64,000 bases of DNA, taken from a virus (Duplodnaviria > Heunggongvirae > Uroviricota > Caudoviricetes). Of the stretch, positions 1 to 64,000 are shown in pieces (positions within the stretch are counted from its first letter, which is position 1; each line of letters opens with the position of its first letter). Location of the stretch: IMG/VR virus record IMGVR_UViG_2913177423_000001, positions 1 through 64,000 of that record. One strand, 5' to 3'. Both the position numbers and the translations under genes were made by a program. The notes beneath the pieces were generated by a model, which saw only the letters and a list, made by a program, of their open reading frames with translations, had not been told where the DNA came from and did not search any database.

Positions 1-4
1 CGAG

Positions 5-30
5 TTCTCTTAAACCAAGGTTTAAGATTA
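5..30. other. hix/gix/cix-like DNA-invertase crossover site
   Basis: 26-bp near-palindrome TTCTCTTAAACCAAGGTTTAAGATTA with AAACC-AA-GGTTT core typical of hix/gix sites; overlaps the stop codon of the adjacent invertase gene. Confidence 0.5.
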
Positions 31-609
31 AAAGGATGATGCCGGAAACTTTTTATAAAGCGTGGATACAGCAACATCATAGATAATTGCAATCTGCTTA
101 CGTGAGATGCCATTTTCCAGTAAACGGCGCATTTGCTGCCATGTTTCCTCTGGATATTTAGGCCGACGGCCTCCTATTCGGCCCTCTGCGCGAGCTGCAT
201 CAAGCCCGGCGCGAGTGCGCTCAATGATTAGTTCGCGCTCCATTTCAGCCAAGGCACCCATAACATGGAAGAAAAAACGCCCCATTGGTGTGCTGGTATC
301 GATGGAATCAGTGAGACTACGGAAATTAATGCCTCTGTCACGCAACTCTTCAACCAGCACAACCAGGTGGCGCATACTGCGCCCAAGCCTATCCAGCTTC
401 CAGACAACCAAAGTATCTCCTTCCGATAGTGTGCGTAGAACCTTTTTTAAACCAGGTCGATCGGCATTTTTCCCACTCGCCTTGTCCTCGAAAATTAGCT
501 CACATCCTGCGCATTCAAGCGCATTTCTCTGTAAGGCGGTGTTTTGGTCATTTGTTGATACGCGGATGTAACCAATAAGCATGTGCCTCCCCTTATATAT
601 GAACGGCAT
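28..609 (-). CDS. cin: serine recombinase, Hin/Gin/Cin-family DNA invertase
   Basis: 193-aa ORF; N-terminal GYIRVSTNDQ catalytic-serine motif, resolvase core VWKLDRLGRS, C-terminal HTH; close resemblance to P1 Cin and Mu Gin. Confidence 0.9.
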   Translation of the reverse strand: MPFIYKGRHMLIGYIRVSTNDQNTALQRNALECAGCELIFEDKASGKNADRPGLKKVLRTLSEGDTLVVWKLDRLGRSMRHLVVLVEELRDRGINFRSLTDSIDTSTPMGRFFFHVMGALAEMERELIIERTRAGLDAARAEGRIGGRRPKYPEETWQQMRRLLENGISRKQIAIIYDVAVSTLYKKFPASSF

Positions 610-672
610 TTTAGTTGGGAAATAACAAACTGGATAAGTTTAAGCGGCGTTAAACGTCATTTCTGGAGGGGT

Positions 673-999
673 ATGTTTGCAGATTATGAAAATCTGGCTG
701 TAGCAGTCATAACATCCCTGCTAAGTGGAACCGGTGTATTCCTTCTCGGGGTTAGGGACGGACGTATTTCTGCGTCACTGCTCAATCTCGCGAGTGAATT
801 GTTTACTGCGGTGACTGCCGGGCTTGCGGGGTTTTGGGTGGCGGATAGCTATGAATGGCCTGAAGGCATCATTTACTGCGTTGTTCTGATTGCCAGTAAC
901 AACGGTAGTGAAATTTTACAGGGCTTGAAGTCCAGAGCTAGCAACGTTTTGAATCTCTTAAGCGTAATAGCGAATGGGGGAAAAGGTGGAGAGAAATAA
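673..999 (+). CDS. small membrane protein, holin-like (position comparable to P1 lydA)
   Basis: ATG at 673 preceded by GGAGG; hydrophobic segments and charged C-terminus; the track start at 583 would overlap the invertase gene. Confidence 0.4.
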   Translation: MFADYENLAVAVITSLLSGTGVFLLGVRDGRISASLLNLASELFTAVTAGLAGFWVADSYEWPEGIIYCVVLIASNNGSEILQGLKSRASNVLNLLSVIANGGKGGEK

Positions 1000-1445
1000 T
1001 GGGTAACTTTGGGAATTATTTCATTTTTATCATGGCGTTTGTTGCCATCATTGACCGTTTCATTTTTCGTCGCAAGAGTGTTGAAATTTTGAGTATTGGT
1101 GACGCTGTAGTGAAAGAATCTGCTATCGCATTTCCTGTTTCGCTACGTGTTAAGCGAAGCTGGGTTAGCAATGCTCAAATCGAATATTGGCTGCAAGACC
1201 TGAAAAATCCATCTGTGGTTATTTCAGGGAAAACGCGACCAGTTGACGCTTCAAAACGCGGGGAGAGAGAAGAGTATTTGCTCATTGATACGAAATATCT
1301 TGAGCCAACGAAGTGGGATCTGAAAGTCACATTGACTAACGGTAACTGCCGACTGAATCCGCTTTATCGCATTTTCCCTATCAATGACTGCATAGAGCGC
1401 CAGTTTACGATCGAAAAACGTGAAGGAGACTGGAATGTCGAATAA
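999..1445 (+). CDS. hypothetical membrane-anchored protein (antiholin-like position)
   Basis: 148-aa ORF with N-terminal hydrophobic helix; start overlaps upstream stop. Confidence 0.4.
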   Translation: MGNFGNYFIFIMAFVAIIDRFIFRRKSVEILSIGDAVVKESAIAFPVSLRVKRSWVSNAQIEYWLQDLKNPSVVISGKTRPVDASKRGEREEYLLIDTKYLEPTKWDLKVTLTNGNCRLNPLYRIFPINDCIERQFTIEKREGDWNVE

Positions 1446-2052
1446 GGCTAATTATGTTCTTCTTAATTATGATGAGTTAAACGAAAAGGGACTGGCAAAA
1501 CTCGTCAAAGAAATCAGCAAAGGTGGTTACAAGATAGCGAGGGTGATCCCTGCCAGCAATGGCAGGAAGAAAGATGGGATCATGACACGCACGTTTACCC
1601 TTGTTGGTATTGATGAACAGACAATGGAAGTCCAGGTTAACGATACCGGAGATATATCTGGGATAAAACTGAACGGTAAAACAGTACCGTTCAAGCCAGT
1701 AAAAACAATGGCGGCTTTGGGGCAGTCTCTCGCGGCTTTATTTAATCGCGGAGCAACATCTTTCCAGAAATCATTAGCTCGAAAACTTGCTCGTGCAGCA
1801 AAAAATATTGATGAAGGAAATAAGAAGCGACAAGGGGTTAAATCCAACGCTCAGAAGTTAGCTGAAGCGAAAGAATCACGTGATGCGCTTCGTGAAGATA
1901 TCGCTAATGCTAACGACAAACTGGCTAAGATCCAAAGCAAGTCAGACAAGGCAATGCAAGATGCGGATAACGTTAAAGCGGCATTGTCTCAGGAACAAGC
2001 TAAGACGCGTGCGCTTAAAGAAGAAATCGCGCGTCTGGAGGATGAAGCATGA
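1435..2052 (+). CDS. hypothetical protein with C-terminal coiled coil
   Basis: ATG at 1435 with AAGGAG 6 nt upstream; Lys/Ala/Glu-rich C-terminus; stop overlaps next gene. Confidence 0.55.
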   Translation: MSNKANYVLLNYDELNEKGLAKLVKEISKGGYKIARVIPASNGRKKDGIMTRTFTLVGIDEQTMEVQVNDTGDISGIKLNGKTVPFKPVKTMAALGQSLAALFNRGATSFQKSLARKLARAAKNIDEGNKKRQGVKSNAQKLAEAKESRDALREDIANANDKLAKIQSKSDKAMQDADNVKAALSQEQAKTRALKEEIARLEDEA

Positions 2053-3998
2053 TTAAGAATCCCATACGGATCAATATTCAATCTACTTTCGCTGATACGA
2101 TTCCCGGTTATACACCGAGCCGCTGGTCTTCGGAGGATTTAAGTGAAGATGATCTGATTTTTGAAGCGGCTACATTAGAAGATATCGAGCTTGCCTATAT
2201 GGGCAATGAAATTCTTGTTGTGTCCGACGAAGCTATGTTTGAGGCCATTACTACGACCAGAATTAGGCTTGCACAAACAATGCGGGCTTTCGTGCGTGCG
2301 CTAAATCGTGGCTTGAATGGAACGAATATATCAGCAGGAACTGATGAAGCCGGGGCGGATGAAAATGGTCGGAATTGTATTGGCGGAGCAATTATCGGGC
2401 GTGTTCGTCGCGTAGCTAATATTCCTGTTTTAACAGCACAGATACCACTGACTGATGGGCAAAGCACAAGTATCATCTTCCACTCTCCAACCGCCGATGG
2501 CGCGAAAATCAAGAGTAATGATGAACTGGTTGCATTTCAGTTTTTACTTAATAAGCGTAACGTAACTCACGTTGTTGCCCCGATCGGCGGGAGAGATGTT
2601 TCTTTAAGCCAGGTTTGCCAGGCGCTTTCTAATTTGATTGAGCGTAACAGCGCAAAATTCAAGAAGGCAAAAGAGCGACAGGACAAAATGAAGGCGGATA
2701 TTGAGAGTTATCTCAATGAAGCTGATAAGCTGGCTGAAGAACGGTCAATGATGATTGAGCGGGTGGAAGTAGCGCAGCGTGGACTGACAGAAAAGCGCAA
2801 TGCCCTCGCGGAAATGCAGAAACAACTTGATGCACAGAAAGTCCTTAACGCAGAGTTGCAGGAAAAACGAGATAAGTTGCTGTCTTATAAAAAGAATAAA
2901 GCAAAAGAAAGAACTTTTAATGACCAACTTCGACACGTAAAACATAACCTTGCCACTGATGGTAAAACTACGCTGGATAACGGCGCTGTTGTAAATTATG
3001 TGACGTTAGATGGTGATAGCTTCGTTACGATCGCGGCACCAGAAGGTAATTTCAGTATTGATGTCGGTGACGTCAAAGGTGGCAGCCTGGCAGACGCGGC
3101 AACCAAACTACTTAAAGCCTATCGAGAACATAATGCTGATAAATACAAAGTAGATGTGTTGCCAGGACAGCCGGAGCCAACTGTTCAGTCACAGCCAGAA
3201 TTACAACAAGATTCTGATCCACAACCAGCATCTCCGCAAGATACTCAGCATGTAGGCAAATACCGCTATGCTCTTCAATCGCGCCCGGCGGGGGTTGGTG
3301 CGGTGCCGGATGGAAATACAGCCGTGCTTGACCGTCCCGACCAGGCTGACCCGTATTACGAGTATGCTCGTTACGGGATCATTACGTATGACCGTAAACT
3401 GACAGATGAAGAAGTCAGTCAGTATGAATTACGCTATCTACCTGATGACGATGAACTGAAAAATATGGCGGGGGAACTGGTTGCGTCCAGCATGGCAAAA
3501 CACATTGATGGCTATGTAGACCTGTTTGGCAGTGACTTGAAAACATTCAAGGCGCAAGTAAAAATTCTTTTCCGCAAAGAGTTTCCGAACGTGGCTTATC
3601 CGCTTGGTGATGGGGAGAACCTTTTCATTATGGACGTATATAACGCCCTTCAAAATCATTCAAACGAAGCAACGCCAGAGCCTGAATTAGCACCTGTAGT
3701 TGAGCCAGAATCACACCCACAAACAGAACCAGAGCAACAGCCAACGCCGGAAGATGCTGGAGAAGCGGCAACTGAAGCTGATCAGGAAGCAGATAAAGCG
3801 TTGGAGTACCTTAAATCCGTCCCGGTGCAGTTTACATCCCGCGATCTGACGGTAATCAGTGCCGAACTTGACCATGTGCAGGAAGCTGCAAACGCTCTTA
3901 TCAGTGCTGGTCGATACGACGAGAACGAATCAACGGTTGGCGCAGCAGTTGACTACCTGATCAACATTCTGGCTGAAATTCAGCAGGGAGGTGCTTAA
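2049..3998 (+). CDS. large acidic coiled-coil protein, possible DarA-like head-internal protein
   Basis: 649-aa ORF coupled to upstream gene; size and position after invertase and lysis-like genes recall the P1 darA operon; no motif-level confirmation. Confidence 0.5.
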   Translation: MIKNPIRINIQSTFADTIPGYTPSRWSSEDLSEDDLIFEAATLEDIELAYMGNEILVVSDEAMFEAITTTRIRLAQTMRAFVRALNRGLNGTNISAGTDEAGADENGRNCIGGAIIGRVRRVANIPVLTAQIPLTDGQSTSIIFHSPTADGAKIKSNDELVAFQFLLNKRNVTHVVAPIGGRDVSLSQVCQALSNLIERNSAKFKKAKERQDKMKADIESYLNEADKLAEERSMMIERVEVAQRGLTEKRNALAEMQKQLDAQKVLNAELQEKRDKLLSYKKNKAKERTFNDQLRHVKHNLATDGKTTLDNGAVVNYVTLDGDSFVTIAAPEGNFSIDVGDVKGGSLADAATKLLKAYREHNADKYKVDVLPGQPEPTVQSQPELQQDSDPQPASPQDTQHVGKYRYALQSRPAGVGAVPDGNTAVLDRPDQADPYYEYARYGIITYDRKLTDEEVSQYELRYLPDDDELKNMAGELVASSMAKHIDGYVDLFGSDLKTFKAQVKILFRKEFPNVAYPLGDGENLFIMDVYNALQNHSNEATPEPELAPVVEPESHPQTEPEQQPTPEDAGEAATEADQEADKALEYLKSVPVQFTSRDLTVISAELDHVQEAANALISAGRYDENESTVGAAVDYLINILAEIQQGGA

Positions 3999-4366
3999 TG
4001 ACTATCTCTGTTTTAGACCGTCTGAAATTGGGTAAAGAGCTATCAGATTTAATGCAGGCGCAGAAAACCGCGCCAGTATTACAACGCGTCGCAATTGGTA
4101 AGCAGATTGTTGATCTGATGCTTAAGCTGGGGCTGGGTGCTGCCGCTCAACCGATATCGGAACCGCAACCACAGTCTGATCCTGTTGCAGATGAAGTTCC
4201 TAAGATAGTGACTGACTTCTTGGGCGGTGTGTTCACAAAGTCGACACAAATGGAATTTATTGATGCGCTGCGTGGGATCTCAAACTATGTTGGCGAGTTC
4301 CTTACGTTGGAGCAGGCTAAAGAGCAGACCATCGGTTGGGTTAAAGCCAACGGATATGCCGGGTAA
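3998..4366 (+). CDS. hypothetical protein (122 aa)
   Basis: ATGA-coupled to the upstream gene; same operon. Confidence 0.55.
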   Translation: MTISVLDRLKLGKELSDLMQAQKTAPVLQRVAIGKQIVDLMLKLGLGAAAQPISEPQPQSDPVADEVPKIVTDFLGGVFTKSTQMEFIDALRGISNYVGEFLTLEQAKEQTIGWVKANGYAG

Positions 4367-4370
4367 TCAA

Positions 4371-4392
4371 AAGGGGCTGAAATGCCCCTTTC
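4371..4392 (+). terminator. putative intrinsic terminator or attenuator
   Basis: hairpin AAGGGGC-tgaaat-GCCCCTT just after stop of 3998..4366; weak U-tract. Confidence 0.4.
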
Positions 4393-4460
4393 ACTTATCT
4401 GTTCTCACATAAATCACACACTTTTTACACTTCCAGCTTTCTCTATAGGGGGAGTGTATT

Positions 4461-5846
4461 TTGAACAAGTCAGTTACTTCTGCGCTTTCCGAGGCCGCAG
4501 ACATTAACAGCGTCATTGCTCTGGTTTCTTCATTAGAGAGGAAGGAAACACGCCTGGGGCGAAGTAGCTACGTAGTCACCAGCAAAGGCGCAGAGGTAAA
4601 GACAGCTTTTAAGGTTGTTGATGCCAGTAGCCTAATCATTTCGAATAACCTTGACGGTACGATTAACACTGCATTCCCGGAAGAACTCCAGCCACGTGAT
4701 CGTACACGTCTATCTAGCAAACTTCAGGTTAACCGTATTGCCTCCAATTTACGCCCAGCACAATTAACGGATTCAGGAATGAGTAGCCACGGAGCGCCAA
4801 TAGTTGGGCCTGACAACGTTGTTGAATCTGGTAATGGAAGGAGTATGGGGATCTGGCGCGCCTATGAGCAAGGACAGGCAGATGAATATCGCCAGTACCT
4901 GATCGACCATGCGAAAGAGTTTGGTCTGAATCCTGACGAAATTTCGCAAATGTCTATGCCCGTACTGGTGCGTGAAAGACTCACTGATGTAGATCGTGCG
5001 CAGTTCGCTCGCGATTCCAACATAAGTGATCTGCAAGAGATGGCGGCGAGTGAGAAAGCGTATGCTGATGCGCAATTCCTCACTGAGAGCGTCATGGCGC
5101 TATTTAATCCTTCAGAAGATGGAAATCTACTGGCGCGGTCCAATGATGCTTTTATTCGTGCGTTTTTGCGCGAAATAGGCGATACCGCGACGGCGGGTTT
5201 GCTTACTGCCGATGGGCGCCCTACGAAACAGCTGATCGACCGCATCCAGAATGCGATTTTTGCCAAAGCCTACAAAGATGAGCGACTGGTCCGGTTGGTG
5301 GCGGAAGAGCCAGATCCGGAAATGCGTAACATCCTGACCGCACTCAATACGGCAGCCAGCGATTTTGCGCAAATGCAGTCGCTGTCTGGCGACGTTCACC
5401 ATGACGCCGTAACTGGTTTAGTGGACGGTATAGAGCAGGTTAACGGTCTGGATACACAGGCAATTGCGGCACTCCAGGAAGCAATCAATCTTGTTCGTGA
5501 AGCCAAAGACAACGGTCAGGCCGTTGAAGAAGTGATCGCCCAAAGGGGGTTATTCGGCGACAGCACGCCAGAAGCAGAGGCGTTGGCGCTATTCATCGTA
5601 GCAAATAATCGTAGCGCGAAGCGTATGGGGGCAGCATTCAAAAAAATGGCGCAAAAAATCAACGACGAGCTGATTCATAAACAACAGGCGCTTGGCGATA
5701 TGTTCGGTGGTGAAGAAGTCGATTTGCGCAGTATTTTGTCTGTTGTTTCTGATGAAATTGAGGCTGAGTTTGGTGAAGGGAAAGGTCTGAACTTTGCTAT
5801 GTTCGAAAATTCTACAGCCCTAAATAATTGCAGTACGGAAAACTAA
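4461..5846 (+). CDS. hypothetical protein (461 aa), possible virion-associated protein
   Basis: long ORF; TTG start at 4461 preceded by GGGGGAG; no recognisable catalytic motif. Confidence 0.55.
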   Translation: MNKSVTSALSEAADINSVIALVSSLERKETRLGRSSYVVTSKGAEVKTAFKVVDASSLIISNNLDGTINTAFPEELQPRDRTRLSSKLQVNRIASNLRPAQLTDSGMSSHGAPIVGPDNVVESGNGRSMGIWRAYEQGQADEYRQYLIDHAKEFGLNPDEISQMSMPVLVRERLTDVDRAQFARDSNISDLQEMAASEKAYADAQFLTESVMALFNPSEDGNLLARSNDAFIRAFLREIGDTATAGLLTADGRPTKQLIDRIQNAIFAKAYKDERLVRLVAEEPDPEMRNILTALNTAASDFAQMQSLSGDVHHDAVTGLVDGIEQVNGLDTQAIAALQEAINLVREAKDNGQAVEEVIAQRGLFGDSTPEAEALALFIVANNRSAKRMGAAFKKMAQKINDELIHKQQALGDMFGGEEVDLRSILSVVSDEIEAEFGEGKGLNFAMFENSTALNNCSTEN

Positions 5847-5910
5847 ACCAACCGCTGAAATCACATACTGATTATGCTGCCGCGAAACTGGAAACAATTC
5901 GCGGTGATTC

Positions 5911-7593
5911 ATGGCAACGAAAGACAAAAACAAAGGTTTTCTGTCGGCATTGAAGAAAGCCTTCAACGGTGGTGATGTTACGCCCGCCGATCCGGTCGTT
6001 TTTACGAGCGGGCATAGTGTCGTTGCTCGTTCCGGCCTGTCCGCTTTACGTCCAGGCATCCTGGGGGGCAACAGCGATGGCATGACGAGTGCAGCAGATT
6101 CAATTTCTTTATCCGCTGAACTGCCCGGCGAGCGCCTGCAAAAGTACAACATCCTGGAAACGATGGCTAAAAGCCCGACTATCTCGACGGCTTTAAACAT
6201 TCACATTGCACATGCGCTTGCGCCTTCAAAAAAAACCGGGCTGGCATTCACGCTTTCGCCAAAAGATGGTTCCGATGCCGAGGCGGTAAGTAGATGTGAA
6301 GAGTTAACCGCAGATTTAGGGGCGATGATTAATGACGGTCTGCCTTCATGGGCCATGATTATGGCGATCTTTGGGGTGTCTTATGTCCGACCTTATGCTG
6401 AACAGGGCAGAGGGATAACTGGCATTGAATCCAGTTATTACACTCTTCCACACTTCGTCCAGGAATTTTATCGCGGTAGCCAGCTGGTCGGTTTCAGTGG
6501 TGATTACATTCTGGATACGCATAGTTTGCGCAGGGTAATAACCGAACCGTGGAATCTTGTTTCCATGAAAAACCCGTATTGGACGCCGCAGCATAAGGTT
6601 ATTCCGGTTAGCTACGGTACAAAAGGGTATTCACTGTTAAGTGATCAGGCTGATAAGCCGTTAATGGAGACGCAGAATTACGGAACTTCATTCCTGGAAT
6701 ACAGTTATGAACCCTACCTGAATTTATGTGCTGCGCTCGCCGCGCTGAAATCAACTCGAAATAATGCAGCCAAAATTGACCGTCTGATTGCTCTTACGAC
6801 GAACACACTGGACCCAGTTAATGCGGCTAACTATACGCGTGGCGTCAGCCAGGCATTGAAGCGTCATAGTGACCTGGTGGCACAAAGATCGATTAATGCC
6901 AACGCTATTCCTACGGTGCTTAACCATCTGATACCAGTTATGGGCGATGGGAAGAACGGCATCACTATTGATACGCAGTCTATACCCGCAGATATCAGCG
7001 GAATTGAAGACGTTATGTTTCATCTTCGTCAGTTAGCGGCCAGTTTAGGCATTGACGCCACGATGCTCGGTTGGGCAGATCAAATGAGTGGCGGGCTTGG
7101 AGAGGGAGGATGGCAACAAACTGCTATCCAAGCTGCATTACGTGCGAACTGGATCAGACAGGCCGCCCAGCGAACTATTTATCGGCTTCATGACATTCAC
7201 CTCGCCTACAAATACGGGAAGGTTTACACCGAAACAAACCGCCCGTATGACGTGCAATTCAACTCAATGAACACGGCTATCCAGGAGGAAGAAAACCGAG
7301 AACTGGATGCGCGCGCCAACTTTGTAGCTGTCATCTCGCAAATTATGGACCAGGTCCAGAACAACCCGAAACTGGCTGGTAGCGACGCGTTTATGCGCTA
7401 TCTGTTCACCGAACAGCTGCACATCGACGATGACACTCTCAATACCATGATCAAAGAGTTTAAGGCGAATGAATCAGAGCAAAACAACGAGCATGGCATG
7501 TACGAATCCGCGCCGTTGTCGTCAGGCGACAATCCAGAAAACTGGACGCTAGAGCAGTTAATCAACTTTGCAAAATTTGTGATGAGCAATTAA
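5911..7593 (+). CDS. hypothetical 560-aa protein, portal-protein candidate by size and context only
   Basis: ATG at 5911; long ORF in same rightward operon; no diagnostic motif seen. Confidence 0.4.
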   Translation: MATKDKNKGFLSALKKAFNGGDVTPADPVVFTSGHSVVARSGLSALRPGILGGNSDGMTSAADSISLSAELPGERLQKYNILETMAKSPTISTALNIHIAHALAPSKKTGLAFTLSPKDGSDAEAVSRCEELTADLGAMINDGLPSWAMIMAIFGVSYVRPYAEQGRGITGIESSYYTLPHFVQEFYRGSQLVGFSGDYILDTHSLRRVITEPWNLVSMKNPYWTPQHKVIPVSYGTKGYSLLSDQADKPLMETQNYGTSFLEYSYEPYLNLCAALAALKSTRNNAAKIDRLIALTTNTLDPVNAANYTRGVSQALKRHSDLVAQRSINANAIPTVLNHLIPVMGDGKNGITIDTQSIPADISGIEDVMFHLRQLAASLGIDATMLGWADQMSGGLGEGGWQQTAIQAALRANWIRQAAQRTIYRLHDIHLAYKYGKVYTETNRPYDVQFNSMNTAIQEEENRELDARANFVAVISQIMDQVQNNPKLAGSDAFMRYLFTEQLHIDDDTLNTMIKEFKANESEQNNEHGMYESAPLSSGDNPENWTLEQLINFAKFVMSN

Positions 7594-7606
7594 CCGGAGG
7601 GAAATA

Positions 7607-8605
7607 ATGCAATCACTGAACACTGTTACGGATCGCTTCTCCCTGGTAGAGAAAATCCGCAAACACACACCGCAGAACAATCGAAATTACGTTATTCAGT
7701 CGGTGCGAGACACATTCAACTCCCCAGAAACAAAAGAGCGTATCGCACTTGGTGAGATGTATGGCTATTACGGACATGGTCGCCGGGCGATGCACTATAA
7801 CAAAACGAAAAGCCTGAACCTGCCGGAAGTCTCTGTTGTGATGGTTGATGGGAAACCTGTTGTATTGGAGAACGTGCCATCAAACAGGACTATCGACATT
7901 TCGATTGACGACAACGGCATTGTTACCCATACGCAGGAAATACTGGATACAGACACCGGGCGTATTGTACAGGGAATGATTAATTCTGGTGCGGGTGGTT
8001 GGTCGTGGGCTACATCTGGCCCAGATTCATCTGTATCTCTGGTAAAGTCTTTTCACGGCTTTGATTACGTAACTGTGCCTAACTATATCAGTCTGGACAA
8101 GAAAAGCCTGATGCTGGAATCAGCAGAAGAGCGCGACGCGGCTATTCATGCGGCACTTATCGAACAAGGTTTTACCGATAACGCGGCTACGGATCTTGTT
8201 CACCACTTTTCAGCAATGAAGAATCAGCAGGCTATTTTCGAGTCAGCACAGCGTGAAGCCCTTGAGTCAGAATTGATGCTCCTTGAAGTGGAAAATATGC
8301 AACTTCGCGACAAATTACGCAACCAGGCCGAAATGATGGAAAGCCAAGGCGAAGATGCGAAGAAATGCCGTAGGATTTTGCGTGATGCTATCCAGGAAAT
8401 GCCTGTTTTTATCAGCGCAGAACAGCGCCGGGCGCTCTGCCGTATGCAGTCTGAAGATGATGCTCGCATAGTGGCTGCGATGCTTGAATCTCTGGGGGCA
8501 AATGCGACTTATGGCTTGCCGATATCAGGCAAGAAAGAGCCGGAGTTATCGCCGAAGGAGAGCAAAAATACTACCCCATTACTCTTCGTTTCGCGACGGG
8601 CATAA
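7607..8605 (+). CDS. hypothetical 332-aa protein with C-terminal coiled coil
   Basis: ORF 13 bp downstream of preceding gene; last gene of the block before a terminator. Confidence 0.5.
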   Translation: MQSLNTVTDRFSLVEKIRKHTPQNNRNYVIQSVRDTFNSPETKERIALGEMYGYYGHGRRAMHYNKTKSLNLPEVSVVMVDGKPVVLENVPSNRTIDISIDDNGIVTHTQEILDTDTGRIVQGMINSGAGGWSWATSGPDSSVSLVKSFHGFDYVTVPNYISLDKKSLMLESAEERDAAIHAALIEQGFTDNAATDLVHHFSAMKNQQAIFESAQREALESELMLLEVENMQLRDKLRNQAEMMESQGEDAKKCRRILRDAIQEMPVFISAEQRRALCRMQSEDDARIVAAMLESLGANATYGLPISGKKEPELSPKESKNTTPLLFVSRRA

Positions 8606-8615
8606 CTGCCATATG

Positions 8616-8632
8616 AAATTAAATTTCTAACA
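8616..8632 (-). promoter_or_regulatory. C1-like operator motif copy
   Basis: AAATTAAATTTCTAACA, reverse complement of the recurrent TGTTAGAAAATTAATTT motif. Confidence 0.5.
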
Positions 8633-8720
8633 TAGTGTATTTATATACACTGTTGATCCTGTCCGATGTGATCGAGTAGGATCGCGGTCACTGCTCCGGT
8701 AGCGACTGCCAAAAAAAAGC

Positions 8721-8746
8721 AAAAGCCGCTGAGAAGCGGCTTTTTG
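8721..8746. terminator. bidirectional intrinsic terminator
   Basis: GCCGCT-gaga-AGCGGC hairpin flanked by A-run upstream and T-run downstream. Confidence 0.7.
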
Positions 8747-8748
8747 GT

Positions 8749-8776
8749 GTATAAATCTACGGACATAGATTTATAC
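8749..8776. promoter_or_regulatory. perfect 11-bp inverted repeat, candidate operator
   Basis: GTATAAATCTA-cggaca-TAGATTTATAC immediately upstream of gene 8806..9768. Confidence 0.4.
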
Positions 8777-8805
8777 GGTAGATAGATTTTTCACGGAACT
8801 ATCTG

Positions 8806-9768
8806 GTGAATATTTTAAATTCAGTTTCAGTAACTTTCAACACTTCTGAGTATAAAAACAACACTGAATACCACAAAAAAATCAAAGGTCATCAGTTGAG
8901 TTTTTTTGCTCGCCACTGTGGTTTTCTTTCCCCTTCACATAGCGCCATTATTGCCGAGTTCGCCAACCTGGCAGGGGCTACCGATGAATACATGATCCGT
9001 CGCTCATATGCCGATATGTCAGATATTACGGGACGCAGTATTTCAACTGTACGCCGGGCATTTGCTGAAGCGACGAAGTGTGGAATGCTTGTTAAACAAC
9101 ACCAGGTGGCGAATAACAATGCCCAGGTTTGTAACGTATATCGGTTTACAACACAATTTCTCCACTTCATTCATGTTGCAATGGAGATCGGGGGTAAGCA
9201 GGGCATTAAATTTGCCAACGCAACAAAACTGGTTAAGCAGTTGATTTCAAAGGTTCGTTATTTTTTTGAAACTGGGAACCCCCTGTTCAAATTGAACAAG
9301 TCCCCCCATGTTCAAAATGAACAGCCAATAGAAAATAAGAGTAAACCCATAACCAAAAGAAGAGAAAGATCATGCGCGGTTCAGCCGAAGGCTTCACCAG
9401 CAGATAGTTCTCAAGCGGGTAATGGCTTACTGGATAAAAAACCAGTGATTAGAGAAGAGCATGTCAACCACAGCCTGGCTGCGGCAAAAGCGAGAGCTGC
9501 AAAGCGTCGTTCAGACGAGGGCTATGCAAAACAACAGGCTCTGTATCGTACCGCTGAAAAGCTGGCAAAAAAATTTGCATGGATACGTAATGCAGCTGCC
9601 GCAGTGAATAAGCCCAAACCATCCAGTGCTCTGGATTTCTCTATGGATTATTCTGGCTATCAGGGATGTAAAACAGTTGCTGAAGCCTTTGAACTGATGA
9701 AACAGCGTGGCTATCAGTCTGAATTTGACCGTGAAGATTGGTCAGTTCCAGCGGGCTTCAGAGGATGA
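8806..9768 (+). CDS. winged-helix DNA-binding protein, possible regulator or replication initiator
   Basis: 320-aa ORF with GTG start; HTH-like segment DITGRSISTVRRAFAEATKCGMLVK; basic C-terminal region. Confidence 0.4.
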   Translation: MNILNSVSVTFNTSEYKNNTEYHKKIKGHQLSFFARHCGFLSPSHSAIIAEFANLAGATDEYMIRRSYADMSDITGRSISTVRRAFAEATKCGMLVKQHQVANNNAQVCNVYRFTTQFLHFIHVAMEIGGKQGIKFANATKLVKQLISKVRYFFETGNPLFKLNKSPHVQNEQPIENKSKPITKRRERSCAVQPKASPADSSQAGNGLLDKKPVIREEHVNHSLAAAKARAAKRRSDEGYAKQQALYRTAEKLAKKFAWIRNAAAAVNKPKPSSALDFSMDYSGYQGCKTVAEAFELMKQRGYQSEFDREDWSVPAGFRG

Positions 9769-9824
9769 CTCGCGAGTGCCTACAAAATATCCCAATGACC
9801 GGAAAATGTTCGCTCGGAAATTTG

Positions 9825-9841
9825 TGTTAGAAAATTAATTT
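9825..9841 (+). promoter_or_regulatory. C1-like operator motif copy
   Basis: TGTTAGAAAATTAATTT, exact match to the inferred consensus. Confidence 0.5.
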
Positions 9842-10183
9842 GCTGTTGCTAAATCGCAATGTATGATCTGCATCATCGACTGAAATCATCCATTGCTGAA
9901 ATTTTTAGTTGATCTTCCTAATGTTCAGGCTTATATTCACGTCGTCGTAGCAAATTCTGCGACCAGGTTTGACAGCCTGAATGTTAGTGCGGACAACCGC
10001 AGATTTCCGATATTGCGGTATTTTTGTGTCCGTAAACCGCGTTACGCCCGAATTATGGTGGGGCGTGATGGGGAGGCTTCGGCCTGCTGGTTTCACTAAC
10101 GCCAGTCTGTCAACCCTGTCACGTCCTGCCACCTGTTTGACAGCGGGTAGCAGGTTGTTAAACCTGTTAGTGAGGCCGTAACT

Positions 10184-10408
10184 ATGGTTAATGCCAATCC
10201 TTGCTCACGTCCAGAATTCATCTGGCGTTTCCACTCCCTGCAAAAACACTGCGATCACTTCGCAATTGCCGCAACCGAAAAAGAAGCCCGTTCTCTGATC
10301 CCTGATCAGTATGGTGTTCTTACTGGTCGTTTCTCTACTTCCCAACAACCAAACACTAATCCCTGGTATCGCAATATTACCAATCCCGGCATTGCGGAGG
10401 CACACTGA
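10184..10408 (+). CDS. hypothetical 74-aa protein, paralog of 46953..47168
   Basis: ATG with GTGAGG upstream; shares EFIWRF and AATE-EAR motifs with ORF 46953. Confidence 0.5.
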   Translation: MVNANPCSRPEFIWRFHSLQKHCDHFAIAATEKEARSLIPDQYGVLTGRFSTSQQPNTNPWYRNITNPGIAEAH

Positions 10409-11115
10409 TGGATATCTGCATTCTTGAAAAGCCATCAATGACCAGCATTGAGATCGCGGAGCTGGTGGGAAGTCGTCCAGATAACGTAAAAATATCAATA
10501 GAGCGCCTGGCTAAATCTGGAGTTATTCAACTTCCTGCATTGCAGGTTTTCGAAAAAATCAATAACTTAGGACTACGCCGTAGTGTCGAGGCTTACGTCT
10601 TCGAAGGCGAGCAAGGCAAACGAGACAGCATTATTGTCGTTGCGCAGCTCTCTCCCGAATTCACCGCCCGGCTGGTGGACCGCTGGCGCGAACTGGAAGA
10701 ACAAGCACGCCAGCCGTTGACCGAAATAGAGATGATCGCCGCAATGGCTGCAAATGCAGTTCAGCAACAAAAGCGGCTTCATGTTGTTGAGTCAAAGGTT
10801 AGCCAGGTGGTAGAAACCGTCGAGCAAATCAAGAAGGGCAACATGCCAGATGGTTACATTGGCTACCGCCAGCTGGCGGCGAAATGTGGCCTGACCGAAG
10901 CCAAATGTCGCAACCTGGTTAACGCTTACCGGATTCCCACCGATACGCATGAGTTTTTAACGCCAGAGGGGATATTGTCGCGTCGTTCTATTGTGGCCTT
11001 ATTTCCCTTTATGAACGCTTTTACCCTGATGATGTCGGAGGCCGAGCGCCGCGGGAAACGCTGGTATCACCCAAGAATGGGCCAATTCCAGGTGATCGGT
11101 TGGGGAGGTGAGTGA
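10408..11115 (+). CDS. Rha-family phage regulatory protein
   Basis: N-terminal MTSIEIAELVGSRPDNV motif typical of Rha proteins; ATGA coupling; paralog of 47168..48094. Confidence 0.6.
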   Translation: MDICILEKPSMTSIEIAELVGSRPDNVKISIERLAKSGVIQLPALQVFEKINNLGLRRSVEAYVFEGEQGKRDSIIVVAQLSPEFTARLVDRWRELEEQARQPLTEIEMIAAMAANAVQQQKRLHVVESKVSQVVETVEQIKKGNMPDGYIGYRQLAAKCGLTEAKCRNLVNAYRIPTDTHEFLTPEGILSRRSIVALFPFMNAFTLMMSEAERRGKRWYHPRMGQFQVIGWGGE

Positions 11116-11312
11116 TGGACATCATGCAGGCGGTAAAAAATATCAGGGAAGGACGGGCTGAAGTGTGCCGCCGCAAAGCATGGAATATTGGTGTATGGGC
11201 ATGGCCTGATAATTGCTCTACAACCGGATGGTTTTGTATTAACGGACACCAGATCCGGGAAGTTGATTTATCGACGGCTGATATAGTCGGTAATGATTGG
11301 ATCGCGACTTGA
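11112..11312 (+). CDS. hypothetical 66-aa protein, homologous to the C-terminus of 47168..48094
   Basis: shares VCRR, GVW-WP and DWI motifs with the C-terminal part of the fused paralog. Confidence 0.45.
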   Translation: MMDIMQAVKNIREGRAEVCRRKAWNIGVWAWPDNCSTTGWFCINGHQIREVDLSTADIVGNDWIAT

Positions 11313-11320
11313 AGCGTGAT

Positions 11321-11346
11321 GCCCCGGCCTGGCCGGGGCTTTTTTC
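11321..11346. terminator. bidirectional intrinsic terminator
   Basis: GCCCCGGCC-tg-GCCGGGGC hairpin followed by TTTTTT; lies between convergent genes. Confidence 0.7.
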
Positions 11347-11830
11347 ATGCCTCATTGGTTGAGGTTGCTGCATCTCCGACTGGTAACAGAGCTGTATTGC
11401 GTGGCTCGCCAGCAGGCCAGCGATAGCCCGACACTCTTGATGTCGGGAATGCACGAATATTCACCGCATCCCCCTGGTTCCCACCCAGGACAAGCAGATC
11501 GCCATTGGCGCGGCGTCCGACGATGAAGCCTACATGCCCACCGCCTACGCGGGTAAATACAACGATACATCCGTATGCTGGTGTATCCAGTTTCTCGCCC
11601 CAATCCAGATAGGATTTTGCCGACTCAAATCTTGTTGAGCGGATACCCACACGCTCTAACATTGCGCCAACAAATGCTGCGCACCACGGAGTTTCATCGT
11701 CTTTAATTCCGCCGCGTTTAATATCCCTCCAGAACTGGACGATTTCTGGATTGTGTTTAGCCCCTTTGATTTCAGTCAGGCCAATATGTTTACGGGCTTC
11801 CATCAGCCAACGAGGATCGGAACTTACCAT
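11345..11830 (-). CDS. CHAP/TIGR02594-like peptidoglycan hydrolase, endolysin candidate
   Basis: ATG with GAGGGG upstream; Cys motif TPWCAAFV and His motif GGHVGFIVG typical of CHAP-type hydrolases. Confidence 0.5.
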   Translation of the reverse strand: MVSSDPRWLMEARKHIGLTEIKGAKHNPEIVQFWRDIKRGGIKDDETPWCAAFVGAMLERVGIRSTRFESAKSYLDWGEKLDTPAYGCIVVFTRVGGGHVGFIVGRRANGDLLVLGGNQGDAVNIRAFPTSRVSGYRWPAGEPRNTALLPVGDAATSTNEA

Positions 11831-12021
11831 AACTACCCCTCTGATTAACAAACGAACATAAACTATGGGGAGTATGTGATTTTCATGGCAGCAATTTTCT
11901 TATCCCGGTACGCCCATAAGCCTTCCTTGTCCGTGGCATGTTGAGTGTTAACCGTATACTGAATGTTTGAGCTTTCTCATTAATTAACTATATGATTTAA
12001 ATCATAAATGTTGTTACGTTT

Positions 12022-12053
12022 CTTATTGTAGGATAGAACTGTCCCACAATAAG
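12022..12053. promoter_or_regulatory. imperfect 12-bp inverted repeat, candidate operator
   Basis: CTTATTGTAGGA-N8-TCCCACAATAAG just upstream of gene 12065..12436. Confidence 0.35.
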
Positions 12054-12064
12054 AGATTGCAAAC

Positions 12065-12436
12065 ATGAGACTGACAAGAAGAAAAAAAGAGATACTCAGC
12101 TACTTTGAACCGGATAACCGTGAGTGGGTGACAATGGAGATTGGATCGCCTCCGTTTGATGTGTCCGGGGTGGCTTACTTGCTGCATAGTACGGATGCAA
12201 TCGACAAACAGTATTATCTCGAATCAACAAGGCGAACACTTGAGGCTATGGTGCGTGATGGCCTGCTTGAACGGGTAAAATCGTATGAGAGGCGACAGAA
12301 CAGGACTCAGAGCGGTTGTGGCGATGGTGTTCGTTGTATGGTTGTTCGTTATGGCCTTCCAGGTCAGTGTGCTGTTATGCGAGATGATGCCGGGGGTGAA
12401 CACGCAATAGACGGTGAGTTCGTTCGTATCGCCTGA
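12065..12436 (+). CDS. hypothetical 123-aa protein upstream of darB-like gene (Ulx position)
   Basis: ATG at 12065; stop abuts the giant ORF; function inferred only from position. Confidence 0.45.
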   Translation: MRLTRRKKEILSYFEPDNREWVTMEIGSPPFDVSGVAYLLHSTDAIDKQYYLESTRRTLEAMVRDGLLERVKSYERRQNRTQSGCGDGVRCMVVRYGLPGQCAVMRDDAGGEHAIDGEFVRIA

Positions 12437-15400
12437 CCTTTTCCGCTCTTATTCTTCCAAATTAACACACTCCATACCCTTTCAAACCGTACCGCTACAG
12501 GCGGATTTAACGGTTTTGAGGGGGCTTCCTTTGGACAAAATAATTGATTCAATTAGCCAGGCCACCAGCATTGGGGCGCTGATTGAAATTGTTAGTCGGT
12601 TGCATAAACCGCGATCTGTTGCGACCTTTGGCGTTAAGAAAGTCGATGGTGTCAGCATTCAAAAAACACGGCGGGCAGCAAACAACGCCGCAGTAGAGCT
12701 TCTTAATTCCCTTCCGCCCGGATTCGATGGGGCGAAATTAACTGAAGAACAGCGTCAGATTCTCGCCGGGTATACAGGTGAAGGCGGCCTTACTGACGGC
12801 GAGGGCAGCCAATACGAATACTACACACCACAGTTTATGGCTGAAGGTATATGGGATCTGTTTGCTGACTACGGTATTGATGGGGGTCATGTACTGGAAC
12901 CATCAGCTGGCACGGGTATTTTCCAGGAGACAAAACGGCAGGGAATGATAATGACCAGCGCCGAGCTGTCTCCGATCTCCGGTCGAATCAACCAGCTGTT
13001 GCACCCGGAAGACGATGTGAACATTGGGGCGTTCGAGGCTCTGGCGGCGAAAGACGCAATGTATGACCACGCTGTTGGTAACGTACCGTTTGGCGAAGGC
13101 CGTTCCGGCGTTGCAGGGCTTGATCCGGCATATGCAAACGAGAAGAACGTTGGCAATTACTTTGTGCTGCGCACGATCGACAAGGTTAAACCTGGTGGGC
13201 TTATCGTATTGGTGGTGCCGAATGGCATGACTGATGGTACGAAATACAAAAAATTGCGCGATAAAGTCAGCCGTAAAGCGGAATTTTTGGGCGCGCATCG
13301 TATGCCTTCCGGTACGTTCAGTGAATCAGGTACAGATACCGTGGTGGACGTATGGGTATTGCGTAAACATCCAGAAGCCTTCCTGGAGATGATCCCCGAT
13401 ACGGACGATTCGACGCTCAAATCGGCAAACGTCCTTTGGGATACCTTTCTCAAAGGGAAATGGTTCACTACGGAAGGAAAACGCTTTGTTTACGGCGATA
13501 TGGAGCGTACCAGCTTCCGCAATACCCTGGTGGTGAAAAAGGACGGTCGTGTATCCAATGAGTCGATGAAAACCGCGCTATCTCGTCGCTTTGATAGTCG
13601 CATCAATTGGGATTTGCTCGGCGTAACTACTCAGGCATGGCAGGGCGCGAAAGTGGGCGATAAACGCCTTGTAGGCGGCATCTGGCATGAGTTTGATGGC
13701 CTGAAATGGGTCAAGGACACGACAACCAAATCCTCCGCGCTTGATGTAAGCCGATATGGTGTTTCGACGTTTGGCGATCTGCAGATCGCGTTTCAGTCAA
13801 CAAATGGCATTCTGGCGTTGTCATGGGACCAGATATCGGCGATCGCGTCCGACTATCCATCGGTTATCAGTGATGAAGTAGCTGCAATGATTCGCTTTGC
13901 AGGCAAGCAGCGAGAAAAAGACAGAGAGCGCGTTATGCGCGGCGCACTGATAGGGCAGTTGATCAACAAGGCGCTTGATTTGCGTAACCTGGGGGTGAAT
14001 GTTGATGACAAACTGGCAGATGCATCCCGCCTGGCGGCAGCAGAAGTTGCGAAGTATGGACCACCGCACGCGATTAAGCTGAATGGGATTGTTGAAGCTG
14101 GCGCTAAAAACTGGATGACGTTCACTGGGAACGTGAAACAGGATGGCTCTACTTCGGACCTTCTTGCCGGACGACTTGATGTAACTAATGGCGCATCAGG
14201 TATCGACTTTGCTCGCCCGGAACAGGTTGTTACACACCTTTTCAGCGATGTGGCCCTTAATCCGATAACACTGGACGATTTCCGTGAGGCGTTTACTGGC
14301 GAACTGCCAGAAGACGACGATGCCGCTCTGGAATACCTGGCTAAATTTGAAGATATCGCTATTGATGGGTATGGCTGCCTGCTACCAATGGACCGCGCCA
14401 CCAGCGGCGACATTGCAACCAAAACAGCATTGCTGGTGGGCTGGCGTGATGCAGCAACAGGTGAGCAGAAAGCGAACTTTGAGCGCCAGTTGGCGAAAAT
14501 CGAAGAGAAACGCATTTTCACGCCACTAAATAAAGTCACCGTTAATCTGAATGCCCGCTGGCTGGACCGCCGCTTGATAAAAGAGTTCCTGGCAGAACAG
14601 GGCTATGACGAGTTTAAGTACACAGAACCTGATCTGAAGGTCGTCGATGGCATTCTGGTATCCCCGGACGATTACGAAGGTAAGGACGGGGTATTTACTG
14701 GCTATCAGCTACGAACCGTAAACGGCAAAAACGGGAATGAGTTCAAGAAGGCCAACAATAAAGACGGCTTCCTGAACCAGTTAGAAAACTACCTGAACGG
14801 CGTCAAACCGCGAGGGCAGAACGCTAACGAGTACCTGGATAAGATTGCTCAACTTGAAGTTAGCTTTAACGACTGGTTACGCACTCACCCGCAGGCTGAT
14901 CAGATAGCCCGCGACTATAACGACGCATTCAATGGCTTCATCCCGTTTACACATTCTGACGCACCGCTTGGCCTGGAAGGGATTAGTGGGAAGCGCATTC
15001 CTCTGACTTATCAGAATGAGGAAGTTCGTCGCTTGTCAGAAGATGGGCGCGGCATCATGGGATTTGGCACCGGGCTTGGTAAAACCACGACTGCGCTTGC
15101 ACTTGAGGCGTATAACTTCGAAACAGGCCGAACTAAACGCACCTGTATTGTTGTCCCGAAAGCGGTTTATCAGAACTGGTATCACGAGGCTCAGAGCTTC
15201 TACAGTCCAGAAGCCTTCTCAAATATGATGTTTATCGGGCTTGATGAAGTTCGTGATGACGGCGGCAATATTCTTACCGCGCCAGTGCTTGATGAAAATG
15301 GTGAACCACGTCTGGACAGAAACGGTCAGCCTCTTACCCGCAATGTGGTGAAAGAGTCCTCCAGTGCCGTTATCGTTCAGCGCATGAACATGATCCCGTC

Positions 15401-18400
15401 GTCAAATTGGCGAACGGTCATCATGACAAAAGAACAATTCGCGTCTATCCCGCTACGAGAAAAAACCATCGAGGAGAACTCACAGCAAGCTGTCTTTAAT
15501 GCTGTTGAAATGGGGCGTCTTGACCTGGCGTCTGGCAAGCACCGTGACGCGCAGAAGAAGAACAAGATTAAGGACCAGGCCGCAAATACCGGGACCACGA
15601 AGAAGCAGAATATCCCGTACTTTGAGGATATGAACTTCGATAGCGTGATTGCCGACGAAGGGCATAACTACCGCAACTCATTTAATGCCGGGCGTGAAGC
15701 GGGGCAGATGGCATATTTGCCTAACCCGGCAGTATCCAAAATGGCCCGCGACATGGCTGTAAAAGCTGCGTACATGATGAAACGCAACAACGGGCGCGGA
15801 GTAGTTATGCTGACGGCAACACCGCTGGTGAACAGTCCGATTGATGCTTTCAACATGCTGTCTACTGTTATTCCGCAGGAAGAGTGGATGCGCATGGGCA
15901 TTATTACGCCGGATGATTTCGTTCGTGTGTTTGGCAAAACTGCCACCGTTCAGGTCCAGAAAATTTCCGGGGAAGTGGAAGAGAAGCAGGGGCTGGTGGG
16001 CTTCCAGAACCTTGATGGTCTGCGTGGTATTTTCCACCGTTGGACCACTCTGAAGACTGCTGCGGATGTTGGAGCGACGGTCAAAATCCCCGACATCATC
16101 GAGAATACCTTGCAGATCCCGATGACAGGGGAGCAGGAGGCTGCTTATGAAGAGCTTCGCAAGCGTGCACAAGAATTAAGTCGTAAAGATGCGCTGACAG
16201 TCGATGAAAGCGGGCATATCACAAGCGAAAAGCCGGATGACTTCATCTTCTCCATCATCCGCGACATGGATAAGGTTGCTATAGATCCGGATCTGTATGC
16301 CAGTGCGATTACATTCCAGTTCCCCGTTGAGCTTGCAGACAAGGTAAAAGCTATTGCTGATGGCCTGCCAAAAGTAGCTGGCGGTAAAGTGGCAGATGAT
16401 GCAGACGAGGCCGAGGAAGACGGCGCTGGCGGGCTGGTTAGTACGCGTACCAGCAAGGTAGTGAAGACCACCTTTAGTGAACATCCGGCGCATGTTGAAA
16501 TACGTGCCAGCATTGAACTGGAGGCTGAAATACTGAAGGCCATTGCTGCCGCCGGGATTGATATGCAGCAGGTATCACACCCCATCCCGCCGAAGTATGC
16601 CGCGCTGATCGAAAACCTTCGTGAAGGCCTGAAGAACGGTAAACAAATCGTCTTCATTGATGAAAAAGCCCAGCACCAGAAGCTGCGCCGTATTATCGCC
16701 AGTGCACTGCAAATGCCGGAGCAGGAGATAGGCATTATCAATGCGACGACCGTTAGCCAGGCTGGCGGCATCAAGCTGAAGAAGGTGAATAAGCCGACCG
16801 AACCTACTCCGAATAAAAACGGTGAATACAAAGAAGGGGCATGGGAAACCTACTACAGCAAACTTGCCCAATATGAGGATTATCTCTCAGCTAAAAATGA
16901 TGCTGGCCTTGAGGGTATGGAAGGCATTGCCGCCGACTATAACGAAGGTCGCACGCGCATCATTATCTGTAACAAGAAGGCTGAAGTAGGTATTAACCTG
17001 CATATCGGGACAACCGATATCCACCACCTGACACTACCCTGGACACCAGCCAGTATCGACCAACGAAATGGGCGCGGTGCGCGCGTAGGTTCACCGCAAG
17101 AGAAGGTCAATGTTCACTACTATTGTGGCAAAGGCACATTCGACGACTTCCGTCTGGATACGCTGAAACGTAAGAAAGACTGGATCAAGATGGTGATGAC
17201 CTCCGACATGTCAGAGATCGCCAATGGTGATGCGGATGATGCTGATGAACGCGCCATTATGCTGGCGGCAAACCCGGAAGAACGCCGCGCAATCATGGCT
17301 CGCCAGGCGCAAGAGCGTGAAGAACGTCTGAAACTGAAAGCACAGCGCGAGGCCAACAATGCTCTCGATATCTACCTGAAAGCGGCAAACGCCGCCGGAA
17401 AAGATATCGGCATGATGGAGACAGAACTGAAAAGCGCGATGGAACAGATAGAGTATTACCAGCGAAATCTTGACGACCTGATAAAAGCGGGTACGAACAG
17501 GAATGGGCAAAAATACGCGCTTGAGCAGTTGAGTAGCTACAGAAAACGTGCGCGGGTGCTGCGGTTTGCGATCACCAGGGCAAAAGACGCGGATACCATA
17601 ATGAAACGCTCTCGTGGTGATGTGGAGCGCGCTATTAAGTCTGGTGTGCTGGATATCAGTATCGATGTTATTCAGAACCCACAGGAATATATGCGCACTG
17701 ACAAGAATATCCTGTTGCATAAAGGTAGTTATTACCGTGCAGTCATTGATGATCGCGAAACAACAGCGATTGTCCGGGTGGAAAAAATTGACGGTGAAAA
17801 AGCACAATACCTCTGCCGTATCGCCTGGCTGGATAGAGCAAGTCGTTACGCTCGATCACCGGGGTCTATCGTTACATTGCCGTTTGACTCTGTGATTGAA
17901 GCGGTAACTTTTGAAGAGGGGGTAGCTGAATCGCGCGCAACGGCTGCGCGTGGTGTTCAGTGCCACCAGCTATCAACAATACTTACTCGCGATCAGTTCT
18001 ATGATGCTATTCGCAATGGGGTAATGAATGTTATTGCTGGTAAACCTGGTAATGCATGGGGCGGTGGGTCAGCTATTAAATACTGGGCATATCGCACAGA
18101 TGATGGTCAGATCGCGCTGTCATCGGCCTATGATGGCGTGATAGGCCAAAAAATCGGGCGAGCATCGGATATAGCACCTGAGCGATGGATATATCCTGAT
18201 GGCAACGACGAGGCGCTGAAGCGTGAAGTGGCAAAAATACAAGCCAGTGATAACCCGCTGAATATCGTGGACGGCGAGGGATTCCTCCAGGCATTGTATG
18301 GGTATGATTACATCCAGGGAATGCAGGCATGGGGCGCACAGGCAACGATGGATGATGTTGCCCAGGAGTTCGAAAACTGGATGGCTGGGCGTGGTCTGTC

Positions 18401-19367
18401 AGGTCGCTCGCTTAATAAAGTCACTTCTGAAGATATTCTTAGCTTGTTCCGCAAACCGTCCGGAGAAGGTCTGGAATCATTCTGGAGGACCGTGCTGGCA
18501 TACCGTTTATTCAAGGGCAGGATGAAAGCCTTTAGCAATATCGATGATATTGAACGGATGTTTAATCAGGTCAAGATCGCGAAAATTAAGACGAAGATCG
18601 AAAAGACACGTTCTGCGCTGGTGGCCTGGCGCGATGCATTGTTTGAGCAATATAAATCACTCAGTGATGCAGATGGATGGGCGGCACTGGAACAGTTGGC
18701 GAATAATGGGGTAGATGGAGCGAAACTCGCCATAGTCCAGGCTGATAACCCCCTGGAATCACCGGCAGCACAGTGGATTAAGGTGGGTGCTGTCATCAAT
18801 GCCTTTGATGAAAAACACATCAGTAAGGACGATTTTGCTGATGCTGTTTCCCTTAATCGCCTGGTAGAAATGGCTGTCCGCCGCGCTCGTGAGTTGAAAG
18901 ACGGTGACTATGTGAATGAGTTGCCAGATGCGCTCAAATCGGCAACGTGGCAAGACTATGTATCGCTGAAAAACGGCGGGGCCACTGAATCAGAGATCGC
19001 GGAAAGGCTTGAGCAGGCTGAAAGCAAAAGAGAAGAGCAGGCGGCAGAGGCTGAAGCCAGGGCTGATGAAGCGGCGAATGATGACTATATCATTGTGGTT
19101 AATGATAAGCCGATTCGCGCTAAGGCACGTGTTCGCGGGCGCTGGTGGAGTGTCAGCGAGGACGTTGGCGCGGTTTATCTCATTGCCGATCAGCCAGGTT
19201 CCTCGACAATACGGAACGCCAAAGACGCCATTAAGAAGATTGGCGGGCGTTTCTGGAATTTTGAAGCAAACCCGGTTGCTGATGTGAACTTTGACCGTCC
19301 GGCATGGATGGTATCTACGCGTTACTCGGTAGATGAACTGCGTAAAATAATAACCAACGCGGCCTAA
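12414..19367 (+). CDS. darB: DarB-like giant methyltransferase-helicase, putative anti-restriction protein
   Basis: 2317-aa ORF; SAM-MTase motifs LEPSAGTGIF and NVPFGE, helicase motifs GFGTGLGKTT, DEGH and QRNGRGARVGS; true start probably TTG near 12531 after GAGGGG. Confidence 0.8.
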   Translation: MSSFVSPDLFRSYSSKLTHSIPFQTVPLQADLTVLRGLPLDKIIDSISQATSIGALIEIVSRLHKPRSVATFGVKKVDGVSIQKTRRAANNAAVELLNSLPPGFDGAKLTEEQRQILAGYTGEGGLTDGEGSQYEYYTPQFMAEGIWDLFADYGIDGGHVLEPSAGTGIFQETKRQGMIMTSAELSPISGRINQLLHPEDDVNIGAFEALAAKDAMYDHAVGNVPFGEGRSGVAGLDPAYANEKNVGNYFVLRTIDKVKPGGLIVLVVPNGMTDGTKYKKLRDKVSRKAEFLGAHRMPSGTFSESGTDTVVDVWVLRKHPEAFLEMIPDTDDSTLKSANVLWDTFLKGKWFTTEGKRFVYGDMERTSFRNTLVVKKDGRVSNESMKTALSRRFDSRINWDLLGVTTQAWQGAKVGDKRLVGGIWHEFDGLKWVKDTTTKSSALDVSRYGVSTFGDLQIAFQSTNGILALSWDQISAIASDYPSVISDEVAAMIRFAGKQREKDRERVMRGALIGQLINKALDLRNLGVNVDDKLADASRLAAAEVAKYGPPHAIKLNGIVEAGAKNWMTFTGNVKQDGSTSDLLAGRLDVTNGASGIDFARPEQVVTHLFSDVALNPITLDDFREAFTGELPEDDDAALEYLAKFEDIAIDGYGCLLPMDRATSGDIATKTALLVGWRDAATGEQKANFERQLAKIEEKRIFTPLNKVTVNLNARWLDRRLIKEFLAEQGYDEFKYTEPDLKVVDGILVSPDDYEGKDGVFTGYQLRTVNGKNGNEFKKANNKDGFLNQLENYLNGVKPRGQNANEYLDKIAQLEVSFNDWLRTHPQADQIARDYNDAFNGFIPFTHSDAPLGLEGISGKRIPLTYQNEEVRRLSEDGRGIMGFGTGLGKTTTALALEAYNFETGRTKRTCIVVPKAVYQNWYHEAQSFYSPEAFSNMMFIGLDEVRDDGGNILTAPVLDENGEPRLDRNGQPLTRNVVKESSSAVIVQRMNMIPSSNWRTVIMTKEQFASIPLREKTIEENSQQAVFNAVEMGRLDLASGKHRDAQKKNKIKDQAANTGTTKKQNIPYFEDMNFDSVIADEGHNYRNSFNAGREAGQMAYLPNPAVSKMARDMAVKAAYMMKRNNGRGVVMLTATPLVNSPIDAFNMLSTVIPQEEWMRMGIITPDDFVRVFGKTATVQVQKISGEVEEKQGLVGFQNLDGLRGIFHRWTTLKTAADVGATVKIPDIIENTLQIPMTGEQEAAYEELRKRAQELSRKDALTVDESGHITSEKPDDFIFSIIRDMDKVAIDPDLYASAITFQFPVELADKVKAIADGLPKVAGGKVADDADEAEEDGAGGLVSTRTSKVVKTTFSEHPAHVEIRASIELEAEILKAIAAAGIDMQQVSHPIPPKYAALIENLREGLKNGKQIVFIDEKAQHQKLRRIIASALQMPEQEIGIINATTVSQAGGIKLKKVNKPTEPTPNKNGEYKEGAWETYYSKLAQYEDYLSAKNDAGLEGMEGIAADYNEGRTRIIICNKKAEVGINLHIGTTDIHHLTLPWTPASIDQRNGRGARVGSPQEKVNVHYYCGKGTFDDFRLDTLKRKKDWIKMVMTSDMSEIANGDADDADERAIMLAANPEERRAIMARQAQEREERLKLKAQREANNALDIYLKAANAAGKDIGMMETELKSAMEQIEYYQRNLDDLIKAGTNRNGQKYALEQLSSYRKRARVLRFAITRAKDADTIMKRSRGDVERAIKSGVLDISIDVIQNPQEYMRTDKNILLHKGSYYRAVIDDRETTAIVRVEKIDGEKAQYLCRIAWLDRASRYARSPGSIVTLPFDSVIEAVTFEEGVAESRATAARGVQCHQLSTILTRDQFYDAIRNGVMNVIAGKPGNAWGGGSAIKYWAYRTDDGQIALSSAYDGVIGQKIGRASDIAPERWIYPDGNDEALKREVAKIQASDNPLNIVDGEGFLQALYGYDYIQGMQAWGAQATMDDVAQEFENWMAGRGLSGRSLNKVTSEDILSLFRKPSGEGLESFWRTVLAYRLFKGRMKAFSNIDDIERMFNQVKIAKIKTKIEKTRSALVAWRDALFEQYKSLSDADGWAALEQLANNGVDGAKLAIVQADNPLESPAAQWIKVGAVINAFDEKHISKDDFADAVSLNRLVEMAVRRARELKDGDYVNELPDALKSATWQDYVSLKNGGATESEIAERLEQAESKREEQAAEAEARADEAANDDYIIVVNDKPIRAKARVRGRWWSVSEDVGAVYLIADQPGSSTIRNAKDAIKKIGGRFWNFEANPVADVNFDRPAWMVSTRYSVDELRKIITNAA

Positions 19368-19403
19368 CTAATAAGGAGCGGCCCCGGTTGGGGCCGAATT
19401 AAA

Positions 19404-19838
19404 ATGACGACATTAATCGATACCGTTAAACCGACAGAATCTTACCTTGAAGAAATTTTGCCGCAGGCGCTCAATGGCAGGAGTGAAGACGAGTTCCTGA
19501 CAGTATATCTTGCTGGGATGGTTGAAAGGCTAAAGAAAGATCCACAGCTTTATCACCTTTATGGTCCGTGGTGGCCTGCGCTTAAAACGATATTGCTGGA
19601 GCGCGGCGACACATCATTTGGACAGGTTGTAGATAGCGATGTGGCAGAGATCTACAGAATGAGTCGCCCGGCGCTTACGGTTTTAGCCGGGCATCTGTAT
19701 TCGAGCGAGCGCCTGGAAAATGACGCGGTATACAATCCAGTTCATGCTCTGGAAGTTGCACCTTATGCTGATGATACAGAGCCATACGTATACACTAGTT
19801 ACGACGAGTCTATAGAGAAATATCGAATTATGGGGTAG
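19404..19838 (+). CDS. hypothetical protein (144 aa)
   Basis: ORF following a GC hairpin after darB-like gene. Confidence 0.5.
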   Translation: MTTLIDTVKPTESYLEEILPQALNGRSEDEFLTVYLAGMVERLKKDPQLYHLYGPWWPALKTILLERGDTSFGQVVDSDVAEIYRMSRPALTVLAGHLYSSERLENDAVYNPVHALEVAPYADDTEPYVYTSYDESIEKYRIMG

Positions 19839-19840
19839 TC

Positions 19841-20101
19841 ATGCGAAAGAACCGTCGGTTTACGCTCGAAGACCTAAAGGAATATTCCATATCGAAGGGG
19901 TATGTCCTTGAGTTCCACCGTTACAAGAAGGTTTTTACGCTGCGAAAAGCAGAAAAACCAGCGAGCTGGAGCTGGGTATACTTCCCTCATACAGAAGACA
20001 AACTGGTAGAGCTTGTTGACGATTTGACCTATGAAGGTTGGCTAATCGCAATCGACAAGACAATCACAGAAATATCCGAACCGGATAAAATAAATCTTTA
20101 A
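19841..20101 (+). CDS. hypothetical protein (86 aa)
   Basis: tightly spaced after the preceding ORF. Confidence 0.45.
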   Translation: MRKNRRFTLEDLKEYSISKGYVLEFHRYKKVFTLRKAEKPASWSWVYFPHTEDKLVELVDDLTYEGWLIAIDKTITEISEPDKINL

Positions 20102-20240
20102 AAATAACAGGTTGGGTAAATGCCATGCGATTTACCCGCCTTGTTGATTAAGGTCACTCTTTACTCTAAAAGCAAATCCGACCTGTTGCATATAGCCCAG
20201 CCTTGAGTAGTATCTCTCTTGTTTTACAAATCTAACGTAG

Positions 20241-20732
20241 TTGTTATTATTTCGCTTATTTACTATCAATGGGTGTGTTAGAAAAATAGCGCGAAAAAGA
20301 AGGCGTCGCAGTGAATATTCTGAAACATCCCCACATGCCGCAGCTCTCAGAGAACTGGAGAAAAACCCAGATCTAATCAAAAGGAACCATGAGCATTACG
20401 AGCAGGTTCGCGTCCTGGACTGGTTGTATCGCAATATGCGCTATGTGTATGAGCATACTCACGCCACTCCAAACGGCGGTCTGCGAGGCATAAGGACGGC
20501 AATAAAGATGGTGGCAGAAGGCCAAAAGAAGGGATATCCCGATCTTTCTATAGACCTTGCTTGCGGGGGATACCACGGAATGCGCATTGAGATGAAACAT
20601 GGGAGAAATCGCCTGACTCCCGAACAACTCGTCTGGATGACTCGCCTCACTGAAGCAGGTTACTACTGCTTTGAGGCGCGCAGTGCCGCTGAAGCCATAA
20701 AAGCTATCACGGAATATGTTTGTCTTGATTAA
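20241..20732 (+). CDS. VRR-NUC domain nuclease-like protein, start uncertain
   Basis: C-terminal KGYPDLSIDL, GYHGMRIEMKHG and LTPEQLVWMTRLTEAGY resemble VRR-NUC; first in-frame ATG is at 20436; track start is TTG. Confidence 0.5.
   Translation: MLLFRLFTINGCVRKIARKRRRRSEYSETSPHAAALRELEKNPDLIKRNHEHYEQVRVLDWLYRNMRYVYEHTHATPNGGLRGIRTAIKMVAEGQKKGYPDLSIDLACGGYHGMRIEMKHGRNRLTPEQLVWMTRLTEAGYYCFEARSAAEAIKAITEYVCLD
20276..20292 (+). promoter_or_regulatory. weak C1-like operator motif copy
   Basis: TGTTAGAAAAATAGCGC matches the left 11 positions of the motif. Confidence 0.3.
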
Positions 20733-20746
20733 ACGGAGAAATCGTT

Positions 20747-20947
20747 TTGCGTTTACTTAACGTGGCTGAACTTATCCCTGCTGGTGCTAACGTTGTTGCT
20801 CGCCGTCGGTCCTGGCAGCAACCATTGTGTGTTGAGTTGTCGAAACACAGCAATGGAACAATAGAGGCTCGCAATATTGTTACTGGTGATAAGGTTCACA
20901 TTACCCCGGAAAGTACAGGCGCTGATGATTGGGAGTTTGTACATTGA
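20747..20947 (+). CDS. hypothetical protein (66 aa)
   Basis: TTG start with GGAG upstream. Confidence 0.35.
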   Translation: MRLLNVAELIPAGANVVARRRSWQQPLCVELSKHSNGTIEARNIVTGDKVHITPESTGADDWEFVH

Positions 20948-21243
20948 GCAAAAAACATTATGTGAACCTGACGTTTGCTGATGACGCCGGGAGAACGCGG
21001 AGCATAACGCTCAACACTGCCCGCAAGGTGGTAACCGCGCCGTTAATCCGTGAAGCCCTCAGGGAGCTGGATATGGGTGAGAACTCGGCCCTGTTGTCGG
21101 TTAGCTGGCTAGGGAAAATGTCAGAGAAAGAATACGTAGACGGACTTACTCCAATAACAGCTATGAGACTGCTTTCATTGTTGCAATGGGCTATCGTGCC
21201 TTTATGCATCGTGTATTTTATCTACCAGGCAATGACACAATAA
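20929..21243 (+). CDS. hypothetical protein with C-terminal transmembrane helix
   Basis: hydrophobic C-terminus LLSLLQWAIVPLCIVYFIY; start uncertain. Confidence 0.4.
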   Translation: MGVCTLSKKHYVNLTFADDAGRTRSITLNTARKVVTAPLIREALRELDMGENSALLSVSWLGKMSEKEYVDGLTPITAMRLLSLLQWAIVPLCIVYFIYQAMTQ

Positions 21244-21250
21244 CCGCTCA

Positions 21251-21277
21251 AAAACCCGCCGACTAGCGGGTTTTTTG
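21251..21277 (+). terminator. intrinsic terminator
   Basis: CCCGCC-gacta-GCGGG hairpin followed by TTTTTTG. Confidence 0.7.
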
Positions 21278-21318
21278 TTTATCACATCTTTCGCTCTTGT
21301 TCTCATGCTAATAAAATG

Positions 21319-21335
21319 TGTTAGAAAACTAATTT
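21319..21335 (+). promoter_or_regulatory. C1-like operator motif copy
   Basis: TGTTAGAAAACTAATTT, one mismatch to consensus; directly upstream of gene 21346. Confidence 0.5.
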
Positions 21336-21345
21336 TGCAAAAGTA

Positions 21346-22566
21346 ATGGGAACTGCAATGAGTCAACAAACTGATACTTCTAATCTGGAAATCATCTCAG
21401 CCGCGATTGAAACGCTGCGGACACAGATCGCCCTTATTCAAAAGCGGAATCCGGGGGATGACCTGTCTAGGCGACTACATGAGAGCGTCATTGCCACTAC
21501 TGATAACCTGGTCGCGGAGATCAACCAGCTACTTGAGGAAGGGACGGTTGATTACAACAAGCTGGTGGATCAGTTTGAGGAATATCAGCAAGCTGTTAAT
21601 GATGGCCTGATTCGTTTTTCACAAGTCACAGGCGTATCAGCGACAGTTGAAAGCCTGGGCGATGCAGTTAATCAATTTGCCGCTAATATGCGTAGTGAGA
21701 TCGGCAATCTGGAAGCGCGTCTTGAACAGGCAAATACACTGCGCAAATCTGCTGAAGCCGATTTGAGCCGTTACAAAAAAGACTATCCGCCCAGCCTGTC
21801 AAAACGTCTGGATGTTGCGGAGAAGGATAACCGCGCACTGAAAAGAGAGCGCCGGGAGCTGAAAGAGCGTTTAACAGAGCTGAATCAGCAATGTATTAAG
21901 TATCAAGGTGAAGGCGTCACTCTGCGTAAGAAGTTAGCAGCTGCGCAGAACATTATTGAAACTCTGAAACGAGAGTGCTCACAGCTTGGGCATGATCTGA
22001 ATCGCGCTTGTGGCATGGGGCAAAGACCAGAGACATTTCCGCTTATGTATGATGGGAGGGAAGCTATTGCCTATATCCATGAGTTTCCGCATGGCCTGGT
22101 CGCGGAGACTGGGCAGCGAGGAGAAGCATTACTGACGGCTAATTACCATCAGCAAATCAGAACTAGCCGCCTGCTGACTATGGATGTGATCCCATCTGTA
22201 TGGGGAACGCCGCTTTACTATCGCCTCCCCGGCTTCGAAAAGGACTGGAACAACGACATAGACGAATGTCTGGCAGATAAAATAATGGCGTACCTGGAGA
22301 CTGATTTCCCACGCCTGCATCGCCGGATTATGGACTCTAAGGACGCGCCGATCGATGAATTGAAAATGCGCCCAGAGACGCTGGAGGCAATCAAGCAGAC
22401 GGAGTTTGACACTGTATTCAGTGTGGCCTGCATTCCAAGCTGTTTCCATGAAAGTATCCCGTTCATGCAAGGCGATCGTCGTCAGGAAATCATTGATGCT
22501 TGTCGCGTATGGGCGAACGAATGGGACAAGAAGAATGGGGGAGTAGAAGATCTTTACGGGAAATAA
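21346..22566 (+). CDS. hypothetical coiled-coil protein (406 aa)
   Basis: long ORF with heptad-rich N-terminal half; no catalytic motif recognised. Confidence 0.55.
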   Translation: MGTAMSQQTDTSNLEIISAAIETLRTQIALIQKRNPGDDLSRRLHESVIATTDNLVAEINQLLEEGTVDYNKLVDQFEEYQQAVNDGLIRFSQVTGVSATVESLGDAVNQFAANMRSEIGNLEARLEQANTLRKSAEADLSRYKKDYPPSLSKRLDVAEKDNRALKRERRELKERLTELNQQCIKYQGEGVTLRKKLAAAQNIIETLKRECSQLGHDLNRACGMGQRPETFPLMYDGREAIAYIHEFPHGLVAETGQRGEALLTANYHQQIRTSRLLTMDVIPSVWGTPLYYRLPGFEKDWNNDIDECLADKIMAYLETDFPRLHRRIMDSKDAPIDELKMRPETLEAIKQTEFDTVFSVACIPSCFHESIPFMQGDRRQEIIDACRVWANEWDKKNGGVEDLYGK

Positions 22567-22568
22567 TG

Positions 22569-22585
22569 TGTTAGAAATTTAATTT
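22569..22585 (+). promoter_or_regulatory. C1-like operator motif copy
   Basis: TGTTAGAAATTTAATTT, one mismatch. Confidence 0.5.
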
Positions 22586-22600
22586 CAACATACGAACATG

Positions 22601-22629
22601 TTGATTGTAGGTGTAACATAACATAGAAT
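22601..22629 (+). promoter_or_regulatory. sigma70-like promoter
   Basis: TTGATT, 17-nt spacer, TAGAAT; downstream of operator copy and heading a non-coding region. Confidence 0.4.
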
Positions 22630-22724
22630 TTTCCTTGCTGGTGGAGCGTTGCCACATTTCGCTTGCTGGGCTTGATAGTCACTTATTGGTTGTTGTTCGC
22701 CCACCAGCAAATAACAAATTAAAG

Positions 22725-22741
22725 TGTTAGAAAATTACAGG
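22725..22741 (+). promoter_or_regulatory. C1-like operator motif copy
   Basis: TGTTAGAAAATTACAGG matches first 14 positions. Confidence 0.4.
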
Positions 22742-23326
22742 TATACAGGGACTCGCTTTGGCACCGAGCAAGCCAAAGTTCGGCAGGTTTAGTGCGTAAA
22801 GTGGTTTCAGAGAGAGCACTTTACGGAGTAAACGACAAGACATGTTGAGCCACGGAAGGTCTTTTTAAGATGTTCATTGATGATGGTCCGGAAGAGAGTA
22901 ACGGGACTCACCGCATCGAATCATCATCAATGCACATCCTCAACATTAAGGAGGCGCAGGGTTGGTTTTGTGCTCGCTTTTTTACTGACTCTGAGTCTCC
23001 TTAATGTTGCGGTAATGCACCTATGCGGATGCGGCCTTGCATTGTGTCTTGAAAGAATGGGGTAAGGCCGGGGATATCCCCAGGGGGAGGCACCCCCGCC
23101 GCAACGAACAGCCATAGACGGCAGTCGAGTGATGAAAACGTGAAAAGACTTTAAACCTCGTTACGGCTGGCGTGGCAAACGCGACAACCGGGATAGGACG
23201 GTGACGGGCGGAGAGAGTGCCGCATCAAGAAAGAAGCCGACTTGTGATTACTTTCTGCGGGCCTTTGAAAGTGAATCCAGCTCAGGCAGTCGGCTTCTTT
23301 CTTGTGTGAGATGTAGTAGCGTGTTT

Positions 23327-23352
23327 GCCCATCTTCGGGTGGGCTTTTTTAG
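23327..23352 (+). terminator. intrinsic terminator
   Basis: GCCCA-tcttcggg-TGGGC hairpin followed by TTTTTT. Confidence 0.6.
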
Positions 23353-23533
23353 GGTTTTCGTCATTGTTAGCGACTTTGCGGCTGTTTATAAACTGACCAT
23401 TAAAGTAAATGCAAACGATGATCTGATGATGGTAGCGGCCTAATAAGCCTGACGCCACGGGGTATGAGTCGTCCCCCGTCAAAAAATCGACCACAGAGTG
23501 TCCCCGTCTGTGTATTAGGGAACGGGGAGGCAT

Positions 23534-23610
23534 AACAGGCAAGGGCGCTGGTGTGATTAACCAGATGAATGAGAAGGGTCAGGTCTTTCTGGTCAGCGCC
23601 CTTACCTGTT
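23534..23610 (+). repeat. structured hairpin element of the tRNA island (copy 1)
   Basis: 17-bp arms AACAGGCAAGGGCGCTG and CAGCGCCCTTACCTGTT around a 43-nt loop; shares the ACAGG-AAGGGC motif with the other copies. Confidence 0.45.
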
Positions 23611-23811
23611 ACGTCCCTCCCGCGTAACAGCCATTGCTTGATGGTATAGGGGAAAGTTTGTTGGTTACGGGTATATCCCGTCATGCTGAAGGCGCTAATC
23701 ACGCTGGAAGCCAGGGTTATGCATCCCCTGTTACCGAATTGCAGCCAGGGCGCGTTGCGCCGAAAAGCATACGGAGGTGGAAGCCCTCGCCGGAGACGTA
23801 CCCGGCACAAT

Positions 23812-23888
23812 GGTGGTGTAGCTCAGTAGGATAGAGCAGCAGCCTTCTAAGCTGTCGGTCGGTGGTTCGAATCCACTCACCATCGCCA
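23812..23888 (+). tRNA. tRNA-Arg (anticodon UCU)
   Basis: cloverleaf readable by eye: acceptor GGTGGTG/CACCATC, D-arm GCTC-AGTAGGATA-GAGC, anticodon loop CTTCTAA, T-loop TTCGAAT, encoded CCA. Confidence 0.8.
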
Positions 23889-23892
23889 AATT

Positions 23893-23968
23893 GCCGATTT
23901 AGCTCAGTTGGTAGAGCAGTCGCTTTGTAAGCGAATGGTCAGCGGTTCGATCCCGTTAATCGGCACCA
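23893..23968 (+). tRNA. tRNA-Thr (anticodon UGU)
   Basis: acceptor GCCGATT/AATCGGC, D-arm GCTC-AGTTGGTA-GAGC, anticodon loop TTTGTAA, T-loop TTCGATC, encoded CCA. Confidence 0.8.
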
Positions 23969-23970
23969 AC

Positions 23971-24036
23971 ACAACAGGTAAGGGCATTCTCCCTTATGGG
24001 GCTTGGCTTAAATGCATCGAGTGCTCTTACCGTTGT
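23971..24036 (+). repeat. structured hairpin element of the tRNA island (copy 2)
   Basis: arms ACAACAGGTAAGGGCA and TGCTCTTACCGTTGT directly after tRNA-Thr. Confidence 0.45.
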
Positions 24037-24182
24037 GATGAAGTGCAGCTCTTTGAAGCAACCAGAAGATAAGCATCTGGCTTCACAACATAAACCGCAG
24101 GAACGACCAATAAACGGTAGTCCGTATGGCGAACACCCCGTTGAGGAAGAGGCCTGGCCGGAACCGTAACCGGCACTACAAC

Positions 24183-24260
24183 GTTGAGAGCATTGGCGTA
24201 ACGGGGTCATATCCCAATCTATGAATAAATGTTGCGTTGCAGCGTGACAACCAGTGTTTT
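24183..24260 (+). repeat. degenerate copy of tRNA-island element with T-arm-like minihelix
   Basis: GGGGTCATATCCCAATCTA and TTGTGGTGAATGC shared with the copy at 24854. Confidence 0.35.
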
Positions 24261-24386
24261 CAACATTGTGGTGAATGCACAGGCTGATGTGCCGCAACTA
24301 CAGTAGTGCGCGCTTTGCGGGGCTTGCTACAACCCTGTGTCGGAGTTCAGCGCCGACCATCACAATTTATTTAGAAACTGTCATCC

Positions 24387-24800
24387 ATGAGCGCGAGAAC
24401 AGTAATTATGCAGAAAGAGCAGTTTGTTATTTCTCTAGTGGTTAGCACCAGTTATCAGGTCGATAAAGTTTCGAAAGAAAGCGTACCTGAAATTGATGTT
24501 GTCGATGTGTTCGGCAATGAACTCAAAATACCACTTCGTGAATTTAATGAAATAGCAGCTCCGTTGGGCAAAATTGAAGGCCTGGAAGAATACCACAAGC
24601 GGATGATTATCGAGCGCGCCCAACTATGCCAGCGCATAAATAAGCTGGTTAGATTTATCGGAACAGATAACTTTCTCGCCATCGGCTTGGACAGTCAGTT
24701 GGAATTACAAAATCAGCTCGAAAGCATGATTGAGTATCGAAAAGCTCTTGATTCGCGGTTGATTAAATTAACCGAATATGACCCATCAGTAAGCGGTTAA
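24387..24800 (+). CDS. hypothetical protein (137 aa)
   Basis: ATG at 24387; AT-rich ORF embedded in the tRNA island. Confidence 0.45.
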   Translation: MSARTVIMQKEQFVISLVVSTSYQVDKVSKESVPEIDVVDVFGNELKIPLREFNEIAAPLGKIEGLEEYHKRMIIERAQLCQRINKLVRFIGTDNFLAIGLDSQLELQNQLESMIEYRKALDSRLIKLTEYDPSVSG

Positions 24801-24853
24801 TTATAAATTTGGGGCGGATGGTTAGTCCGCCGTTAACTCCATGAAACGGAGTA

Positions 24854-24932
24854 CGCAACAGGTAAGAGCATTCTCCTGTAACGGGTTCATATCCCAATCT
24901 ACAGGTCCACCAAGAATGCTCTTTCCGTTGCG
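24854..24932 (+). repeat. structured hairpin element of the tRNA island (copy 3)
   Basis: 20-bp arms CGCAACAGGTAAGAGCATTCT and AGAATGCTCTTTCCGTTGCG; loop carries GGGTTCATATCCC. Confidence 0.45.
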
Positions 24933-24979
24933 GTGAATGCGGCTAAGCGCACGCGGAACAGTTAAAACAATCTTCCTTA

Positions 24980-25303
24980 ATGTTTAAGTCAAACATCCCG
25001 GCGTTAATTGTTAACTGGTTAACGTCACCTGGAGGCACCAGGCACCGCAATCTAATAAAGTTTCAAGCAATGGAGTTTTTGTTGTCAGACTACAGATATA
25101 GATGGTTGTGGAAGAATATCCTGTCCATATTCAAGTTTTTTCTTCCGCTATTTGTCTGCTTTGTCATGCTTCCTGAGCTGAAATACGCAATTTCAGACAC
25201 CTTAAGCACTATCGTTACTTTTGTGTTTTATCTTTACTTTGATTACTTATTGAGCACTAAAATCTATGAATTATCCGATGAAATGCAAGGTGGCTGTAAG
25301 TGA
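24980..25303 (+). CDS. small hydrophobic protein (107 aa)
   Basis: ATG at 24980; predicted TM helices; AT-rich. Confidence 0.35.
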   Translation: MFKSNIPALIVNWLTSPGGTRHRNLIKFQAMEFLLSDYRYRWLWKNILSIFKFFLPLFVCFVMLPELKYAISDTLSTIVTFVFYLYFDYLLSTKIYELSDEMQGGCK

Positions 25304-25440
25304 TGAATTTTTGGGCGTTTGCCGATAAGAACCCTGGTTGGACATTTTTATTTCTGCTGGTGGTTGCATATGGGGTCGAGCAAGCGGCAAAAGCCTTACG
25401 CGGTTCTGGCAAAAAGCGTAAGCGGAATTGACAGTAATCT

Positions 25441-25516
25441 GGCCCCTTAGCTCAGTGGTTAGAGCTGGCGACTCATAATCGCACGGCCATCGGTTCAAAT
25501 CCGGTAGGGGCCACCA
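25441..25516 (+). tRNA. tRNA with CAU anticodon, probably tRNA-Ile2 (lysidine) rather than Met
   Basis: acceptor GGCCCCT/AGGGGCC, D-arm GCTC-AGTGGTTA-GAGC, anticodon loop CTCATAA, T-loop TTCAAAT, CCA; 5-prime half resembles enterobacterial ileX as recalled. Confidence 0.75.
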
Positions 25517-25702
25517 TATTTGGTTGTAACACGGCGTCTGGCACATGCGTCGTTAGCGGTCTGGTGACGTTAAAGGGATTCCCTCCCTCGCTTAGGCAAA
25601 CAAATCAGGTAGCCGGAATGTGCAAGCCACCGTTTAGTTCTTTCTCGGATAAAGGGGCTCACCACCCTGGCGACGCGGTGTGACAGCCGGAAGAGCACGG
25701 CG

Positions 25703-25750
25703 CACAACAGGAAAAGGCGTTTAATTAGCGTGAGCGCCGTTTCCGTTGTG
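25703..25750 (+). repeat. structured hairpin element of the tRNA island (copy 4)
   Basis: arms CACAACAGGAAAAGGCG and CGCCGTTTCCGTTGTG. Confidence 0.4.
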
Positions 25751-25972
25751 GTAATTGCGGCTATGCGCTCGTGACGAAGCCATTTTCATTCATTGCGGTT
25801 CTGATAAGTGTCGTCGCCGGGCGTGGCTGACCTGGCAGGTGGAGGCACCACCGCCACAACTCCTTTCAATTCATCATATAGCCGCTCAGGCTGTAACCCT
25901 TAATTAATACGAAGTTTCGACATCTCTATCGGTTTAACCGAGGGATGGTCGCGCGTGTAAAAAGGAGACGTT

Positions 25973-26548
25973 ATGTTAACGGCGAACGATAACGCGTATG
26001 CAGAAGCAGATCTCATATTGAGTGACTTCATCGGTCAGCGGGAACGCTGGACACAAAAGCGAGAGGAACTTTATGCCTCGTTAGTTCGCAAAGGTGTCAA
26101 CATTGAAACCGCTCAAAGCGGCGATATGACGGTAGTCAGTGTTGGATTACATGGTGTGAGCGTGTCCGCAGCCAATCATGAGCCATACGTAGCGTTATCC
26201 GAGTCGATGGCAAGGCTAATTAAGTTTCTGAAGCAAACAGAAGCCAATAATGTTTTCATCGCCAAAAAGAACATCAATTTTTCTGCCGCCGTGTTCTGGA
26301 TGATGAAGGGGCTTGACGCCCGCCGGGCATCATGGCCTAAAGGGAGCTATATGTCGATGTTCCGTGGCAGTATTGGCAGTAAAGAAAAGCTCGTCGAATT
26401 CCTGCCGGAAGAAGCATTCGATATTGTGGAAGGGTGCGATGTGATGGTTATGCCTCGCCTGGTAATGATGAATGGAGATTTACAGGCACAGACAGACTGG
26501 TTCGCCACTGGCGTGGATATTATCGCGACTGACTGGGAGGCATTCTGA
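25973..26548 (+). CDS. protein with C-terminal DUF2829-like (Tad2-like) domain
   Basis: ATG with AAGGAG upstream; C-terminal AAVFWMMKGLDARRASWPKG and DWFATGVDIIATDW fit the DUF2829 pattern. Confidence 0.45.
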   Translation: MLTANDNAYAEADLILSDFIGQRERWTQKREELYASLVRKGVNIETAQSGDMTVVSVGLHGVSVSAANHEPYVALSESMARLIKFLKQTEANNVFIAKKNINFSAAVFWMMKGLDARRASWPKGSYMSMFRGSIGSKEKLVEFLPEEAFDIVEGCDVMVMPRLVMMNGDLQAQTDWFATGVDIIATDWEAF

Positions 26549-26940
26549 TGTACGAGACTACAAAATTAAGCATTCATGAAGCCACCAATATGGAGTGGAA
26601 TATCGTCACCTGTAAGATTGTATCGTGTAATGCTGCGCGTACTGATGCAGGCCATAAGAGCACGATAACAGGCTACATGGTAATGGCTTATAGGGGATTG
26701 AGAGTTCGCTTTATCTGGAAAGCTCGGCAATTGACACCATTCAGAGAGCCGTCAATGCCATTAGAGGTAGAACAGGATTATTTAAGCCTGCCGGAAATAG
26801 ACGGTGCAACGCTGGTGGATTCTGATGGTCGTAAGGCTGATTTTGAAGTCAGCTTAAAGGTGGCGCAGGCCGTAATTAATAACTCACGTGGTAAGTGGAT
26901 CGCTAAGGTAAAACACGTCGTTCGCTTATCTCGCTGGTAA
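26548..26940 (+). CDS. hypothetical protein (130 aa)
   Basis: ATGA-coupled to the upstream gene. Confidence 0.5.
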   Translation: MYETTKLSIHEATNMEWNIVTCKIVSCNAARTDAGHKSTITGYMVMAYRGLRVRFIWKARQLTPFREPSMPLEVEQDYLSLPEIDGATLVDSDGRKADFEVSLKVAQAVINNSRGKWIAKVKHVVRLSRW

Positions 26941-26970
26941 TGTTAGATAAATGGAATTAATTTTCTAATA
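26941..26970. promoter_or_regulatory. overlapping inverted pair of C1-like operator motifs
   Basis: TGTTAGATAAATGGAAT on plus strand overlapping GAATTAATTTTCTAATA on minus strand; upstream of gene 27049 and the terminase genes. Confidence 0.5.
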
Positions 26971-27048
26971 TAGCTAACTTTTTGCCAGTCTATACAGAAA
27001 TAACATTCTCATTATCATCCCCTCGGTCATTTCCTGCCTGGGGGATTA

Positions 27049-27441
27049 ATGGAGCATATCAGCAGCGCAGAAATTGCGGATATCATGATTAGGGCTGACT
27101 GCTATCTGACAGTCACCGAAATCACCACTCTCGCTAAAGAAAAATATCCTCACCTTCATGTTTCACGCGTAAGTGTAACCAACATCATTCGGCATTTTGT
27201 GCGGTCAAGCCGAGCTATTTGTGAGCTTGATGATCGTGTTTACCCACGGAAATACTGGTTGCATGGCCTGAACGGATATCAGTTCAAGGTGCGCGGGCGT
27301 ACCCCTGAATACGGCAGTTTGCTGGTTAAAAACTGTAGCAGGAAGTCTGCCGAACTGGCGCGACAAGAGCAGCGCGAGCTGGTGGACATGGCTAATAAGC
27401 TGTGGAATGCCGCAGTTAAAAAGCGTGGTGTTGCTTTATGA
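27049..27441 (+). CDS. hypothetical protein, late-promoter-activator (Lpa) candidate by position only
   Basis: 130-aa ORF directly upstream of small terminase gene and downstream of an operator pair. Confidence 0.35.
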   Translation: MEHISSAEIADIMIRADCYLTVTEITTLAKEKYPHLHVSRVSVTNIIRHFVRSSRAICELDDRVYPRKYWLHGLNGYQFKVRGRTPEYGSLLVKNCSRKSAELARQEQRELVDMANKLWNAAVKKRGVAL

Positions 27442-28802
27442 GCCTGGTTAATTGGGAAGAGCACCGCGCCAAATTTATAGCGTTGCGTGAAGAAAAAGGG
27501 ATCACCGTAAAGGAATACTGCGAGCAACACGACCTTAGCTTCAATACCGCCAGAAAGCATCTCAATATGAAAAAAAATGAGGTGCGGTCGCAGGTGAAGA
27601 CTACAAAAAAAAGCACCAAATCACCTGAAAAAAAACGGGCAGGAAGAGCAAAAAAAAGGCCAGAAGAGGGTACAGAAACAACAAAATTTACAGAAACTGA
27701 CAATTCACAGAGCGGAAGTTCTTTCCGGAGCATGCCGAGAAAGAAAACTTCGGATCATAAAAATAACGACAATAATAACAATGAGATAAAAGAATCTGTC
27801 AGGAGATCATTGCGCGAAAAAATGGCGAAAATGATCCCCGCCGAAGATAAATGCGCCTCAAAAACCGAGGGATCTTCAGCAATGATCCCTGGCGGTGCTG
27901 TGCAGCGTGCCACGTTGCCCACTACGAGTGTGGCTCGCGACATGATGAAGAACGGCGCAGAAGAGCACCTGCGGTTAGCAATTCAAATGGCGCAAGAACG
28001 CGCACTTCAGTACCAAAGCATTGTTGATCAGGAGGCCGAACGCCTACAGGCGGAGATAGACGCCCTGGGTGATGAACAGCCAGAAGGAATGCACCCTGGG
28101 CAGCGACTTCTCGGTCTAATCAGTGACGCGGCCTACTACATGAACGATTTTATCAGTAGGTTGGCAGCGATATATCAGTCCGAACAAAAGCTGCGACAGG
28201 GTGATGAAAAACTTCGTCAGGGTGCTCGCCAGCAAGCATTCAGAGAGGCCGAGGCCAGAGAAAAACTCGAATTAGCACGCCTACAGGCCGAACAGCGCGG
28301 CAAAGAGATTGAATATCGAATTGGCGCTGACGCACGCGCAGCCAGAGTTATCGCCGCCGCTATACGTATGCGTGAGCGCGAGGAACTGGACGATATCGGT
28401 GTTGCTGAATACATCGAGCGTCAGGGTGTCAGTGTCCCGGCTATCCTCGCGGCGCGCGCGGCAAAAGCTATCGATCTTCTCGAACCGCCAGTTTCTGACA
28501 TCAATGATGTTGATGATGAACAGCTGGACAAAGAGGCAAGGGAGTATGCATTGCTTCAGGCAAACCATTCTCAATGGCTGGCAGAGCGCCGGGCAGATGT
28601 GGCTACCATTGTTGAAGACCTGGGGTGCGGAGATTACGACAGCAATGGCGAGCGTAAGGCTGGGGAATTCGAGGCCAACGACGAAGAGTTAGATATTGAC
28701 CCTTCGGCAACGGCTGAAATTTACGGTGATTATGATGCATCAGACGTAGGGTATGACGCCGGAGATGATGATATCGCGATAGAACCTCCGGAGGACGATT
28801 AA
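27438..28802 (+). CDS. terminase small subunit, PacA-like
   Basis: 454-aa ORF ATGA-coupled to the large terminase; N-terminal HTH-like region, basic low-complexity stretch and acidic C-terminus. Confidence 0.6.
   Translation: MSLVNWEEHRAKFIALREEKGITVKEYCEQHDLSFNTARKHLNMKKNEVRSQVKTTKKSTKSPEKKRAGRAKKRPEEGTETTKFTETDNSQSGSSFRSMPRKKTSDHKNNDNNNNEIKESVRRSLREKMAKMIPAEDKCASKTEGSSAMIPGGAVQRATLPTTSVARDMMKNGAEEHLRLAIQMAQERALQYQSIVDQEAERLQAEIDALGDEQPEGMHPGQRLLGLISDAAYYMNDFISRLAAIYQSEQKLRQGDEKLRQGARQQAFREAEAREKLELARLQAEQRGKEIEYRIGADARAARVIAAAIRMREREELDDIGVAEYIERQGVSVPAILAARAAKAIDLLEPPVSDINDVDDEQLDKEAREYALLQANHSQWLAERRADVATIVEDLGCGDYDSNGERKAGEFEANDEELDIDPSATAEIYGDYDASDVGYDAGDDDIAIEPPEDD
27753..27887. other. 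candidate pac site (GATC cluster inside small terminase gene)
   Basis: five GATC sites within 135 bp (27753, 27805, 27833, 27871, 27884), analogous to the methylation-sensitive hexamer repeats of the P1 pac site. Confidence 0.35.
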
Positions 28803-30310
28803 TGGCTGGCGGGCGCAAGATTAAATGCGTCACCAGCGATCCACGCTGGCGCGATTGGGTAATCAAATACCGCTACAACTTTACCAAGGCTGTTATTGAT
28901 ATTTTTGGATTGTTTCCCTCACCTCAGCAGCAGGAGATTATCCAGTCCGTACAGCAAAAAGGGAGCAGAACCACTGTTACCTCTGGTCACGGTACAGGGA
29001 AATCGTCGTTAACGGCTATGTTGTTGCTGATTTATTTGATTCTGTTCCCCGATGCCCGTGTCATCATTGTTGCTAACAAGATAGGCCAGGTTAAAACAGG
29101 CGTATTCAAATACGTTAAACAGTATTGGGCGAATGCAGTTAAGCGTCACGGGTGGTTACAGACCTATTTTGTCCTGTCTGACACCATGTTTTATGAACGT
29201 TCCCGCAAAGGGATCTGGGAAGTTCTCTGCAAAGGTTATCGACTCGGTAACGAAGAAGCACTGGCGGGGGAGCACGCGGCACATTTGCTTCTAATTCTGG
29301 ATGAAGCATCAGGTATATCTGATAAAGCGATCGGCGTAATGACTGGCGCTCTGACTGAAGAAGATAACCGAATGTTGATGCTATCCCAGCCAACAAGGCC
29401 AAGTGGTTATTTCTACGATTCGCACCATTCTCAAGCTAAAACCCCAGACAACCCGAAAGGGATCTGGACAGCAATTGTTCTTAACTCAGAAGAATCACCG
29501 TTCGTCACACCACAATTCATCAGGCAGAAACTCCTGGAATATGGCGGTCGCGATTCTATTGAGTACATGGTTAAGGTGCTTGGTCAGTTCCCTCGGGAGA
29601 TTAACGGCTATTTGCTTGGTCGTGATGAATGCGATCGCGCAGCGCGGCGCAAGGTGTTGTTGGAGAAAAACTGGGGATGGGTGGCAACAGCTGACGTTGG
29701 TAACGGGCGAGACAAGTCAGTTCTTAATATCTGTAAAGTGTCTGGTCACCGGGAAAAGCGGCGTGTTGTTAACTTTAAGATAATGGAAATGCCAGGGACT
29801 ATGGACCCGCTGGCTTTTGCTGACTTTATATACAACGAATGCACGCCGGATAAATACCCGAATATTACAATCGCGGTTGACGCTGATGGTTTTGGTTCAG
29901 ATACCTGTGCGCAGTTGGTGCGCCGTGGTGCTAATCCGGTACGTATTCGGTGGGGGAAACCCATGTTTTCGAACAAAGACAAGGAGCGTTTTGTTAACCA
30001 GCGTGCCTACGCAAATATTATGGCTCGTGATGCCATAAAGTCAGGCCGTATGCGTATAGACAGTGACCCTAAAACGGCAGAGCAAGCGTCAAAAATCCCT
30101 TTTTTACTGAATGAAGAAGGGAAGATGGCGATGATGCGCAAAGAGCACATGCGGCAAAAGCTAAACATCAAATCGCCTGACCGATGGGATACCTACTGCT
30201 TCACTATGCTGGTGGACTATGTGCCTGCAAATGAAGATATCGGTGCGGAAATGGCTACCTTCCGCGACCAGGTTCTTGCAGACATAGAAATGCCGGATCT
30301 GGATATATAA
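28802..30310 (+). CDS. pacB: terminase large subunit, PacB-like
   Basis: Walker A TSGHGTGKSS, Walker B LLLILDEAS, 502 aa with C-terminal nuclease-size domain. Confidence 0.85.
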   Translation: MAGGRKIKCVTSDPRWRDWVIKYRYNFTKAVIDIFGLFPSPQQQEIIQSVQQKGSRTTVTSGHGTGKSSLTAMLLLIYLILFPDARVIIVANKIGQVKTGVFKYVKQYWANAVKRHGWLQTYFVLSDTMFYERSRKGIWEVLCKGYRLGNEEALAGEHAAHLLLILDEASGISDKAIGVMTGALTEEDNRMLMLSQPTRPSGYFYDSHHSQAKTPDNPKGIWTAIVLNSEESPFVTPQFIRQKLLEYGGRDSIEYMVKVLGQFPREINGYLLGRDECDRAARRKVLLEKNWGWVATADVGNGRDKSVLNICKVSGHREKRRVVNFKIMEMPGTMDPLAFADFIYNECTPDKYPNITIAVDADGFGSDTCAQLVRRGANPVRIRWGKPMFSNKDKERFVNQRAYANIMARDAIKSGRMRIDSDPKTAEQASKIPFLLNEEGKMAMMRKEHMRQKLNIKSPDRWDTYCFTMLVDYVPANEDIGAEMATFRDQVLADIEMPDLDI

Positions 30311-30335
30311 AGCCCCGGCGATGCGGGGCTTGTGA

Positions 30336-31373
30336 TTACCAGAGTTTGGCGGCGCGCTGTGTTTGGGAGAAAGTGAACCCGTAACGTTCTTCTATGGTTT
30401 TACCGTATCTTTTACGGGCATCTGTCAGTTTTATGCCCGTAAGGTCATCTCCGGACATCATCATTACGTCTATTAACTCCAGATCCATTTTATTCAGTCT
30501 CGCCATTGCTTCGCGCGCAGTTTGTATTTTACGCTCAATGATATGGCGAATAGCCGGATCGGCTTCTTCAAGCATTTTGGTCGATTTGTTCTTTAAGCTC
30601 TCACTGCGGATATCGATGTTCCGCAAGATGTATGACTTCGCAACATAGCTTGGTTGGTGCTTCTCCAGATCGCGAACGCGATAAAGACTAAAATCACCAA
30701 TCAGGCCACAAGGTATCGACTCGACCCCAGAATAAATAGTAATGCTGCGACGTTCGCCGACATTATTAACAACGGGTACTGTGGTATCCGGAAGTTTTGC
30801 GAAAACTAAGGCGCCATGTGCGCCGACCCTGAATCGTGACAGAGTATTGCTGTCTTCGATGTTTGTTGTCAGCACGACATCTGTATATCCCTCTTTGCGC
30901 GCCCGGTAAATTTCACCTTCAGGTTCCGCCGCAAAAAAGCGGCGCTCTTCTTCAAGCGCCCCAACAATTTGTGAAAAAATCTTGTTTTTCAGGCTCTTCT
31001 TAATAATTGCGTCATACTTTTTGAGCAAATTTTCGCGTGTAAATGAGCGAGTAGTAGTCGCGCTTTGCACAACAATATGCGTGCTTTGATTCGTGTCCTC
31101 TATGATGATTGGGATCGGAGAATATACAGACTCAACAATGTTAGACGCTTTGCCGTCGGCATTACGGCACAAGTCAACAAAGGCTTTCCATTCTGCGAGG
31201 CACTTTTCAGCTTCTTCTAGTACATTCTGGTCATGCGTTAGTGCAACGTGGCGGAATTCCTCGCCAGCATAACTGGTATCATGGAAAACAGAGTTTGCGA
31301 CCACCAGCTCTTTCCACCGTTCAGCGGTTTGCAGGAACCGTTTGTACTCTTTCTCGATCGACTTCTTACTCAT
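30336..31373 (-). CDS. hypothetical 345-aa protein; C1-like immunity repressor candidate by position
   Basis: convergent with large terminase and preceded by operator-like motifs, as for P1 c1; no sequence-level confirmation. Confidence 0.35.
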   Translation of the reverse strand: MSKKSIEKEYKRFLQTAERWKELVVANSVFHDTSYAGEEFRHVALTHDQNVLEEAEKCLAEWKAFVDLCRNADGKASNIVESVYSPIPIIIEDTNQSTHIVVQSATTTRSFTRENLLKKYDAIIKKSLKNKIFSQIVGALEEERRFFAAEPEGEIYRARKEGYTDVVLTTNIEDSNTLSRFRVGAHGALVFAKLPDTTVPVVNNVGERRSITIYSGVESIPCGLIGDFSLYRVRDLEKHQPSYVAKSYILRNIDIRSESLKNKSTKMLEEADPAIRHIIERKIQTAREAMARLNKMDLELIDVMMMSGDDLTGIKLTDARKRYGKTIEERYGFTFSQTQRAAKLW

Positions 31374-31384
31374 TATTCCTACTC

Positions 31385-31401
31385 GATTTAGTTTTCTAAC
31401 A
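31385..31401 (-). promoter_or_regulatory. C1-like operator motif copy
   Basis: GATTTAGTTTTCTAACA on plus strand, 12 bp upstream of the start of gene 30336..31373. Confidence 0.45.
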
Positions 31402-31562
31402 TAAAATTACTATGACAAATCTATGTCGAATAACAGGGTGAGTAAAGGATCAAGATGCGTTTTTTTATCATCAAATTTAGAAAATTCTGCTTAAAAACTG
31501 CCAGGCATAACTTAAAGCCCACGCCAGCAATGCATTGCCCATCTACGCGGGAAGGAAAAAAA

Positions 31563-31579
31563 TTCCTAATTTTCTAACT
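31563..31579 (-). promoter_or_regulatory. C1-like operator motif copy
   Basis: TAATTTTCTAAC core within the intergenic region between the repressor candidate and cre-like gene. Confidence 0.4.
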
Positions 31580-31758
31580 TTAGATAATTGGCATTATTTA
31601 AAGTTAGTATATAATAATGATCAAACGATCAGTATTGACAGACTCAAAAAGTCATGGTTCGAATCAAGGGCTTAAATTTTAAATTCTCACGGATAACTAG
31701 CCTGTCATTTTTTGTTTTTTCGCGTAGCGACACCAATTTATAGAGGTGAAATGATTAC

Positions 31759-32787
31759 ATGAGTAAACTTATTATCTCCGGTAATCCTGGCATGTTTCTT
31801 CGTGATATTGGTGCTGAGTACCAGGAAGCCGCCAAAAATTTCATGCAGTTCCTTAATGACCAGGGCGCTTACTCACCTAATACACTGCGCGATCTGCGCC
31901 TGGTCTTTCACTCCTGGGCGCGTTGGTGCCACGCTCGTGGTCTTGCGTGGTTTCCGATCTCCCCGGAAGCTGCCCGCGAATACCTGCTTCAACTGCATGA
32001 TGCGGATCTGGCTTCAACCACCATTGAAAAGCATTACGCCATGCTCAATATGCTGTTGTCACAATGCGGACTGCCGCAACTCTCTGATGACAAAAGCGTA
32101 TCCCTGGCGATGCGGCGCATCCGGCGCGAAGCTGCAACCGAAAAAGGCGAACGCACAGGCCAGGCTATACCGTTGCGGTGGAATGATCTGAAATGGCTCG
32201 ACGTGTTGCTGTCCCGTTCCGAGCGGCTGGTGGACCTGCGCAACCGGGCGTTTCTCTTCGTGGCATACAATACCCTGTTGCGTATGGCTGAAATGTCCCG
32301 CGTGCGTGTTCGCGATCTGGAACAGACTGGTGACACTGTAACGCTTCACGTATCCCACACCAAAACCATCACGACCGCCGCCGGACTTGATAAGGTGCTC
32401 TCCCTCCGGACAACTGCGGTTCTCAATGACTGGCTGGACGAGTCCGGACTACGTGATCACCCGGATGCGATACTTTTCCCGCCAGTACACCGGAGCAACA
32501 AAGCGCGGATCACCACCACGCCACTAACCGCGCCCGCGATGGAGAAGATTTTCAGTGACGCCTGGGCGCTGCTGGGTAAGAGTGATGCCACCCCAAATAA
32601 AGGCCGTTACCGGACGTGGACAGGCCACAGTGCGCGTGTTGGTGCCGCCATAGATATGGCTGAAAAACAGGTGTCTTTGGTTGAAATTATGCAGGAAGGT
32701 ACATGGAAGAAGCCCGAAACACTGATGCGTTATCTTCGTCGTGGCGGTGTGACAGCAGGTGCCAATAGCCGCCTCATGGATTCATGA
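31759..32787 (+). CDS. cre: Cre-like tyrosine site-specific recombinase
   Basis: 342 aa; near-colinear with P1 Cre including SWARWC, AMLNMLLSQCGLP, SLAMRRIRRE, AYNTLLRMAEMSRVRVRD and WTGHSARVGAA motifs. Confidence 0.9.
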   Translation: MSKLIISGNPGMFLRDIGAEYQEAAKNFMQFLNDQGAYSPNTLRDLRLVFHSWARWCHARGLAWFPISPEAAREYLLQLHDADLASTTIEKHYAMLNMLLSQCGLPQLSDDKSVSLAMRRIRREAATEKGERTGQAIPLRWNDLKWLDVLLSRSERLVDLRNRAFLFVAYNTLLRMAEMSRVRVRDLEQTGDTVTLHVSHTKTITTAAGLDKVLSLRTTAVLNDWLDESGLRDHPDAILFPPVHRSNKARITTTPLTAPAMEKIFSDAWALLGKSDATPNKGRYRTWTGHSARVGAAIDMAEKQVSLVEIMQEGTWKKPETLMRYLRRGGVTAGANSRLMDS

Positions 32788-32803
32788 GATTAAATTTCTA
32801 ACA
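32787..32803 (-). promoter_or_regulatory. C1-like operator motif copy
   Basis: AGATTAAATTTCTAACA overlapping the cre stop codon. Confidence 0.5.
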
Positions 32804-32861
32804 CACCTTTTTAGATTGTTATCTTTGCTGTAAAGTACCCTCTCCTATTTCGGAGGGTGCT

Positions 32862-33206
32862 TTGCAGAGTCAAATCACGGAATCAAGACGCTTTAAGGTT
32901 GATGGTTACACCGTAACCTTCGCCGCTGGTGTTAAGAACAGTCATGCTGTCGTTGTATTTGGCATCATGACCGGACTTGAGGCCGTCCCTGTGTTTACCC
33001 TCGAAAAAAACTGGCGAAATCTGGAGGAAGCGGAAAGCTACGTCCGGAGAGTAACCATCGCTGCCGCCGAAAAACTCCTGTCCCACTATCAGGAAAATTA
33101 TCGCACTATGGTCGAGAAGATTAATCTCGCTTTCACTCGCCCCACTACAGGCTTTATCGCCCCGGAGACTAATGCAGGTCGCTATCCTGCAAGGGGGCGT
33201 CGGTGA
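32862..33206 (+). CDS. hypothetical protein (114 aa), cra-like position
   Basis: TTG start with GGAGGG upstream; downstream of cre as cra is in P1. Confidence 0.45.
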   Translation: MQSQITESRRFKVDGYTVTFAAGVKNSHAVVVFGIMTGLEAVPVFTLEKNWRNLEEAESYVRRVTIAAAEKLLSHYQENYRTMVEKINLAFTRPTTGFIAPETNAGRYPARGRR

Positions 33207-33679
33207 AAAATTATTACCCATCTCTGAATTGTTACCCGTCTTCGTATCCGGAATTGTCCGGGAAGCTGTTAGCTCTATTGGCTAAATCACCAACTGAATG
33301 GTTTAGGCCAGTCGTTATCAATCCGCACTTCCTGGATTACGGATCTGTTCGCACTCGTAACGAACTCAAAAACCTGCTGGCGCATGGATTCATTCGACAT
33401 CGCGCCGGGAAAGGCTATCAGTTAGCGATTGCGCCAGAAGAGGCCGTGCGGCTATTCGCATATCGTGACAGCCAGACAAAAGCGCGGGTAATAGCTCAAA
33501 TACTTCATAACGGCAGCACCTATGCCCGCCAGTTTGGCGGCGACACGTCGCAGTTCTTGCGGGCTGTGCGATCGCTGGAAGAACAAGGAGTTATTGAAAG
33601 TTCCTGTCTTCCTGTTCCTACCGTTCCACATATCAAACGTCGGGTTTACACCTTCACGCAGAGAGCAAAAAAACAATGA
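33203..33679 (+). CDS. hypothetical protein (158 aa)
   Basis: GTG start with AAGGGGG upstream; coupled to flanking genes. Confidence 0.45.
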   Translation: MKNYYPSLNCYPSSYPELSGKLLALLAKSPTEWFRPVVINPHFLDYGSVRTRNELKNLLAHGFIRHRAGKGYQLAIAPEEAVRLFAYRDSQTKARVIAQILHNGSTYARQFGGDTSQFLRAVRSLEEQGVIESSCLPVPTVPHIKRRVYTFTQRAKKQ

Positions 33680-34170
33680 TTTACGTAAAAGTGAAACGCC
33701 TACATCCGGCAGCGAAACTTCCAGCTTATGCCACTGCCGGATCGGCGGCGATGGATTTTGAGGCTGTTGAAATAACACCGTGCGTCGATAGCAATGGTGC
33801 AATTTCCTCAAGCTGGTGGGTGCATACCGGGCTGGCTATGGAGATCCCGCCCGGCTGGTGTCTGAAACTCTATCCGCGTTCCGGATTGGGCTGCAAAAAA
33901 CATACTCGCCTGGCTAACTGTGTAGGAATTATCGACTCCGATTATCGCGGTGAAATCATGGCAAAACTGATTACTGATCCCGGCGGTGAAGGCGTTTGCC
34001 TCAAGCCAGGAATGGCGGTCATGCAAGGCATTTTTGAGCGTGTTGAACAAGTCTCTCTTGTCGAAGTTGAGGAACTCAACGAAACGGAACGTGGTGCTGG
34101 TGGCTTTGGTAGCACATCAGAAGGCCGCTTTGAAATTAAGCGTTCACCGCTTCAGTACGAAAAGTTATAA
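33676..34170 (+). CDS. dut: dUTP diphosphatase (dUTPase)
   Basis: trimeric dUTPase motifs RSGLG, GIIDSDYRGE and GGFGSTSEG. Confidence 0.85.
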   Translation: MIYVKVKRLHPAAKLPAYATAGSAAMDFEAVEITPCVDSNGAISSSWWVHTGLAMEIPPGWCLKLYPRSGLGCKKHTRLANCVGIIDSDYRGEIMAKLITDPGGEGVCLKPGMAVMQGIFERVEQVSLVEVEELNETERGAGGFGSTSEGRFEIKRSPLQYEKL

Positions 34171-34184
34171 GCAGAGGGACAACT

Positions 34185-34871
34185 ATGAAGGAAAAGCTTT
34201 TGAAGACGCTCCCTGAGTACAAATACCACGGAACCATTCGCGCATCGAAAATCAAAAAGATCAAGCCTATTGGCGGATTAATTCCTCTCTGGGGTGATAT
34301 TGAGGTCACCGAACCAAAAGGGGTAACGATTCGTGTTGATTTAATGTTTTTACAAAAATACCGACCACAAATTGGCGGGTATTTGGTCGTTCATGAGGAC
34401 GGATATTTGTCCTATTTATCAGAAAAAACATTTAAAGAGGGCTTTAGTCGAATTGATGACATCTCAGAAAATGAAACAACAGTCATCATTGCCGATGACA
34501 AAGGCATGATGATTAATCTTGCCGGGATCGTATCTATTTATGCTGATGACATCACTAACCAACAAGAAGAAATCGACCTTGAGGCAGCCGACTTTTCTGA
34601 CGCGCTGATGTGGCTGAAGGATGGCAAGAAAGTTGCTCGACGCGGGTGGAACGGCGAAAACCAATTCTGCTGGCTGGTTCCTGACAAACAGGGCGCTTCA
34701 AGACTAACCCCTATAAAACATGCCGCAAGCGGAGAGCTTGAAATCAATTTCGGCTCGCCCCTTGCTCCTTATGGAGAGCATTTCACTTTGAAAAATGCAC
34801 AAGGTGTCTTTCTTCCGTGGCTACCTTCTGTCGGCGACCTGCTGGCATGTGACTGGTTTGTAGTGGAGTGA
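34185..34871 (+). CDS. protein with C-terminal DUF2829 (Tad2-like) domain
   Basis: C-terminal ALMWLKDGKKVARRGWNGENQF and WLPSVGDLLACDWFVV are a strong DUF2829 signature; unique 130-aa N-terminal domain. Confidence 0.6.
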   Translation: MKEKLLKTLPEYKYHGTIRASKIKKIKPIGGLIPLWGDIEVTEPKGVTIRVDLMFLQKYRPQIGGYLVVHEDGYLSYLSEKTFKEGFSRIDDISENETTVIIADDKGMMINLAGIVSIYADDITNQQEEIDLEAADFSDALMWLKDGKKVARRGWNGENQFCWLVPDKQGASRLTPIKHAASGELEINFGSPLAPYGEHFTLKNAQGVFLPWLPSVGDLLACDWFVVE

Positions 34872-34877
34872 TTTGAC

Positions 34878-35651
34878 ATGGAAAGCACCAAAACAACTCA
34901 ATACCGCTTGCGTAATGGCCTGCTGGTGGCTGTTAACGCCGACATGTCACTGCCGTTTGACACGATAGAACGCACTATCATGACGTATCTCGGCTTTAAT
35001 GAAGAGCTGAATGAAGAGCATGGCGTAGCTATATGGAGTGATGCAGACAGCGGCGTTCGTCGTTACATCACTGCCAGAGGCAAAGACTACTCTCTGGAAG
35101 AACTGTTTACCCTTGCGCAGTCTTTCGAATGTGTAGCATTGGACCTGTTTAATGATCCTGCTATAGCGCAACGACTTATCCGCGAGCTTGGGCTGTCGGT
35201 TACCCCAATTATCTTTAAAAATGGCAGCCTGACTGGCACATGGCGCGTAGAGCGCATCTCAAACTACCTTCCATATAACCGCCAGTTAAACGGGGTAATT
35301 TCCGGCGTCAATCAGCCTGTAGCGTGTGAAAACGCAAACCTGGTTGTCGCTGTTTTGGCAACTGCATGTCGCGTTATTGGTTTGACTAAACAGGCATTTA
35401 TCCATTTTCCCAATGGTGCAGAAGGTGGCGTAGAAATTATCGCGTGTGATTTCGAATTTACCTGGATGCTTCGTGAATATCTGGACCGAACAGTGTTCCG
35501 CGCCGAAGAACTGGATCTGTATATCACGTCAACGATTCCTGATGATGTGCGAGCTGAAGCAATCGCTACAGCCAGAGCGAAATGCCGTGCGTCGATTGCA
35601 GAACAAGCCAAAGAAGAAGTTACAGTTAAGGAAGTGGCAGATGGTAACTAA
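34878..35651 (+). CDS. hypothetical protein (257 aa)
   Basis: ATG at 34878; stop overlaps start of next gene. Confidence 0.5.
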   Translation: MESTKTTQYRLRNGLLVAVNADMSLPFDTIERTIMTYLGFNEELNEEHGVAIWSDADSGVRRYITARGKDYSLEELFTLAQSFECVALDLFNDPAIAQRLIRELGLSVTPIIFKNGSLTGTWRVERISNYLPYNRQLNGVISGVNQPVACENANLVVAVLATACRVIGLTKQAFIHFPNGAEGGVEIIACDFEFTWMLREYLDRTVFRAEELDLYITSTIPDDVRAEAIATARAKCRASIAEQAKEEVTVKEVADGN

Positions 35652-36735
35652 GAGCAATATTTATAAAGATCCGCGCTGGCTGTCGCTGGTGGAGAAATAT
35701 AAAGACAATTGGGTACTGGCAGCAAAAGAATTGTTTGATATTGATTTAAGCCACCAGCAACAACAAATTGTTGAAGCTATACAGCCCAATAATGCAAAAG
35801 CTACTGTCACCACTCCGCATGGGATCGGACGACCGCAAGTGCTTGCTGTTATTAGTACCCTTTATACGATTATGTATCCTGATTCCCGGACAGTAATTGT
35901 TTATCCAAAATCAAATGCTTGCAAAAGAGGAATTGTTGCATATGTGTGGCAATGTTGGGAGGCATTGCTGAAAAAACAACCTTTTATCATTGAGTATTTT
36001 AAGGTCGGTGATAGCGGTCTGATGTTCAATGAATTTTGGGGAATGTGCTTTTGTAACTACCGCCTTAACTATGAAGATAGCATTGCAGGTCACTACGCCG
36101 ACCATCTTTTATTCATTATTGTGGATTCCGCACATATCAGCGATCGGGCATACAGTATTGTGTGGGCAAGCATGACTAGTGGTGATTCACGCATATTGCT
36201 CACTTCAATTCCGTCACCAGAGGAAATAGGCTTTTTTTATGATTCACATCATGGACGTGCTTTAGCTGAAGATAATCCGAGTGGTGTCTATAAAGCCATT
36301 AAGCTGAGTGCTGAGGATTCACCATTTATTACCCAAGAATATCTTGATCATTTTGCCGAAAGGTATGGCGGGCGAAATAGTGATGACTATCGTCGTATGA
36401 TTCTTGGTGAGTTCCCTGGTATTAGGGAGGCTGTTCTTGAATCAGATATGCCGAAGACAATGCGCTTTTCGATGCCTGATGGTAGTGAATGGACAATGCC
36501 ATTACGAGTGATAGCCCGGCATCATGCGCAGCACCACGCCAAAAAACATAGCGTCACGACATTAGAATGGTTGAAATCGCACACTATTCCACTCTTCACT
36601 GCAGATCACAATGCTATCGTTGAGTGGGCCAAAACAATTCCGTGGGAGCATGTCGCTGAATACGCTCACATGCTAAAACCGCCGAAAGACAGACACGAAA
36701 TTAGCTGGCTGACAGCCGAAAAAATCATTGAATGA
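35641..36735 (+). CDS. terminase large-subunit ATPase-domain paralog with degenerate Walker motifs
   Basis: ATG at 35641 overlapping upstream stop; aligns to PacB-like N-terminus (DPRW, QQQ-I, GFFYDSHH, DNP-G, SPF-T) but Walker A is PHGIGRPQ and Walker B IIVDSAH; no nuclease domain. Confidence 0.6.
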   Translation: MVTKSNIYKDPRWLSLVEKYKDNWVLAAKELFDIDLSHQQQQIVEAIQPNNAKATVTTPHGIGRPQVLAVISTLYTIMYPDSRTVIVYPKSNACKRGIVAYVWQCWEALLKKQPFIIEYFKVGDSGLMFNEFWGMCFCNYRLNYEDSIAGHYADHLLFIIVDSAHISDRAYSIVWASMTSGDSRILLTSIPSPEEIGFFYDSHHGRALAEDNPSGVYKAIKLSAEDSPFITQEYLDHFAERYGGRNSDDYRRMILGEFPGIREAVLESDMPKTMRFSMPDGSEWTMPLRVIARHHAQHHAKKHSVTTLEWLKSHTIPLFTADHNAIVEWAKTIPWEHVAEYAHMLKPPKDRHEISWLTAEKIIE

Positions 36736-36743
36736 TATCAACA

Positions 36744-36775
36744 AAAAGCCCGCCTGGTCTGGCGGGCTTCTTTTC
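36744..36775. terminator. bidirectional intrinsic terminator
   Basis: GCCCGCC-tggtct-GGCGGGC hairpin with A-run before and T-run after, between convergent genes. Confidence 0.7.
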
Positions 36776-37163
36776 ATAACACAGGGCAATCGTCAAATTC
36801 CCCACTCCGGGCATCATTGATGATGTGGGTGATCACGCCAAACACAGCATTGCTGCCTGTATATCCATCGTCATCCTTCGGCAACGCTTCCTTCTTGCCG
36901 GATCTTAAATCCTCCAGGTGCTGATGCGGATGCTTCCGGTATCTCTTTACGCGATATTCCCCCTCTATAGCACATACAAGCAGCGAACCATCAACTGGAG
37001 TGAGTGAGGAATCGACCACAAGCAACGCTCCTTGCAATATGCCTTCGCGGTAATGGCTGTCAGCCGCCCGCATGAAGTAGGTGGCTGATGGATGCCTGAT
37101 TAGGTGCTGATCAAGAGATATGCGGCGTTCAGCGTAATCCGCCGCAGGAGAAGGGAAGCCCAT
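36774..37163 (-). CDS. humD: UmuD-prime-like protein (HumD-like)
   Basis: 129 aa; S24 peptidase core LLVVDSSLTPVDGSLLVCAIEGEYRVKRY lacking the UmuD N-terminal arm, as in P1 HumD. Confidence 0.8.
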   Translation of the reverse strand: MGFPSPAADYAERRISLDQHLIRHPSATYFMRAADSHYREGILQGALLVVDSSLTPVDGSLLVCAIEGEYRVKRYRKHPHQHLEDLRSGKKEALPKDDDGYTGSNAVFGVITHIINDARSGEFDDCPVL

Positions 37164-37181
37164 AGCGTTTTCACCTCTAAA

Positions 37182-37201
37182 TACTGTTTATATATACAGT
37201 A
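37182..37201. promoter_or_regulatory. LexA (SOS) box
   Basis: TACTGTTTATATATACAGTA, perfect CTGT-N8-ACAG, about 20 bp upstream of humD start. Confidence 0.8.
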
Positions 37202-37261
37202 TACATTAAAGAGGCTTGAAGTGTGCAATAGAGCGATGCTTTGCGCTCGCCTGGTGGCGCG

Positions 37262-37513
37262 TTATTTTTTGGCTATATCATCTTTCTGATATACCGGATC
37301 GTTCCCTTTTGGCAGCTGGAGGCTTAACTGCCGGTAGTGCCGTAGCCGTTCCATGAAATAGGTGCGCAGGTTCTCCGGCTGCTCACGGGCTACCTGTTCC
37401 GCTATGACGGGTATGTTCAATCGCTCTTTGTAGGCTACGCCGCTGGCAGCAAGATCTACGTTTACCTTGTCTCGCTCTTCCTGATTTTTAGCCGCAATAT
37501 TCCAGTCTGACAT
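37262..37513 (-). CDS. hot: DNA polymerase III theta-subunit homolog (Hot-like)
   Basis: 83 aa; [36 protein letters not shown] closely matches HolE. Confidence 0.8.
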
Positions 37514-37534
37514 AAAATAGCCCTAATTTATTGA

Positions 37535-37948
37535 TTAGTGTTCATCCCAGGGAGACATATCCGGAAGGGTATCAACAATACGGAATTTACCGGGATAACG
37601 GTATCTACAGCCCGCCTGAGTCCATACAGTAACGACAAATCCCCCGCCCTGTTCATCTTCAGGTAGCAGGCGATCTGCTTGCTCGGAAACCATGTGGACC
37701 ACAAAAGGAGCATCACTACCGTCTTCGAATAGCACCTCAAGGGCGTCCCGGCCTTCCAGGCTACCTCTGCTGATGATGACATATTCTGCACCGCGCATTT
37801 CTTTCAACAAATGCTTTGCGGAGTCAGGCACAAGCAACCTGGCTGCGCCAGCGTTCCACGAGAGATACACATATCCAGCTCGTGCATTTTCTGACTTCCA
37901 GTAGTCAGTTTCCTTTAACGCCTGACCTTCGTTCTTAATGAAAAACAT
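37535..37948 (-). CDS. hypothetical protein (137 aa)
   Basis: ATG at 37948 preceded by AAGGGAG; track start lies further upstream. Confidence 0.5.
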   Translation of the reverse strand: MFFIKNEGQALKETDYWKSENARAGYVYLSWNAGAARLLVPDSAKHLLKEMRGAEYVIISRGSLEGRDALEVLFEDGSDAPFVVHMVSEQADRLLPEDEQGGGFVVTVWTQAGCRYRYPGKFRIVDTLPDMSPWDEH

Positions 37949-38030
37949 AAAAACTCCCTTTTCAAATTTTCGAGTAAACAACTTAGCGCGGAATCAGTAT
38001 TCGCCCCAAGATGTAAAAAGTCCACCAGCG

Positions 38031-38297
38031 TTATGGTTCGCATTTCCATATGGTGTTCTGAACGCCAGTACCGGGCGCGAGATGGGGGTTAGCGTTCGCG
38101 CTATGCTGATATACGGCTTTAGACTTTCCATATTGCTGACAGGCTTTATCTGCGGTTTTTTGCAGGCTATCCAGCCCATACCAGCCATCTGACTGAATGC
38201 TTACCTTTTCACCGTCGTTGTATTGCACCATCGCACACCCGGACATAGCCAACATCGCACCGACAATAACGCTTTTCCATAAAACTCTATGCAACAT
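38031..38297 (-). CDS. small lipoprotein
   Basis: signal peptide with lipobox LAMSGC; ATG at 38297 after GAGGGGA. Confidence 0.5.
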   Translation of the reverse strand: MLHRVLWKSVIVGAMLAMSGCAMVQYNDGEKVSIQSDGWYGLDSLQKTADKACQQYGKSKAVYQHSANANPHLAPGTGVQNTIWKCEP

Positions 38298-38366
38298 ATA
38301 CAAAAATCCCCTCTGTGAATTAAGGGGATTTTAACATGGTGATCGGATATCAGCTTTATCCGGAAT

Positions 38367-39119
38367 TTAATCAGCCTCCAGTGGCAATAACGCCTTAGCC
38401 ATTTCATGAATCAGCATGGCATCAATGACGCCTAGCGTATGGCCCGGCTTAATCTTTAATGCGGCCTCAAGATAGCCTCTTTCCAGAGTGGTTTTTACGC
38501 TTTTCCTGGGCGCTTGTTGGGGACTATCCGGAAGATCCGGATGGTTGCCAGCCTCATAAGCTACCCGCAACCAGTGCATGAATGTTTCCGCAGACACACA
38601 ACCACAGTCCACATCGATTTTCCCGCGTTGCTGTTCCAGCCATTGCTCAAAATCTAACTTGCAAGCCTTACTTTCAAGTTCATCACCATTGAACTCGACT
38701 TTCTGCGACGCTATGAGAGCGGCTTCGTACTGTTCGCGAGAGACAACTGACTGGTATTCATCGCTATCAAGGTCACGAATTGGAAGCTCAATCTCACGAC
38801 AAAAATTCCGCCCATAGAACTGGTCTTTTTTGTGGTCTGAGCCAAAAGCAAAAGTCGCGCATGGCGCCATTAAATTGACACTGAGTATGTGACAATAACT
38901 CATGCCATCAGGCCATCCGCCGCACTTAGGCAACTCCTTCACTAATAAGTCGATCAGCTTCATTGTTTTACCATCTTTGCAAGTCGCCAAAGCCATTTGA
39001 GCAAGCGCCAATACTTCATCTGCCGTATATCCAGCACCGTGACCATACATTTCTATTCGGGAAATAATCTCTGATATACGCTCTTTATTGATTCTGATCA
39101 TAGTTCTATTTCCTTGCAT
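38367..39119 (-). CDS. hypothetical protein (250 aa)
   Basis: long ORF in leftward operon; Cys-rich; no motif recognised. Confidence 0.5.
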   Translation of the reverse strand: MQGNRTMIRINKERISEIISRIEMYGHGAGYTADEVLALAQMALATCKDGKTMKLIDLLVKELPKCGGWPDGMSYCHILSVNLMAPCATFAFGSDHKKDQFYGRNFCREIELPIRDLDSDEYQSVVSREQYEAALIASQKVEFNGDELESKACKLDFEQWLEQQRGKIDVDCGCVSAETFMHWLRVAYEAGNHPDLPDSPQQAPRKSVKTTLERGYLEAALKIKPGHTLGVIDAMLIHEMAKALLPLEAD

Positions 39120-39322
39120 GGTTCGCCTTTACGGCACACAGTAGCGCGATCATTTCTCACATTAACCACTGTCACCGTCCCATCATCACATTGAGTAACA
39201 ATGAAAGGGTATTCGCTCTCTTTTATGCAATGTTGCTGTTCTCCAGCCGTTACAACAAAGGGGATTAATAAAGTCAAAAGCACTGCTAATTTACTAAATG
39301 TAGCCATAGCGATCGTTACCAT
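39098..39322 (-). CDS. small secreted Cys-containing protein
   Basis: N-terminal signal-like hydrophobic segment then four Cys. Confidence 0.4.
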   Translation of the reverse strand: MVTIAMATFSKLAVLLTLLIPFVVTAGEQQHCIKESEYPFIVTQCDDGTVTVVNVRNDRATVCRKGEPCKEIEL

Positions 39323-39522
39323 AACTTTCCTCCTGACTCAAAGTCAGCTATAAGCCAGGCTGCAAAAAGCGGAAACCCGCTCCAAAAACCACACGCCTCC
39401 GTACCCCATGTCACACCACCAGCCAACAAAACAAATAAACCGCAAAAGCATACAAACAAAAAAGTAATCCAAATTTCTTTCTGTTTTTCATTATGGTTGA
39501 CTCCAGTTATCTTCAATAACAA
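39316..39522 (-). CDS. small membrane protein (68 aa)
   Basis: two hydrophobic helices. Confidence 0.35.
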   Translation of the reverse strand: MLLKITGVNHNEKQKEIWITFLFVCFCGLFVLLAGGVTWGTEACGFWSGFPLFAAWLIADFESGGKLW

Positions 39523-39784
39523 TACTTAACCTCTGAAGCCATTCAGCTAATTTCAACATGGCTTCTCTTTCGCTTAAACCACGCGGAAAATCATCAAGCG
39601 AAATTGCTGGCTTGATGATCCCCGAATTATCCATTTCAACGGTCAGATTTTGCTCCAGCACGGTATTCCTTACGCGGCTATTGTGCCGAAGCAAATATAC
39701 TGAACGTGATTTATTGGTTTTGTGGTCGAACGTATATTCGGTAAGTATCATCTGGCTTCCGCCATGATTATTACCGCGCCACAT
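39491..39784 (-). CDS. hypothetical protein (97 aa)
   Basis: ORF in leftward operon. Confidence 0.4.
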   Translation of the reverse strand: MWRGNNHGGSQMILTEYTFDHKTNKSRSVYLLRHNSRVRNTVLEQNLTVEMDNSGIIKPAISLDDFPRGLSEREAMLKLAEWLQRLSIVIEDNWSQP

Positions 39785-39796
39785 AATTACTCCGTG

Positions 39797-40213
39797 TTAA
39801 TAAGAGAAATAGACCGTTGCAACACTGTTATATTGGTCGAACGAAATAGCATTTACTTCATAGCTGGTGGGCAGCTTCTTACCAAGAATGTAGCCTGGCC
39901 ATGAGTTCCACGGAATTTCTGCACGGTCGTCGTCTTGCCACATTACGCAACCAAGAGAGCCAACCATTTCACCATATCGCTTGCCACAAGTAACAAAGCC
40001 GATATTCGGCTTTTCTTGTGTTACTGATACCGTGGTGGTATTGGCAGATGCATTGATTGCAGTACGCCGCGCTTGCTCGCTAGCGATAGAAGCATTTACT
40101 GCCGCCGTGGTCGCTGCTGTTGCCGCCGCTCCAGCGGCAATAACTGACGCGTGGGATAAATGACTGGCTGATAACATAGCCAGAAAAATAATAGCTCTTT
40201 GAAATTTAGCCAT
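39797..40213 (-). CDS. secreted protein with signal peptide (138 aa)
   Basis: N-terminal signal sequence MAKFQRAIIFLAMLSASHLSHA followed by Ala/Thr-rich region. Confidence 0.45.
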   Translation of the reverse strand: MAKFQRAIIFLAMLSASHLSHASVIAAGAAATAATTAAVNASIASEQARRTAINASANTTTVSVTQEKPNIGFVTCGKRYGEMVGSLGCVMWQDDDRAEIPWNSWPGYILGKKLPTSYEVNAISFDQYNSVATVYFSY

Positions 40214-40487
40214 TGATATTCACCTTTATTGCGTACACCTTTACCGGATTCTCTCCAAAGTGCGGATGTGTAATTGTCTTTATTTCATACCCTTCATACG
40301 GGACGTCTATTCTGCGACTGGAGTCGTCGCGCTTCGGATATCCCCTTGTGATAATCAGGCGGTCATACTCCCGGAACATAATTCGCTTATTCCAGTAGTC
40401 ATTACACAGGCGATACTCTTCCGTTTTCTCTCCGCGAATGATGGCATCGAAGTATTCACCTTTAACGGCAAGTTGCAGGTTAGCCAC
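40206..40487 (-). CDS. ASCH/PUA-like small protein
   Basis: GTG at 40487 preceded by AAGGAG; GEYFDAIIRGEKTEEYRL pattern resembles ASCH domain proteins. Confidence 0.4.
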   Translation of the reverse strand: MANLQLAVKGEYFDAIIRGEKTEEYRLCNDYWNKRIMFREYDRLIITRGYPKRDDSSRRIDVPYEGYEIKTITHPHFGENPVKVYAIKVNING

Positions 40488-40989
40488 GGTTAACTCCTTG
40501 CTGTGTGGCGTCGAGTAATAAATCCCACAACCGCTGAGAGCAATTTCCGCATGTACAGCGTTGACCCACAACGTTTATCGCGTTGCTGATTTCCGGCGTT
40601 ACCTGTTTAGGAACCATAACCCAACCATCCGGAGTTACCGGAGAGTTGCGCATTGCGACCTTTAATGCCTCATAGAAGCAACTTTTCAGATTGTTGAACT
40701 GACGCCCATTTAGAGGGCCGTGTTCAGTCAGCATGTTGTGTAATTTCCATGCCGCGTCGTTTACTTCGTTGGATGACAGGGGAGGCAGCTTGTAAGCCTG
40801 GCTTACAGGCTCGTCACCATTAAGCATGGCAGCGCGGAGTTTCTGTATCTCCCGTGCCATTATTGCGTCCTGACGAGGAGTGAACATATCACCTGCAATA
40901 ATTCTGTTTAGTTCCTCGTCAGTGAACTCATAATCATCAGGAACATTGTTAACCTCAGCATAAAGAGGCTTTTTGGTAGAAATGGTCAT
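40480..40989 (-). CDS. hypothetical protein (169 aa)
   Basis: ORF in leftward operon. Confidence 0.5.
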   Translation of the reverse strand: MTISTKKPLYAEVNNVPDDYEFTDEELNRIIAGDMFTPRQDAIMAREIQKLRAAMLNGDEPVSQAYKLPPLSSNEVNDAAWKLHNMLTEHGPLNGRQFNNLKSCFYEALKVAMRNSPVTPDGWVMVPKQVTPEISNAINVVGQRCTCGNCSQRLWDLLLDATQQGVNRG

Positions 40990-41612
40990 CGTAAAACACC
41001 CTCCACACTTACCAGTCCGTTCCGCAAAAGATAATCCATCGCCCTATCTGGTAATTTGCAATCAGGTTTTGCTTTTTTCAGTTGGCTGACCAATTGTTTA
41101 ACCAGCATTGTTAATTCGATAACCTGGTAGCGCGGCAATGGTGAATTATCGGATTTGTCCTGACTGTCTGCGCTGCATGAATGCCCTTCCAGCCAAGCCA
41201 ATGCTTGTCGCATGAAATACGCAATATGTTTGCCGTGGTAATCGTCTTCATCGATGTGAAAAGCGATACTGCGGATGTATTCAATTGCGTTTTCAATGGC
41301 CTCCGGCGTTATCGGCGCTGACATATTTTGATTTTGGAATGCCAAGACGCGGCTGGCATCCTCAACACCTTTAACTGCATCTGCGCAGTAGTTATAGCGA
41401 TTGCATTCCACTAACTTCTGCTTGAGATTTTCAATTGCTTGCGCGATTTTATCCGGCACTGGCGGTTCTGCCCGGCCTTTCCAGCCTTCCCACATGGCAG
41501 CCATCATCACGAACCAGGTGTTTCCACAGCCATCTTTTTTGTTATCAAAGAACCAGTCAGCGAACTCTAGGCTCATGCCATTTTGTTCTGCTATTTCATA
41601 TCGATTATCCAT
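40986..41612 (-). CDS. hypothetical protein (208 aa)
   Basis: ATGA-coupled ORF. Confidence 0.5.
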   Translation of the reverse strand: MDNRYEIAEQNGMSLEFADWFFDNKKDGCGNTWFVMMAAMWEGWKGRAEPPVPDKIAQAIENLKQKLVECNRYNYCADAVKGVEDASRVLAFQNQNMSAPITPEAIENAIEYIRSIAFHIDEDDYHGKHIAYFMRQALAWLEGHSCSADSQDKSDNSPLPRYQVIELTMLVKQLVSQLKKAKPDCKLPDRAMDYLLRNGLVSVEGVLR

Positions 41613-41627
41613 TGTTCATCTCCTTGT

Positions 41628-41909
41628 TTAGCATGGCGGCGCGGCGTATAGCTTACGGGTCTGAACGCCTTCCCCAAGGCGTTTCTCTCCCTCGGCAAAC
41701 CATTCGAAAGCACATTCCCCGCAATCTTCCCATTCCCCCCATTCATCATTTTCTGCATCCCACTGGCGATACTGATATGCCACAGGCTCTGCTCCCAGCG
41801 ATGCCAGCGCAATTTCATAAGCACGGCGCTCAATATTGTCTCTAACGTCCAGGCTACCGATTCGCTCTTTGATTTCTTTAATCAGTTCTTTGTCTGTAAA
41901 AGTGTTCAT
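41628..41909 (-). CDS. hypothetical acidic Trp-rich protein (93 aa)
   Basis: ORF in leftward operon. Confidence 0.45.
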   Translation of the reverse strand: MNTFTDKELIKEIKERIGSLDVRDNIERRAYEIALASLGAEPVAYQYRQWDAENDEWGEWEDCGECAFEWFAEGEKRLGEGVQTRKLYAAPPC

Positions 41910-41912
41910 AGG

Positions 41913-42101
41913 TTATCCTCTAAGTGCCACAACGCGCACTTCCGGGTCAAAGGATGATGAATTTTCATCTGTAATATCAGCGACATGGACTACGAAATCG
42001 TTATAGTCACCCTCTGATTGGTCATAGCCCTGCCAGACCACGACAGCCTCAGGAGGCATTTTTCTGAGCTTGCTGATTAACTGCCTCACTGTCAGTGACA
42101 T
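41913..42101 (-). CDS. hypothetical small protein (62 aa)
   Basis: internal ATG at 42101 removes overlap with the upstream gene. Confidence 0.35.
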   Translation of the reverse strand: MSLTVRQLISKLRKMPPEAVVVWQGYDQSEGDYNDFVVHVADITDENSSSFDPEVRVVALRG

Positions 42102-42102
42102 A

Positions 42103-42657
42103 TCACTCTCCTTTGATGCGAATGCCAGCGGCGCGGATAGATTTCCATTGTTCCCACATTCGGTTGAAGTCTGTGCCTGATAAGGTTGCGTTACGGTATC
42201 CAGTTTCGGTACGCAATCCTTCAAGCGTCGATTTGGAGATACAAATTGAATGCATTACCCATGATTCAAACAAATCACGCTCCCGAGCTTCGCAACTTTG
42301 CTTACTCATATATTCGATACGATCAGCCATCGCAGCGCACTCTTCAAAGTTGCTAAATGCCTTTCGCTCCCATTCAGCGCATTGTTTTCTAAGCTCTGCA
42401 ATCAGCTTGTCTTTGCCTTCCAGCTCAACGCGCAGCTTCCCTACCGTTAGCGCAATATCCTCATTCTCCTGATCGCGGTGTTTGATGTATTGCTGGTTTC
42501 TTTCCCGTTCATCCAGAAGCGCTAGCACAATGTGTGGCGTTATCAAGGACTCAAATTCGGTAACAGCTTGCTCACCTCGCTTGTAATTCTTAATCCCACC
42601 TAAATTTTTCGCGTTCTGTGCCGCCTCACGCAGTGCCTGGTAATTAATTTCGCTCAC
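42103..42657 (-). CDS. coiled-coil protein, member of a three-gene paralog family
   Basis: shares the L-VELE-K-IAEL coiled-coil motif with 42654..43361 and 43681..44382. Confidence 0.5.
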   Translation of the reverse strand: MSEINYQALREAAQNAKNLGGIKNYKRGEQAVTEFESLITPHIVLALLDERERNQQYIKHRDQENEDIALTVGKLRVELEGKDKLIAELRKQCAEWERKAFSNFEECAAMADRIEYMSKQSCEARERDLFESWVMHSICISKSTLEGLRTETGYRNATLSGTDFNRMWEQWKSIRAAGIRIKGE

Positions 42658-43361
42658 TGGCTGCCTCCTTTGCGAAGCTCTGCGGCAAAGTCAGTGGCAT
42701 GTTCACCGAGTAGTTTCCAGTTATCGCGTATATCAGATGCAAGCGACTGTTCGGATTTTGAGTTACATTTCTGTGCAAACATCTCCACCCCCTGCGCCCG
42801 CACTTCAGCCAGGAAAGCGCCAGTAGCAGGAGTGTCAATGCAAACACTGTCACGAAGGATGAAGAACGCATTAAGCATTCCTCTTTCTGGTACATCGTCC
42901 TGGCATTCCTCATATGCAGCCAATGCATCCATCATTTTCTGACCGAATTGCGGAGGTTGTGCAGATTTCAGTGCTATATTCTCCGCCGCCAGCGTCGCGC
43001 GATTGCTCTCCAGTTCTGCAATGCGCTGTTTTGCGGCATCAAGTTCAATCGACAATTTTTCCAACTGCTCTTTATGCTTTTTGTATGCCTGATATGCGTG
43101 CCAGGACTGTCCTTTGCGCACACTTTCAGTAATATCAGAAATCTGTTCTGGTGTTAGCGTGGTCAGTGGCTGCGCCGGGAAAATCAGCACTTTCCCGGCA
43201 TCCCAATCAAAACCCGCCTGAATTGACTGAACCTCAACTGATGGTGTTGAACCAATGCTACCTGGTGAATGGATAACAATCGCCATGTCCATATCACGAT
43301 GCTGGCAGTGTTTGTTGGACAAGATACGATTCACCAACTCAGAAAATTTGGAAAATTTCAT
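42654..43361 (-). CDS. coiled-coil protein, member of a three-gene paralog family
   Basis: [20 protein letters not shown] and C-terminal [15 protein letters not shown] match the paralogs; start likely ATG at 43361. Confidence 0.5.
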
Positions 43362-43684
43362 GCTGATTCCCTTTGCTCTTCTTGGATAATGTTGTTGCAA
43401 TCTTTCACGCACTCGTCACAGATGAAAACGTTGTCCCCGGCAATTAACTTTTTGACGGTGTGCTGGGATTTATTGCAGAAGCTGCAATAAAGCGTTGGAC
43501 TGGCTGATACGGATGGTGCTCCGGATGTCAGCCGCGCGATGTCGTCCTTGCGGCGCAACATCACACGGCAGCACTCAGCAAGTTTCTCCGGGGAGATTCC
43601 TTCCTCCGTGGCGAGTGCCTCCAGTCGTTCAAGCACGTGGAAGGCTTTTTCCTGGGTAAATGCAGAATGTGATATGGCCATCAT
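43358..43684 (-). CDS. ClpX-type zinc-binding-domain protein
   Basis: C-terminal [39 protein letters not shown] is near-identical in pattern to the ClpX N-terminal C4 zinc finger. Confidence 0.65.
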
Positions 43685-44382
43685 CTCTCCCCTTCAAAGT
43701 TCGGGCGCAGGCAGGATTGTCCTTTACGAAGCAGGGCTGCGAACCTGTCAGCCGCATCCGCGCAAGCAGAAGCAACGGAATCAAAAAATGGATCATCTCC
43801 GGTATCGCGCATCGTCAAAGCGAATGCCTCCAATCCCTGAGCCTGTATTTCTACAAGATAAGCCTCAGATATAGTGCTTTTCGCTTCACCTAACTCGTTA
43901 TGAGCTATGTTCGCTACACATGCGATGTCTATATCTGGATGATTAATTGGGAGATGGCTAAGAATTGCCTCAAGTGCTGCTTTTTTGTTTTGGCATTCCG
44001 CCACCAGCGCCCCGCTATTGCTTTCCAGCTCTGCAATACACTTTTTAGCGGCCTCCAGCTCAACACGCAGCTTCTCAAGCGTTAGGGCCATCTCCACTTT
44101 CTCGTCCAGCAGTTCAATCACATCAGGATCGCTACCATCAACTACTGATATGCGCGAATTTTTGTAATGCTCGTCAGCATAAGTTCGTCCAGTTTTGAAG
44201 CGTCCGTCAGCCTCCATGCCGGAACAGGCATAAACAACATGTGATCCAGATATGCGTTCCATTGACATTTCCTCGCCACAAACAGAGCATTTAGGCGCTG
44301 GTTTCGGTGAATAACGTTCACGTAACGGATAGTAAAGCTCGATCTCCGCCAGTTGCTCTGGCGTTAAACCTTCAGACTTCAT
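43681..44382 (-). CDS. coiled-coil protein with N-terminal Cys cluster, member of a three-gene paralog family
   Basis: [20 protein letters not shown] and [16 protein letters not shown] shared with paralogs. Confidence 0.5.
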
Positions 44383-44689
44383 GCACTCTCCTTTCGAAAT
44401 AAACGTACTGATTAATCATGCCCAGGGGCATTTCGAGTTTTTCCGCGATCTCACGGCGGGGAACGCCACACTGATGAAGCTGCCGCGCCAGCTCTATATC
44501 GCTCTGCCGATATTTGGCTGACTGGTGAAAGTCACCTTTCAGAATCATTCTGATCCCCAGTTCCCGCGCTTTAGTCCTGACAGCATCTCCGGTACGCCCG
44601 ATCAGCCTCCCGATACTCTCGACTGTCATAGTTCCGGCGCACTGGCGGAGTATCATGATTTCTGCCCTTCTCCATCCCCGCCATCTCAC
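44372..44689 (-). CDS. small HTH DNA-binding protein
   Basis: C-terminal HTH-like segment RREIAEKLEMPLGMINQY. Confidence 0.4.
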   Translation of the reverse strand: MRWRGWRRAEIMILRQCAGTMTVESIGRLIGRTGDAVRTKARELGIRMILKGDFHQSAKYRQSDIELARQLHQCGVPRREIAEKLEMPLGMINQYVYFERRVHEV

Positions 44690-45309
44690 GCTGACATCCT
44701 CTGAGACATAAACTCCACAAAACGAACTGCATCTTCAGAAACAACGCCGCATGACTTCAGATAATTCATTGCGTCATTAGGTAGCGGATTAGTTGGTTCG
44801 GCATTTGCCAGGGGTTGAGATAAACGCGTGATTAATTTGACCATTCTCCGCTGCCGGAGGTTGTATCCTTCAGCTAAAGACAGGTAACTGGAAAGGGTAT
44901 TGCTTAAGCGGGCGCGAAGCTGATCCGTGCCGTGACATTCAATAGCAACATCACGTAACGCATCGACCAGTTCACGGTAAATATGCGCAGCCATTCTGCA
45001 ATCTGAGTCAGACGGCGCTTCATAAATTACCGTCAGCTCCAGTTTTTCAGCCAGGGCGTGTTCTGCTCGTGCTCCTGCGGACGCTTCCCAGCCATTAAGC
45101 AGATAGATAGCATCAGCAGAACGCACCATTGCCAGGCAAATATCCATGTATTCGCTCTGACAAAGGCCACCAGGTAATACCGCCGGATTAAGAACGATAT
45201 GCCCTTCAGCCATCAGCTCGCTCGCTTTCGCATTAAACGCCGCGCGGTTGTAATCTGGATAACCAGTCATCGGACCCGCGATGTAAATTTTCAAAACACG
45301 TTTCACCAT
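44686..45309 (-). CDS. DUF4406 / nucleoside 2-deoxyribosyltransferase-like protein
   Basis: N-terminal KIYIAGPMTGYPDYN motif; ATG at 45309 after GGGGAA. Confidence 0.5.
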   Translation of the reverse strand: MVKRVLKIYIAGPMTGYPDYNRAAFNAKASELMAEGHIVLNPAVLPGGLCQSEYMDICLAMVRSADAIYLLNGWEASAGARAEHALAEKLELTVIYEAPSDSDCRMAAHIYRELVDALRDVAIECHGTDQLRARLSNTLSSYLSLAEGYNLRQRRMVKLITRLSQPLANAEPTNPLPNDAMNYLKSCGVVSEDAVRFVEFMSQRMSA

Positions 45310-45504
45310 CAAAATTTCCCCAGCATCGTGACGCAAAACATAAGCACTGCAAAAAGCTCAATACCAAGCTCAAGTAGCGCCAACGCGCCGAAAAACAGCA
45401 CATAAAACAGGCCGATCTCATTCACAGGTGGCTGGTGGATCGCACTTAAGGCTATAAGCATCATGTCCTCCAAACAGTAAACAGCGACTGATATTAATGT
45501 TTTG

Positions 45505-45534
45505 TGTTAGAAAATCAATTTTGAATATCTAACA
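45505..45534. promoter_or_regulatory. inverted pair of C1-like operator motifs
   Basis: TGTTAGAAAATCAATTT on plus strand overlapping TGTTAGATATTCAAAAT on minus strand, in the divergent region upstream of the ref-like gene. Confidence 0.5.
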
Positions 45535-45582
45535 AATATGATCAATCATAAAAAAATCGCTGATAAGTAAGAGGCAGCCAAC

Positions 45583-46161
45583 ATGCAGAGACAGAGTTAT
45601 TGGGAGAAACAGAGACAAAAAGCCATGCAAAAACTGGCTGATCCGGAATGGCGGGAAGAGCAAAGGGCAAAACGTCTTCAGCAGGCTCAACGCCAGCAGC
45701 AACGCGCAAGGGAAAAAGCCGCATCGCCTGAATATCGTCAAAAGAAACTTGAAAAAGTGAGGCAAAGTGAACAGCGCAGAAGAGAGAGGGCGGCGTCAGC
45801 CCTCCCCAAAAAAACGCGCCCGTCACGCGGATTAAAAGGGAGATCACTCACAGCAGAAGAGCGCCGGATACAGGAGGCTATAGGCAAACTCCCCTGTATT
45901 GCCTGCCATCTTCACGGGAAGCATAGCCCTGTCGTATCTCTCCACCACATATTTGGCAGAACGGCTAAAGATGCCCATAAATACGTTCTCCCTTTGTGTA
46001 AATGGCACCACCAGCACGCAGCGCCAGCAGAGATCCGCGAACAATATCCCTGGTTGGTTCCTGTTCATGCTGATGGAAAAATAGGCGGGAAAGCAGATTT
46101 TATACGGCACAATGCCGAAGAGATGACGCTCTATCAGACGGTGCAAGAAATGGTGAATTAA
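45583..46161 (+). CDS. ref: Ref-like HNH endonuclease
   Basis: 192 aa; highly charged disordered N-terminus followed by HNH-like Cys/His cluster CIACHLHGKH and CKWHHQ, as in P1 Ref. Confidence 0.7.
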   Translation: MQRQSYWEKQRQKAMQKLADPEWREEQRAKRLQQAQRQQQRAREKAASPEYRQKKLEKVRQSEQRRRERAASALPKKTRPSRGLKGRSLTAEERRIQEAIGKLPCIACHLHGKHSPVVSLHHIFGRTAKDAHKYVLPLCKWHHQHAAPAEIREQYPWLVPVHADGKIGGKADFIRHNAEEMTLYQTVQEMVN

Positions 46162-46171
46162 TTTTCTAACA
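46155..46171 (-). promoter_or_regulatory. C1-like operator motif copy
   Basis: GAATTAATTTTCTAACA, 16 of 17 to consensus, overlapping the ref-like stop. Confidence 0.5.
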
Positions 46172-46952
46172 TTTTATGTTGAGTTTGAAATTTACTGATT
46201 GTACATTTTGATTAGATTGGTTCACCGCTCGACGCAACGAGACAAATCCTCAAGGATTTCGTATGATTGCCAATGTCATAGTTATGGCAGCGCAATACAG
46301 GTGGCTAAAAGCCCCCGTTGACTCACGGTGTTCCAACCTGTATTGCGCCGCCACCAGACCGTGGAACAGTCTGTGACGGCTTCGAAAGCAAGGAGTCACT
46401 ATGAACAATTACAAACTTTTCCCATCACTCACCGTCTACTCACGCAATAACCTGCGTTCTTTGCTCCCATCAAAACTGGAGGGAGTATCAAAATGACCGT
46501 TCGCTACCTGAATTATCAAATCCAGAACATCACTGGCGGTTGCTATGACTGGTTTGTCACTCTTGGTAAAGAAGTGATCACCGGGAAGCTGGATGAAGTG
46601 AAAGCTAAAGCAATGGCCTACGCCTGCAAGCAAGCCCAAAAGAAGAAAAGAAAAGCATAAGAAAACACACTGTTGCGCCCTGGCATTATCGTGGGGTATA
46701 TTTCTACGGCACCTTAGAAAAACGGGTGCCGGGATTGGTCTCCCGGTAATGTCAAAGGCGACACATAGACGCCGCAAGCGTCTTTTTTGTTGTCGGCGCA
46801 CTCGCACACCTATCAATGGTGGGCTGTGTGGTGGCTTCCTCGGAAGCGCCGGTTCCCTTTGACGCCGGTAAGACCAACTCCACACAGTCCACCGCCAGTA
46901 AGATTGGTCTCTTCGGCGGTGGTATCGTTCACTGTCAAAGGAGGCTGCCAAT

Positions 46953-47168
46953 ATGGCTACTACCCCTACCCCAACTCATTCTGAATTTATCTGGCGTTTC
47001 TATTCCTGCCAAAAACACCTGTATATCTGCGTAATGGCTGCTACCGAAGCAGAAGCTCGCTCATACCTTCCTGATACTCCCTGCATTTTTGCTGCCCGCT
47101 TCACTCTTGATGCGATGGAGATCCTCAATTACTGGAATCTGCCGATGAACTGCGTGGAGGTGCACTGA
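46953..47168 (+). CDS. hypothetical 71-aa protein, paralog of 10184..10408
   Basis: ATG with AAAGGAGG upstream; shares EFIWRF and AATEAEAR motifs. Confidence 0.5.
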   Translation: MATTPTPTHSEFIWRFYSCQKHLYICVMAATEAEARSYLPDTPCIFAARFTLDAMEILNYWNLPMNCVEVH

Positions 47169-48094
47169 TGAATCTGTCCATCTCTCAAAAAGCGACAATG
47201 ACCAGCATTGAGATCGCGGAGCTGGTAGGTAAGCGTCCTGATAACGTTAAACGCACCATTGAACACCTAGCGGAACGGGGCGTAATATCTTTTCCTCAAA
47301 TTGAGGAAAAGCCCACCGCAGGGCGCCCGGCGAGCTATTACGTCTTCGAAGGCGAGCAAGGCAAGCGCGACAGCATTATTGTCGTCGCACAGCTTTCTCC
47401 TGAATTTACCGCCCGGCTGGTGGACCGCTGGCGCGAACTGGAGAATGCCAGGGGACCGTTAAAAACAAAGGCCGAAATTCTGGCTGAAATGGCGCAAATG
47501 CATCTTGAGCATGAACGCAGGATCAACGCCGTAAATGCCCAGGTAGCCGAAGTTTCGGCACAAGTGTCCAGGGTCGCTGAAACCGTCGAGCAAATAAAGA
47601 AAGGCAATATGCCGGAAGGTTACATTGGCTACCGCCAGCTGGCGGCGAAATGTGGCTTGACTGAAGCCAAATGTCGCAACCTGGTCAACGCTTACCGTAT
47701 CCCCACCGATACGCATGAGTTTTTAACGCCCGATGGTTTGCTTGCCCGACGCTCCATTGTGGCCCTGGCCCCCTTCCGGAAAGCCTTTAAGCAGGTTATG
47801 TCGGAGGCCGAACCACGTAATAAACGCTGGTATCATCCAAAAATGGGCCTCTTTCAGGCAATCCACCATCCTTTACCGAAAATCCCAAAAGATAATCTGT
47901 CACTGCATACAGCCAGAGAGAAGATCAGAAGTGGATATGCAACGGTATGCCGTCGTGCCTCATGGTCTGAAGGTGTATGGGTATGGCCCGAAGGCGGATC
48001 AAGGAAGCACTGGCGCACTATCCGAGATGGTAAAATTCATGCTATTGATTTAGCGCCAGAGGATATGGTTGCTATGGACTGGATTGTTAGTTAA
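47168..48094 (+). CDS. Rha-family phage regulatory protein fused to a C-terminal small domain
   Basis: N-terminal MTSIEIAELVGKRPDNV; colinear with 10408..11115 plus 11112..11312 combined. Confidence 0.6.
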   Translation: MNLSISQKATMTSIEIAELVGKRPDNVKRTIEHLAERGVISFPQIEEKPTAGRPASYYVFEGEQGKRDSIIVVAQLSPEFTARLVDRWRELENARGPLKTKAEILAEMAQMHLEHERRINAVNAQVAEVSAQVSRVAETVEQIKKGNMPEGYIGYRQLAAKCGLTEAKCRNLVNAYRIPTDTHEFLTPDGLLARRSIVALAPFRKAFKQVMSEAEPRNKRWYHPKMGLFQAIHHPLPKIPKDNLSLHTAREKIRSGYATVCRRASWSEGVWVWPEGGSRKHWRTIRDGKIHAIDLAPEDMVAMDWIVS

Positions 48095-48102
48095 TTACTG
48101 TT

Positions 48103-48124
48103 GCCCCGGCCTGTCCGGGGCTTT
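48103..48124 (+). terminator. putative terminator hairpin (paralogous to 11321-11346)
   Basis: GCCCCGGCC-tgt-CCGGGGC followed by a short TTT. Confidence 0.4.
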
Positions 48125-48153
48125 AACTGCTAAATAATCGGATTCTCCGCACG

Positions 48154-48465
48154 ATGAAGAAAATAGATTTCACTTACTCTGCCGCCACAGTCCAGCGACG
48201 TTTCAGTCTCATAAGGGAAGTGGAACTATCAAAAACCGGGTATCAGGTTCTGTTGGATGAAGAGTTATCACTGATGGTAATAGCAGAAAAATTGGCTATG
48301 CCGAATGATCGGCACAAAGTCATTGCAAGCCTTGACCTGGTAACAAACAGATACTGGGAAGCAGAGGGACCACATGGAGATGGTGTAATACGCGAAATGA
48401 TTGAACAAGCGACGCCCCTACGCTATCGGATACGAAATGAAGTCACCATAATTGAAAGGTCTTAA
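48154..48465 (+). CDS. hypothetical protein (103 aa)
   Basis: ATG at 48154. Confidence 0.45.
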   Translation: MKKIDFTYSAATVQRRFSLIREVELSKTGYQVLLDEELSLMVIAEKLAMPNDRHKVIASLDLVTNRYWEAEGPHGDGVIREMIEQATPLRYRIRNEVTIIERS

Positions 48466-48596
48466 CGATAGTCTGCCACGAATAGTAACTTCCACTGCCT
48501 TAAGTTATTTAATTGCATTACAAAGTGTAAATTAGTAATATTAGAGTCTCACACAGCACTATAACTATATGTTTTTTATGTAAAAGGACGATAATT

Positions 48597-48947
48597 TTGG
48601 CTACTAAAGTTAAACTAGAAAATCCGCAAACTGGCGAGTCAATAACAGGTTTTTATGGCTTTTCCTGGACTACATTCTTGTTTGGCGCTTTTCCAGCTTT
48701 GTTCAGGAAAGACTTTATAACTTTTGTTGGGGTATTCGTTGTGATGCTGATACTGGCATGCCTCACATTCGGAATTGGCCCTTGGATAGCCTCGTTTATC
48801 TGGGCGTTCATGTACAATAAATATTTCACCGTAAATAAGATAAAACAAGGATTCGTATTTGCTAGTTCTCACACAGAAAATGAGTTAGCCGCCAGCAAAC
48901 TTGGATTAGCCTTAAATCAAAACAACTGCAAAACTATTACCGCGTGA
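48597..48947 (+). CDS. small membrane protein (116 aa)
   Basis: TTG start, two or three hydrophobic helices, AT-rich. Confidence 0.4.
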   Translation: MATKVKLENPQTGESITGFYGFSWTTFLFGAFPALFRKDFITFVGVFVVMLILACLTFGIGPWIASFIWAFMYNKYFTVNKIKQGFVFASSHTENELAASKLGLALNQNNCKTITA

Positions 48948-48951
48948 AACC

Positions 48952-48983
48952 AAAAAAGCAGGCTTATTTTAAGCCTGCTTTTT
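48952..48983. terminator. bidirectional intrinsic terminator
   Basis: AAGCAGGCTT-atttt-AAGCCTGCTT with flanking A and T runs between convergent genes. Confidence 0.7.
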
Positions 48984-48989
48984 CGATTA

Positions 48990-49865
48990 CTAGTCCTGCT
49001 GACAATTAAGGAACATAAACGCACGTTTGTCCGTTAAATCAGTAACATAATATTCACGAATACCATTCGGTTTTATGCGGCGAGCATACACAAACTTATG
49101 AACTGGCTGGTCGCTGCCATAACTAACCTCAGTGCGAAATTCATCGACCGTGCTACCATCCTTTTCTGTCTCTTTGCGTATCAGTTTATTGTTCAGATCT
49201 GGCTGAGTCTCATCCATTCCGCTAAATGCATCTTGCCCGGTACTATTACCCCGGTTGCCACGTGGTAAATCCCACGAAAAATAAGTCCCATAGTCTGTAA
49301 TTACCTGATCCCACGCCCCGGTTTCATCCATATAATGACTACGCTTCCCTTGGTATGTTACGTCAACCTTACAGGAAAACGTTGGCGCGCTATTACTTGC
49401 AGCTGAGGCCGTTGAAGATTGTGTAACACTGCCATTGTTGGCATTTCCATAGTTCCAGCCATCATGCAACGCTTTAACCCACAGATTAGTCAGGGATAGC
49501 GTAACATCATTCCCCAACGCCTGGCTGATTCGAAGCCTCTGTATCCGGCGTAACCCATACTCATAGGCTTCATCGTCATTAATCACTCGCCCACGTTGAG
49601 CGGCTACCACCCCAGATTGCCACGCACGATTAATTTCACGAATAAGATACACTTGTGGATCAACGCCGTATCTGTTGTATTCATAGTAAAGGCTCATTGC
49701 GCCGTGTTGGCTCTGGTATTCATTAGCCCATGATATAACCGCGTTTCTTCCATAATCCGCGAGCGCAGAATGACTTGACAGAAGAAGAGCAACGCCAACA
49801 GTCTTCAGTAATTTGAATCGGCACAACTTTTTAATAATACGATTGGGAAATGTTTTTTTGCTCAC
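48990..49865 (-). CDS. secreted protein with signal peptide (291 aa)
   Basis: N-terminal signal sequence ending ALA-DY; Asn/Gly/Ser-rich mature region. Confidence 0.5.
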   Translation of the reverse strand: MSKKTFPNRIIKKLCRFKLLKTVGVALLLSSHSALADYGRNAVISWANEYQSQHGAMSLYYEYNRYGVDPQVYLIREINRAWQSGVVAAQRGRVINDDEAYEYGLRRIQRLRISQALGNDVTLSLTNLWVKALHDGWNYGNANNGSVTQSSTASAASNSAPTFSCKVDVTYQGKRSHYMDETGAWDQVITDYGTYFSWDLPRGNRGNSTGQDAFSGMDETQPDLNNKLIRKETEKDGSTVDEFRTEVSYGSDQPVHKFVYARRIKPNGIREYYVTDLTDKRAFMFLNCQQD

Positions 49866-50095
49866 TTTTCAACCTTTTGCCACAAATCCAGACCAACTAC
49901 CTAATAATAATAACTAACCACTCTGTTTTTTTGATAAGCACCAAATCGTTTACAAAAAAAATAGCAAATGACTATTGACACTATTCTGGAAATCACAAAC
50001 TGCACATAATCCATCGCGCTAACGGCTCCCGTTGAAGGTTCTTTTGACGATTAACTTTCAGCCGAAGCGCGGTAGGGAGTCATAACGCCAAAGCA

Positions 50096-50119
50096 GGCCG
50101 CCATGTGCGGCCTTTTTTT
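50096..50119 (+). terminator. intrinsic terminator-like hairpin upstream of gene 50147
   Basis: GGCCGC-catgt-GCGGCC followed by TTTTTTT. Confidence 0.5.
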
Positions 50120-50146
50120 GTATCCGTCATCCGTGGAGGAAGGACA

Positions 50147-50800
50147 ATGGAAAAGATCGCAATATTCAGCCTGACCACCAGCAAACCGCAAATGCTCACT
50201 GCAATACTGAAAGACGGCGCTCTCGTGATTAACGAAGTAAAACCCCTTCCCGCGTCAGCATTGGAACAAAAGCAAAAAATTCCTCCAGCTATAGCAGCCC
50301 TGCGGAAAAGCAAATTTAAGGTGCTGGTTGACGAAATTACGCCAACGATCTCCGCTGGCACCGGAGCAAGCCAGGTAACACTCAAGACACGTCATGCCGA
50401 CGGCAGAGCTGCGATCATCGTAGGGATGGAAAGATACAGAGAGCTAAAACTCCAGAAGCTATTATCCCTGCCGCAAAATAACAAAGGAGCTTTCGAAATC
50501 CCCGACTCCATCGTTGACACCGAATACAACGGTAACGGAGAAGAAGTCTACCGAGTGAACTGGCAGGATATCAGGCCGGAACATATTCTGATGATCCTGT
50601 GTTGCTACGCGACCGTATACCACAACGTTGCCAGCGCGGATTACGTGGAACAGATGACAGGCACAGTCGAGAAAGAGCACAAAACAGGCATCCTCGCTTC
50701 GTTCCTGTCCATTATTGGGCATGAAAAGGTTAAAGCAGGCACCTCCCAGCCAAAGTCACTGGCTGGGAAAGAAGTTGATGAAGATACCGTGATACTTTGA
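50147..50800 (+). CDS. hypothetical protein (217 aa)
   Basis: ATG at 50147 preceded by GGAGGAAGG. Confidence 0.5.
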   Translation: MEKIAIFSLTTSKPQMLTAILKDGALVINEVKPLPASALEQKQKIPPAIAALRKSKFKVLVDEITPTISAGTGASQVTLKTRHADGRAAIIVGMERYRELKLQKLLSLPQNNKGAFEIPDSIVDTEYNGNGEEVYRVNWQDIRPEHILMILCCYATVYHNVASADYVEQMTGTVEKEHKTGILASFLSIIGHEKVKAGTSQPKSLAGKEVDEDTVIL

Positions 50801-51129
50801 TCACATCAGTAGCTTTGTTAACTCCCTCAATACCAGGTAGAAGAGTAACAAAAATACTGACGCCAGTATTTGCGTGGTCAATGAAGCGTTCATAAACAGA
50901 TCAATTAGCATTATTAATTCGAAAATAACATCCATGTCATTCGCTCAGTTTAATTTTTAATCTACTGCCAGTAAGTAATGAAGCTGGCCCCGCATAAAGA
51001 TTAATGAAAGTCACTTGTCACCAGTGAGGGGATTTATGAATCACATCTCCCTGAGCTGGTGGCCTGTCTGTTTCTCGCATTTCACACCCTGCATACAGTT
51101 TCCCCAGGTTATGACTGAGGATTTTTGTT

Positions 51130-51459
51130 ATGGGCTATAGCAGACTCGACGATCGATACATTGAAGACGATATTCTGCGCGCACTGTTCCACCAGGAGAT
51201 GATTAAACGGGTATCGGAATATCACCCGGATAACTTCCAGTACACGATAAAAATTGATGAAGTCTATCGTTCAGACCTGGCTGCCTACCGGGCGTATGGG
51301 AACGCAGATTTACGCTGGGTATTCAGAGTGCTGGTGGGGCATGAATCAGAAATGGAAGAAATGCCCGCCGGGACCACGTTAACTCTCCCTGATGTGGCAT
51401 GGCTGAGAAACAAGATCCGTGATTATGCTGGCGCTGAACCGGAGATAAAAAATGCCTGA
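51130..51459 (+). CDS. hypothetical protein (109 aa)
   Basis: ATG at 51130; overlaps start of next gene. Confidence 0.45.
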   Translation: MGYSRLDDRYIEDDILRALFHQEMIKRVSEYHPDNFQYTIKIDEVYRSDLAAYRAYGNADLRWVFRVLVGHESEMEEMPAGTTLTLPDVAWLRNKIRDYAGAEPEIKNA

Positions 51460-52648
51460 TTTCCTGAAAAACCAGGACGGGCGCTATATCACTGACGGCC
51501 TGTCCTCTAAGGACTTCACGCGTATATTCGACCTTATCAGGAAAGAACAAACCCGTAAGCGCCGACAAGCTCACCGAACGCTTACACCTGGCAGACTGAG
51601 GAACAAATCCGCCGAAGATATTCTCAAGTTAGGGAAGAAGAAAGGCGGCACGTTCTTTACGCGAGACGATCTGAAAGGTTTCGAAAAGCTACGGAGTAAA
51701 ACGCGCGAAAAATATGACAGCAAGACGGCTGGCATTACATACGCCCAGCTGGTGGCGTCCAGCCAGGCTATCGATATTAAGCGTGCAAATAACGCCGTAG
51801 ACGACGGTTCCGGTATCAAAAGAGCTACGCCCGTATCTCTTCGCCACAACGTGATTAATATCCGCGTAGAAGCATCAGATATATCCGTCCACCAGCATCA
51901 TATCGTCCGGATACGCTTTGAAGAATGGGATCAGATGGTCGATGACATCGCAGAAGACGATAAATCAGCCCTGAAAGTCACTAAATCACTGTGTGCTGGG
52001 CGGGTATCTTTCGATTGTGACTGTGGTCGTCATCAATACTGGTATCGTTACATCGCCACTGCGGGTAACTTTGCCCTGGCACCGCCAAAAGAATACGCCT
52101 ATCCAAAAGTTCGCAACCCGAAGCTGCAAGGCGTCGCCTGTAAACACGTGATCCACTCAATGACGCGGTTACAGTCCGCCAGTTGGCAAATGAGTATTGC
52201 TCGTGCGCTACAAAAGGCTGCAACGCAAATTGCATTTGGTGACGATCGCCGCCGTACAACCAAACACTTCTCAAAAGAAGACGAGAAGGAGTTTAATCGC
52301 AATCGTAGCAGTAAAACGAACGTTGAAGCCGCCAAACGCGAATGGAGGCTCTATCAGAAACGCCAGGCCGCTTTAAGCACAAAACTGGCAAAGGACAACG
52401 GCAAGATTGACATGCTACGTGACCAGCTGACCAGGGCCAGAAAGTTGTCAGACGCACAGAAAAAACGAGCGGCAGCAAAAGAAGCGGCCTTGCAACGCGA
52501 GAAACAGAAAAACAAGGAGCTTCAGCAACGCCTTGCCGATCAGTTCGCACTGAAGAAGCAGGCGTTCATTGATGCGCTTGTCATGGCAGGAACGTCACCT
52601 GAGCAAGCTGAAAAAATGTTTATGGAGTATGTGAAGAAAGGTTCTTAA
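51452..52648 (+). CDS. SWIM zinc-finger protein with basic coiled-coil C-terminus
   Basis: CxC-Xn-CxH pattern FDCDCGRHQ ... VACKHVIH; Lys/Arg/Gln-rich C-terminal third. Confidence 0.5.
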   Translation: MPDFLKNQDGRYITDGLSSKDFTRIFDLIRKEQTRKRRQAHRTLTPGRLRNKSAEDILKLGKKKGGTFFTRDDLKGFEKLRSKTREKYDSKTAGITYAQLVASSQAIDIKRANNAVDDGSGIKRATPVSLRHNVINIRVEASDISVHQHHIVRIRFEEWDQMVDDIAEDDKSALKVTKSLCAGRVSFDCDCGRHQYWYRYIATAGNFALAPPKEYAYPKVRNPKLQGVACKHVIHSMTRLQSASWQMSIARALQKAATQIAFGDDRRRTTKHFSKEDEKEFNRNRSSKTNVEAAKREWRLYQKRQAALSTKLAKDNGKIDMLRDQLTRARKLSDAQKKRAAAKEAALQREKQKNKELQQRLADQFALKKQAFIDALVMAGTSPEQAEKMFMEYVKKGS

Positions 52649-52656
52649 TTTACAAC

Positions 52657-52680
52657 AAAGGCGGTTATCCCGCCTTTTAT
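52657..52680. terminator. bidirectional intrinsic terminator
   Basis: AAAGGCGG-ttatc-CCGCCTTT between convergent genes. Confidence 0.7.
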
Positions 52681-52681
52681 A

Positions 52682-53419
52682 TTACTTGTCCTTTGATGTC
52701 GATTGAGACTCATATATTGCCTCTACGTCATCTATTAGTTTATTAATACCCCACAATCCAGTGTCTTTATAAAAATCGCTTTCTTCAATTGCTTTTAATA
52801 AATCGGCAAAATCTTCTTGGGTGGAAATTCTTTTCTTTTTTGCTTTATATACATCGACAATTACTTTTATGCCGTGATACAGAGCCACTCTGGCACTCTC
52901 AATCTCTCTCTTCTTCTCTTCAATTGCAGACAATAATTTATATTGATCTTCTGTTTGCTTTTCTAGACTTAAAAGCTTGTTCTCTTTTTGCTTCAGGTTG
53001 ATCTGCAATTCTTTTATTCTTGCTCTCTCTTCTAAATCAAACTCATAGTCAATGTATCTGATTCTTGCATAGTTCCTCCCTGTTGCTTTTGATATACACA
53101 TTGTTATATAAGGCATTACCACTGACGCAGTGGTTCCATATATAAATGGCATAACAAAATGAGCCACAAACGGAGATACAACGATGGGACCAATATAAGG
53201 AAAGTGATATTTCTCGCCAACCCATACTATAGACAATGTTGTATATATATCGTACTTTGATTTAAATAAAATAATAATATCCTGCCAGTTAACGACAAAA
53301 AAAGAAACCACAACATATGCAAACAACTTATTAAATAACTTGTCTCTTATGGCTTCTTCGATTGTGTTCTTGACTGTGACATTTTCATCTTTATTTTCTA
53401 GTGATGAATCTTTGCTCAT
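52682..53419 (-). CDS. membrane protein with cytoplasmic coiled coil; abortive-infection or exclusion candidate
   Basis: markedly AT-rich ORF; two hydrophobic segments then heptad-rich C-terminus; single-gene unit with its own terminator. Confidence 0.4.
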   Translation of the reverse strand: MSKDSSLENKDENVTVKNTIEEAIRDKLFNKLFAYVVVSFFVVNWQDIIILFKSKYDIYTTLSIVWVGEKYHFPYIGPIVVSPFVAHFVMPFIYGTTASVVMPYITMCISKATGRNYARIRYIDYEFDLEERARIKELQINLKQKENKLLSLEKQTEDQYKLLSAIEEKKREIESARVALYHGIKVIVDVYKAKKKRISTQEDFADLLKAIEESDFYKDTGLWGINKLIDDVEAIYESQSTSKDK

Positions 53420-53480
53420 ATAAACAATCAAACCTTCTTATCTTTATTTTTGGTAAAGGCGGTCATCCAGACCGCCAAAC

Positions 53481-53840
53481 TCAAACACCAACCAGGCTTT
53501 CAAGAGGAATACCAAACTGGGAATGTAAACGACGAATCATAGGTAACGTCAAATTTCGTGTCCCATTAAGCACTTCGTAAACACGGTTTGACTTACCAAT
53601 TGCCGGTTCCAGATCCTTCACTGTCAGCCCTTGCTGTTCCATACGAAACTTAATGGCTTCAATAGGTGATGGTGGCTCTATTGGGTAATGCTTTTTCTCG
53701 TACTCTTCAATGAGCAGGCACATTACTTCAAAGAAATCGCCTTCCGGTGTGTTCATTTCCGGTTCGTTATCGAACATCGGTTCGACCGCACGCAGTGCGG
53801 CCTCATAATCTTGTTCTGTACGGATAGGTTTAATGTTCAT
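53481..53840 (-). CDS. higA: HigA-family antitoxin (HTH)
   Basis: 119 aa; C-terminal HTH LTVKDLEPAIGKSNRVYEVLNG; located 3 bp downstream of the toxin gene. Confidence 0.75.
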   Translation of the reverse strand: MNIKPIRTEQDYEAALRAVEPMFDNEPEMNTPEGDFFEVMCLLIEEYEKKHYPIEPPSPIEAIKFRMEQQGLTVKDLEPAIGKSNRVYEVLNGTRNLTLPMIRRLHSQFGIPLESLVGV

Positions 53841-53843
53841 GAT

Positions 53844-54146
53844 TTACTCCAGTTCTATTGTATCCGCTTCAATGGCATCGTATTCCTTATGTGTTCCAAT
53901 AAACTTAACGAACATCCATCCTCGCTGATAAGCAATTGCGACAATTAACCTGTAATCATTTCCCTTAATATTGAACACCACGCGCCTGTTTTTAAGGATG
54001 CTGGCTGTCCGGTACTGTTCTTTGATCTCAGCCGGATTTTTCCAGTCAGCCTTTGTTGCTTCATCAACCCATGCCTTTAATGGCTGTTCTGCATCGGGAT
54101 TCTTCGCCCAGAAATCCCTTAGTGTTTTTACCGAAATTATTTTCAT
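53844..54146 (-). CDS. higB: HigB-family (RelE/ParE superfamily) toxin
   Basis: ATG at 54146 after AAGGA; about 100 aa, toxin-first gene order typical of higBA. Confidence 0.7.
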   Translation of the reverse strand: MKIISVKTLRDFWAKNPDAEQPLKAWVDEATKADWKNPAEIKEQYRTASILKNRRVVFNIKGNDYRLIVAIAYQRGWMFVKFIGTHKEYDAIEADTIELE

Positions 54147-54176
54147 CACAGATTCCTTCTCTCTGAAAGCAGAGTA

Positions 54177-54222
54177 GTCCCAATATGGGACAATGTAAAG
54201 CACTTTAGTCCCATGCTGGGAT
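54177..54222. promoter_or_regulatory. tandem palindromes, candidate HigA operators
   Basis: GTCCCAATATGGGAC and GTCCCATGCTGGGAT directly upstream of higB. Confidence 0.45.
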
Positions 54223-54291
54223 ATGAATTGAAATCACAATCTCCAGACAATGCACCTTCGATACCTGATACATCGACCTTTGAGGATGCTT

Positions 54292-55083
54292 ATGGGCCGT
54301 TTTGACGAATGGTTTGCTGACGATGCAAACCTGGTAAGTAAGGAGTCAGAACATGACAGCACGCAGAGAGAAACGCCAGCGCCGATTGAAGAGGATGCAG
54401 GAGGCGCGCCGGAACATGGCAATACCGGATCGGATTCATTCAGCATTCTGGAAGAGCAATCCACCGCCGAAGCTGATCGCCATGATAATTTCCCTGGTAG
54501 CGGCGGTAGTTTTACTCCGGACACTGGAGAACCTGATATAGCCATTCTGCCATCTTCCCTGGCAGGCAGAGAACCAACTCCACAGCTAAAAACACGCTAT
54601 AACGGGCATAAAGCCTTTAACGACCAGATCCGTGCTGACTGGATGTTAATTATTGAATCCAGCCCAGACGCGTTCCAGGCGCTCTTATACCGACCTGATG
54701 TCGGCACATATGGCGTGGTCAGCGACGAAACTGGAGAAGAGTCATTCACTGAACTGGATAACAACCAGCGCGAACTGACTTACCAGGAACCTGAAATCGT
54801 TTATGTGCTGGATAACCCTGATGGGCGTGACTCTTTCCATGCTCTTGACTCAGACGGTGAGCAGGACGGTCTGACTGATGACGTCCTTATTCTGCGAATC
54901 GCCGCAAATAACGTACCCGTCGGCTCAATTCTTGAGTGGAATGAAGAGATGGCAAATGGTGTAGCTCGCCGCTGGTGGTATGTACACCGTATTTTCAGTT
55001 ACGGCACACAGCATGTCGGCTCGCTTTACTACTGCATACCCGCAAGAAACTTTGATACGACTCAGAATGGGGTGATCGAGTAA
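54292..55083 (+). CDS. hypothetical acidic protein
   Basis: ATG at 54292 after GAGGA; Asp/Glu-rich; first gene of a rightward structural-like block. Confidence 0.45.
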   Translation: MGRFDEWFADDANLVSKESEHDSTQRETPAPIEEDAGGAPEHGNTGSDSFSILEEQSTAEADRHDNFPGSGGSFTPDTGEPDIAILPSSLAGREPTPQLKTRYNGHKAFNDQIRADWMLIIESSPDAFQALLYRPDVGTYGVVSDETGEESFTELDNNQRELTYQEPEIVYVLDNPDGRDSFHALDSDGEQDGLTDDVLILRIAANNVPVGSILEWNEEMANGVARRWWYVHRIFSYGTQHVGSLYYCIPARNFDTTQNGVIE

Positions 55084-55847
55084 TGTCAAACAATACCCTC
55101 CTGGCGCGGATCGGCGAATGGCAGACAACACGCACAGGGAAATTCCAGACTACTGGCCTTGAGAGCGTGGATAACGCGTTCGCTTCGCTCATTAGCAACA
55201 TTTTTTCAGATATCTTGCTGGTGGAACCTACGCGAGAAGAAAAGCGTTTTGCATCGTTTCTGAATCGCCCACCAGCCGAACGTGTTTACGTGGCTCGTTT
55301 CGATAATGCTATTGAGTTTCTTAAAGCCGTGCGCCGCGCAAATGCCGGGCAAGGAAGAAAACCGGAAAACCAGAACATTAATCGCGATGCCTTGCCGTTG
55401 ATCAACATCTCCCGGTCTATGGATATCAGCTATATCAATGATGATCAGCAGATAGACCGCAGGCAAACTGCCAGTTTTTGCAACCCGGATACTGGAATGC
55501 CTTTAGCGACTCTGGAATACACCCAGGCTATCCTGACTTATGACGTTACGTTAATGGCTACTGATAAAGCAACCATGAGTCTGATGTGTAATTCGCTGGG
55601 CGCGCGGCTCCGCCTGATGACCGGAACACAATTTGAGGCAAACACTAACCTGGTGCGTGTTCCTGTTCCTCTGATTTGCTCCATTCAGGATGCTAAAGAC
55701 GTTGGATTTACGGATGTTTCGGCACCCGTGGGAGAAGAGAGGATTTATGCTACTCAGGCACCTGTAAGCGTCATTGCGGATGTAATCACAGCCTGGGAAT
55801 TGGACGCGAAACGCGTTGTTACTGAAACCTCGCTGGCTATGGGGTAA
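55083..55847 (+). CDS. hypothetical protein, possible tail/baseplate component
   Basis: ATGA-coupled within the same block as the spike-like gene. Confidence 0.4.
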   Translation: MSNNTLLARIGEWQTTRTGKFQTTGLESVDNAFASLISNIFSDILLVEPTREEKRFASFLNRPPAERVYVARFDNAIEFLKAVRRANAGQGRKPENQNINRDALPLINISRSMDISYINDDQQIDRRQTASFCNPDTGMPLATLEYTQAILTYDVTLMATDKATMSLMCNSLGARLRLMTGTQFEANTNLVRVPVPLICSIQDAKDVGFTDVSAPVGEERIYATQAPVSVIADVITAWELDAKRVVTETSLAMG

Positions 55848-55850
55848 TCA

Positions 55851-56831
55851 ATGTCCCAGGAGTTACAACAATACTTCCTCCAGTCAGTCACAATTAACGA
55901 TAACAAAGTGCCACGAGACTGGATTTTTACCGCAGTGTACGTGGAAAAGAGCAGCCTTAAAGCGCCGTTATTGAAGCTGGAAATTCATGACATGACAGGC
56001 ACCATAATTGATGACTGGAAAGCTAAATACGGTGCATCGCTGGTGGCTGAAATGGGCGATCCAAACGGTAATGCTGGCACTTTTAAAACAACTTTTTTTG
56101 TTACGTCAGCAATGCTGGCTGGGGATGTAGTTACCGTTATTGCGGTCAGTGAAGACGTGCATCGGTTTAAGATCCCCTCCCCTCGCACCAATCTACACAC
56201 GAACAAAACGCCGGACACCATATTCAAGGCGTATAGCGGCAATCTTAAAATTTCCAGCAGTGTCCTAAAGCGTGCGGTTACATATCACCTGAACGCAGGC
56301 GACAAGCCGTCAAAAATGCTCTCAGAGATAGCACGCGACAAAGGTGCATTGTGTTGGGTCTGCCGGGGAGAATTTAACTTTTACACCCTGGCTGATCTGA
56401 TGAAGCAAACTCCATCCTTCACCTACGAAGGTAATAATCCACAAGCGAAATACACCTTGTCAAAAATGCGCATGATTCAACAGGAACATGCGACAACAGC
56501 AAAGAATCAGTACCGTTTTGTGGGCTATTCCATGACTGATGGTTATATCGAATATGGCGATAGTTCCCTGCCTGTACGTTACATATCCGATTCCGATATG
56601 GAAACTCTTCGCAATATGCAGCTGTCTCTCGTCCCCAAAATGGATATAGAAGTTGCAGGCAATCCGGATATAAAGCCAGGAATGCTGATAGAGATTCTTG
56701 TATACCGTTATGATCAAGAAAACCGTATCGATGAATCAATGCCACGTAAGCTCATAGTGAAAAACGTCGCTCACTTTGAAGATCGTATAGGCTACACAAC
56801 CAGAATGATATTAGGAGTGCCAAATAAGTGA
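55851..56831 (+). CDS. putative baseplate hub protein (gpD/Mu gp44-like position)
   Basis: 326-aa ORF immediately upstream of and overlapping the gpV-like spike gene. Confidence 0.35.
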   Translation: MSQELQQYFLQSVTINDNKVPRDWIFTAVYVEKSSLKAPLLKLEIHDMTGTIIDDWKAKYGASLVAEMGDPNGNAGTFKTTFFVTSAMLAGDVVTVIAVSEDVHRFKIPSPRTNLHTNKTPDTIFKAYSGNLKISSSVLKRAVTYHLNAGDKPSKMLSEIARDKGALCWVCRGEFNFYTLADLMKQTPSFTYEGNNPQAKYTLSKMRMIQQEHATTAKNQYRFVGYSMTDGYIEYGDSSLPVRYISDSDMETLRNMQLSLVPKMDIEVAGNPDIKPGMLIEILVYRYDQENRIDESMPRKLIVKNVAHFEDRIGYTTRMILGVPNK

Positions 56832-57481
56832 AGCGTAGAGCGCAGATAGTAGGAACCGAACACCCGGCAGGACTCATGCGCGCTCAGGTTCGAATTTTAC
56901 CTGACTGGAATGGAGTTCCCGACGATGATCTCCCCTGGGCAGAATACCAGTTACCCATAGGTAACGCGTTTGTACCTACAGTAAAAGGCGACCTGGTATG
57001 GGTAGAGTTTCCTTATCTGGATGTTAATGGTCGAATTGATACCAGACGCCCAATGATAGTTGGCGCGGCTCAGGATGCGCCTGGTGGAGTACCAAACGTC
57101 GCGCCGGAGGCGTCAGGCAATGGTAGCGGCTGGACGCCACCTGAAGTAGACGGAGCGCCTCCCCGCCCGCAATTTTCGGCGACAAAAGATTTCGTTATTC
57201 ACCGCAACAATGTGCTCGAAGTGCGAACGGTTGGCGGTGGATATGAAATAGCGAATACGGCAGCAGGCTCAAGGATAGGAATGAATGAATCAGGGCAGAT
57301 ATACATCATTGGCCCGGCTGATGTAGTAGTGAATGCGGGAGGGAGTGTTAACGTCAAATCAGCCGATAACATCAGCGTTAATGGCAAAAACATTTCTGTG
57401 ACAGCCGACGAAAATATTGATTTCAAGGCAGGAGGCACCTTCCAGGCTATCGCAAGCAACTTTGATTTCAAGAAGGGATAG
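56828..57481 (+). CDS. baseplate spike protein, gpV-like
   Basis: N-terminal OB-fold pattern QVRILPDWNGVPDDDLPWAEYQLPIGNAFVPTVKGDLVWVEFPYLDVNGR typical of phage baseplate assembly protein V. Confidence 0.5.
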   Translation: MKRRAQIVGTEHPAGLMRAQVRILPDWNGVPDDDLPWAEYQLPIGNAFVPTVKGDLVWVEFPYLDVNGRIDTRRPMIVGAAQDAPGGVPNVAPEASGNGSGWTPPEVDGAPPRPQFSATKDFVIHRNNVLEVRTVGGGYEIANTAAGSRIGMNESGQIYIIGPADVVVNAGGSVNVKSADNISVNGKNISVTADENIDFKAGGTFQAIASNFDFKKG

Positions 57482-57490
57482 AAAACACAT

Positions 57491-57536
57491 CCAATTGTGT
57501 TAGATAATTGAATAGAATTTTCTAACACAATTGGTG
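57491..57536. promoter_or_regulatory. large palindrome containing an inverted pair of C1-like operator motifs
   Basis: CCAATTGTGTTAGATAATTGAATAGAATTTTCTAACACAATTGG directly upstream of rdgC-like gene. Confidence 0.55.
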
Positions 57537-57540
57537 AAAC

Positions 57541-58446
57541 ATGAGATCTGTCGCTTTCAAAAACATCTTCATCTATCGTCTTTCACGTGAAGTTAACTGG
57601 AGTGCCGCAGAAGTATCCGATGCTCTTAGCAAATTCGTGTTTACTCCTTGCGGTTCTCAGGACACAGCTAAAGTCGGTTGGACACCTGTTCTTGGTGACA
57701 ACCTCACCCATGAATACCAGGGTTTTCTGCTAATACAGCATAAGCGAGAAGAAAAAATTCTCCCTTCGCAGGTGCTCAAGGAAGAGTTGCAGAAAAAAGT
57801 CCTGAAACTCGAAGAAGAGCAAGCACGCAAGCTGAAGAAAACGGAAAGAGACAGTCTTAAAGATGAAGTCCTGCATTCCCTTTTGCCTCGCGCGTTCACG
57901 AGAAAATCACTCGCCAAAATCCTGATCGACCGCAGCAACCATCTGGTATTCGTTGAGGCAAGCAGCGCCAAAAAGGCAGAGGATCAGCTGGCTTTATTGC
58001 GAAAATCGCTCGGCAGCCTGCCCGTCATTCCATTCACACCACGCGAACCGCTGGAAATCACAATGACCGAGTGGTTTAAAAACGGCTTCCCTGCCGGATT
58101 CACAGCAGGTGAAGATGCCACATTAAAGGCTCTGTTTGATGATGGTGGTGCCGTTCGCTGCAACAAAGTTGATCTACAGTCCGACGAGATTATGTCTCAC
58201 ATTGAGGCGGGGAAAGTAGCTACGACCGTTGCAATTAACTGGATGGACCGCGCGTCGTTCAGAGTAAACGATGATATGAGTATCAAAGCCCTGACATTCT
58301 GTGATGATCTCTATGACCAGAATGACGATATCGACCGGGAGGATGTAGCACAACGATTTGATGCTGATTTCGTGCTCTTTACGGGCGAATTATCTGCACT
58401 GTTTAACGCGCTGGTGGAGGCCATTGGCGGTGAAGCAGAACGATAA
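57541..58446 (+). CDS. rdgC: RdgC-like recombination-associated protein
   Basis: 301 aa; colinear with bacterial RdgC including [33 protein letters not shown] and [20 protein letters not shown]. Confidence 0.8.
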
Positions 58447-59110
58447 TAACCGACCGCTTGTTGTGAGTGTGTGTGATTTTACGGGGGGAATGGTTGCCCC
58501 CTGGCTGGAATACGGTGTCGATGCCGCTATCGTCGATCCACAGCACTTATCGACCAGTGACGAGCTGATGCAATCAGGTGCCGTTCTGACGCGTATTAGT
58601 GCGATCATCGATAGCGATGAAGTATACGCTTTTCTCCGTAAGAATTTGCAGCGCATCGTGTTTCTGGCCGGGTTCCCACCGTGTACTGACCTGGCTGTTT
58701 CCGGCGCGCGCTGGTTTTCGGACAAGGCTAATAAAGATCCGGTCTTCCAGTTCAAAGCAATGCAGGTTGTCTGGCAGTGTTATGACATTGCAAAGATGAT
58801 CGGTTGTCCGTACATGATTGAAAATCCGGTCAGCAAAATATCGACATTCTGGCGTAAGCCAGATCACATCTTTCACCCTTACTTCTTCACTGCATATTGT
58901 CAGGAAGATAACTACACCAAAAAAACATGCCTCTGGAGCGGCCAGGGCTTTGTCATGCCTGATGCCCTAATGGACGAATCATTAGGCAAGCCAGATAACA
59001 GAATCCATGCCGCGCCACCAGGGCCTGACAGGGCTAATTTTAGAAGTGCTACTCCACATGGATTCGCAAAGGCAGTTTTCGAAGCGAATAAGGGGGTGCT
59101 CTATGAGTAA
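58430..59110 (+). CDS. short C5-cytosine methyltransferase-like protein
   Basis: GTG at 58430 after GGAGG; motif I-like CDFTGGM, catalytic PPC motif [15 protein letters not shown]-like MIENP; lacks a normal target-recognition domain. Confidence 0.5.
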
Positions 59111-60008
59111 ATCTATAGCAAGCATAGCCATAGAAAAACGGGATACGATGGCTGAAATTAGCTATATGCGCACCATTCGGACTCCGGATGAATATGAGCG
59201 TCCGATCTTCAAATGGGTAGGTGGTAAATTCTCAGAATTGCCTACAGTGCTTGAGCATCTACCACACGGCAAGCGGTTAATAGAACCGTTCGTTGGTGGC
59301 GGTTCCGTATTTACGAATGCAGGATTTCGCCACAACCTGCTTAATGATATTAACGGTGACCTGATTAACTTCTATCAGACATTGCAGCGGGAAGGACATT
59401 CGCTCGTCACGCTGTCATATAGTTTTTTCAAAAATTACAACAACGCTGACGCTTACCTCGAAGTGCGTGAGGCATTTAACAGAGGAAAGTATGACCAGCT
59501 ACATCATGCTGCCGCCTTTTTGTACCTTAATCGGCACTGTTTTAATGGCGTAACACGGTACAACCAAAATGGCGATTTCAACGTGGGGTATGGCAAATAC
59601 AAAGCGCCCTACTTCCCACATGCAGAGATGGAGGCGTTTTTGGCTGATGACGTACTCAAAAACACATCCTTTGTATCAGGTGACTTTGCTGGCGTCATCG
59701 AGGCGGCTGGTGAAGACGATGTGATTTTTTGCGATCCGCCGTATGAACCGCTGCCGGATACAGAGGGATTTACCAGCTATTCAGGAAATAGCTTCCGTTT
59801 CGATGAACAAAAAAGGCTTGTATCACTGTTGGTGGCTGCCCACCAGCGCGGCGCGAAGGTAGTGATAACAAACAGTGGCGCGCCCAAAATTCGCGAATTG
59901 TACGAAAGAAACGGTTTTAAGCTGTACCACATGCCAGCCAGACGGTCCGTGTCATGCAAAGCATCCACGCGAATAGTCGCTAACGATATCATTGCAACGC
60001 TCAAATAG
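59103..60008 (+). CDS. dam: Dam-family N6-adenine DNA methyltransferase
   Basis: ATG at 59103 overlapping upstream stop; FKWVGGK, FVGGGSV and DPPY motifs. Confidence 0.85.
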   Translation: MSKSIASIAIEKRDTMAEISYMRTIRTPDEYERPIFKWVGGKFSELPTVLEHLPHGKRLIEPFVGGGSVFTNAGFRHNLLNDINGDLINFYQTLQREGHSLVTLSYSFFKNYNNADAYLEVREAFNRGKYDQLHHAAAFLYLNRHCFNGVTRYNQNGDFNVGYGKYKAPYFPHAEMEAFLADDVLKNTSFVSGDFAGVIEAAGEDDVIFCDPPYEPLPDTEGFTSYSGNSFRFDEQKRLVSLLVAAHQRGAKVVITNSGAPKIRELYERNGFKLYHMPARRSVSCKASTRIVANDIIATLK

Positions 60009-60031
60009 AAAAAGCCCCAGGCGGGGCTTTT
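60009..60031. terminator. bidirectional intrinsic terminator
   Basis: GCCCC-agg-CGGGGC flanked by A-run and T-run between convergent operons. Confidence 0.7.
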
Positions 60032-60069
60032 GATGCCGATACAGTGTCAATTTGATATCAATATGGTTG

Positions 60070-60135
60070 TATATTAACACCATTACGGCACCACTTTGAC
60101 ACCATTATTGCACCGGTACATGATAGACACCAATG
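60070..60135. repeat. iteron-like ACACCA/GCACCA repeats downstream of ParA/RHH cassette
   Basis: AACACCATT, GGCACCACT, GACACCATT, GCACCGG, GACACCAAT within 65 bp. Confidence 0.45.
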
Positions 60136-60151
60136 AGGCATCAAATCGGTA

Positions 60152-60436
60152 TCATTTTGCATCCTCTGACTCAGCAAGCATGAGGATGGCATGTCGAATC
60201 AGGTTCAATTTGCTGCGGTTAAGCTTTTTGCTTAACGCATCGAGCACCCCGTACTCATATTCATTAAAGCTCACGCGTATGGATTTAAAGTCACGCGGCG
60301 CATCTTTATCTGGAGTTTGAGTTGCAGCCTCAACGCCCGGCACCAAATCGGCTTTAATGGCGAACTCTTCAATGCGGCGCTCTAGTTCAGGGTCTTTTAC
60401 AGCTTGTGCATTCACTGGCTCACGGCGCTTAATCAC
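60152..60436 (-). CDS. ribbon-helix-helix partition protein, ParG-like
   Basis: 94 aa; flexible N-terminus then RHH-like KSIRVSFNEYEYGVLDA; coupled downstream of ParA-like gene. Confidence 0.55.
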   Translation of the reverse strand: MIKRREPVNAQAVKDPELERRIEEFAIKADLVPGVEAATQTPDKDAPRDFKSIRVSFNEYEYGVLDALSKKLNRSKLNLIRHAILMLAESEDAK

Positions 60437-61065
60437 GATAACAACTCCTTAATCAACATCTGGATCTCGCCCTTTGCTTTCCCGTTGTCCATTTCAACAA
60501 CACCCTTCCCTTCTGCCATGCAGTCACGATAAATCTTACGGTCACGGACGACAGTTTTCAGGAGTTCAAGTTGCGGGTATTCAGCAAGATATTCCCTTGC
60601 CTCATTGGCTTCGTTAACGACCGGGTTGGATGGTGCCATAGTCAGCATGGCATACGCCTTAAGTTTAGGGTTGAAATCCATCGCCTCAGCTATAACCTCA
60701 ACAAGGTGCGGTAGAGTATCCAGATCCGGCTGGGAAGGACGGAACGGCACCAGAAGCACATCTGCCGCTGTCATGCCTGTACGCATCTCACGACTGTCGC
60801 GACCAGCAGTATCGACGACAACGTACTCGTAACGTTTATCCAGATCGAGCAGCGTCTCACGAATATTATCGAACTTCTGCACGCAGTGAATGACAGGGGC
60901 AACCTCACCTGCATTACGGTCTGACGCCCATCGAGCTGCCGTTCCCTGTTTATCAGCATCAATCAAGACGACATCTTTGTTTTTTCGGGCCAGCTCGGCA
61001 CAAATATTGACGCTGGTGGTTGACTTGCCACAGCCTCCCTTTTGACTTGCTACCAGGATAATCAT
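60433..61065 (-). CDS. small ParA-family partition ATPase
   Basis: deviant Walker A KGGCGKST at N-terminus; 210 aa. Confidence 0.8.
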   Translation of the reverse strand: MIILVASQKGGCGKSTTSVNICAELARKNKDVVLIDADKQGTAARWASDRNAGEVAPVIHCVQKFDNIRETLLDLDKRYEYVVVDTAGRDSREMRTGMTAADVLLVPFRPSQPDLDTLPHLVEVIAEAMDFNPKLKAYAMLTMAPSNPVVNEANEAREYLAEYPQLELLKTVVRDRKIYRDCMAEGKGVVEMDNGKAKGEIQMLIKELLS

Positions 61066-61142
61066 GTCCGCACCTCGGCTTTATTACGGCTCTATTTTCA
61101 CACTAAAACAGTACCGATTTAACACATCAACGGTACAGCAAT

Positions 61143-61305
61143 AGCACCATTCTTAATGCCAGGAGTATAACATCAAATCCGATGGATACTGGTACACGTT
61201 TTGCGCCTGAATAGCACTAAATTAGCACCAAATATGCACCAGTACATTAACAACACCAATTCGGCGTTGTTTTGGTGCCACTTCAACACCATTTTGACAC
61301 CAAAA
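61143..61305. repeat. iteron-like GCACCA/ACACCA repeat array upstream of ParA-like gene, candidate centromere
   Basis: at least seven copies of (A/G)(G/A)CACCA(A/T)T in direct and inverted orientation. Confidence 0.5.
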
Positions 61306-61310
61306 CTGAA

Positions 61311-61336
61311 CAAAAAAGGCTGCAATTTGCAGCCTT
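61311..61336 (-). terminator. intrinsic terminator of parMR operon
   Basis: GGCTGCAA-t-TTGCAGCC palindrome followed on the minus strand by TTTTTT. Confidence 0.6.
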
Positions 61337-61354
61337 AAGATAGTGTATGAACCG

Positions 61355-61699
61355 TCAATCAGGTAGAGAGTCAGCCAGATTGCGCGCCGACGCGCTTTTG
61401 GCAACAACTTGCTCCTTCACTGGCTCAATGGAGGCAGGTCGCTCTTCAACCGCAGCAGGTAGTTCCAGGAAGGACGCCAGCATTTTTCGGATCAGATCCG
61501 GGTTATTGTCTTCGGTTAGCAGGGAAGCCAGTAATCCTGGAAGCCTGCTATCGACTTCTCCCAGCGCAAGCCCTGCCAACAATGCAGTTCTTGCCATATC
61601 GCTATGTTTTTTTATCTTCTCGCTCGCCGCCTTTTCATTGGCATAAGCCTCTGGGCGAAGATAAATCATCACTTTCTTACGTTCCTGAGACATGGACAT
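61355..61699 (-). CDS. parR: ParR/StbB-like centromere-binding protein
   Basis: 114-aa ORF immediately downstream of parM-like gene. Confidence 0.55.
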   Translation of the reverse strand: MSMSQERKKVMIYLRPEAYANEKAASEKIKKHSDMARTALLAGLALGEVDSRLPGLLASLLTEDNNPDLIRKMLASFLELPAAVEERPASIEPVKEQVVAKSASARNLADSLPD

Positions 61700-61705
61700 A
61701 CCTCG

Positions 61706-62662
61706 TTAACCGATTGCTTTCAGGCCATGAACAAGAGCAAGTTGCGGGTCATCCGCCACGAAGAAACGGTCATCGCGAATATTAACTTGCTCGCGAATTG
61801 CATCAGCCACCAGTGGTGCGCCGCCACCGATCACCATGACATGCGTATATCCTTTAAAGTCGCCAATCACATCAAGAACGCGGGTACGCAGACGGTCAAT
61901 ACTTGCAGCAATGGCCTTTTTCACATCACCAATAGCTGATGGGTCATTGATATTGTCGTTCAGATAATCTTCATCGTGGCGGTTAATAATGAGCTGATCG
62001 ACATTGTAATTTGACGTTTCGGTATTGGCTCTGGCAAGTGCTTGCCTTACTTCCCTGGTAACCAGAGAGACGCCAAGATTCGAATCGCCAAAAACACGGG
62101 AAACTGCCGTCATTTGCCCGGCGACCATTGAAACATCAAGGGTAGTTCCACCCAAATCGACGATAAGAACAGAGTGGGCAGGGTTCAGATTGTCGCACAG
62201 GCCAATTCCTGCCGGAATAGACTCCGGGCGTACCGTAACTTTCTTAATCGTGAACACATTGCCTTTATTCAGCGTGACGGGGCGCATAAGGCTGGCTTTT
62301 TTGCGCTCGATGTTATCGAGATTGTATTGCGCGTCGTCGTCGTAAAACTCCGCCAGAGGCAGCGTGACCACGATTTCTACTTCCTGCGGCTCAATGCCAC
62401 TGGTCAGCAAAGCATGGTGAACAGCCAGGACGTTAAGCGGGCTGTATTGCCATTCCACGTTATTCGTCGGCAGAACATCTGGCGAGATCAAATCATACGA
62501 ATACTTTTCGTCGTCAATGACATAGTTAAACGGCTTGCCAGCACCAAATGTTGCGGACCAGCCGCGCTTAAAGCTGTTAGGACTGATGTGCGTGCGAGTT
62601 TCCCCGTCGTGTTCCCACAGCATTTTGATATTTGTTGAACCATCGTCGATAAAAATGCGCAT
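61706..62662 (-). CDS. parM: ParM/StbA actin-like partition ATPase
   Basis: MRIFIDDGSTNIKMLW phosphate-1 motif, DLGGTTLDVS, VMVIGGGA; ATG at 62662. Confidence 0.9.
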   Translation of the reverse strand: MRIFIDDGSTNIKMLWEHDGETRTHISPNSFKRGWSATFGAGKPFNYVIDDEKYSYDLISPDVLPTNNVEWQYSPLNVLAVHHALLTSGIEPQEVEIVVTLPLAEFYDDDAQYNLDNIERKKASLMRPVTLNKGNVFTIKKVTVRPESIPAGIGLCDNLNPAHSVLIVDLGGTTLDVSMVAGQMTAVSRVFGDSNLGVSLVTREVRQALARANTETSNYNVDQLIINRHDEDYLNDNINDPSAIGDVKKAIAASIDRLRTRVLDVIGDFKGYTHVMVIGGGAPLVADAIREQVNIRDDRFFVADDPQLALVHGLKAIG

Positions 62663-62687
62663 CTTCTTGCTCCACTTCTGAGACACA

Positions 62688-62850
62688 TTTGAGAATCAAA
62701 TCATGATTTTAAAAGAGAAGGAATCGAAAATCCACACAATTCGAGATGAAAGAGAGTCGTTATTGAGATTATTTTGAGAATATCTTTAACCACTTTCTGG
62801 GTTTGATGCAAAGGTGAGAACAATTCGAGAATAAAACGAGAATTTTAAAT
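62688..62850. repeat. parC-like centromere repeats upstream of parM
   Basis: five or more copies of TTYGAGAAT (TTTGAGAATC, ATTCGAGATG, TTTTGAGAAT, ATTCGAGAAT, ACGAGAATT). Confidence 0.5.
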
Positions 62851-62927
62851 ATTTCGTGATTTCACTCTCTCTTTGAGTGACGAAATAACAAAGTGATGAC
62901 AATAGGCGAATAACCAGGAGATGAAGA

Positions 62928-63212
62928 ATGAGCGCAATAGCCACCAGCGACACACTTTGTTCCGGTCACGGAGGATTCCCGCCGCGGCTGGTTGCTGAAA
63001 CCGTTCCCTGGTTCACCGTCAACGGTAAGCCAGTTGTTGTGGATGGTGCCATGTTCCCCAGCCATACAGACGGTAACAGCACACATCCGGGATCGGCTGT
63101 ATCGACGCGGGCATGGTATTCAATAGGTGGAAAGGGAGTCGTCTGCGTAGGCGATCCGCTTTCTTGTGGTTCTGTTATCGCCAACGGCGAGGATATTTTT
63201 CAGGTCGCATAA
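62928..63212 (+). CDS. PAAR-like spike-tip protein
   Basis: 94 aa, Gly/Cys/His-rich with GDPLSCGS motif resembling PAAR-repeat proteins. Confidence 0.4.
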   Translation: MSAIATSDTLCSGHGGFPPRLVAETVPWFTVNGKPVVVDGAMFPSHTDGNSTHPGSAVSTRAWYSIGGKGVVCVGDPLSCGSVIANGEDIFQVA

Positions 63213-64000
63213 TGCTTGATTCAATAGGTGAAGTTAAAGCCTTCCAAATTCTGTCCGGCGCTGGTGCCTCCACACCGGAATCAATATCCATAAGCCGGGC
63301 GGCTTCTTCAAAAGCTTCGTCACTCGCAAGCGACATACAGGAAATGGTTCATCCTGATAAAACCTATCCTGATTCAGTGTCTGCCTGGACGACTCAATTG
63401 CTTGGATTTTCCGAACAACTCAATGAGGCAAGCAAGGCATCATCAGCCCTGGCTGACTCTCTTTCCCCATACACGACGCCATCAGAGCTGTTACAGATGA
63501 AGATTGGCTGGGAGTGCCACGCAAAAGGTAATGAACTGATCCCCACGCCAGCGTTCGCCCTGGTTGAGGGGATGGGGAATGTTTCCATACCGCAATCACT
63601 AACGGACGCATTGGCGGCGCTGAAACTTGACGATCTGAATACCGCCATGAACGCCATAAACGCAAAAATTGAAGCTGCCGGGAGTGCTGGGGGTGATAGT
63701 GATGGTGGACAGGCTGGTGGTGGGGCAGCTCAGGCTCCGGACATTACTCAGGATGAAATTGATGATTTACGGGAAGCTGTAACAGTAGCTGAAGTTTCAC
63801 TCTCCGGGATTAATTCAGCAAGTGAGAGTGTCGTAGCCCTTGCTGACCGCATTAAAACGTCAACAACTCAGGCCGCCAAGGGGCTAGAGAACGCTGTAGC
63901 CATCACCTTAACAGGTTCTCTACTGGGCGATGCAGTAATGAGTCCGGCAATCAGTTTAATCATGCCACAAGGCGTTATCGATGCGCTCCAAAAGAGCACC
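63212..64000 (+). CDS. hypothetical protein, partial (runs off the window end)
   Basis: ATG overlapping upstream stop; open frame to position 64000 with no stop; not in the ORF track because incomplete. Confidence 0.5.
   Translation, partial: MLDSIGEVKAFQILSGAGASTPESISISRAASSKASSLASDIQEMVHPDKTYPDSVSAWTTQLLGFSEQLNEASKASSALADSLSPYTTPSELLQMKIGWECHAKGNELIPTPAFALVEGMGNVSIPQSLTDALAALKLDDLNTAMNAINAKIEAAGSAGGDSDGGQAGGGAAQAPDITQDEIDDLREAVTVAEVSLSGINSASESVVALADRIKTSTTQAAKGLENAVAITLTGSLLGDAVMSPAISLIMPQGVIDALQKST

What the first reader, a model, noticed from the sequence alone, without database searches (positions are those of the whole stretch)
35641..36735. Degenerate paralog of the large terminase ATPase domain (candidate packaging decoy)
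The 365-aa product aligns by eye to the N-terminal ATPase domain of the PacB-like terminase at 28802-30310 (shared DPRW, QQQ-I, TVT-GHG, GYFYDSHH/GFFYDSHH, DNP-G, SPF-T). Its Walker A is PHGIGRPQ instead of GHGTGKSS (Lys to Arg, Ser to Pro) and its Walker B is IIVDSAH instead of ILDEAS (Glu lost). It is also about 140 aa shorter, so the nuclease domain is absent. A catalytically dead terminase fragment kept in an operon with dUTPase and a DUF2829 protein could act as a regulator of packaging or as a decoy that interferes with packaging by competing phages. I do not recall such a paralog in P1.
Basis: partly seen in the sequence, partly recalled or inferred. Interest (0 to 1): 0.75.

Follow-up and report, generated by a model that had tools for sequence, protein, structure and literature searches.

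The report
Dead terminase-ATPase paralog with added domain
This P1-family phage-plasmid carries a second, selectively maintained copy of the ATPase half of its DNA-packaging enzyme whose ATP-site residues are gone and whose nuclease half is replaced by a widespread small phage domain of unknown function, so it most likely works by binding a partner, but which partner is not known.

Summary
ORF 35641-36735 (364 aa) matches the ATPase half of the window's own PacB at 37% identity over 258 aa (E 7e-61), and its model has the large-terminase ATPase fold. The Walker A lysine and an intact Walker B are missing in all seven lineages examined. The gene is nevertheless intact and under purifying selection (dN/dS about 0.1-0.3).

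- The last ~104 aa are not a nuclease remnant. They form a separate small domain with about 1,150 clusters, mostly stand-alone ~100-aa phage proteins, and no Pfam or PDB match.
- The gene is an optional cassette, full-length in 163 of 790 matching plasmid records. In reference P1, IS1 and isaB occupy its slot.
- It usually follows an IsaA homolog, overlapping or within a few bases, in early-type operons next to ssb, ban, ref, humD or cre.

The paralogs form one clade, sister to all PacBs. Backbones with 91-99% identical PacB carry paralog N-domains only ~64% identical.

Function is untested. My best guess (about 0.3) is a non-catalytic terminase-ATPase mimic used in phage-host or phage-phage conflict. 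A role as packaging regulator or recombination accessory remains open.

The parts
35641..36735 (+). Complete CDS of the PacB paralog (364 aa plus stop)
   Evidence: ORF list. BLASTP to PacB E 7e-61. phrog_5902 full length, E 1.7e-165. Intact in 31 related loci. dN/dS 0.09-0.3.
35641..36420 (+). N-terminal domain, residues 1-260: large-terminase ATPase fold with degenerate active site
   Evidence: AF2 model with Foldseek PDB hits to TerL ATPase domains. NJ tree places it in one clade sister to all PacBs, bootstrap 100.
35815..35838 (+). Walker A remnant PHGIGRPQ (residues 59-66). The Lys position holds Arg and the Ser/Thr position holds Pro.
   Evidence: Alignments. Every genuine terminase of this family read has SGHG-x-GK[ST].
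36106..36135 (+). Walker B remnant LLFIIVDSAH (residues 156-165). The hhhhDE motif is not intact.
   Evidence: Across lineages the two acidic positions read V-D, T-E, M-D, I-N, L-N, P-N and V-N.
36235..36252 (+). FYDSHH motif (residues 199-204), fully retained and the segment best conserved between paralogs and PacBs
   Evidence: Invariant columns. Cross-identity is 0.60 in residues 201-220. The same motif recovered distant terminases.
36421..36732 (+). C-terminal domain, residues 261-364: a small alpha/beta domain of unknown function, elsewhere mostly a stand-alone phage protein
   Evidence: 1,147 clusters at E<=1e-3, mostly 90-130 aa. AF2 pLDDT 91.3. No PDB fold match. No relation to the PacB nuclease by hhalign. 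Fusions to DUF1351, Lar and gp49_66.
34878..35651 (+). Upstream gene overlapping the paralog start: homolog of P1 IsaA (257 aa)
   Evidence: 47% identity to P1 IsaA, E 1e-86. phrog_2326. Immediately upstream of the paralog in 29 of 31 loci.
36746..36769 (+). Strong intrinsic-terminator-like hairpin (9 bp stem, 7 G-C pairs, T run) closing the gene run, between the paralog and the convergent humD-like gene
32789..32805 (-). Candidate C1-type operator (ATTAAATTTCTAACACA on the + strand) in the 74-bp gap between cre and the six-gene run that ends with the paralog
   Evidence: 14 sites of the motif in the window against 1.9 in shuffles. Sequence read. Function is inferred, not shown.
32862..34871 (+). 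Other genes of the same co-directional run: 114-aa and 158-aa unknowns, dUTPase (33676-34170), and a Tad2-like/DUF2829 protein (34185-34871)
28802..30310 (+). The functional large terminase PacB, with intact Walker A GHGTGKSS and Walker B LILDEAS. It is the reference for the comparison, not part of the paralog locus.

Best explanation
WHAT IT IS (shown).
- It is a real, expressed-looking accessory gene of P1-family phage-plasmids.
- The protein has two modules.
- Module 1 (residues 1-260) is an ancient duplicate of the PacB ATPase domain. It keeps the fold and several non-catalytic motifs: the N-terminal helices, the Q motif, FYDSHH...NPxG and YGG...LGxFP.
- In every lineage module 1 has lost the Walker A lysine and an intact Walker B. 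It has also lost constraint on the segments around residues 81-100 and 121-140.
- Module 2 (residues 261-364) is an unrelated, widespread small phage domain.
- The two modules also occur fused in the opposite order, and each occurs alone. This points to a functional link between them.
- The gene is an optional cassette in early-type operons beside DNA-metabolism and anti-defence genes. It usually follows an IsaA homolog directly, overlapping it or within a few bases.

HOW IT WORKS (inferred).
- It cannot be powered by a canonical P-loop ATPase site and has no nuclease domain, so it must act by binding.
- I think it is most likely a non-catalytic mimic of the terminase ATPase domain, made early in lytic growth and used in conflict rather than in housekeeping packaging.
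- The most attractive specific version is that it occupies, without activating, host sensors that recognise the terminase ATPase domain (Avs1-3, Upx). Those sensors' recognition partly depends on terminase-bound ATP.
- Module 2 would add a second contact.

CONFIDENCE BY LAYER.
- Real selected gene and PacB paralog: about 0.95.
- Catalytically inactive: about 0.85.
- Early accessory cassette: about 0.7.
- Conflict-related mimic: about 0.35.
- Specifically aimed at terminase-sensing immunity: about 0.2.
For: Paralogy and fold:
- BLASTP E 7e-61.
- Foldseek best hits are TerL ATPase domains.
- The paralogs are monophyletic in 100/100 bootstraps and sister to a PacB clade supported in 98/100.

Dead active site across seven lineages:
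- Walker A reads GIGRPQ, GIGQKT, GIGHKS, GIGETS, GVGT[KT]T, GVGSSH and GIGCKH.
- Every genuine terminase of the family read has SGHG-x-GK[ST].
- Paralog identity drops to 0.22-0.23 in residues 81-100 and 121-140, where PacBs keep 0.59-0.68.

Selection:
- 32 intact CDS.
- dN/dS 0.09-0.3 in both domains, within and between subfamilies.

Module 2 is an independent domain:
- 1,147 clusters, mostly stand-alone.
- Confident model with no PDB match.
- hhalign probability 0.5% against the PacB nuclease domain.
- Permuted fusion P0010.
- N-domain-only forms P0007 and L149.
- C-domain-only gene in phage JK004.

Accessory status:
- A full-length copy is in 163 of 790 matching plasmid records.
- P1 and a 98%-identical variant differ exactly by paralog versus IS1 plus isaB.
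- That slot is a published region of difference, RD-2 (PMC6906374).
- P1 isaA and isaB are non-essential (PMC10695390).

Early-type operons:
- The C1-controlled operator Ossb heads ssb and isaA in P1.
- An operator-like site lies before the window's gene run.
- In a third lineage the gene follows ban.

Conflict flavour:
- The neighbours are a Tad2-like protein and, in P1-type elements, the dar anti-restriction operon.
- Backbones with 91-99% identical PacB carry paralog N-domains only 64% identical, while the C-domain is nearly the same (dS 1.42 against 0.22).
- One C-domain relative is fused to Lar.

Precedent:
- T4 vs.8 and Ksap1/2 are terminase-ATPase-like accessory proteins of unknown function that engage Avs2.
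- Avs2 recognition involves terminase-bound and bridging ATP (PMC13601566).
Against: - There is no experimental or co-folding evidence for any binding partner.
- Known terminase-like accessory proteins (vs.8, Ksap1/2) activate Avs2 rather than block it (PMC13601566).
- PADLOC, Pfam and NCBIfam give no hit, so no conflict role is documented.
- The contexts (ssb, ban, ref, erf/exo, humD, theta) fit a DNA replication or recombination role equally well.
- The promoter of the window's gene run is not identified, and the operator assignment is inferred.
- dN/dS below 1 shows constraint, not positive selection. The allelic diversity can be explained by recombination alone.
- A non-canonical nucleotide site cannot be strictly excluded from sequence. 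Three lineages have a Lys one position downstream.
Confidence: 0.4

Rival explanations
1. It modulates the element's own packaging. The dead ATPase domain keeps terminase interfaces such as FYDSHH and the N-terminal helices. It binds PacA, PacB or the pac complex. This would delay or tune pac cleavage, or link the pacase to replication or recombination intermediates through the C-domain.
For: - It is closest to PacB among all terminases.
- The most conserved shared segments are non-catalytic, which is what a retained protein or DNA interface would look like.
- In P1 both pacAB and the operons that hold this gene are early. This rests on P1 annotation and established P1 biology.
Against: - Reference P1 and about 80% of the matching plasmid records lack a full-length copy.
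- The N-domain does not co-vary with PacB: near-identical PacBs are paired with N-domains 64% identical.
- It is never adjacent to pacAB.
- Constraint is lost in the segment just upstream of the Walker B strand, residues 121-140. By analogy with other terminases (my own knowledge, not tested here), the trans-acting arginine finger lies in that region.
Confidence: 0.2
2. It is an accessory factor for replication, recombination or repair. The C-domain targets a DNA-metabolism partner such as SSB, helicase, SSAP/exonuclease, Ref or RecA. The dead terminase fold serves as a DNA-binding or oligomerising scaffold.
For: - The paralog lies next to ssb, ban/DnaB, ref, and humD and theta.
- The C-domain is fused to DUF1351 just upstream of erf, an exonuclease and ssb in Xanthomonas phages.
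- It lies beside a RecE-like exonuclease in a Bordetella phage and near DUF3799.
- DUF1351 occupies the Gam-like slot upstream of SSAP genes (PMC8093625).
Against: - The evidence is context only. Early regions of temperate phages mix recombination genes with anti-defence genes.
- No DNA-binding or known recombination fold is detected in either module.
Confidence: 0.2
3. It is a decoy that poisons packaging by competing phages. It would join or cap foreign terminase assemblies as a dominant-negative subunit.
For: - It has the fold and conserved interfaces of a terminase ATPase domain without activity.
- It has a patchy, cassette-like distribution.
- Its N-domain is allelically diverse.
Against: - In P1-type elements it sits in the C1-repressed ssb operon, so it is probably off in lysogens, where exclusion would matter most.
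- It is only 33-38% identical to any PacB and 20-27% identical to other terminases, so specificity for foreign terminases has no obvious basis.
- No PADLOC hit.
Confidence: 0.12
4. It is a still-active, non-canonical NTPase.
For: - Three lineages have a Lys one residue downstream of the canonical position (GIGQKT, GIGHKS, GVGTKT).
- An acidic residue remains near the Walker B strand in some lineages.
Against: - The displaced Lys is not kept within its own subfamily: P0008 reads GVGTTT and P0009 reads GVGSSH.
- The window copy has Arg-Pro-Gln.
- Four lineages have neither acidic residue.
Confidence: 0.05
5. It is a decaying pseudogene remnant of a duplicated terminase with no function.
For: Loss of the catalytic motifs and of the nuclease domain.
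Against: - 32 intact CDS of 362-366 aa in four subfamilies.
- dN/dS 0.09-0.3.
- Start overlapping or abutting the upstream gene, with an SD-like sequence.
- Confident fold.
Confidence: 0.03

Closest known systems
PacB, the large terminase subunit of phage P1 and D6-type phage-plasmids
   Same: The N-terminal 260 residues are homologous (33-38% identity) and have the same ATPase fold. The paralog shares the N-terminal helices, the Q motif, FYDSHH and the lid-region motifs. Its clade is sister to PacB.
   Different: - No Walker A lysine and no intact Walker B.
- No nuclease domain.
- Not adjacent to pacA.
- Optional rather than universal.
- Carries an unrelated C-terminal domain.
T4 vs.8 (with Ksap1/Ksap2): terminase-ATPase-like accessory proteins that trigger Avs2 (PMC13601566)
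   Same: It is a phage-encoded stand-alone copy of the terminase ATPase fold without a nuclease domain. It sits in a non-structural early region, its function is unknown, and it is lineage-restricted.
   Different: - No sequence similarity to vs.8 (BLASTP E 8), so the duplication was independent (gp17 there, PacB here).
- vs.8 keeps Walker A (GGRQSGKS) and Walker B (IIDE), whereas this family has lost both.
- This family usually carries an extra C-terminal domain.
PHROG phrog_5902 ('unknown function')
   Same: Full-length match, E 1.7e-165, so the sequence family is already clustered in a public phage protein library.
   Different: The PHROG carries no function and no note on the dead active site or the two-module architecture. 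PacB itself also matches the profile strongly (E 3.5e-148).
Unnamed small phage domain (C-terminal part of phrog_17928; stand-alone ~100-aa proteins; DUF1351 fusions in Xanthomonas CP2-like phages)
   Same: Residues 261-364 match this family, with conserved MPDGS-W, T-PLF, WA-NNMNW-DV and GW-NG motifs.
   Different: Elsewhere the domain is mostly a single-domain protein in early or recombination regions. Here it is fused to a dead terminase ATPase domain.

Membership tests
Large terminase subunit (TerL/PacB) | ASCE/P-loop terminase ATPase fold in the N-terminal half | tested here: met
   AF2 model with Foldseek PDB hits to P74-26, Sf6, T4 gp17, D6E and HK97 terminases, E about 2e-8. BLASTP to PacB E 7e-61.
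Large terminase subunit (TerL/PacB) | Walker A with Gly-Lys-Ser/Thr (SGHG-x-GK[ST] in this family) | tested here: not met
   The window copy reads PHGIGRPQ. No paralog lineage keeps Lys at the canonical position. Every genuine family member read has it.
Large terminase subunit (TerL/PacB) | Walker B hhhhDE with a catalytic glutamate | tested here: not met
   LLFIIVDS in the window copy. The equivalent positions read V-D, T-E, M-D, I-N, L-N, P-N and V-N across lineages.
Large terminase subunit (TerL/PacB) | C-terminal RNase H-like nuclease domain | tested here: not met
   - No BLAST similarity beyond residue 259.
- hhalign of the C-domain profile against the PacB nuclease profile gives probability 0.5%.
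- Foldseek of the C-domain model finds no nuclease.
Large terminase subunit (TerL/PacB) | Encoded next to a small terminase subunit (pacA) | tested here: not met
   The upstream gene is an IsaA homolog with no similarity to PacA. pacA and pacB lie about 5 kb away.
phrog_5902 | Full-length profile match | tested here: met
   E 1.7e-165, residues 4-363 on profile positions 2-358 of 359.
T4 vs.8-like terminase-ATPase accessory proteins | Sequence homology to vs.8/gp17 with conserved Walker A and B | tested here: not met
   BLASTP E 8. vs.8 has GGRQSGKS and IIDE, and the paralog has neither.
T4 vs.8-like terminase-ATPase accessory proteins | Triggers or binds Avs2 | not testable with these tools
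   Needs a co-expression toxicity assay or multimer co-folding. Only the literature precedent is available (PMC13601566).
Known anti-phage defence systems (PADLOC-DB 2.0) | Match to any defence-system protein model | tested here: not met
   No hit for the paralog, for IsaA-like, or for the four other neighbouring proteins scanned.
Small phage domain family (phrog_17928 C-terminus; stand-alone ~100-aa proteins) | Profile match over the whole ~95-residue domain with the conserved Trp, Pro and Ala positions | tested here: met
   - An hmmsearch with a four-sequence profile recovers 1,147 clusters.
- The alignments show conserved D21, S23, W25, P28, T56-x-PLF, W70-A71, W76, V79 and W97.
- phrog_17928 positions 399-490 match, E 3.9e-13.

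The most novel reading that the evidence does not exclude
The loss of the ATP site is adaptive, not decay. On this reading the protein is an early-made, nucleotide-free mimic of the terminase ATPase domain. It occupies terminase-sensing immune receptors (Avs1-3, Upx) without completing the ATP-bridged interface that triggers them, and so shields PacB. The fused small domain, alone or with IsaA, would block receptor oligomerisation or add a second host target. This would be the first anti-defence protein derived from the very phage protein that the immune sensors detect.
Probability: 0.18. Interest if true: 0.85.

Novelty: new variant of a known kind. Interest (0 to 1): 0.55.

Why it matters
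Terminase-ATPase-like accessory proteins in phages have only just surfaced. T4 vs.8 and Ksap1/2 were reported as Avs2 triggers, and their function is openly described as unknown.

This family adds a clean natural experiment:
- It arose by an independent duplication of a different terminase (PacB).
- Its catalytic site has been discarded in every lineague examined, while the fold and other motifs are kept under selection.
- It is joined to a very widespread, uncharacterised small phage domain.

It sits in a genetically tractable system, P1-type phage-plasmids of E. coli. Natural presence/absence variants exist that are 98% identical elsewhere. Its role in immunity evasion, phage competition, packaging control or recombination can therefore be tested directly.

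It would also give a first handle on a domain family with more than a thousand clusters and no Pfam entry.

Tried and rejected
- **C-terminus as a degenerate nuclease domain: rejected.** There is no BLAST signal. hhalign gives probability 0.5%. No nuclease appears in the fold search. The domain exists on its own in more than 1,000 clusters.
- **Upstream gene as a PacA (small terminase) paralog, making a duplicated pacAB pair: rejected.** It has no similarity to PacA and is the IsaA homolog.
- **P1 IsaB as a remnant of the paralog: rejected.** It has no similarity. DNA comparison shows a clean cassette replacement.
- **Pfam, NCBIfam, PADLOC and PDB sequence searches.** None gave a hit for the paralog. 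IsaA-like gave no Pfam, NCBIfam or PADLOC hit, and only chance-level PDB matches (E about 0.9). The C-domain was checked against Pfam and PDB sequences only; its best matches were not significant (Pfam E 0.028, PDB E 0.16).
- **P1 C1 operator consensus in the window: 0 hits at up to 3 mismatches.** A different recurring motif was found instead.
- **Homology to T4 vs.8: none.**
- **An intact copy of the permuted (C-domain then dead terminase) fusion in plasmids: not found.** The only copy is truncated by a Tn3-family transposon.
- **Literature searches for a described PacB paralog or inactive terminase paralog: nothing relevant.**
Full report
**Setting.** The window is a D6-type member of the P1 family of E. 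coli phage-plasmids.
- The finding and its surroundings are 98-99% identical at protein level to plasmid II of E. coli RL465, and the gene order is the same.
- That order is lpa-like, pacA, pacB, a C1-type repressor, and a cre-like recombinase. A packed run of six co-directional genes follows: 114 aa, 158 aa, dUTPase, Tad2-like/DUF2829, a 257-aa protein, and the ORF in question.
- A strong terminator-like hairpin at 36746-36769 closes the run. Convergent humD-like and DNA pol III theta-like genes lie beyond it.

**Checking the observation.**
- ORF 35641-36735 encodes 364 aa. Its ATG lies 11 nt inside the upstream gene, behind an AAGGAAG Shine-Dalgarno-like sequence.
- BLASTP against the window's PacB (28802-30310) gives 37% identity over 258 residues, E 7e-61.
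- Pfam does not recognise the protein. PHROGs places it full-length in phrog_5902, 'unknown function', E 1.7e-165.
- An AlphaFold2 model (pLDDT 79.6) finds large-terminase ATPase domains (P74-26, Sf6, T4 gp17, D6E, HK97) as its best PDB matches, at E about 2e-8.
- Walker A reads PHGIGRPQ where PacB has GHGTGKSS. The Walker B strand reads LLFIIVDS where PacB has LLLILDEAS.
The only caveat is that the gapless alignment pairs PacB's Asp-Glu with Val-Asp rather than Asp-Ser. The motif is broken under either alignment.

**The defect is a family property.** I recovered 32 coding sequences (21 distinct proteins) from plasmid, viral-contig and genome collections, plus database clusters.
- Four full-length subfamilies emerge, at 97-99%, about 64%, about 52% and about 37% identity to the window copy.
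- There are also two N-domain-only lineages (P0007 and a Citrobacter plasmid gene) and one permuted fusion.
- Walker A reads GIGRPQ, GIGQKT, GIGHKS, GIGETS, GVGTKT/GVGTTT/GVGSSH, GIGCKH and GTGTTT. No member keeps lysine at the canonical position.
- Where a lysine sits one residue later, it is not conserved within that subfamily.
- The two Walker B acidic positions read V-D, T-E, M-D, I-N, L-N, P-N and V-N.
- Every genuine terminase of this family read, from Enterobacterales to Clostridia, has SGHG-x-GK[ST].
- Constraint is also lost around residues 81-100 and 121-140. Paralog pairwise identity there is 0.22-0.23, against 0.59-0.68 among PacBs.
- Residues 141-260, including FYDSHH, stay conserved and similar to PacB.

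**It is not a pseudogene.**
- All copies are intact at 362-366 aa.
- Nei-Gojobori dN/dS is 0.09-0.28 within the two well-sampled subfamilies (0.54 for the single pair in the 64% subfamily) and 0.09-0.32 between subfamilies, in both domains.

**Origin.** A neighbour-joining tree of the ATPase region gives three results:
- The paralogs are monophyletic in 100/100 bootstraps.
- The PacBs are monophyletic in 98/100.
- The two together are monophyletic in 100/100 against other terminases of the family.

This indicates one old duplication, or one acquisition from a close relative, followed by faster evolution.

**The C-terminal 104 residues.**
- They show no similarity to the PacB nuclease domain by BLAST or by profile-profile comparison (hhalign probability 0.5%).
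- A four-sequence profile searched against 1.84 billion representatives finds 1,147 clusters at E<=1e-3, of which 453 are at E<=1e-10.
- Most of the 150 best hits listed are stand-alone proteins of 90-130 aa. A few are longer fusions.
- With an 82-sequence alignment the domain folds confidently (pLDDT 91.3) as a beta-hairpin plus helices.
- It matches nothing in the PDB by fold or by sequence. In the viral structure library it matches only uncharacterised relatives.
- The domain has no Pfam model. Fusion partners elsewhere are DUF1351, Lar and gp49_66.
- In Xanthomonas CP2-like phages it is the C-terminus of a DUF1351 protein just upstream of erf, an exonuclease gene and ssb. DUF1351 is known to occupy the Gam-like slot upstream of single-strand-annealing genes (PMC8093625).
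- In a Bordetella phage it lies beside a RecE-like exonuclease gene.
- Stand-alone copies lie in early regions near Cro-like, DUF3799 and integrase genes.

**The two modules are linked.**
- In the P1-like Cronobacter phage JK004 the C-domain stands alone, two genes after the DnaB-like helicase. That is where a related element carries the full paralog.
- In one enterobacterial contig the order is reversed: the C-domain comes first, then a dead terminase-like domain with Walker A GTGTTT. That gene is truncated by a Tn3-family transposon.
- N-domain-only genes also exist.
- Independent fusions in both orders argue that the two modules work together.

**Distribution and context.**
- A full-length copy is present in 163 of 790 plasmid records that match the protein. 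It is also in two phage records named P1.
- Reference P1 lacks it. P1 and a variant (MH422554) are 98% identical up to the isaA stop codon and again from the end of hxr. Between those points P1 has 95 bp, IS1 and isaB, where the variant has the paralog.
- This slot is a published region of difference, RD-2 (PMC6906374).
- isaA and isaB are non-essential in P1 (PMC10695390).
- The 257-aa upstream protein is the IsaA homolog (47% identity, E 1e-86). It directly precedes the paralog in 29 of 31 loci, overlapping it or within a few bases to about 50 nt.
- In other lineages the paralog follows ban or ref.

**Likely timing of expression.**
- In P1 the ssb-isaA operon is headed by the C1-controlled operator Ossb. 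In P1-type elements the paralog is therefore probably repressed in lysogens and expressed early.
- In the window the P1 operator consensus is absent.
- A different motif, T[GA]TGTTAGAAAATTAAT, recurs 14 times against 1.9 expected.
- It occurs upstream of the C1-type repressor gene, upstream of the lpa-like gene, and in the 74-bp gap between cre and the six-gene run.
- I read this motif as the candidate operator of the D6-type repressor. That reading is an inference.

**A telling detail.**
- D6-type backbones whose PacB C-terminal part (the last 200-206 residues held in the loci) is 91-99% identical to the window's carry either the window-type or the 64%-type paralog.
- Between those two types the N-domain has dS 1.42 and dN 0.40, whereas the C-domain has dS 0.22 and dN 0.02.
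- The N-domain is therefore swapped or diversified independently of both PacB and the C-domain. That is not what a dedicated partner of the cognate PacB would be expected to show.

**Mechanism.**
- Shown: terminase ATPase fold; catalytic residues lost family-wide; no nuclease; purifying selection; modular fusion to a widespread domain; optional cassette.
- Inferred: the protein acts by binding, early in lytic development.
- The closest functional precedent is recent. T4 vs.8 and Ksap1/2 are terminase-ATPase-like accessory proteins of unknown function that engage the immune sensor Avs2.
- Avs2 recognition uses terminase-bound and bridging ATP. The authors suggest such proteins may be anti-defence factors (PMC13601566).
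- vs.8 is unrelated in sequence to this family and keeps its Walker motifs.
- I therefore favour, at about 0.35, a conflict-related terminase-ATPase mimic. At about 0.2 I favour the specific version in which a nucleotide-free mimic occupies terminase sensors without activating them.
- The neighbours are consistent with this: a Tad2-like protein here, and the dar operon in P1-type elements.
- A dispensable modulator of the element's own pacase (0.2) remains a live alternative.
- So does a replication or recombination accessory (0.2). An exclusion decoy against competing phages (0.12) also remains possible.
- An active non-canonical NTPase (0.05) and a pseudogene (0.03) are unlikely.

**Novelty and verdict.**
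- The sequence family is already in public collections, as hypothetical proteins, occasionally mis-labelled 'terminase large subunit', and as phrog_5902.
- I found no description of it as a catalytically dead PacB paralog, of its two-module architecture, or of the C-terminal domain family.
- It is best filed as a new variant of the barely explored class of terminase-ATPase-like accessory proteins.
The proposed function is untested.

Noticed in passing
window 5798, 8634(-), 9823, 20274, 21317, 22567, 22723, 26972(-), 31403(-), 32805(-), 45503, 46173(-), 57496, 57529(-): A motif of about 17 bp, T[GA]TGTTAGAAAATTAAT, recurs 14 times against 1.9 in shuffles. It lies upstream of the C1-type repressor gene, upstream of the lpa-like gene, and elsewhere. 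It is a candidate operator of the D6-type C1 repressor. The P1 operator consensus gives no hit.
   Followed up: partly
window 34185-34871 (+): A 228-aa protein has a C-terminal Tad2-like (Thoeris anti-defence 2, PF11195/DUF2829) domain, E 1e-20, and an uncharacterised N-terminal extension. It sits directly after a dUTPase gene. It is a candidate anti-Thoeris gene on a phage-plasmid.
   Followed up: no
window 36421-36732; P0010-P0158: The C-terminal domain belongs to a large family of about 1,150 clusters at 50% identity. Members are mostly stand-alone ~100-aa phage proteins. The family has no Pfam model and no PDB fold match, yet gives a confident AF2 model. It merits a family definition of its own.
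   Followed up: partly
L003 (P1 NC_005856) 5533-7245 against L001 (MH422554) 8003-9121: Reference P1 differs from a 98%-identical variant by a clean cassette swap directly after the isaA stop codon. P1 has 95 bp, IS1 and isaB where the variant has the PacB paralog. The laboratory P1 genome is thus not representative at this locus.
   Followed up: yes
L142 6001-6741 (GCA_024867085.4): A permuted fusion, with the small domain first and a dead terminase-like domain after it (Walker A GSGTGTTT), is truncated at residue 246 by a Tn3-family transposon. It sits near a Ref-like RecA-dependent nuclease gene and AbiH. No intact copy was found.
   Followed up: partly
L149 3974-4765 (Citrobacter freundii plasmid NZ_CP114569.1); L150 5001-5801: Two N-domain-only versions of the dead paralog exist, of 263 and 266 aa. 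One overlaps the end of a ref (recombination enhancement nuclease) gene. The other sits in the same operon position as in the window.
   Followed up: partly
L068/L084 against window 35641-36735: The window-type and 64%-type paralogs have a near-identical C-domain (dS 0.22) but a strongly diverged N-domain (dS 1.42). Both sit in backbones with 91-99% identical PacB. This implies a recombination breakpoint at the domain boundary. Within the 64% type, residues of about 88-115 are hypervariable.
   Followed up: partly
window 36746-36769: A strong hairpin of 9 bp with 7 G-C pairs lies between the convergent paralog and humD-like genes. A T run follows it on the + strand. It may also terminate the convergent humD-like transcript, but only the + strand was scored.
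   Followed up: no

Follow-up and report, generated by a model that had tools for sequence, protein, structure and literature searches.

Ead/Ea22-family genes and a ClpX-type zinc-finger gene in one operon of a D6-like phage-plasmid: a probable assembly of recombined modules

Introduction

The D6-like (P1-related) phage-plasmid of Escherichia sp. E14S1 carries three neighbouring genes for coiled-coil proteins, here termed A, B, and C, together with a gene for a ClpX-type zinc-finger (ZBD) protein. The initial annotation of this DNA regarded the trio as a tandem expansion of paralogs that might mark a diversifying host-interaction or anti-defence family. The locus therefore raises the question of whether the three genes descend from one recently duplicated ancestor or were brought together in another way. 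We analyzed the locus within a 64,000-nt stretch of the element, referred to as the window; all coordinates are positions in it.

Results

Gene layout of the locus

The three ORFs that had been claimed are present on the minus strand and agree with the gene calls of the source contig, which gives 233, 107, 235, and 184 aa for A, the ZBD protein, B, and C, respectively (Table 1). The peptides quoted for the trio were found at residues 103–122 and 173–187 of A, 101–120 and 181–195 of B, and 73–92 of C, and the ClpX zinc-finger gene reported amid the trio is real and lies between A and B. Its start overlaps the stop of A, and its stop overlaps the start of B (ATGA). No promoter-like (sigma-70) or terminator-like site was observed on the coding strand within 41500–45700, and A, the ZBD gene, B, and C were therefore regarded as a single translationally coupled minus-strand operon, divergent from ref. 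The gene for a putative DNA-binding protein of 105 aa belongs to the same operon as A, the start of which it overlaps by 11 nt, and RefSeq relatives of its product carry the name DNA-binding protein. The "early" expression of the operon is assumed from context. The P1 C1 operator consensus had no match in the window when up to 3 mismatches were allowed, and the operon can therefore not be assigned to C1 control. In tblastn, approximate P1 Phd and Doc queries gave no match in the window, which spans 64 of the 83.4 kb of the source contig.

Table 1. Positions of the genes, modules, and conserved blocks of the locus in the window.
Feature	Position	Strand	Basis or remark
Putative DNA-binding protein gene, 105 aa, upstream of A	44372–44689	-	phrog_323, 2e-27
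Gene A (Ead/Ea22-like, 233 aa)	43681–44382	-	ORF and source gene call
A_N, residues 1–93	44104–44382	-	Cys/His-containing beta region, low model confidence
A coiled coil, residues 94–135	43978–44103	-	
A helical CTD, residues 136–233	43684–43977	-	
ClpX-type zinc-finger (ZBD) gene, 107/108 aa	43358–43684	-	PF06689, 64.8 bits
Gene B (235 aa; ATG start at 43361)	42654–43361	-	ORF and source gene call
B_N, residues 1–95	43077–43361	-	phrog_6026
B coiled coil, residues 96–135	42957–43076	-	
B helical CTD, homologous to A CTD, residues 136–235	42657–42956	-	
B/C junction, ...LRKGGSQ-stop overlapping GTG-AGC-GAA...	42624–42677	-	
Gene C (184 aa), closest of the trio to lambda Ea22	42103–42657	-	PF13935, 70 bits
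C Ea22-type N, residues 1–60	42478–42657	-	
Conserved Ead/Ea22 core block in C, residues 42–80, HIVLALLDERERNQQYIKHRDQENEDIALTVGKLRVELE	42418–42534	-	
C coiled coil, residues 61–100	42358–42477	-	
C CTD, unrelated to A/B CTD, residues 101–184	42106–42357	-	phrog_29036
27-nt 3' boundary block GCTGGCATTCGCATCAAAGGAGAGTGA (AGIRIKGE-stop)	42103–42129	-	100% identical to lambda ea22 3' end
62-aa gene downstream of C, translationally coupled (TGAtATG)	41913–42101	-	phrog_6161

Family membership

The gathering score of PF13935 (IPR025153, Ead_Ea22) is 27 bits, and A (38.0 bits) and C (70.0 bits) both exceeded it. No Pfam match was obtained for B itself; its homologues at 72–74% identity carry PF13935. 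Furthermore, phrog_368 matched A (7e-44), B (4e-51), and C as well, and RefSeq proteins that are 97% identical to A are named ead/Ea22-like. None of the three proteins was assigned a family by NCBIfam. By profile, B is a borderline member of the Ead/Ea22 family and, via its homology to A, a clear one; on these matches, A, B, and C are three different members of the known family. The trio has the tripartite layout of the family, with an N region, a central coiled coil, and a variable C-terminal domain. The genes lie in a phage-plasmid operon near ref and not in the pL early-left (exo-xis) region, and location does not define the family because Ead/Ea22-type homologues are also present in lambdoid nin regions. 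Published work already covers the family, including its three-part layout and mosaic nature, and RefSeq already gives close homologues the family name.

Similarity among A, B, and C

BLASTP of A against B gave 30% identity over 135 aa (E 2e-9) and still E 1e-5 when the C-terminal parts alone were compared with the coiled coil removed. The corresponding values were 62% over 26 aa (E 1e-5) for A and C and E 0.008 for B and C. In hhalign comparisons of the family profiles, A and B aligned with 99.4% probability (E 4e-21, 123 columns), and C aligned with A at 95.3% (E 2e-8, 38 columns) and with B at 89% (E 2e-6, 49 columns). These results indicate that the coiled-coil segment described as common to the trio is similar above chance and that the C-terminal block noted in two copies belongs to a helical CTD that A and B alone share past the core. 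The kinship of C to A and B is confined to the coiled-coil core of ~40–50 residues; A and B also align over their CTDs, which are all-helical in the AlphaFold models. The N-terminal modules of the three proteins are mutually unrelated.

The nucleotide identity of the core was 69–74% (A–C and A–B). Four of the five shared blocks gave dS values of 1.17, 3.1, 1.65, and beyond the correction limit, which are near saturation or saturated, and the lowest value, 0.44, was that of the 26-codon A–C coiled-coil block. A whole-gene dN/dS was not adopted, given that synonymous sites beyond the short shared blocks are saturated, and the proposed dN/dS comparison of the three copies is uninformative at such divergence.

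Predicted structures and function

The AlphaFold2 model of A predicts a helix at residues 86–142 (block-mean pLDDT of 63–92, with 85–92 over residues 101–130) and that of B a helix at residues 87–133; block means of the two models were about 80–92 over residues 101–130. The CTDs of A and B are predicted to be all-helical. The mean pLDDT was ~63 for both models, with low confidence in the N modules. Single-register heptad enrichment was reached in 3, 11, and 39 of 2000 shuffles across the trio (3 of 2000 for A). A sequence search of the PDB with A, B, and C gave only a formin coiled coil at E ≤1, and Foldseek found no PDB match with E <0.1 for the model of A; the CTD fold of lambda Ea22 was not recognized in A, B, or C by the PDB sequence search, nor in A by Foldseek. 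B_N also exists as a stand-alone protein, LIT1 gp63.

The only characterised relative is lambda Ea22, which is non-essential and favours lysogeny (PMC7093339, PMC10834534, PMC10695390). A tetrameric full-length protein with a dimeric CTD and lysogeny-favouring activity has been described only for the lambda protein and a few from Stx phages (PMC10834534). We infer the function of A, B, and C by analogy: they would probably be non-essential oligomeric proteins like lambda Ea22, the N-terminal and coiled-coil half of which is common to C, and their stalk would display pairs of modules, which would bind targets in the host or the phage and thereby tip the element toward lysogeny or plasmid maintenance. 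The suggested anti-defence marking is unsupported. PADLOC-DB, which contains models of defence systems and not of anti-defence proteins, gave a trivial coiled-coil match, that of B to JetC (E 0.004), as its sole hit.

Module shuffling and recombination

The modules of the trio occur elsewhere in other combinations. A_N is combined with C_CTD in P0160 (89% and 100% identity), an Ea22-type N with A_CTD in P0131 (95%), B_N with A_CTD in P0142 (87% and 93%), and A_N with DUF551 among further homologues. C matched 426 representative clusters, most of which align only with residues 1–92 or only with residues 113–184. P0142 was also considered as the reciprocal product of an A x B exchange and was rejected as such, being situated in a lambdoid nin region and not in a D6-like duplication.

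The copy number, which was to be compared among related elements, varies between relatives. In the D6-like locus L072, one hybrid Ead gene lies between the DNA-binding gene and DUF4752, and the ZBD gene is absent. Nucleotides 1–360 of the hybrid are 97–100% identical to A of the window and nucleotides 361–570 are 93–100% identical to B, with the switch point inside the coiled-coil block. Among 60 plasmids, 81 of 110 homology endpoints fell in zones at gene boundaries or in the coiled coil, which together account for 27.5% of the sequence, a proportion to be read with the facts that these zones were drawn after seeing the data and that the plasmids are not independent.

Conserved blocks and embedded ribosome-binding sites

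At the DNA level, the core block of C shares ~93% identity with lambda ea22. It also occurs at 90–95% identity in many otherwise unrelated plasmids, the matches of which are confined to query positions 1912–2043. The B/C junction contains AAAGGAGG, the Shine-Dalgarno sequence for C; this junction recurs between other Ead genes and is identical in L002, and a KGGNQ-stop/MSEINYQ junction occurs in P2-like prophages too. Likewise, the 27-nt block GCTGGCATTCGCATCAAAGGAGAGTGA bears the Shine-Dalgarno sequence of the gene that follows, which starts with ATG at 42101. Such sequences form part of the last codons of the preceding gene.

A C-terminal K/R-G-E tripeptide of the Ea22 family was noted by Dydecka et al. 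2020, and C ends in IRIKGE; the C-terminus of B is RKGGSQ, and A has an internal RKGQS and ends in EGER. The KGE codons are AAAGGAGAG, with synonymous forms such as AAGGGCGAA. This "+GE" motif falls on the Shine-Dalgarno sequence of the following gene. Its reading as a ribosome-binding site and boundary block of that gene offers a simple explanation for a motif that has been called unexplained in the Ea22 literature.

ClpX-type zinc-finger gene

In the ZBD protein, the first ~60 aa are unique and precede a copy of the ClpX N-domain; at only 108 aa, the protein has no AAA+ module. Its CSFC...CDEC segment aligns with about residues 10–55 of E. coli ClpX in the ZBD structures 1OVX and 2DS5 (E 2e-16). 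A search of contigs with the ZBD protein, one genome per species, returned cellular clpX genes only, and nothing relevant on free ClpX zinc-finger proteins encoded by phages emerged from a search of the literature. The ZBD gene adjoins an Ead_Ea22 gene in three lineages, namely D6-like phage-plasmids, the 108-kb phage-plasmid PhiR41_1, and P2-like prophages, in which the pair lies between gpA-ParM and the portal gene.

Discussion

We consider it likely that the trio comprises mosaic Ead/Ea22 members which share one accessory operon with the ZBD gene, and that their modules were recombined at conserved joints and do not stem from recent duplication. In each protein, a conserved heptad coiled-coil stalk would connect a variable module at the N-terminus with another at the C-terminus. 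Conserved DNA, comprising the coiled-coil core, the start block, and the ...RKGG.Q-stop and ...IRIKGE-stop end blocks, would provide joints for homologous recombination. Exchange at these joints, both between phages and between tandem copies in one element, would reshuffle the modules and change the copy number, and the present trio would thus be an assembly of independently circulating modules and not a recent local duplicate. Diversification is most likely recombinational module shuffling at conserved joints, not a point-mutation arms race of duplicates.

The genes do form one family, stand in tandem in one operon, and are highly diversified, as the initial annotation had it; the idea of a tandem paralog expansion did not survive the comparison of their modules. 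A recent tandem duplication of one ancestor followed by diversifying selection, giving an arms-race family for host interaction or anti-defence, would agree with the adjacency and common orientation of the genes, their common coiled-coil segment, the CTD common to A and B, and the great diversity of the family. However, the N modules are unrelated, the CTD of C is unlike that of A and B, and dS runs from 0.44 up to saturation in the shared blocks. Each module has copies elsewhere in other combinations, and these outside single-module homologues are 87–100% identical versus the 30% between A and B, which is not the pattern of a recent tandem array. Moreover, segments of the locus match lambdoid, P22-like, and SSU5-like elements at 85–95% identity, the breaks falling within the genes, and no relevant PADLOC match was obtained. 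Recent duplication is therefore largely refuted by the module phylogeny, and we regard it as very unlikely. It is scarcely credible that the resemblance is a compositional artefact of coiled coils in unrelated genes. The similarity of C to A and B does span just ~40–50 helical residues, and the weak matches to BAR, Sec3_CC, and JetC are generic coiled-coil noise, but A and C exceed the PF13935 threshold, the hhalign E values and the core nucleotide identity given above are at odds with an artefact, A and B remain similar without the coiled coil, and real recombinants cross over within the coiled-coil block.

The Ead/Ea22 and ZBD proteins could form one functional cassette, in which the ZBD would imitate the N-domain of ClpX, and the coiled-coil proteins would act together with the ZBD, or be regulated via it, to redirect proteolysis by ClpXP; we consider such a cassette unlikely. 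Its adjacent genes occur in three unrelated temperate lineages, and the ZBD is close to the host ClpX N-domain, the structures of which include a complex with the SspB tail. However, the genes may be adjacent only because they were transferred together as parts of a mosaic: the stretch from the A 3' end through the ZBD gene to B_N moves as a unit (85–90% identity), and natural deletions lose the ZBD gene yet keep a hybrid Ead gene. In addition, phage P88 has a ZBD gene with no annotated Ead neighbour, and Ea22 is present without a ZBD gene in lambda, P22, and Stx phages. It is similarly doubtful that a ClpX N-domain mimic and oligomeric Ea22-type proteins together retune the substrate choice of ClpXP toward lysogeny or plasmid maintenance. 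If this were true, the lysogeny-favouring activity of lambda Ea22 would gain a concrete ClpXP pathway. The ZBD gene travelling with Ea22-family genes in three lineages is a testable lead, the only one worth following.

Comparison with known systems

The mosaic organisation of Ea22 and its lysogeny-favouring role are already in the literature (PMC10834534, PMC7093339). C matched lambda Ea22 over residues 1–85 in tblastn (63.6% identity, E 2e-19), and the start, middle, and end blocks are conserved in the alignment of C with lambda ea22 DNA. C shares with lambda Ea22 the start block MSEIN.QALREAA, the core IVL.LLDERERNQQYIK.RDQENEDIALTVGKLRVELE (64%, residues 1–85), the last 8 residues AGIRIKGE, which derive from the 27-nt identical DNA block, and the layout of N module, coiled coil, and CTD. 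A and B resemble lambda Ea22 only via the coiled-coil core. In contrast to lambda, in which a single gene lies in the pL exo-xis region, three copies lie here in a phage-plasmid operon by ref; the CTD of C is unrelated to the NMR-solved alpha/beta CTD of lambda, and the CTDs of A and B are all-helical in the models.

The Stx-phage Ea22 variants V1–V3 and P22 Ead are mosaics with a common N region and coiled coil and swapped CTDs, including DUF551 (Goddard et al. 2024, PMC10834534). DUF551-type partners are found among the homologues of A too, whereas A_N (Cys/His), B_N (phrog_6026), and the helical CTD of A and B represent other variants, and swapping of N modules is evident here beyond the CTD swaps.

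Escherichia phage D6 provided orf92, orf93, and orf100 for comparison. Its orf92 matches A at 92.7% identity over residues 15–233, and its orf93 matches the ZBD protein at 78.6%; the two genes lie in the same place by the DUF4406 and ref genes. Unlike the locus in the window, that of D6 has no B or C, and DUF4752 follows the ZBD gene directly. The orf93 product of D6 is annotated as "carboxylate--amine ligase".

Short conserved boundary ("linker") sequences are an established model of modular evolution in lambdoid mosaic genomes. The locus agrees with this model in that homology to other phages ends at short conserved blocks, which lie at the starts and ends of genes as well as within them. 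It differs in having one joint within a gene, where the coiled coil is structurally permissive and recombination therefore produces in-frame domain swaps; one example of these (L072) is documented. The locus is a clean DNA-level example of an in-frame domain swap at a coiled-coil joint, including a natural A x B recombinant with loss of the zinc-finger gene.

Similarity among the three coiled-coil proteins

It is well supported that A, B, and C, the three coiled-coil genes on the minus strand, are module-shuffled members of the phage Ead/Ea22 family (PF13935) that recombine at conserved joints. PF13935 was matched by A (38 bits) and C (70 bits; cutoff, 27), and B fell below the threshold in the Pfam search. 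Homologues of B (72–74% identity) have PF13935 and are named ead/Ea22-like, and phrog_368 was matched by A, B, and C alike. These results establish the family membership.

The initial annotation had proposed that the three genes share a coiled-coil segment; the peptides it quoted were found, and pairwise and profile comparisons agreed. A and B aligned by BLASTP (30% over 135 aa, E 2e-9; C-terminal parts alone, E 1e-5) and by hhalign of family profiles (99.4%, E 4e-21) over 123 columns comprising the coiled coil and the entire C-terminal module (CTD). The values for A and C were 62% over 26 aa (E 1e-5) and 95.3% over 38 columns (E 2e-8), and those for B and C were E 0.008 and 89% over 49 columns (E 2e-6). 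Both profile matches of C are limited to the LLDE...KLRVELE...IAELE core. The proposed similarity is thus confirmed, with the limit that C is tied to A and B through the coiled-coil core only. AlphaFold2 predicted one long helix in each of A (86–142) and B (87–133), with block-mean pLDDT values of approximately 80–92 over residues 101–130, and the region past the coil was predicted to be helical with a terminal two-helix hairpin (pLDDT approximately 72–88). The a/d positions are rich in L/I/V/M in a single register, and the observed values were reached by 3, 11, and 39 of 2000 shuffles. The segment common to the three proteins is a true coiled coil with heptad periodicity.

Module shuffling and synonymous divergence

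None of the N-terminal modules (A_N, B_N, and C_N) is related to another. A_N, a beta region containing Cys/His, is also present in ES18 gp41 and ST64B Sb32, and C_N is of the lambda Ea22 type. B_N (phrog_6026) stands alone as a 121-aa protein (gp63, L070 601–966; 38% identity) directly after ssb in the lytic, N4-like Pseudomonas phage LIT1, and it also occurs in Klebsiella and Aeromonas phages. Its stand-alone occurrence in N4-like phages suggests that B_N is an independent functional domain with a host range much wider than that of the Ead/Ea22 core.

Synonymous divergence across the common blocks is high. The dS values, which are rough because the blocks are short, were 0.44 for the A–C coiled coil (26 codons), 1.17 for A–B, and 3.1 for B–C; in the A–B CTD, the first block (16 codons) was past the correction limit (pS 0.81) and the second (19 codons) gave 1.65. 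In a set of 240 homologues from the database, modules of the window recur in other combinations at high identity: A_N with the CTD of C (P0160; 89% and 100%), an Ea22-type N module with the CTD of A (P0131; 95%), B_N with the CTD of A (P0142; 87% and 93%), A_N with a B-type CTD (P0132), and A_N with DUF551. Moreover, C matched 426 clusters in a set of 1.84 billion representative proteins, most of which cover only residues 1–92 or only 113–184. The architecture is thus modular, and the unrelated N modules, the high dS, and the recurrence of modules in other combinations elsewhere argue against the proposed tandem paralog expansion; A, B, and C are most probably shuffled modules and not recent duplicates. 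The suggested anti-defence family is not supported: a PADLOC profile search, against models of defence systems, gave nothing pointing to it. The trio is a commonplace example of a mosaic gene family already known from phages.

Short modules are common to other genes of the operon too. A 208-aa protein has in its last ~40 residues a segment similar both to the C-terminal tail of the DUF4406 protein (E 3e-4) and to the beginning of the 62-aa protein, and segments of DUF551-type Ead/Ea22 proteins were matched by a 250-aa protein (E 7e-22) and a 169-aa protein (E 3e-7). Overall, the operon has the appearance of a patchwork built from shuffled modules. Chimeric Ead/Ea22 genes with the window's modules also lie in lambdoid nin regions (L073 3501–4112, L075 2691–3359), downstream of lambda-P-type replication genes, which indicates that the family is not limited to pL 'ea' regions.

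Operon organization and element

Features at the locus (positions in the window)
Feature	Coordinates	Strand	Remark
Inverted repeat	45505-45534		TGTTAGA-N16-TCTAACA
ref	45583-46161	+	
Small hydrophobic ORF	45309-45464	-	51 aa, very hydrophobic; first ORF of operon
DUF4406 gene	44686-45336	-	
Putative DNA-binding protein gene	44372-44689	-	105 aa
Gene A	43681-44382	-	233 aa
ClpX-type zinc-finger (ZBD) gene	43358-43684	-	
Gene B	42654-43361	-	235 aa
B_N	43077-43361		N-terminal module of B
B/C junction	42624-42677	-	RKGGSQ* then C start
Gene C	42103-42657	-	184 aa
3' block of C	42103-42129	-	27 nt
62-aa gene	41913-42101	-	
208-aa protein gene	40986-41612	-	
169-aa protein gene	40480-40989	-	
250-aa protein gene	38367-39119	-	

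Overlapping minus-strand genes run from approximately 45464 to beyond 41913. All junctions overlap or nearly do, and A starts within the 3' end of the upstream gene. The A/ZBD and ZBD/B junctions are ATGA overlaps, B/C is a GTGA overlap, and C is followed by TGAtATG. Promoter-like and terminator-like sites were absent in a scan of the coding strand over 41500–45700. These translational coupling signals fit one polycistronic, translationally coupled unit. The inverted repeat, in the AT-rich divergent region between ref and the first ORF, is a possible operator; the P1 C1 operator consensus had no match anywhere in the window. The first ORF is also kept in D6 (orf88) and related plasmids.

A protein encoded by Escherichia sp. 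E14S1 (83,414-bp contig, GCA_004211995.1 RHJQ01000032.1) has 100% identity to B, and the gene calls on that contig agree with ours. The locus is 87–93% identical to ~90-kb circular E. coli plasmids and phage D6, and its neighbours include ref, icd-like, and ant/Rha genes; the element is therefore a D6-like, P1-related phage-plasmid.

Recombination joints and conserved gene ends

In 60 plasmids sampled across the megablast ranking, homology ends cluster at gene boundaries (query positions 720–770, 1069–1090, 1758–1802, and 2348–2352) and at coiled-coil block ends (349, 1427–1473, and 2029–2043); of 110 endpoints, 81 lie within zones that together span 27.5% of the sequence, a descriptive figure, as the zones were drawn post hoc and the plasmids are related. 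A D6-like relative (L072) is the stronger example. Its order is ref, DUF4406, DNA-binding gene, a single 238-aa Ead gene, and DUF4752, without the zinc-finger gene or a separate B. The Ead gene is 97–100% identical to A over nt 1–360 and 93–100% identical to B over nt 361–570, and the switch falls within the coiled-coil coding block. This hybrid demonstrates recombination at the coiled-coil joint and is the product expected of tandem A × B recombination, with loss of the CTD of A, the ZBD gene, and B_N. The locus holds an A type and ZBD only in D6; A, ZBD, and B in L001; two Ead genes, ZBD, and a B type in L002; and A, ZBD, B, and C in the window. This copy-number variation accords with recombination between tandem copies.

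The Ead/Ea22 genes of the window and its relatives end in ...IRIKGE*, ...LRKGG(S/N)Q*, or ...EGER*, and these codons form an AAAGGAG-type Shine-Dalgarno sequence 5–12 nt before the next start, which overlaps or abuts the stop. P2-like prophages and a further plasmid have a B/C junction of this same form. The 3' block of C is identical to lambda (L004 2023–2049), where the end is retained, yet the next gene is at least ~190 nt away. The simplest reading is that the K/R-G-E end of Ea22, noted as unexplained by Dydecka et al. (PMC7093339), would serve at the nucleotide level as a boundary and ribosome-binding block and would not be a motif of the protein.

ClpX-type zinc-finger gene

The ZBD protein consists of a ~60-residue unique region followed by ~45 C-terminal residues whose alignment to the ClpX N-domain of E. 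coli (1OVX, 2DS5) is close (E 2e-16), without the AAA+ part. Its relatives are often mis-annotated as 'carboxylate--amine ligase'. The gene adjoins Ead_Ea22 genes in three lineages: D6-like elements, a 108-kb phage-plasmid, and P2-like prophages, where it lies between gpA-ParM-StbB and the portal gene; the homologues in the latter two are 68–79% identical. Functional coupling of the two could explain this recurrence, and the ZBD protein may serve as a decoy for adaptors or substrates of ClpX. Nevertheless, we consider such coupling improbable: the adjacency could be mere co-transfer of a mosaic block, since the stretch from the 3' end of A through ZBD to B_N travels as a unit. ZBD is also lost in natural deletions. 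A literature search for phage-encoded free ClpX zinc-finger proteins found nothing relevant. The ClpX-ZBD association is the sole lead at the locus with some potential.

Comparison with lambda Ea22

Lambda Ea22 is a non-essential, tetrameric early protein that favours lysogeny, in which a central coiled coil lies between a short N region and a dimeric CTD; Ea22 of Stx phages occurs as mosaic variants whose CTDs differ, DUF551 among them (PMC7093339, PMC10834534, PMC8614690, PMC10695390). By analogy with the lambda tetramer, the coiled coil would oligomerise the window's proteins and present the variable N and C modules. Reports on lambda and Stx-phage Ea22 suggest that A, B, and C may be dispensable modulators tilting the element to lysogeny or plasmid maintenance.

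C is 63.6% identical to lambda Ea22 over residues 1–85 and is its direct relative. At the DNA level, the start block is conserved, a ~115-nt block encoding IVL.LLDERERNQQYIK.RDQENEDIALTVGKLRVELE is ~93% identical, the C-terminal part is unrelated, and the 27-nt block GCTGGCATTCGCATCAAAGGAGAGTGA is 100% identical. The lambda CTD is inactive by itself, and the N and coiled-coil parts are needed for activity; these are precisely the parts that C has.

Follow-up and report, generated by a model that had tools for sequence, protein, structure and literature searches.

What might a phage do with ClpX's N-terminal zinc-binding domain (ZBD) when no ATPase is attached to it? The question was raised by a small gene on a stretch of phage DNA of 64,000 nucleotides (positions 1 to 64,000 of IMG/VR record IMGVR_UViG_2913177423_000001), hereafter called the window. 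The ClpX ZBD is a docking platform for adaptors (SspB, RssB and UmuD-type tethers) and for substrates that depend on the N-domain (e.g. lambda O and MuA), and ClpXP sets the stability of lambda O, MuA, P1 Phd, UmuD/D' and RpoS, largely via the ClpX N-domain. Inspection of the window showed that it is part of a P1/D6-like phage-plasmid encoding DarA, a DarB-like giant SNF2 protein, a Cre-like recombinase, Ref, a HumD-like S24 peptidase and a Rha/Ant-type regulator, with its best matches in Escherichia phage D6 and in ~90-kb E. coli plasmids. The ZBD gene belongs to a mosaic series of Ead/Ea22-like and DUF genes whose first member, a DUF4406 gene, is divergent from ref. The features of the locus are as follows.

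43358..43684, minus strand: gene for the protein with hairpin, linker and ClpX-type ZBD, an open reading frame of 108 aa (open reading frame list and sequence)
43685..43694, minus strand: Shine-Dalgarno-like AAGGGGAGAG, within the last codons of the upstream gene (..FEGER*), read from the sequence
43681..44382, minus strand: upstream Ead/Ea22-like gene, 233 aa (Pfam Ead_Ea22, E=3e-9; phrog_368)
43520..43657, minus strand: N-terminal family-specific domain, residues 10-55, an antiparallel two-helix hairpin in the AlphaFold model
43493..43519, minus strand: flexible linker, residues 56-64, with lower pLDDT, dN/dS of ~0.9-1.25 and a length that differs between subfamilies
43376..43492, minus strand: ClpX-type C4 ZBD, residues 65-103 (Pfam PF06689, identity to ClpX, superposition)
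43484-43486, 43475-43477, 43418-43420 and 43409-43411, minus strand: Cys codons of the ZBD for C67, C70, C89 and C92, respectively
42654..43361, minus strand: downstream gene, 235 aa, with a near-invariant N-terminal module of ~117 aa (phrog_6026) and, after it, an Ea22-like coiled coil

The open reading frame was found to have exactly the span given in the initial annotation. A second in-frame ATG at 43681 would give a product of 107 aa, and this start was favoured because it lies 5 nt 3' of the Shine-Dalgarno-like GGGGAG. A protein of identical sequence at NCBI, 'ClpX C4-type zinc finger protein [Escherichia sp. E14S1]', has 107 aa, which agrees with the second start. At the 5' end, the stop TGA of the upstream gene (43683-43681) overlaps the first ATG of the ZBD gene (43684-43682) as ATGA, and the same type of junction was found again in relatives of the ZBD gene; judged from this overlap, the two genes are probably translationally coupled. 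At the 3' end, the stop TGA of the ZBD gene (43360-43358) shares bases with the ATG at which the next gene starts (43361-43359). Because of the overlaps at both ends, the ZBD gene is considered to be one of several closely spaced genes of a leftward polycistronic block. A scan for promoters and terminators gave nothing near the gene, and no match to the P1 C1 operator consensus was found anywhere in the window. The expression of the gene and its timing were read from gene order.

The identity of the zinc-binding domain was clear. Pfam PF06689 (zf-C4_ClpX) matched residues 66-102 over profile positions 2-39 of 39, with E=6.6e-18 and 64.8 bits, where the cutoff is 27. By BLASTP, residues 65-108 aligned with residues 13-56 of E. 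coli ClpX (a query sequence that agreed with the K-12 clpX translation), with 31 of 44 residues identical (70%), 37 of 44 positive and E=4e-20, and by phmmer the ZBD matched PDB entries 1ovx and 2ds5 at ~1e-16. The assignment to the ClpX-type ZBD is thus far beyond chance, and the reading of this open reading frame as a phage protein with such a domain was borne out, the phage in this case being a phage-plasmid. The match had been described as almost residue for residue; 29 of the 39 residues quoted for it were identical, so that the description was fair but slightly generous. The ligand spacing C67-x2-C70-x18-C89-x2-C92 aligned with C15, C18, C37 and C40 of ClpX (numbering counts Met1). The four cysteines were invariant in 30 of 30 family members on alignment, and also in 33 of 33 distinct ZBDs; loss of the ligands, which had been named as evidence against the assignment, was not seen.

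The AlphaFold model of the protein had a mean pLDDT of 82.6 and showed a zinc ribbon with a helix at residues 65-107. When the modelled ZBD (pLDDT 83-93) was placed on 2ds5, 2ds6 and 2ds8, this predicted structure deviated by 0.5-0.9 A (~0.6 A) over 38-41 residues, indicating that the window protein is predicted to have the treble-clef fold. By homology to ClpX, the domain would be expected to bind zinc and to dimerise. Compared with E. coli ClpX, the phage protein thus shares homologous sequence, the same four ligands, the predicted fold and the phenylalanine of the F16 pocket. It differs from ClpX in that the AAA+ ring is missing, and that the ZBD is C-terminal rather than N-terminal and preceded by an unrelated hairpin. 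The absence of an AAA+ module, as initially annotated, was confirmed with the ClpX equivalog profiles NF003745 and TIGR00382, which gave 48.1 bits (cutoff 359) and 44 bits (cutoff 370.75), respectively, and matched the window protein at profile positions 5-50 only.

The phage ZBDs were then set beside those of genuine ClpX. In a scan of genome contigs, genuine clpX dominated (79 of 80 loci encoded a ZBD together with AAA+), and these loci were used as the ClpX comparison set, which comprised 12 distinct proteobacterial ZBDs and was biased by the search pattern. F69, the equivalent of ClpX F16, was invariant in 33 of 33 distinct ZBDs of the phage family. The equivalent of ClpX I46 was V in 17, I in 13 and L, A and G in one each (n=33), that is, hydrophobic in 32 of 33 and V or I in 30 of 33, and ClpX V33, I35, V40 and I47 were also kept. 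In contrast, G18, S20, H22, E23, K26, A29, P31, L42 and D45, which are invariant in the ClpX ZBDs, were variable in the phage family, and the position of L42 is Asp in the window protein. Of these positions, G18, E23, A29, L42 and D45 lie on the surface in the neighbourhood of the pocket residues. Since about ten ClpX-invariant positions vary, the mimicry is imperfect, and some ClpX-type contacts may have been lost or retuned in the phage family. P2-type relatives reached 32 of 39 residues identical (~82%) to the E. coli ZBD, as counted by eye from the translation. The high similarity to ClpX could come in part from the structural needs of a 40-residue, obligately dimeric zinc domain, and not from mimicry for ligands.

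The N-terminal part had been described as a unique 60-aa N-terminus. It was found to be family-specific, but it is a conserved two-helix domain and not an idiosyncratic tail. AlphaFold predicted an antiparallel two-helix hairpin with helices at residues 11-28 and 32-53 (pLDDT ~83-93), followed by a linker of lower confidence (average pLDDT of 65 at residues 51-60). R20, A25, E27, R44 and D48 were invariant across three subfamilies with a mutual identity of 47-52%, and in P0034. A 61-position profile of the hairpin was searched against 1.84 billion representative proteins and gave 13 matches at E<=1e-3, of which the credible ones were all hairpin plus ZBD proteins or truncated copies thereof, and the remaining ones were low-complexity repeats. 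Truncated copies apart, the hairpin was never seen without the ZBD among these 1.84 billion representatives. A Pfam search of 15 N-terminal fragments at E<=10 returned only noise, including RHH_5 in 1 of the 15 members at E=0.05, and a Foldseek search against PDB and BFVD matched the ZBD part alone, with no solved structure for the hairpin.

Selection was estimated by the Nei-Gojobori method from 22 distinct DNA sequences. The N-terminal domain had a dN/dS of 0.31 and the ZBD one of 0.55, and the linker gave ~0.9-1.25. Because each domain had a value under 1 and the stretch between them a value close to 1, the product is regarded as a two-domain protein with a neutral tether, in which the hairpin is under stronger purifying selection than the ZBD. 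These results demonstrated that the gene is real and conserved, with both domains under purifying selection; lack of conservation in relatives, which had also been listed as an objection, does not apply. The window copy itself is mosaic: its N-terminal domain is of one subtype, and its ZBD is of a type otherwise paired with 'ECSRVILRRKNDIARL' N-terminal domains, and this mismatch of types implies that the domains have been exchanged at the linker.

The relation to the host gene was distant at the DNA level. Between the ZBD codons and E. coli clpX, nucleotide identity was 61%, pS was 0.89-0.97 (saturated) and pN was 0.24-0.28. In blastn searches of complete E. coli genomes, the ZBD gene was not linked to clpX, which every genome has. 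The saturated synonymous sites and the absent blastn match rule out a recent capture from host clpX, and saturated pS together with low pN indicates that the ClpX-like protein sequence has been held by long-term selection.

The window protein is a full-length member of phrog_6797 (E=2.1e-53, residues 2-107 against profile positions 1-106 of 107). Its relatives include orf93 of phage D6 (79% identity), proteins of the ~108-kb phage-plasmids PhiR41_1 and CMS-2020a (72-73%), and those of phage P88 and P2-like prophages (52%). The family is thus already catalogued, by PGAP as 'ClpX C4-type zinc finger protein' and as phrog_6797, and is named by its domain only. The label 'carboxylate--amine ligase' carried by some entries, e.g. 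that of phage P88, is a misnomer that no domain search backs. Full-text searches of the literature turned up no functional study of the family, no experimental or interaction data on it and nothing on a free phage ClpX ZBD; the phrase 'ClpX C4-type zinc finger' was matched once, by a contig that had been removed from a virome. DNA matches were present in 221 of 5,426 complete E. coli genomes (~4%), at 128 chromosomal and 106 plasmid places.

The homologous loci are operons of early or accessory genes in phage-plasmids (D6-like and ~108-kb) and in lambdoid and P2-like prophages. In P2-like prophages the ZBD gene lies 3' of replication gene A in the early block, beside ogr and the portal gene, and in lambdoid prophages its place is the nin-like region downstream of the replication genes. 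In a close plasmid relative of the window, the genes on the same strand run on to ppp, hot, humD and phd-doc, and in D6-like plasmid relatives humD and phd-doc are found on the same strand, ~7-8 kb downstream of the ZBD gene. Homologues of lambda O and Phd were not found in the 64-kb window by tblastn with approximate query sequences. When PADLOC-DB 2.0 was searched, the ZBD protein had no defence-profile match at E<=0.1, and its neighbours in the window and in the P2-like prophage of UTI89 had none beyond one weak coiled-coil match, so that a role in a known defence system was discarded.

The upstream neighbour varied among relatives, being Ea22-like in most loci. The downstream neighbour was more regular: a gene starting MK[FL]SKFSELVNR lay directly 3' of the ZBD gene, with an ATGA overlap, in 29 of 38 family loci. 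Its N-terminal module occurred in 351 protein clusters with many different C-termini, and it was present too in phages without the ZBD gene. Because the module has a far wider distribution than the ZBD gene, it is a frequent neighbour and not an obligate partner, the link being one-way, and a dedicated two-gene system is not supported. The AlphaFold model of the downstream protein was poor (pLDDT of 61, and ~50 for the N-terminal domain).

The protein has no ATPase, and its gene shares operons with early genes, replication genes or accessory genes of temperate phages; a soluble competitor, or 'anti-adaptor', was considered the most likely role. By analogy with what the isolated E. coli domain does, we tentatively propose that the protein might be a dimeric decoy of the ClpX N-domain, competing for adaptors or for N-domain-dependent substrates. 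In vitro, purified ClpX ZBD added in trans inhibits wild-type ClpXP in its RssB-mediated breakdown of sigma-S (PMC7226468), and SspB-tail (XB) peptides are bound by a His-tagged ZBD on its own, the KD values being 35-82 nM (PMC12373786). The hydrophobic F16 pocket of ClpX serves lambda O, SspB, RssB and trigger factor, and the ZBD is required for the degradation of lambda O (PMC7804408); the N-domain is also bound by the unfolded MqsA antitoxin (PMC8808172). With these precedents, titration of ClpX ligands by the phage protein appears biochemically feasible.

In the proposed mechanism, the ZBD would fold, bind zinc and dimerise, and the hairpin might pair into a four-helix bundle, giving a stabilised bivalent dimer, or offer a second binding surface. 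The dimer would then capture the tails or degrons by which adaptors or substrates bind a ZBD, for which the isolated E. coli domain is the precedent. As a result, adaptor-dependent and N-domain-dependent degradation by ClpXP would drop, and substrates recognised by the pore would be unaffected. We infer that the phage might gain from this; plausible beneficiaries are lambda O-type initiators, ClpXP-labile antitoxins (P1 Phd, MqsA), the UmuD'-like HumD and RpoS, and P1 Phd has been reported to be a ClpXP substrate (PMC10286901). The conserved hairpin is unexplained by a pure decoy, because a simple decoy does not need it; it would strengthen dimerisation (bivalent capture) or add a second binding specificity.

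An alternative that is somewhat unlikely is that the protein regulates something independently of ClpX, with the hairpin doing the work and the zinc ribbon serving for no more than compact dimerisation or binding, as in a DksA/TraR-type regulator or a ribbon-helix-helix-like DNA binder. This would fit with the hairpin being the more conserved half and with its acidic tip residues E27 and E28, which are invariant or nearly so. DksA/TraR-type regulators, including phage TraR-like proteins, have a gross likeness to the window protein, namely that a small early protein of a phage combines a helical hairpin with a four-Cys zinc module, and the ZBD gene does sit among early regulatory and accessory genes. 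G29-I30-S31, read by eye, loosely resembles the helix-turn motif of ribbon-helix-helix proteins, but this G-x-S turn is absent from the P2-type relatives. Furthermore, stand-alone phage ZBDs carry many unrelated extensions, one of them on a protein of 300 aa, and since the ZBD is fused to so many unrelated extensions in diverse phages, it can be regarded as a portable module. However, the full protein matched neither Pfam zf-dskA_traR nor Arc/CopG, and the RHH_5 match mentioned above was limited to a single member. The helices of 18 and 22 residues are shorter than the coiled coils of DksA and Gre, the flexible linker to the zinc domain speaks against a rigid DksA-like body, and the zinc module is of the ClpX type and unusually ClpX-like despite the saturated synonymous divergence. 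Ribbon-helix-helix and DksA/TraR identities for the N-terminal domain were therefore set aside, as Pfam, profile and Foldseek searches did not support them.

It is distinctly unlikely that the protein acts as a re-targeting adaptor, in which the phage ZBD would heterodimerise with the ClpX ZBD, or the hairpin would dock to ClpX, and the other domain would hold a host or rival-phage protein for degradation. Two domains joined by a flexible linker do resemble tethering adaptors, the conserved family-specific hairpin would fit a specific binding surface, and the ZBD surface positions evolve relatively fast (dN/dS of 0.55). In addition, ZBDs are dimerisation domains (the dimer in PDB 1ovx; PMC7804408). 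However, the ZBDs of the ClpX hexamer pair between neighbouring subunits at very high local concentration, so that invasion by a free ZBD would presumably be unfavourable, and there was neither a candidate target nor a strictly co-inherited neighbour.

A two-part re-programming of ClpX, which we consider improbable, would have the ZBD capture adaptor tails or pair with the ClpX N-domain and the hairpin hold a host, defence or rival-phage protein, so that the substrate choice of ClpXP would be rewired and not merely damped. That the gene is a functionless passenger, a decaying 5' fragment of a captured clpX in a mosaic Ea22-like region, is highly implausible: the region shows strong mosaicism and recombination junctions, a frameshifted copy is fused to the next gene in two IMG/VR loci and several database entries are truncated, but the reading is largely refuted by the data on selection and conservation, namely the full-length architecture intact in all three subfamilies, the low dN/dS of both domains beside the near-neutral linker and the invariant cysteines, to which the Shine-Dalgarno sequence with translational coupling and the absence of DNA-level similarity to host clpX can be added.

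The tentatively favoured decoy was compared with known systems. Other stand-alone phage ZBDs (phrog_12435 'protease', phrog_5259, phage Cr30 and IMG/VR contigs) are likewise proteins of 60-140 aa without an ATPase, from phages of many hosts; the 65-aa 'Clp protease' of Pseudomonas phage PP9W2 and the protein of Caulobacter phage Cr30 are such free ClpX-like ZBDs. They differ from the present family in lacking its hairpin, and their extensions are mutually unrelated. No characterisation of these proteins was found in the literature. The ClpX ZBD is a known domain, but its setting here is new: it is detached from the ATPase, joined to a helical domain of the family's own and spread among temperate phages of enterobacteria.

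Lambda RexB is a membrane protein. In the proposed outcome, a selective stabilisation of substrates through a blocked delivery step, the decoy would resemble the anti-adaptors IraD, IraM and IraP as well as RexB, PinA and gp4.5 (PMC7226468, PMC10286901). These anti-adaptors and phage protease modulators have, however, no relation in sequence or fold to the window protein. The Ira proteins bind the adaptor RssB via unrelated folds. Phage action on host proteases is known from T4 PinA and T7 gp4.5, which act on Lon, and from lambda RexB, which blocks ClpP-dependent degradation (PMC10286901). A mechanism of docking-site mimicry was not found in the literature for any phage.

If the protein were independent of ClpX, it would be merely another small early phage protein. 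If it re-programmed ClpX, the unrelated extensions on other phage ZBDs would point to a general modular strategy of viral mimicry against AAA+ proteases. If it is a decoy as tentatively proposed, it would selectively inhibit adaptor-guided proteolysis by mimicking the docking site of the protease itself, and ClpX would join the proteases manipulated by phages, beside Lon (PinA, gp4.5) and ClpP-dependent degradation (RexB). Present in ~4% of complete E. coli genomes, and having analogues in numerous further phages, the family is frequent enough to be relevant, and a decoy of this kind could affect lysogeny, the maintenance of plasmid-prophages or toxin-antitoxin-based defence.

The replicon, judged by its gene content, is a P1/D6-like phage-plasmid, because the following P1-type hallmark genes were found in the window; no match to the P1 C1 operator consensus was found there.

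2049-3998, plus strand: DarA (DarA_N and DarA_C)
12414-19367, plus strand: DarB-like SNF2 protein of 2317 aa
31759-32787, plus strand: Cre-like tyrosine recombinase
45583-46161, plus strand: Ref RecA-dependent nuclease
47168-48094, plus strand: Rha/Ant-type regulator

In GenBank and older RefSeq records, members of the family of the gene encoding the ClpX-type zinc-binding domain (ZBD) are named 'carboxylate--amine ligase', as in phage D6 (NC_050154.1, 78777-79097), phage P88 and many E. coli assemblies. This label was not supported by any domain search that we made, and the PGAP name now in use is 'ClpX C4-type zinc finger protein'. A 111-aa ORF overlaps the ZBD gene on the opposite strand:

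43539-43874, plus strand: overlapping ORF of 111 aa

This ORF is probably spurious, since the codon-position selection pattern favours the minus-strand frame, that of the ZBD gene.

The ZBD gene lies among mosaic genes whose C-terminal motifs recur:

42103-44382, minus strand: Ea22-like mosaic genes with recurrent C-terminal motifs
42654-43361, minus strand: gene directly downstream of the ZBD gene, with the N-terminal module phrog_6026

In the window and in the related loci L084-L117, the recurring motifs were ..NFEGER* and ..GIRIKGE*, whose codons make up the Shine-Dalgarno sequence of the gene that follows, and the stop and start codons overlap as ATGA. From their sequences, these junctions look like recombination linkers joining modules. 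The phrog_6026 module of the downstream protein, near-invariant over ∼117 aa, was found in more than 350 protein clusters, joined to varied C-termini (DUF551, Ea22-like and others). No fold could be assigned to the downstream protein, as its AlphaFold model was of too low quality. In two IMG/VR contigs (L114, 6001-6273; L115, 6001-6252), the frame shifts immediately past C92, the fourth zinc cysteine, and the ZBD gene is therefore fused to the downstream gene (MKLSKFSELV...). These copies are either pseudogenes or natural fusions.

A HumD-like gene was found on the same strand as the ZBD gene, about 6 kb downstream from it:

36774-37163, minus strand: HumD-like S24 peptidase, a UmuD' analogue (Pfam Peptidase_S24, E=7.5e-10)

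The ClpX N-domain is the route by which UmuD and UmuD' reach ClpXP, so a functional tie between the HumD-like gene and the ZBD gene is possible. A closely related plasmid carries phd-doc after humD; tblastn with a Phd query sequence found no homologue in the 64-kb window.

Stand-alone ClpX-like ZBDs with unrelated extensions are encoded by many other viral contigs (L118/L119, L120 and L121-L126). The protein of L120, an IMG/VR contig (encoded by an ORF that contains 3093-3221), has 303 aa with a C-terminal ZBD, and others have 70-140 aa. From these sequences, the ClpX-type ZBD seems to recur in phages as a portable module.
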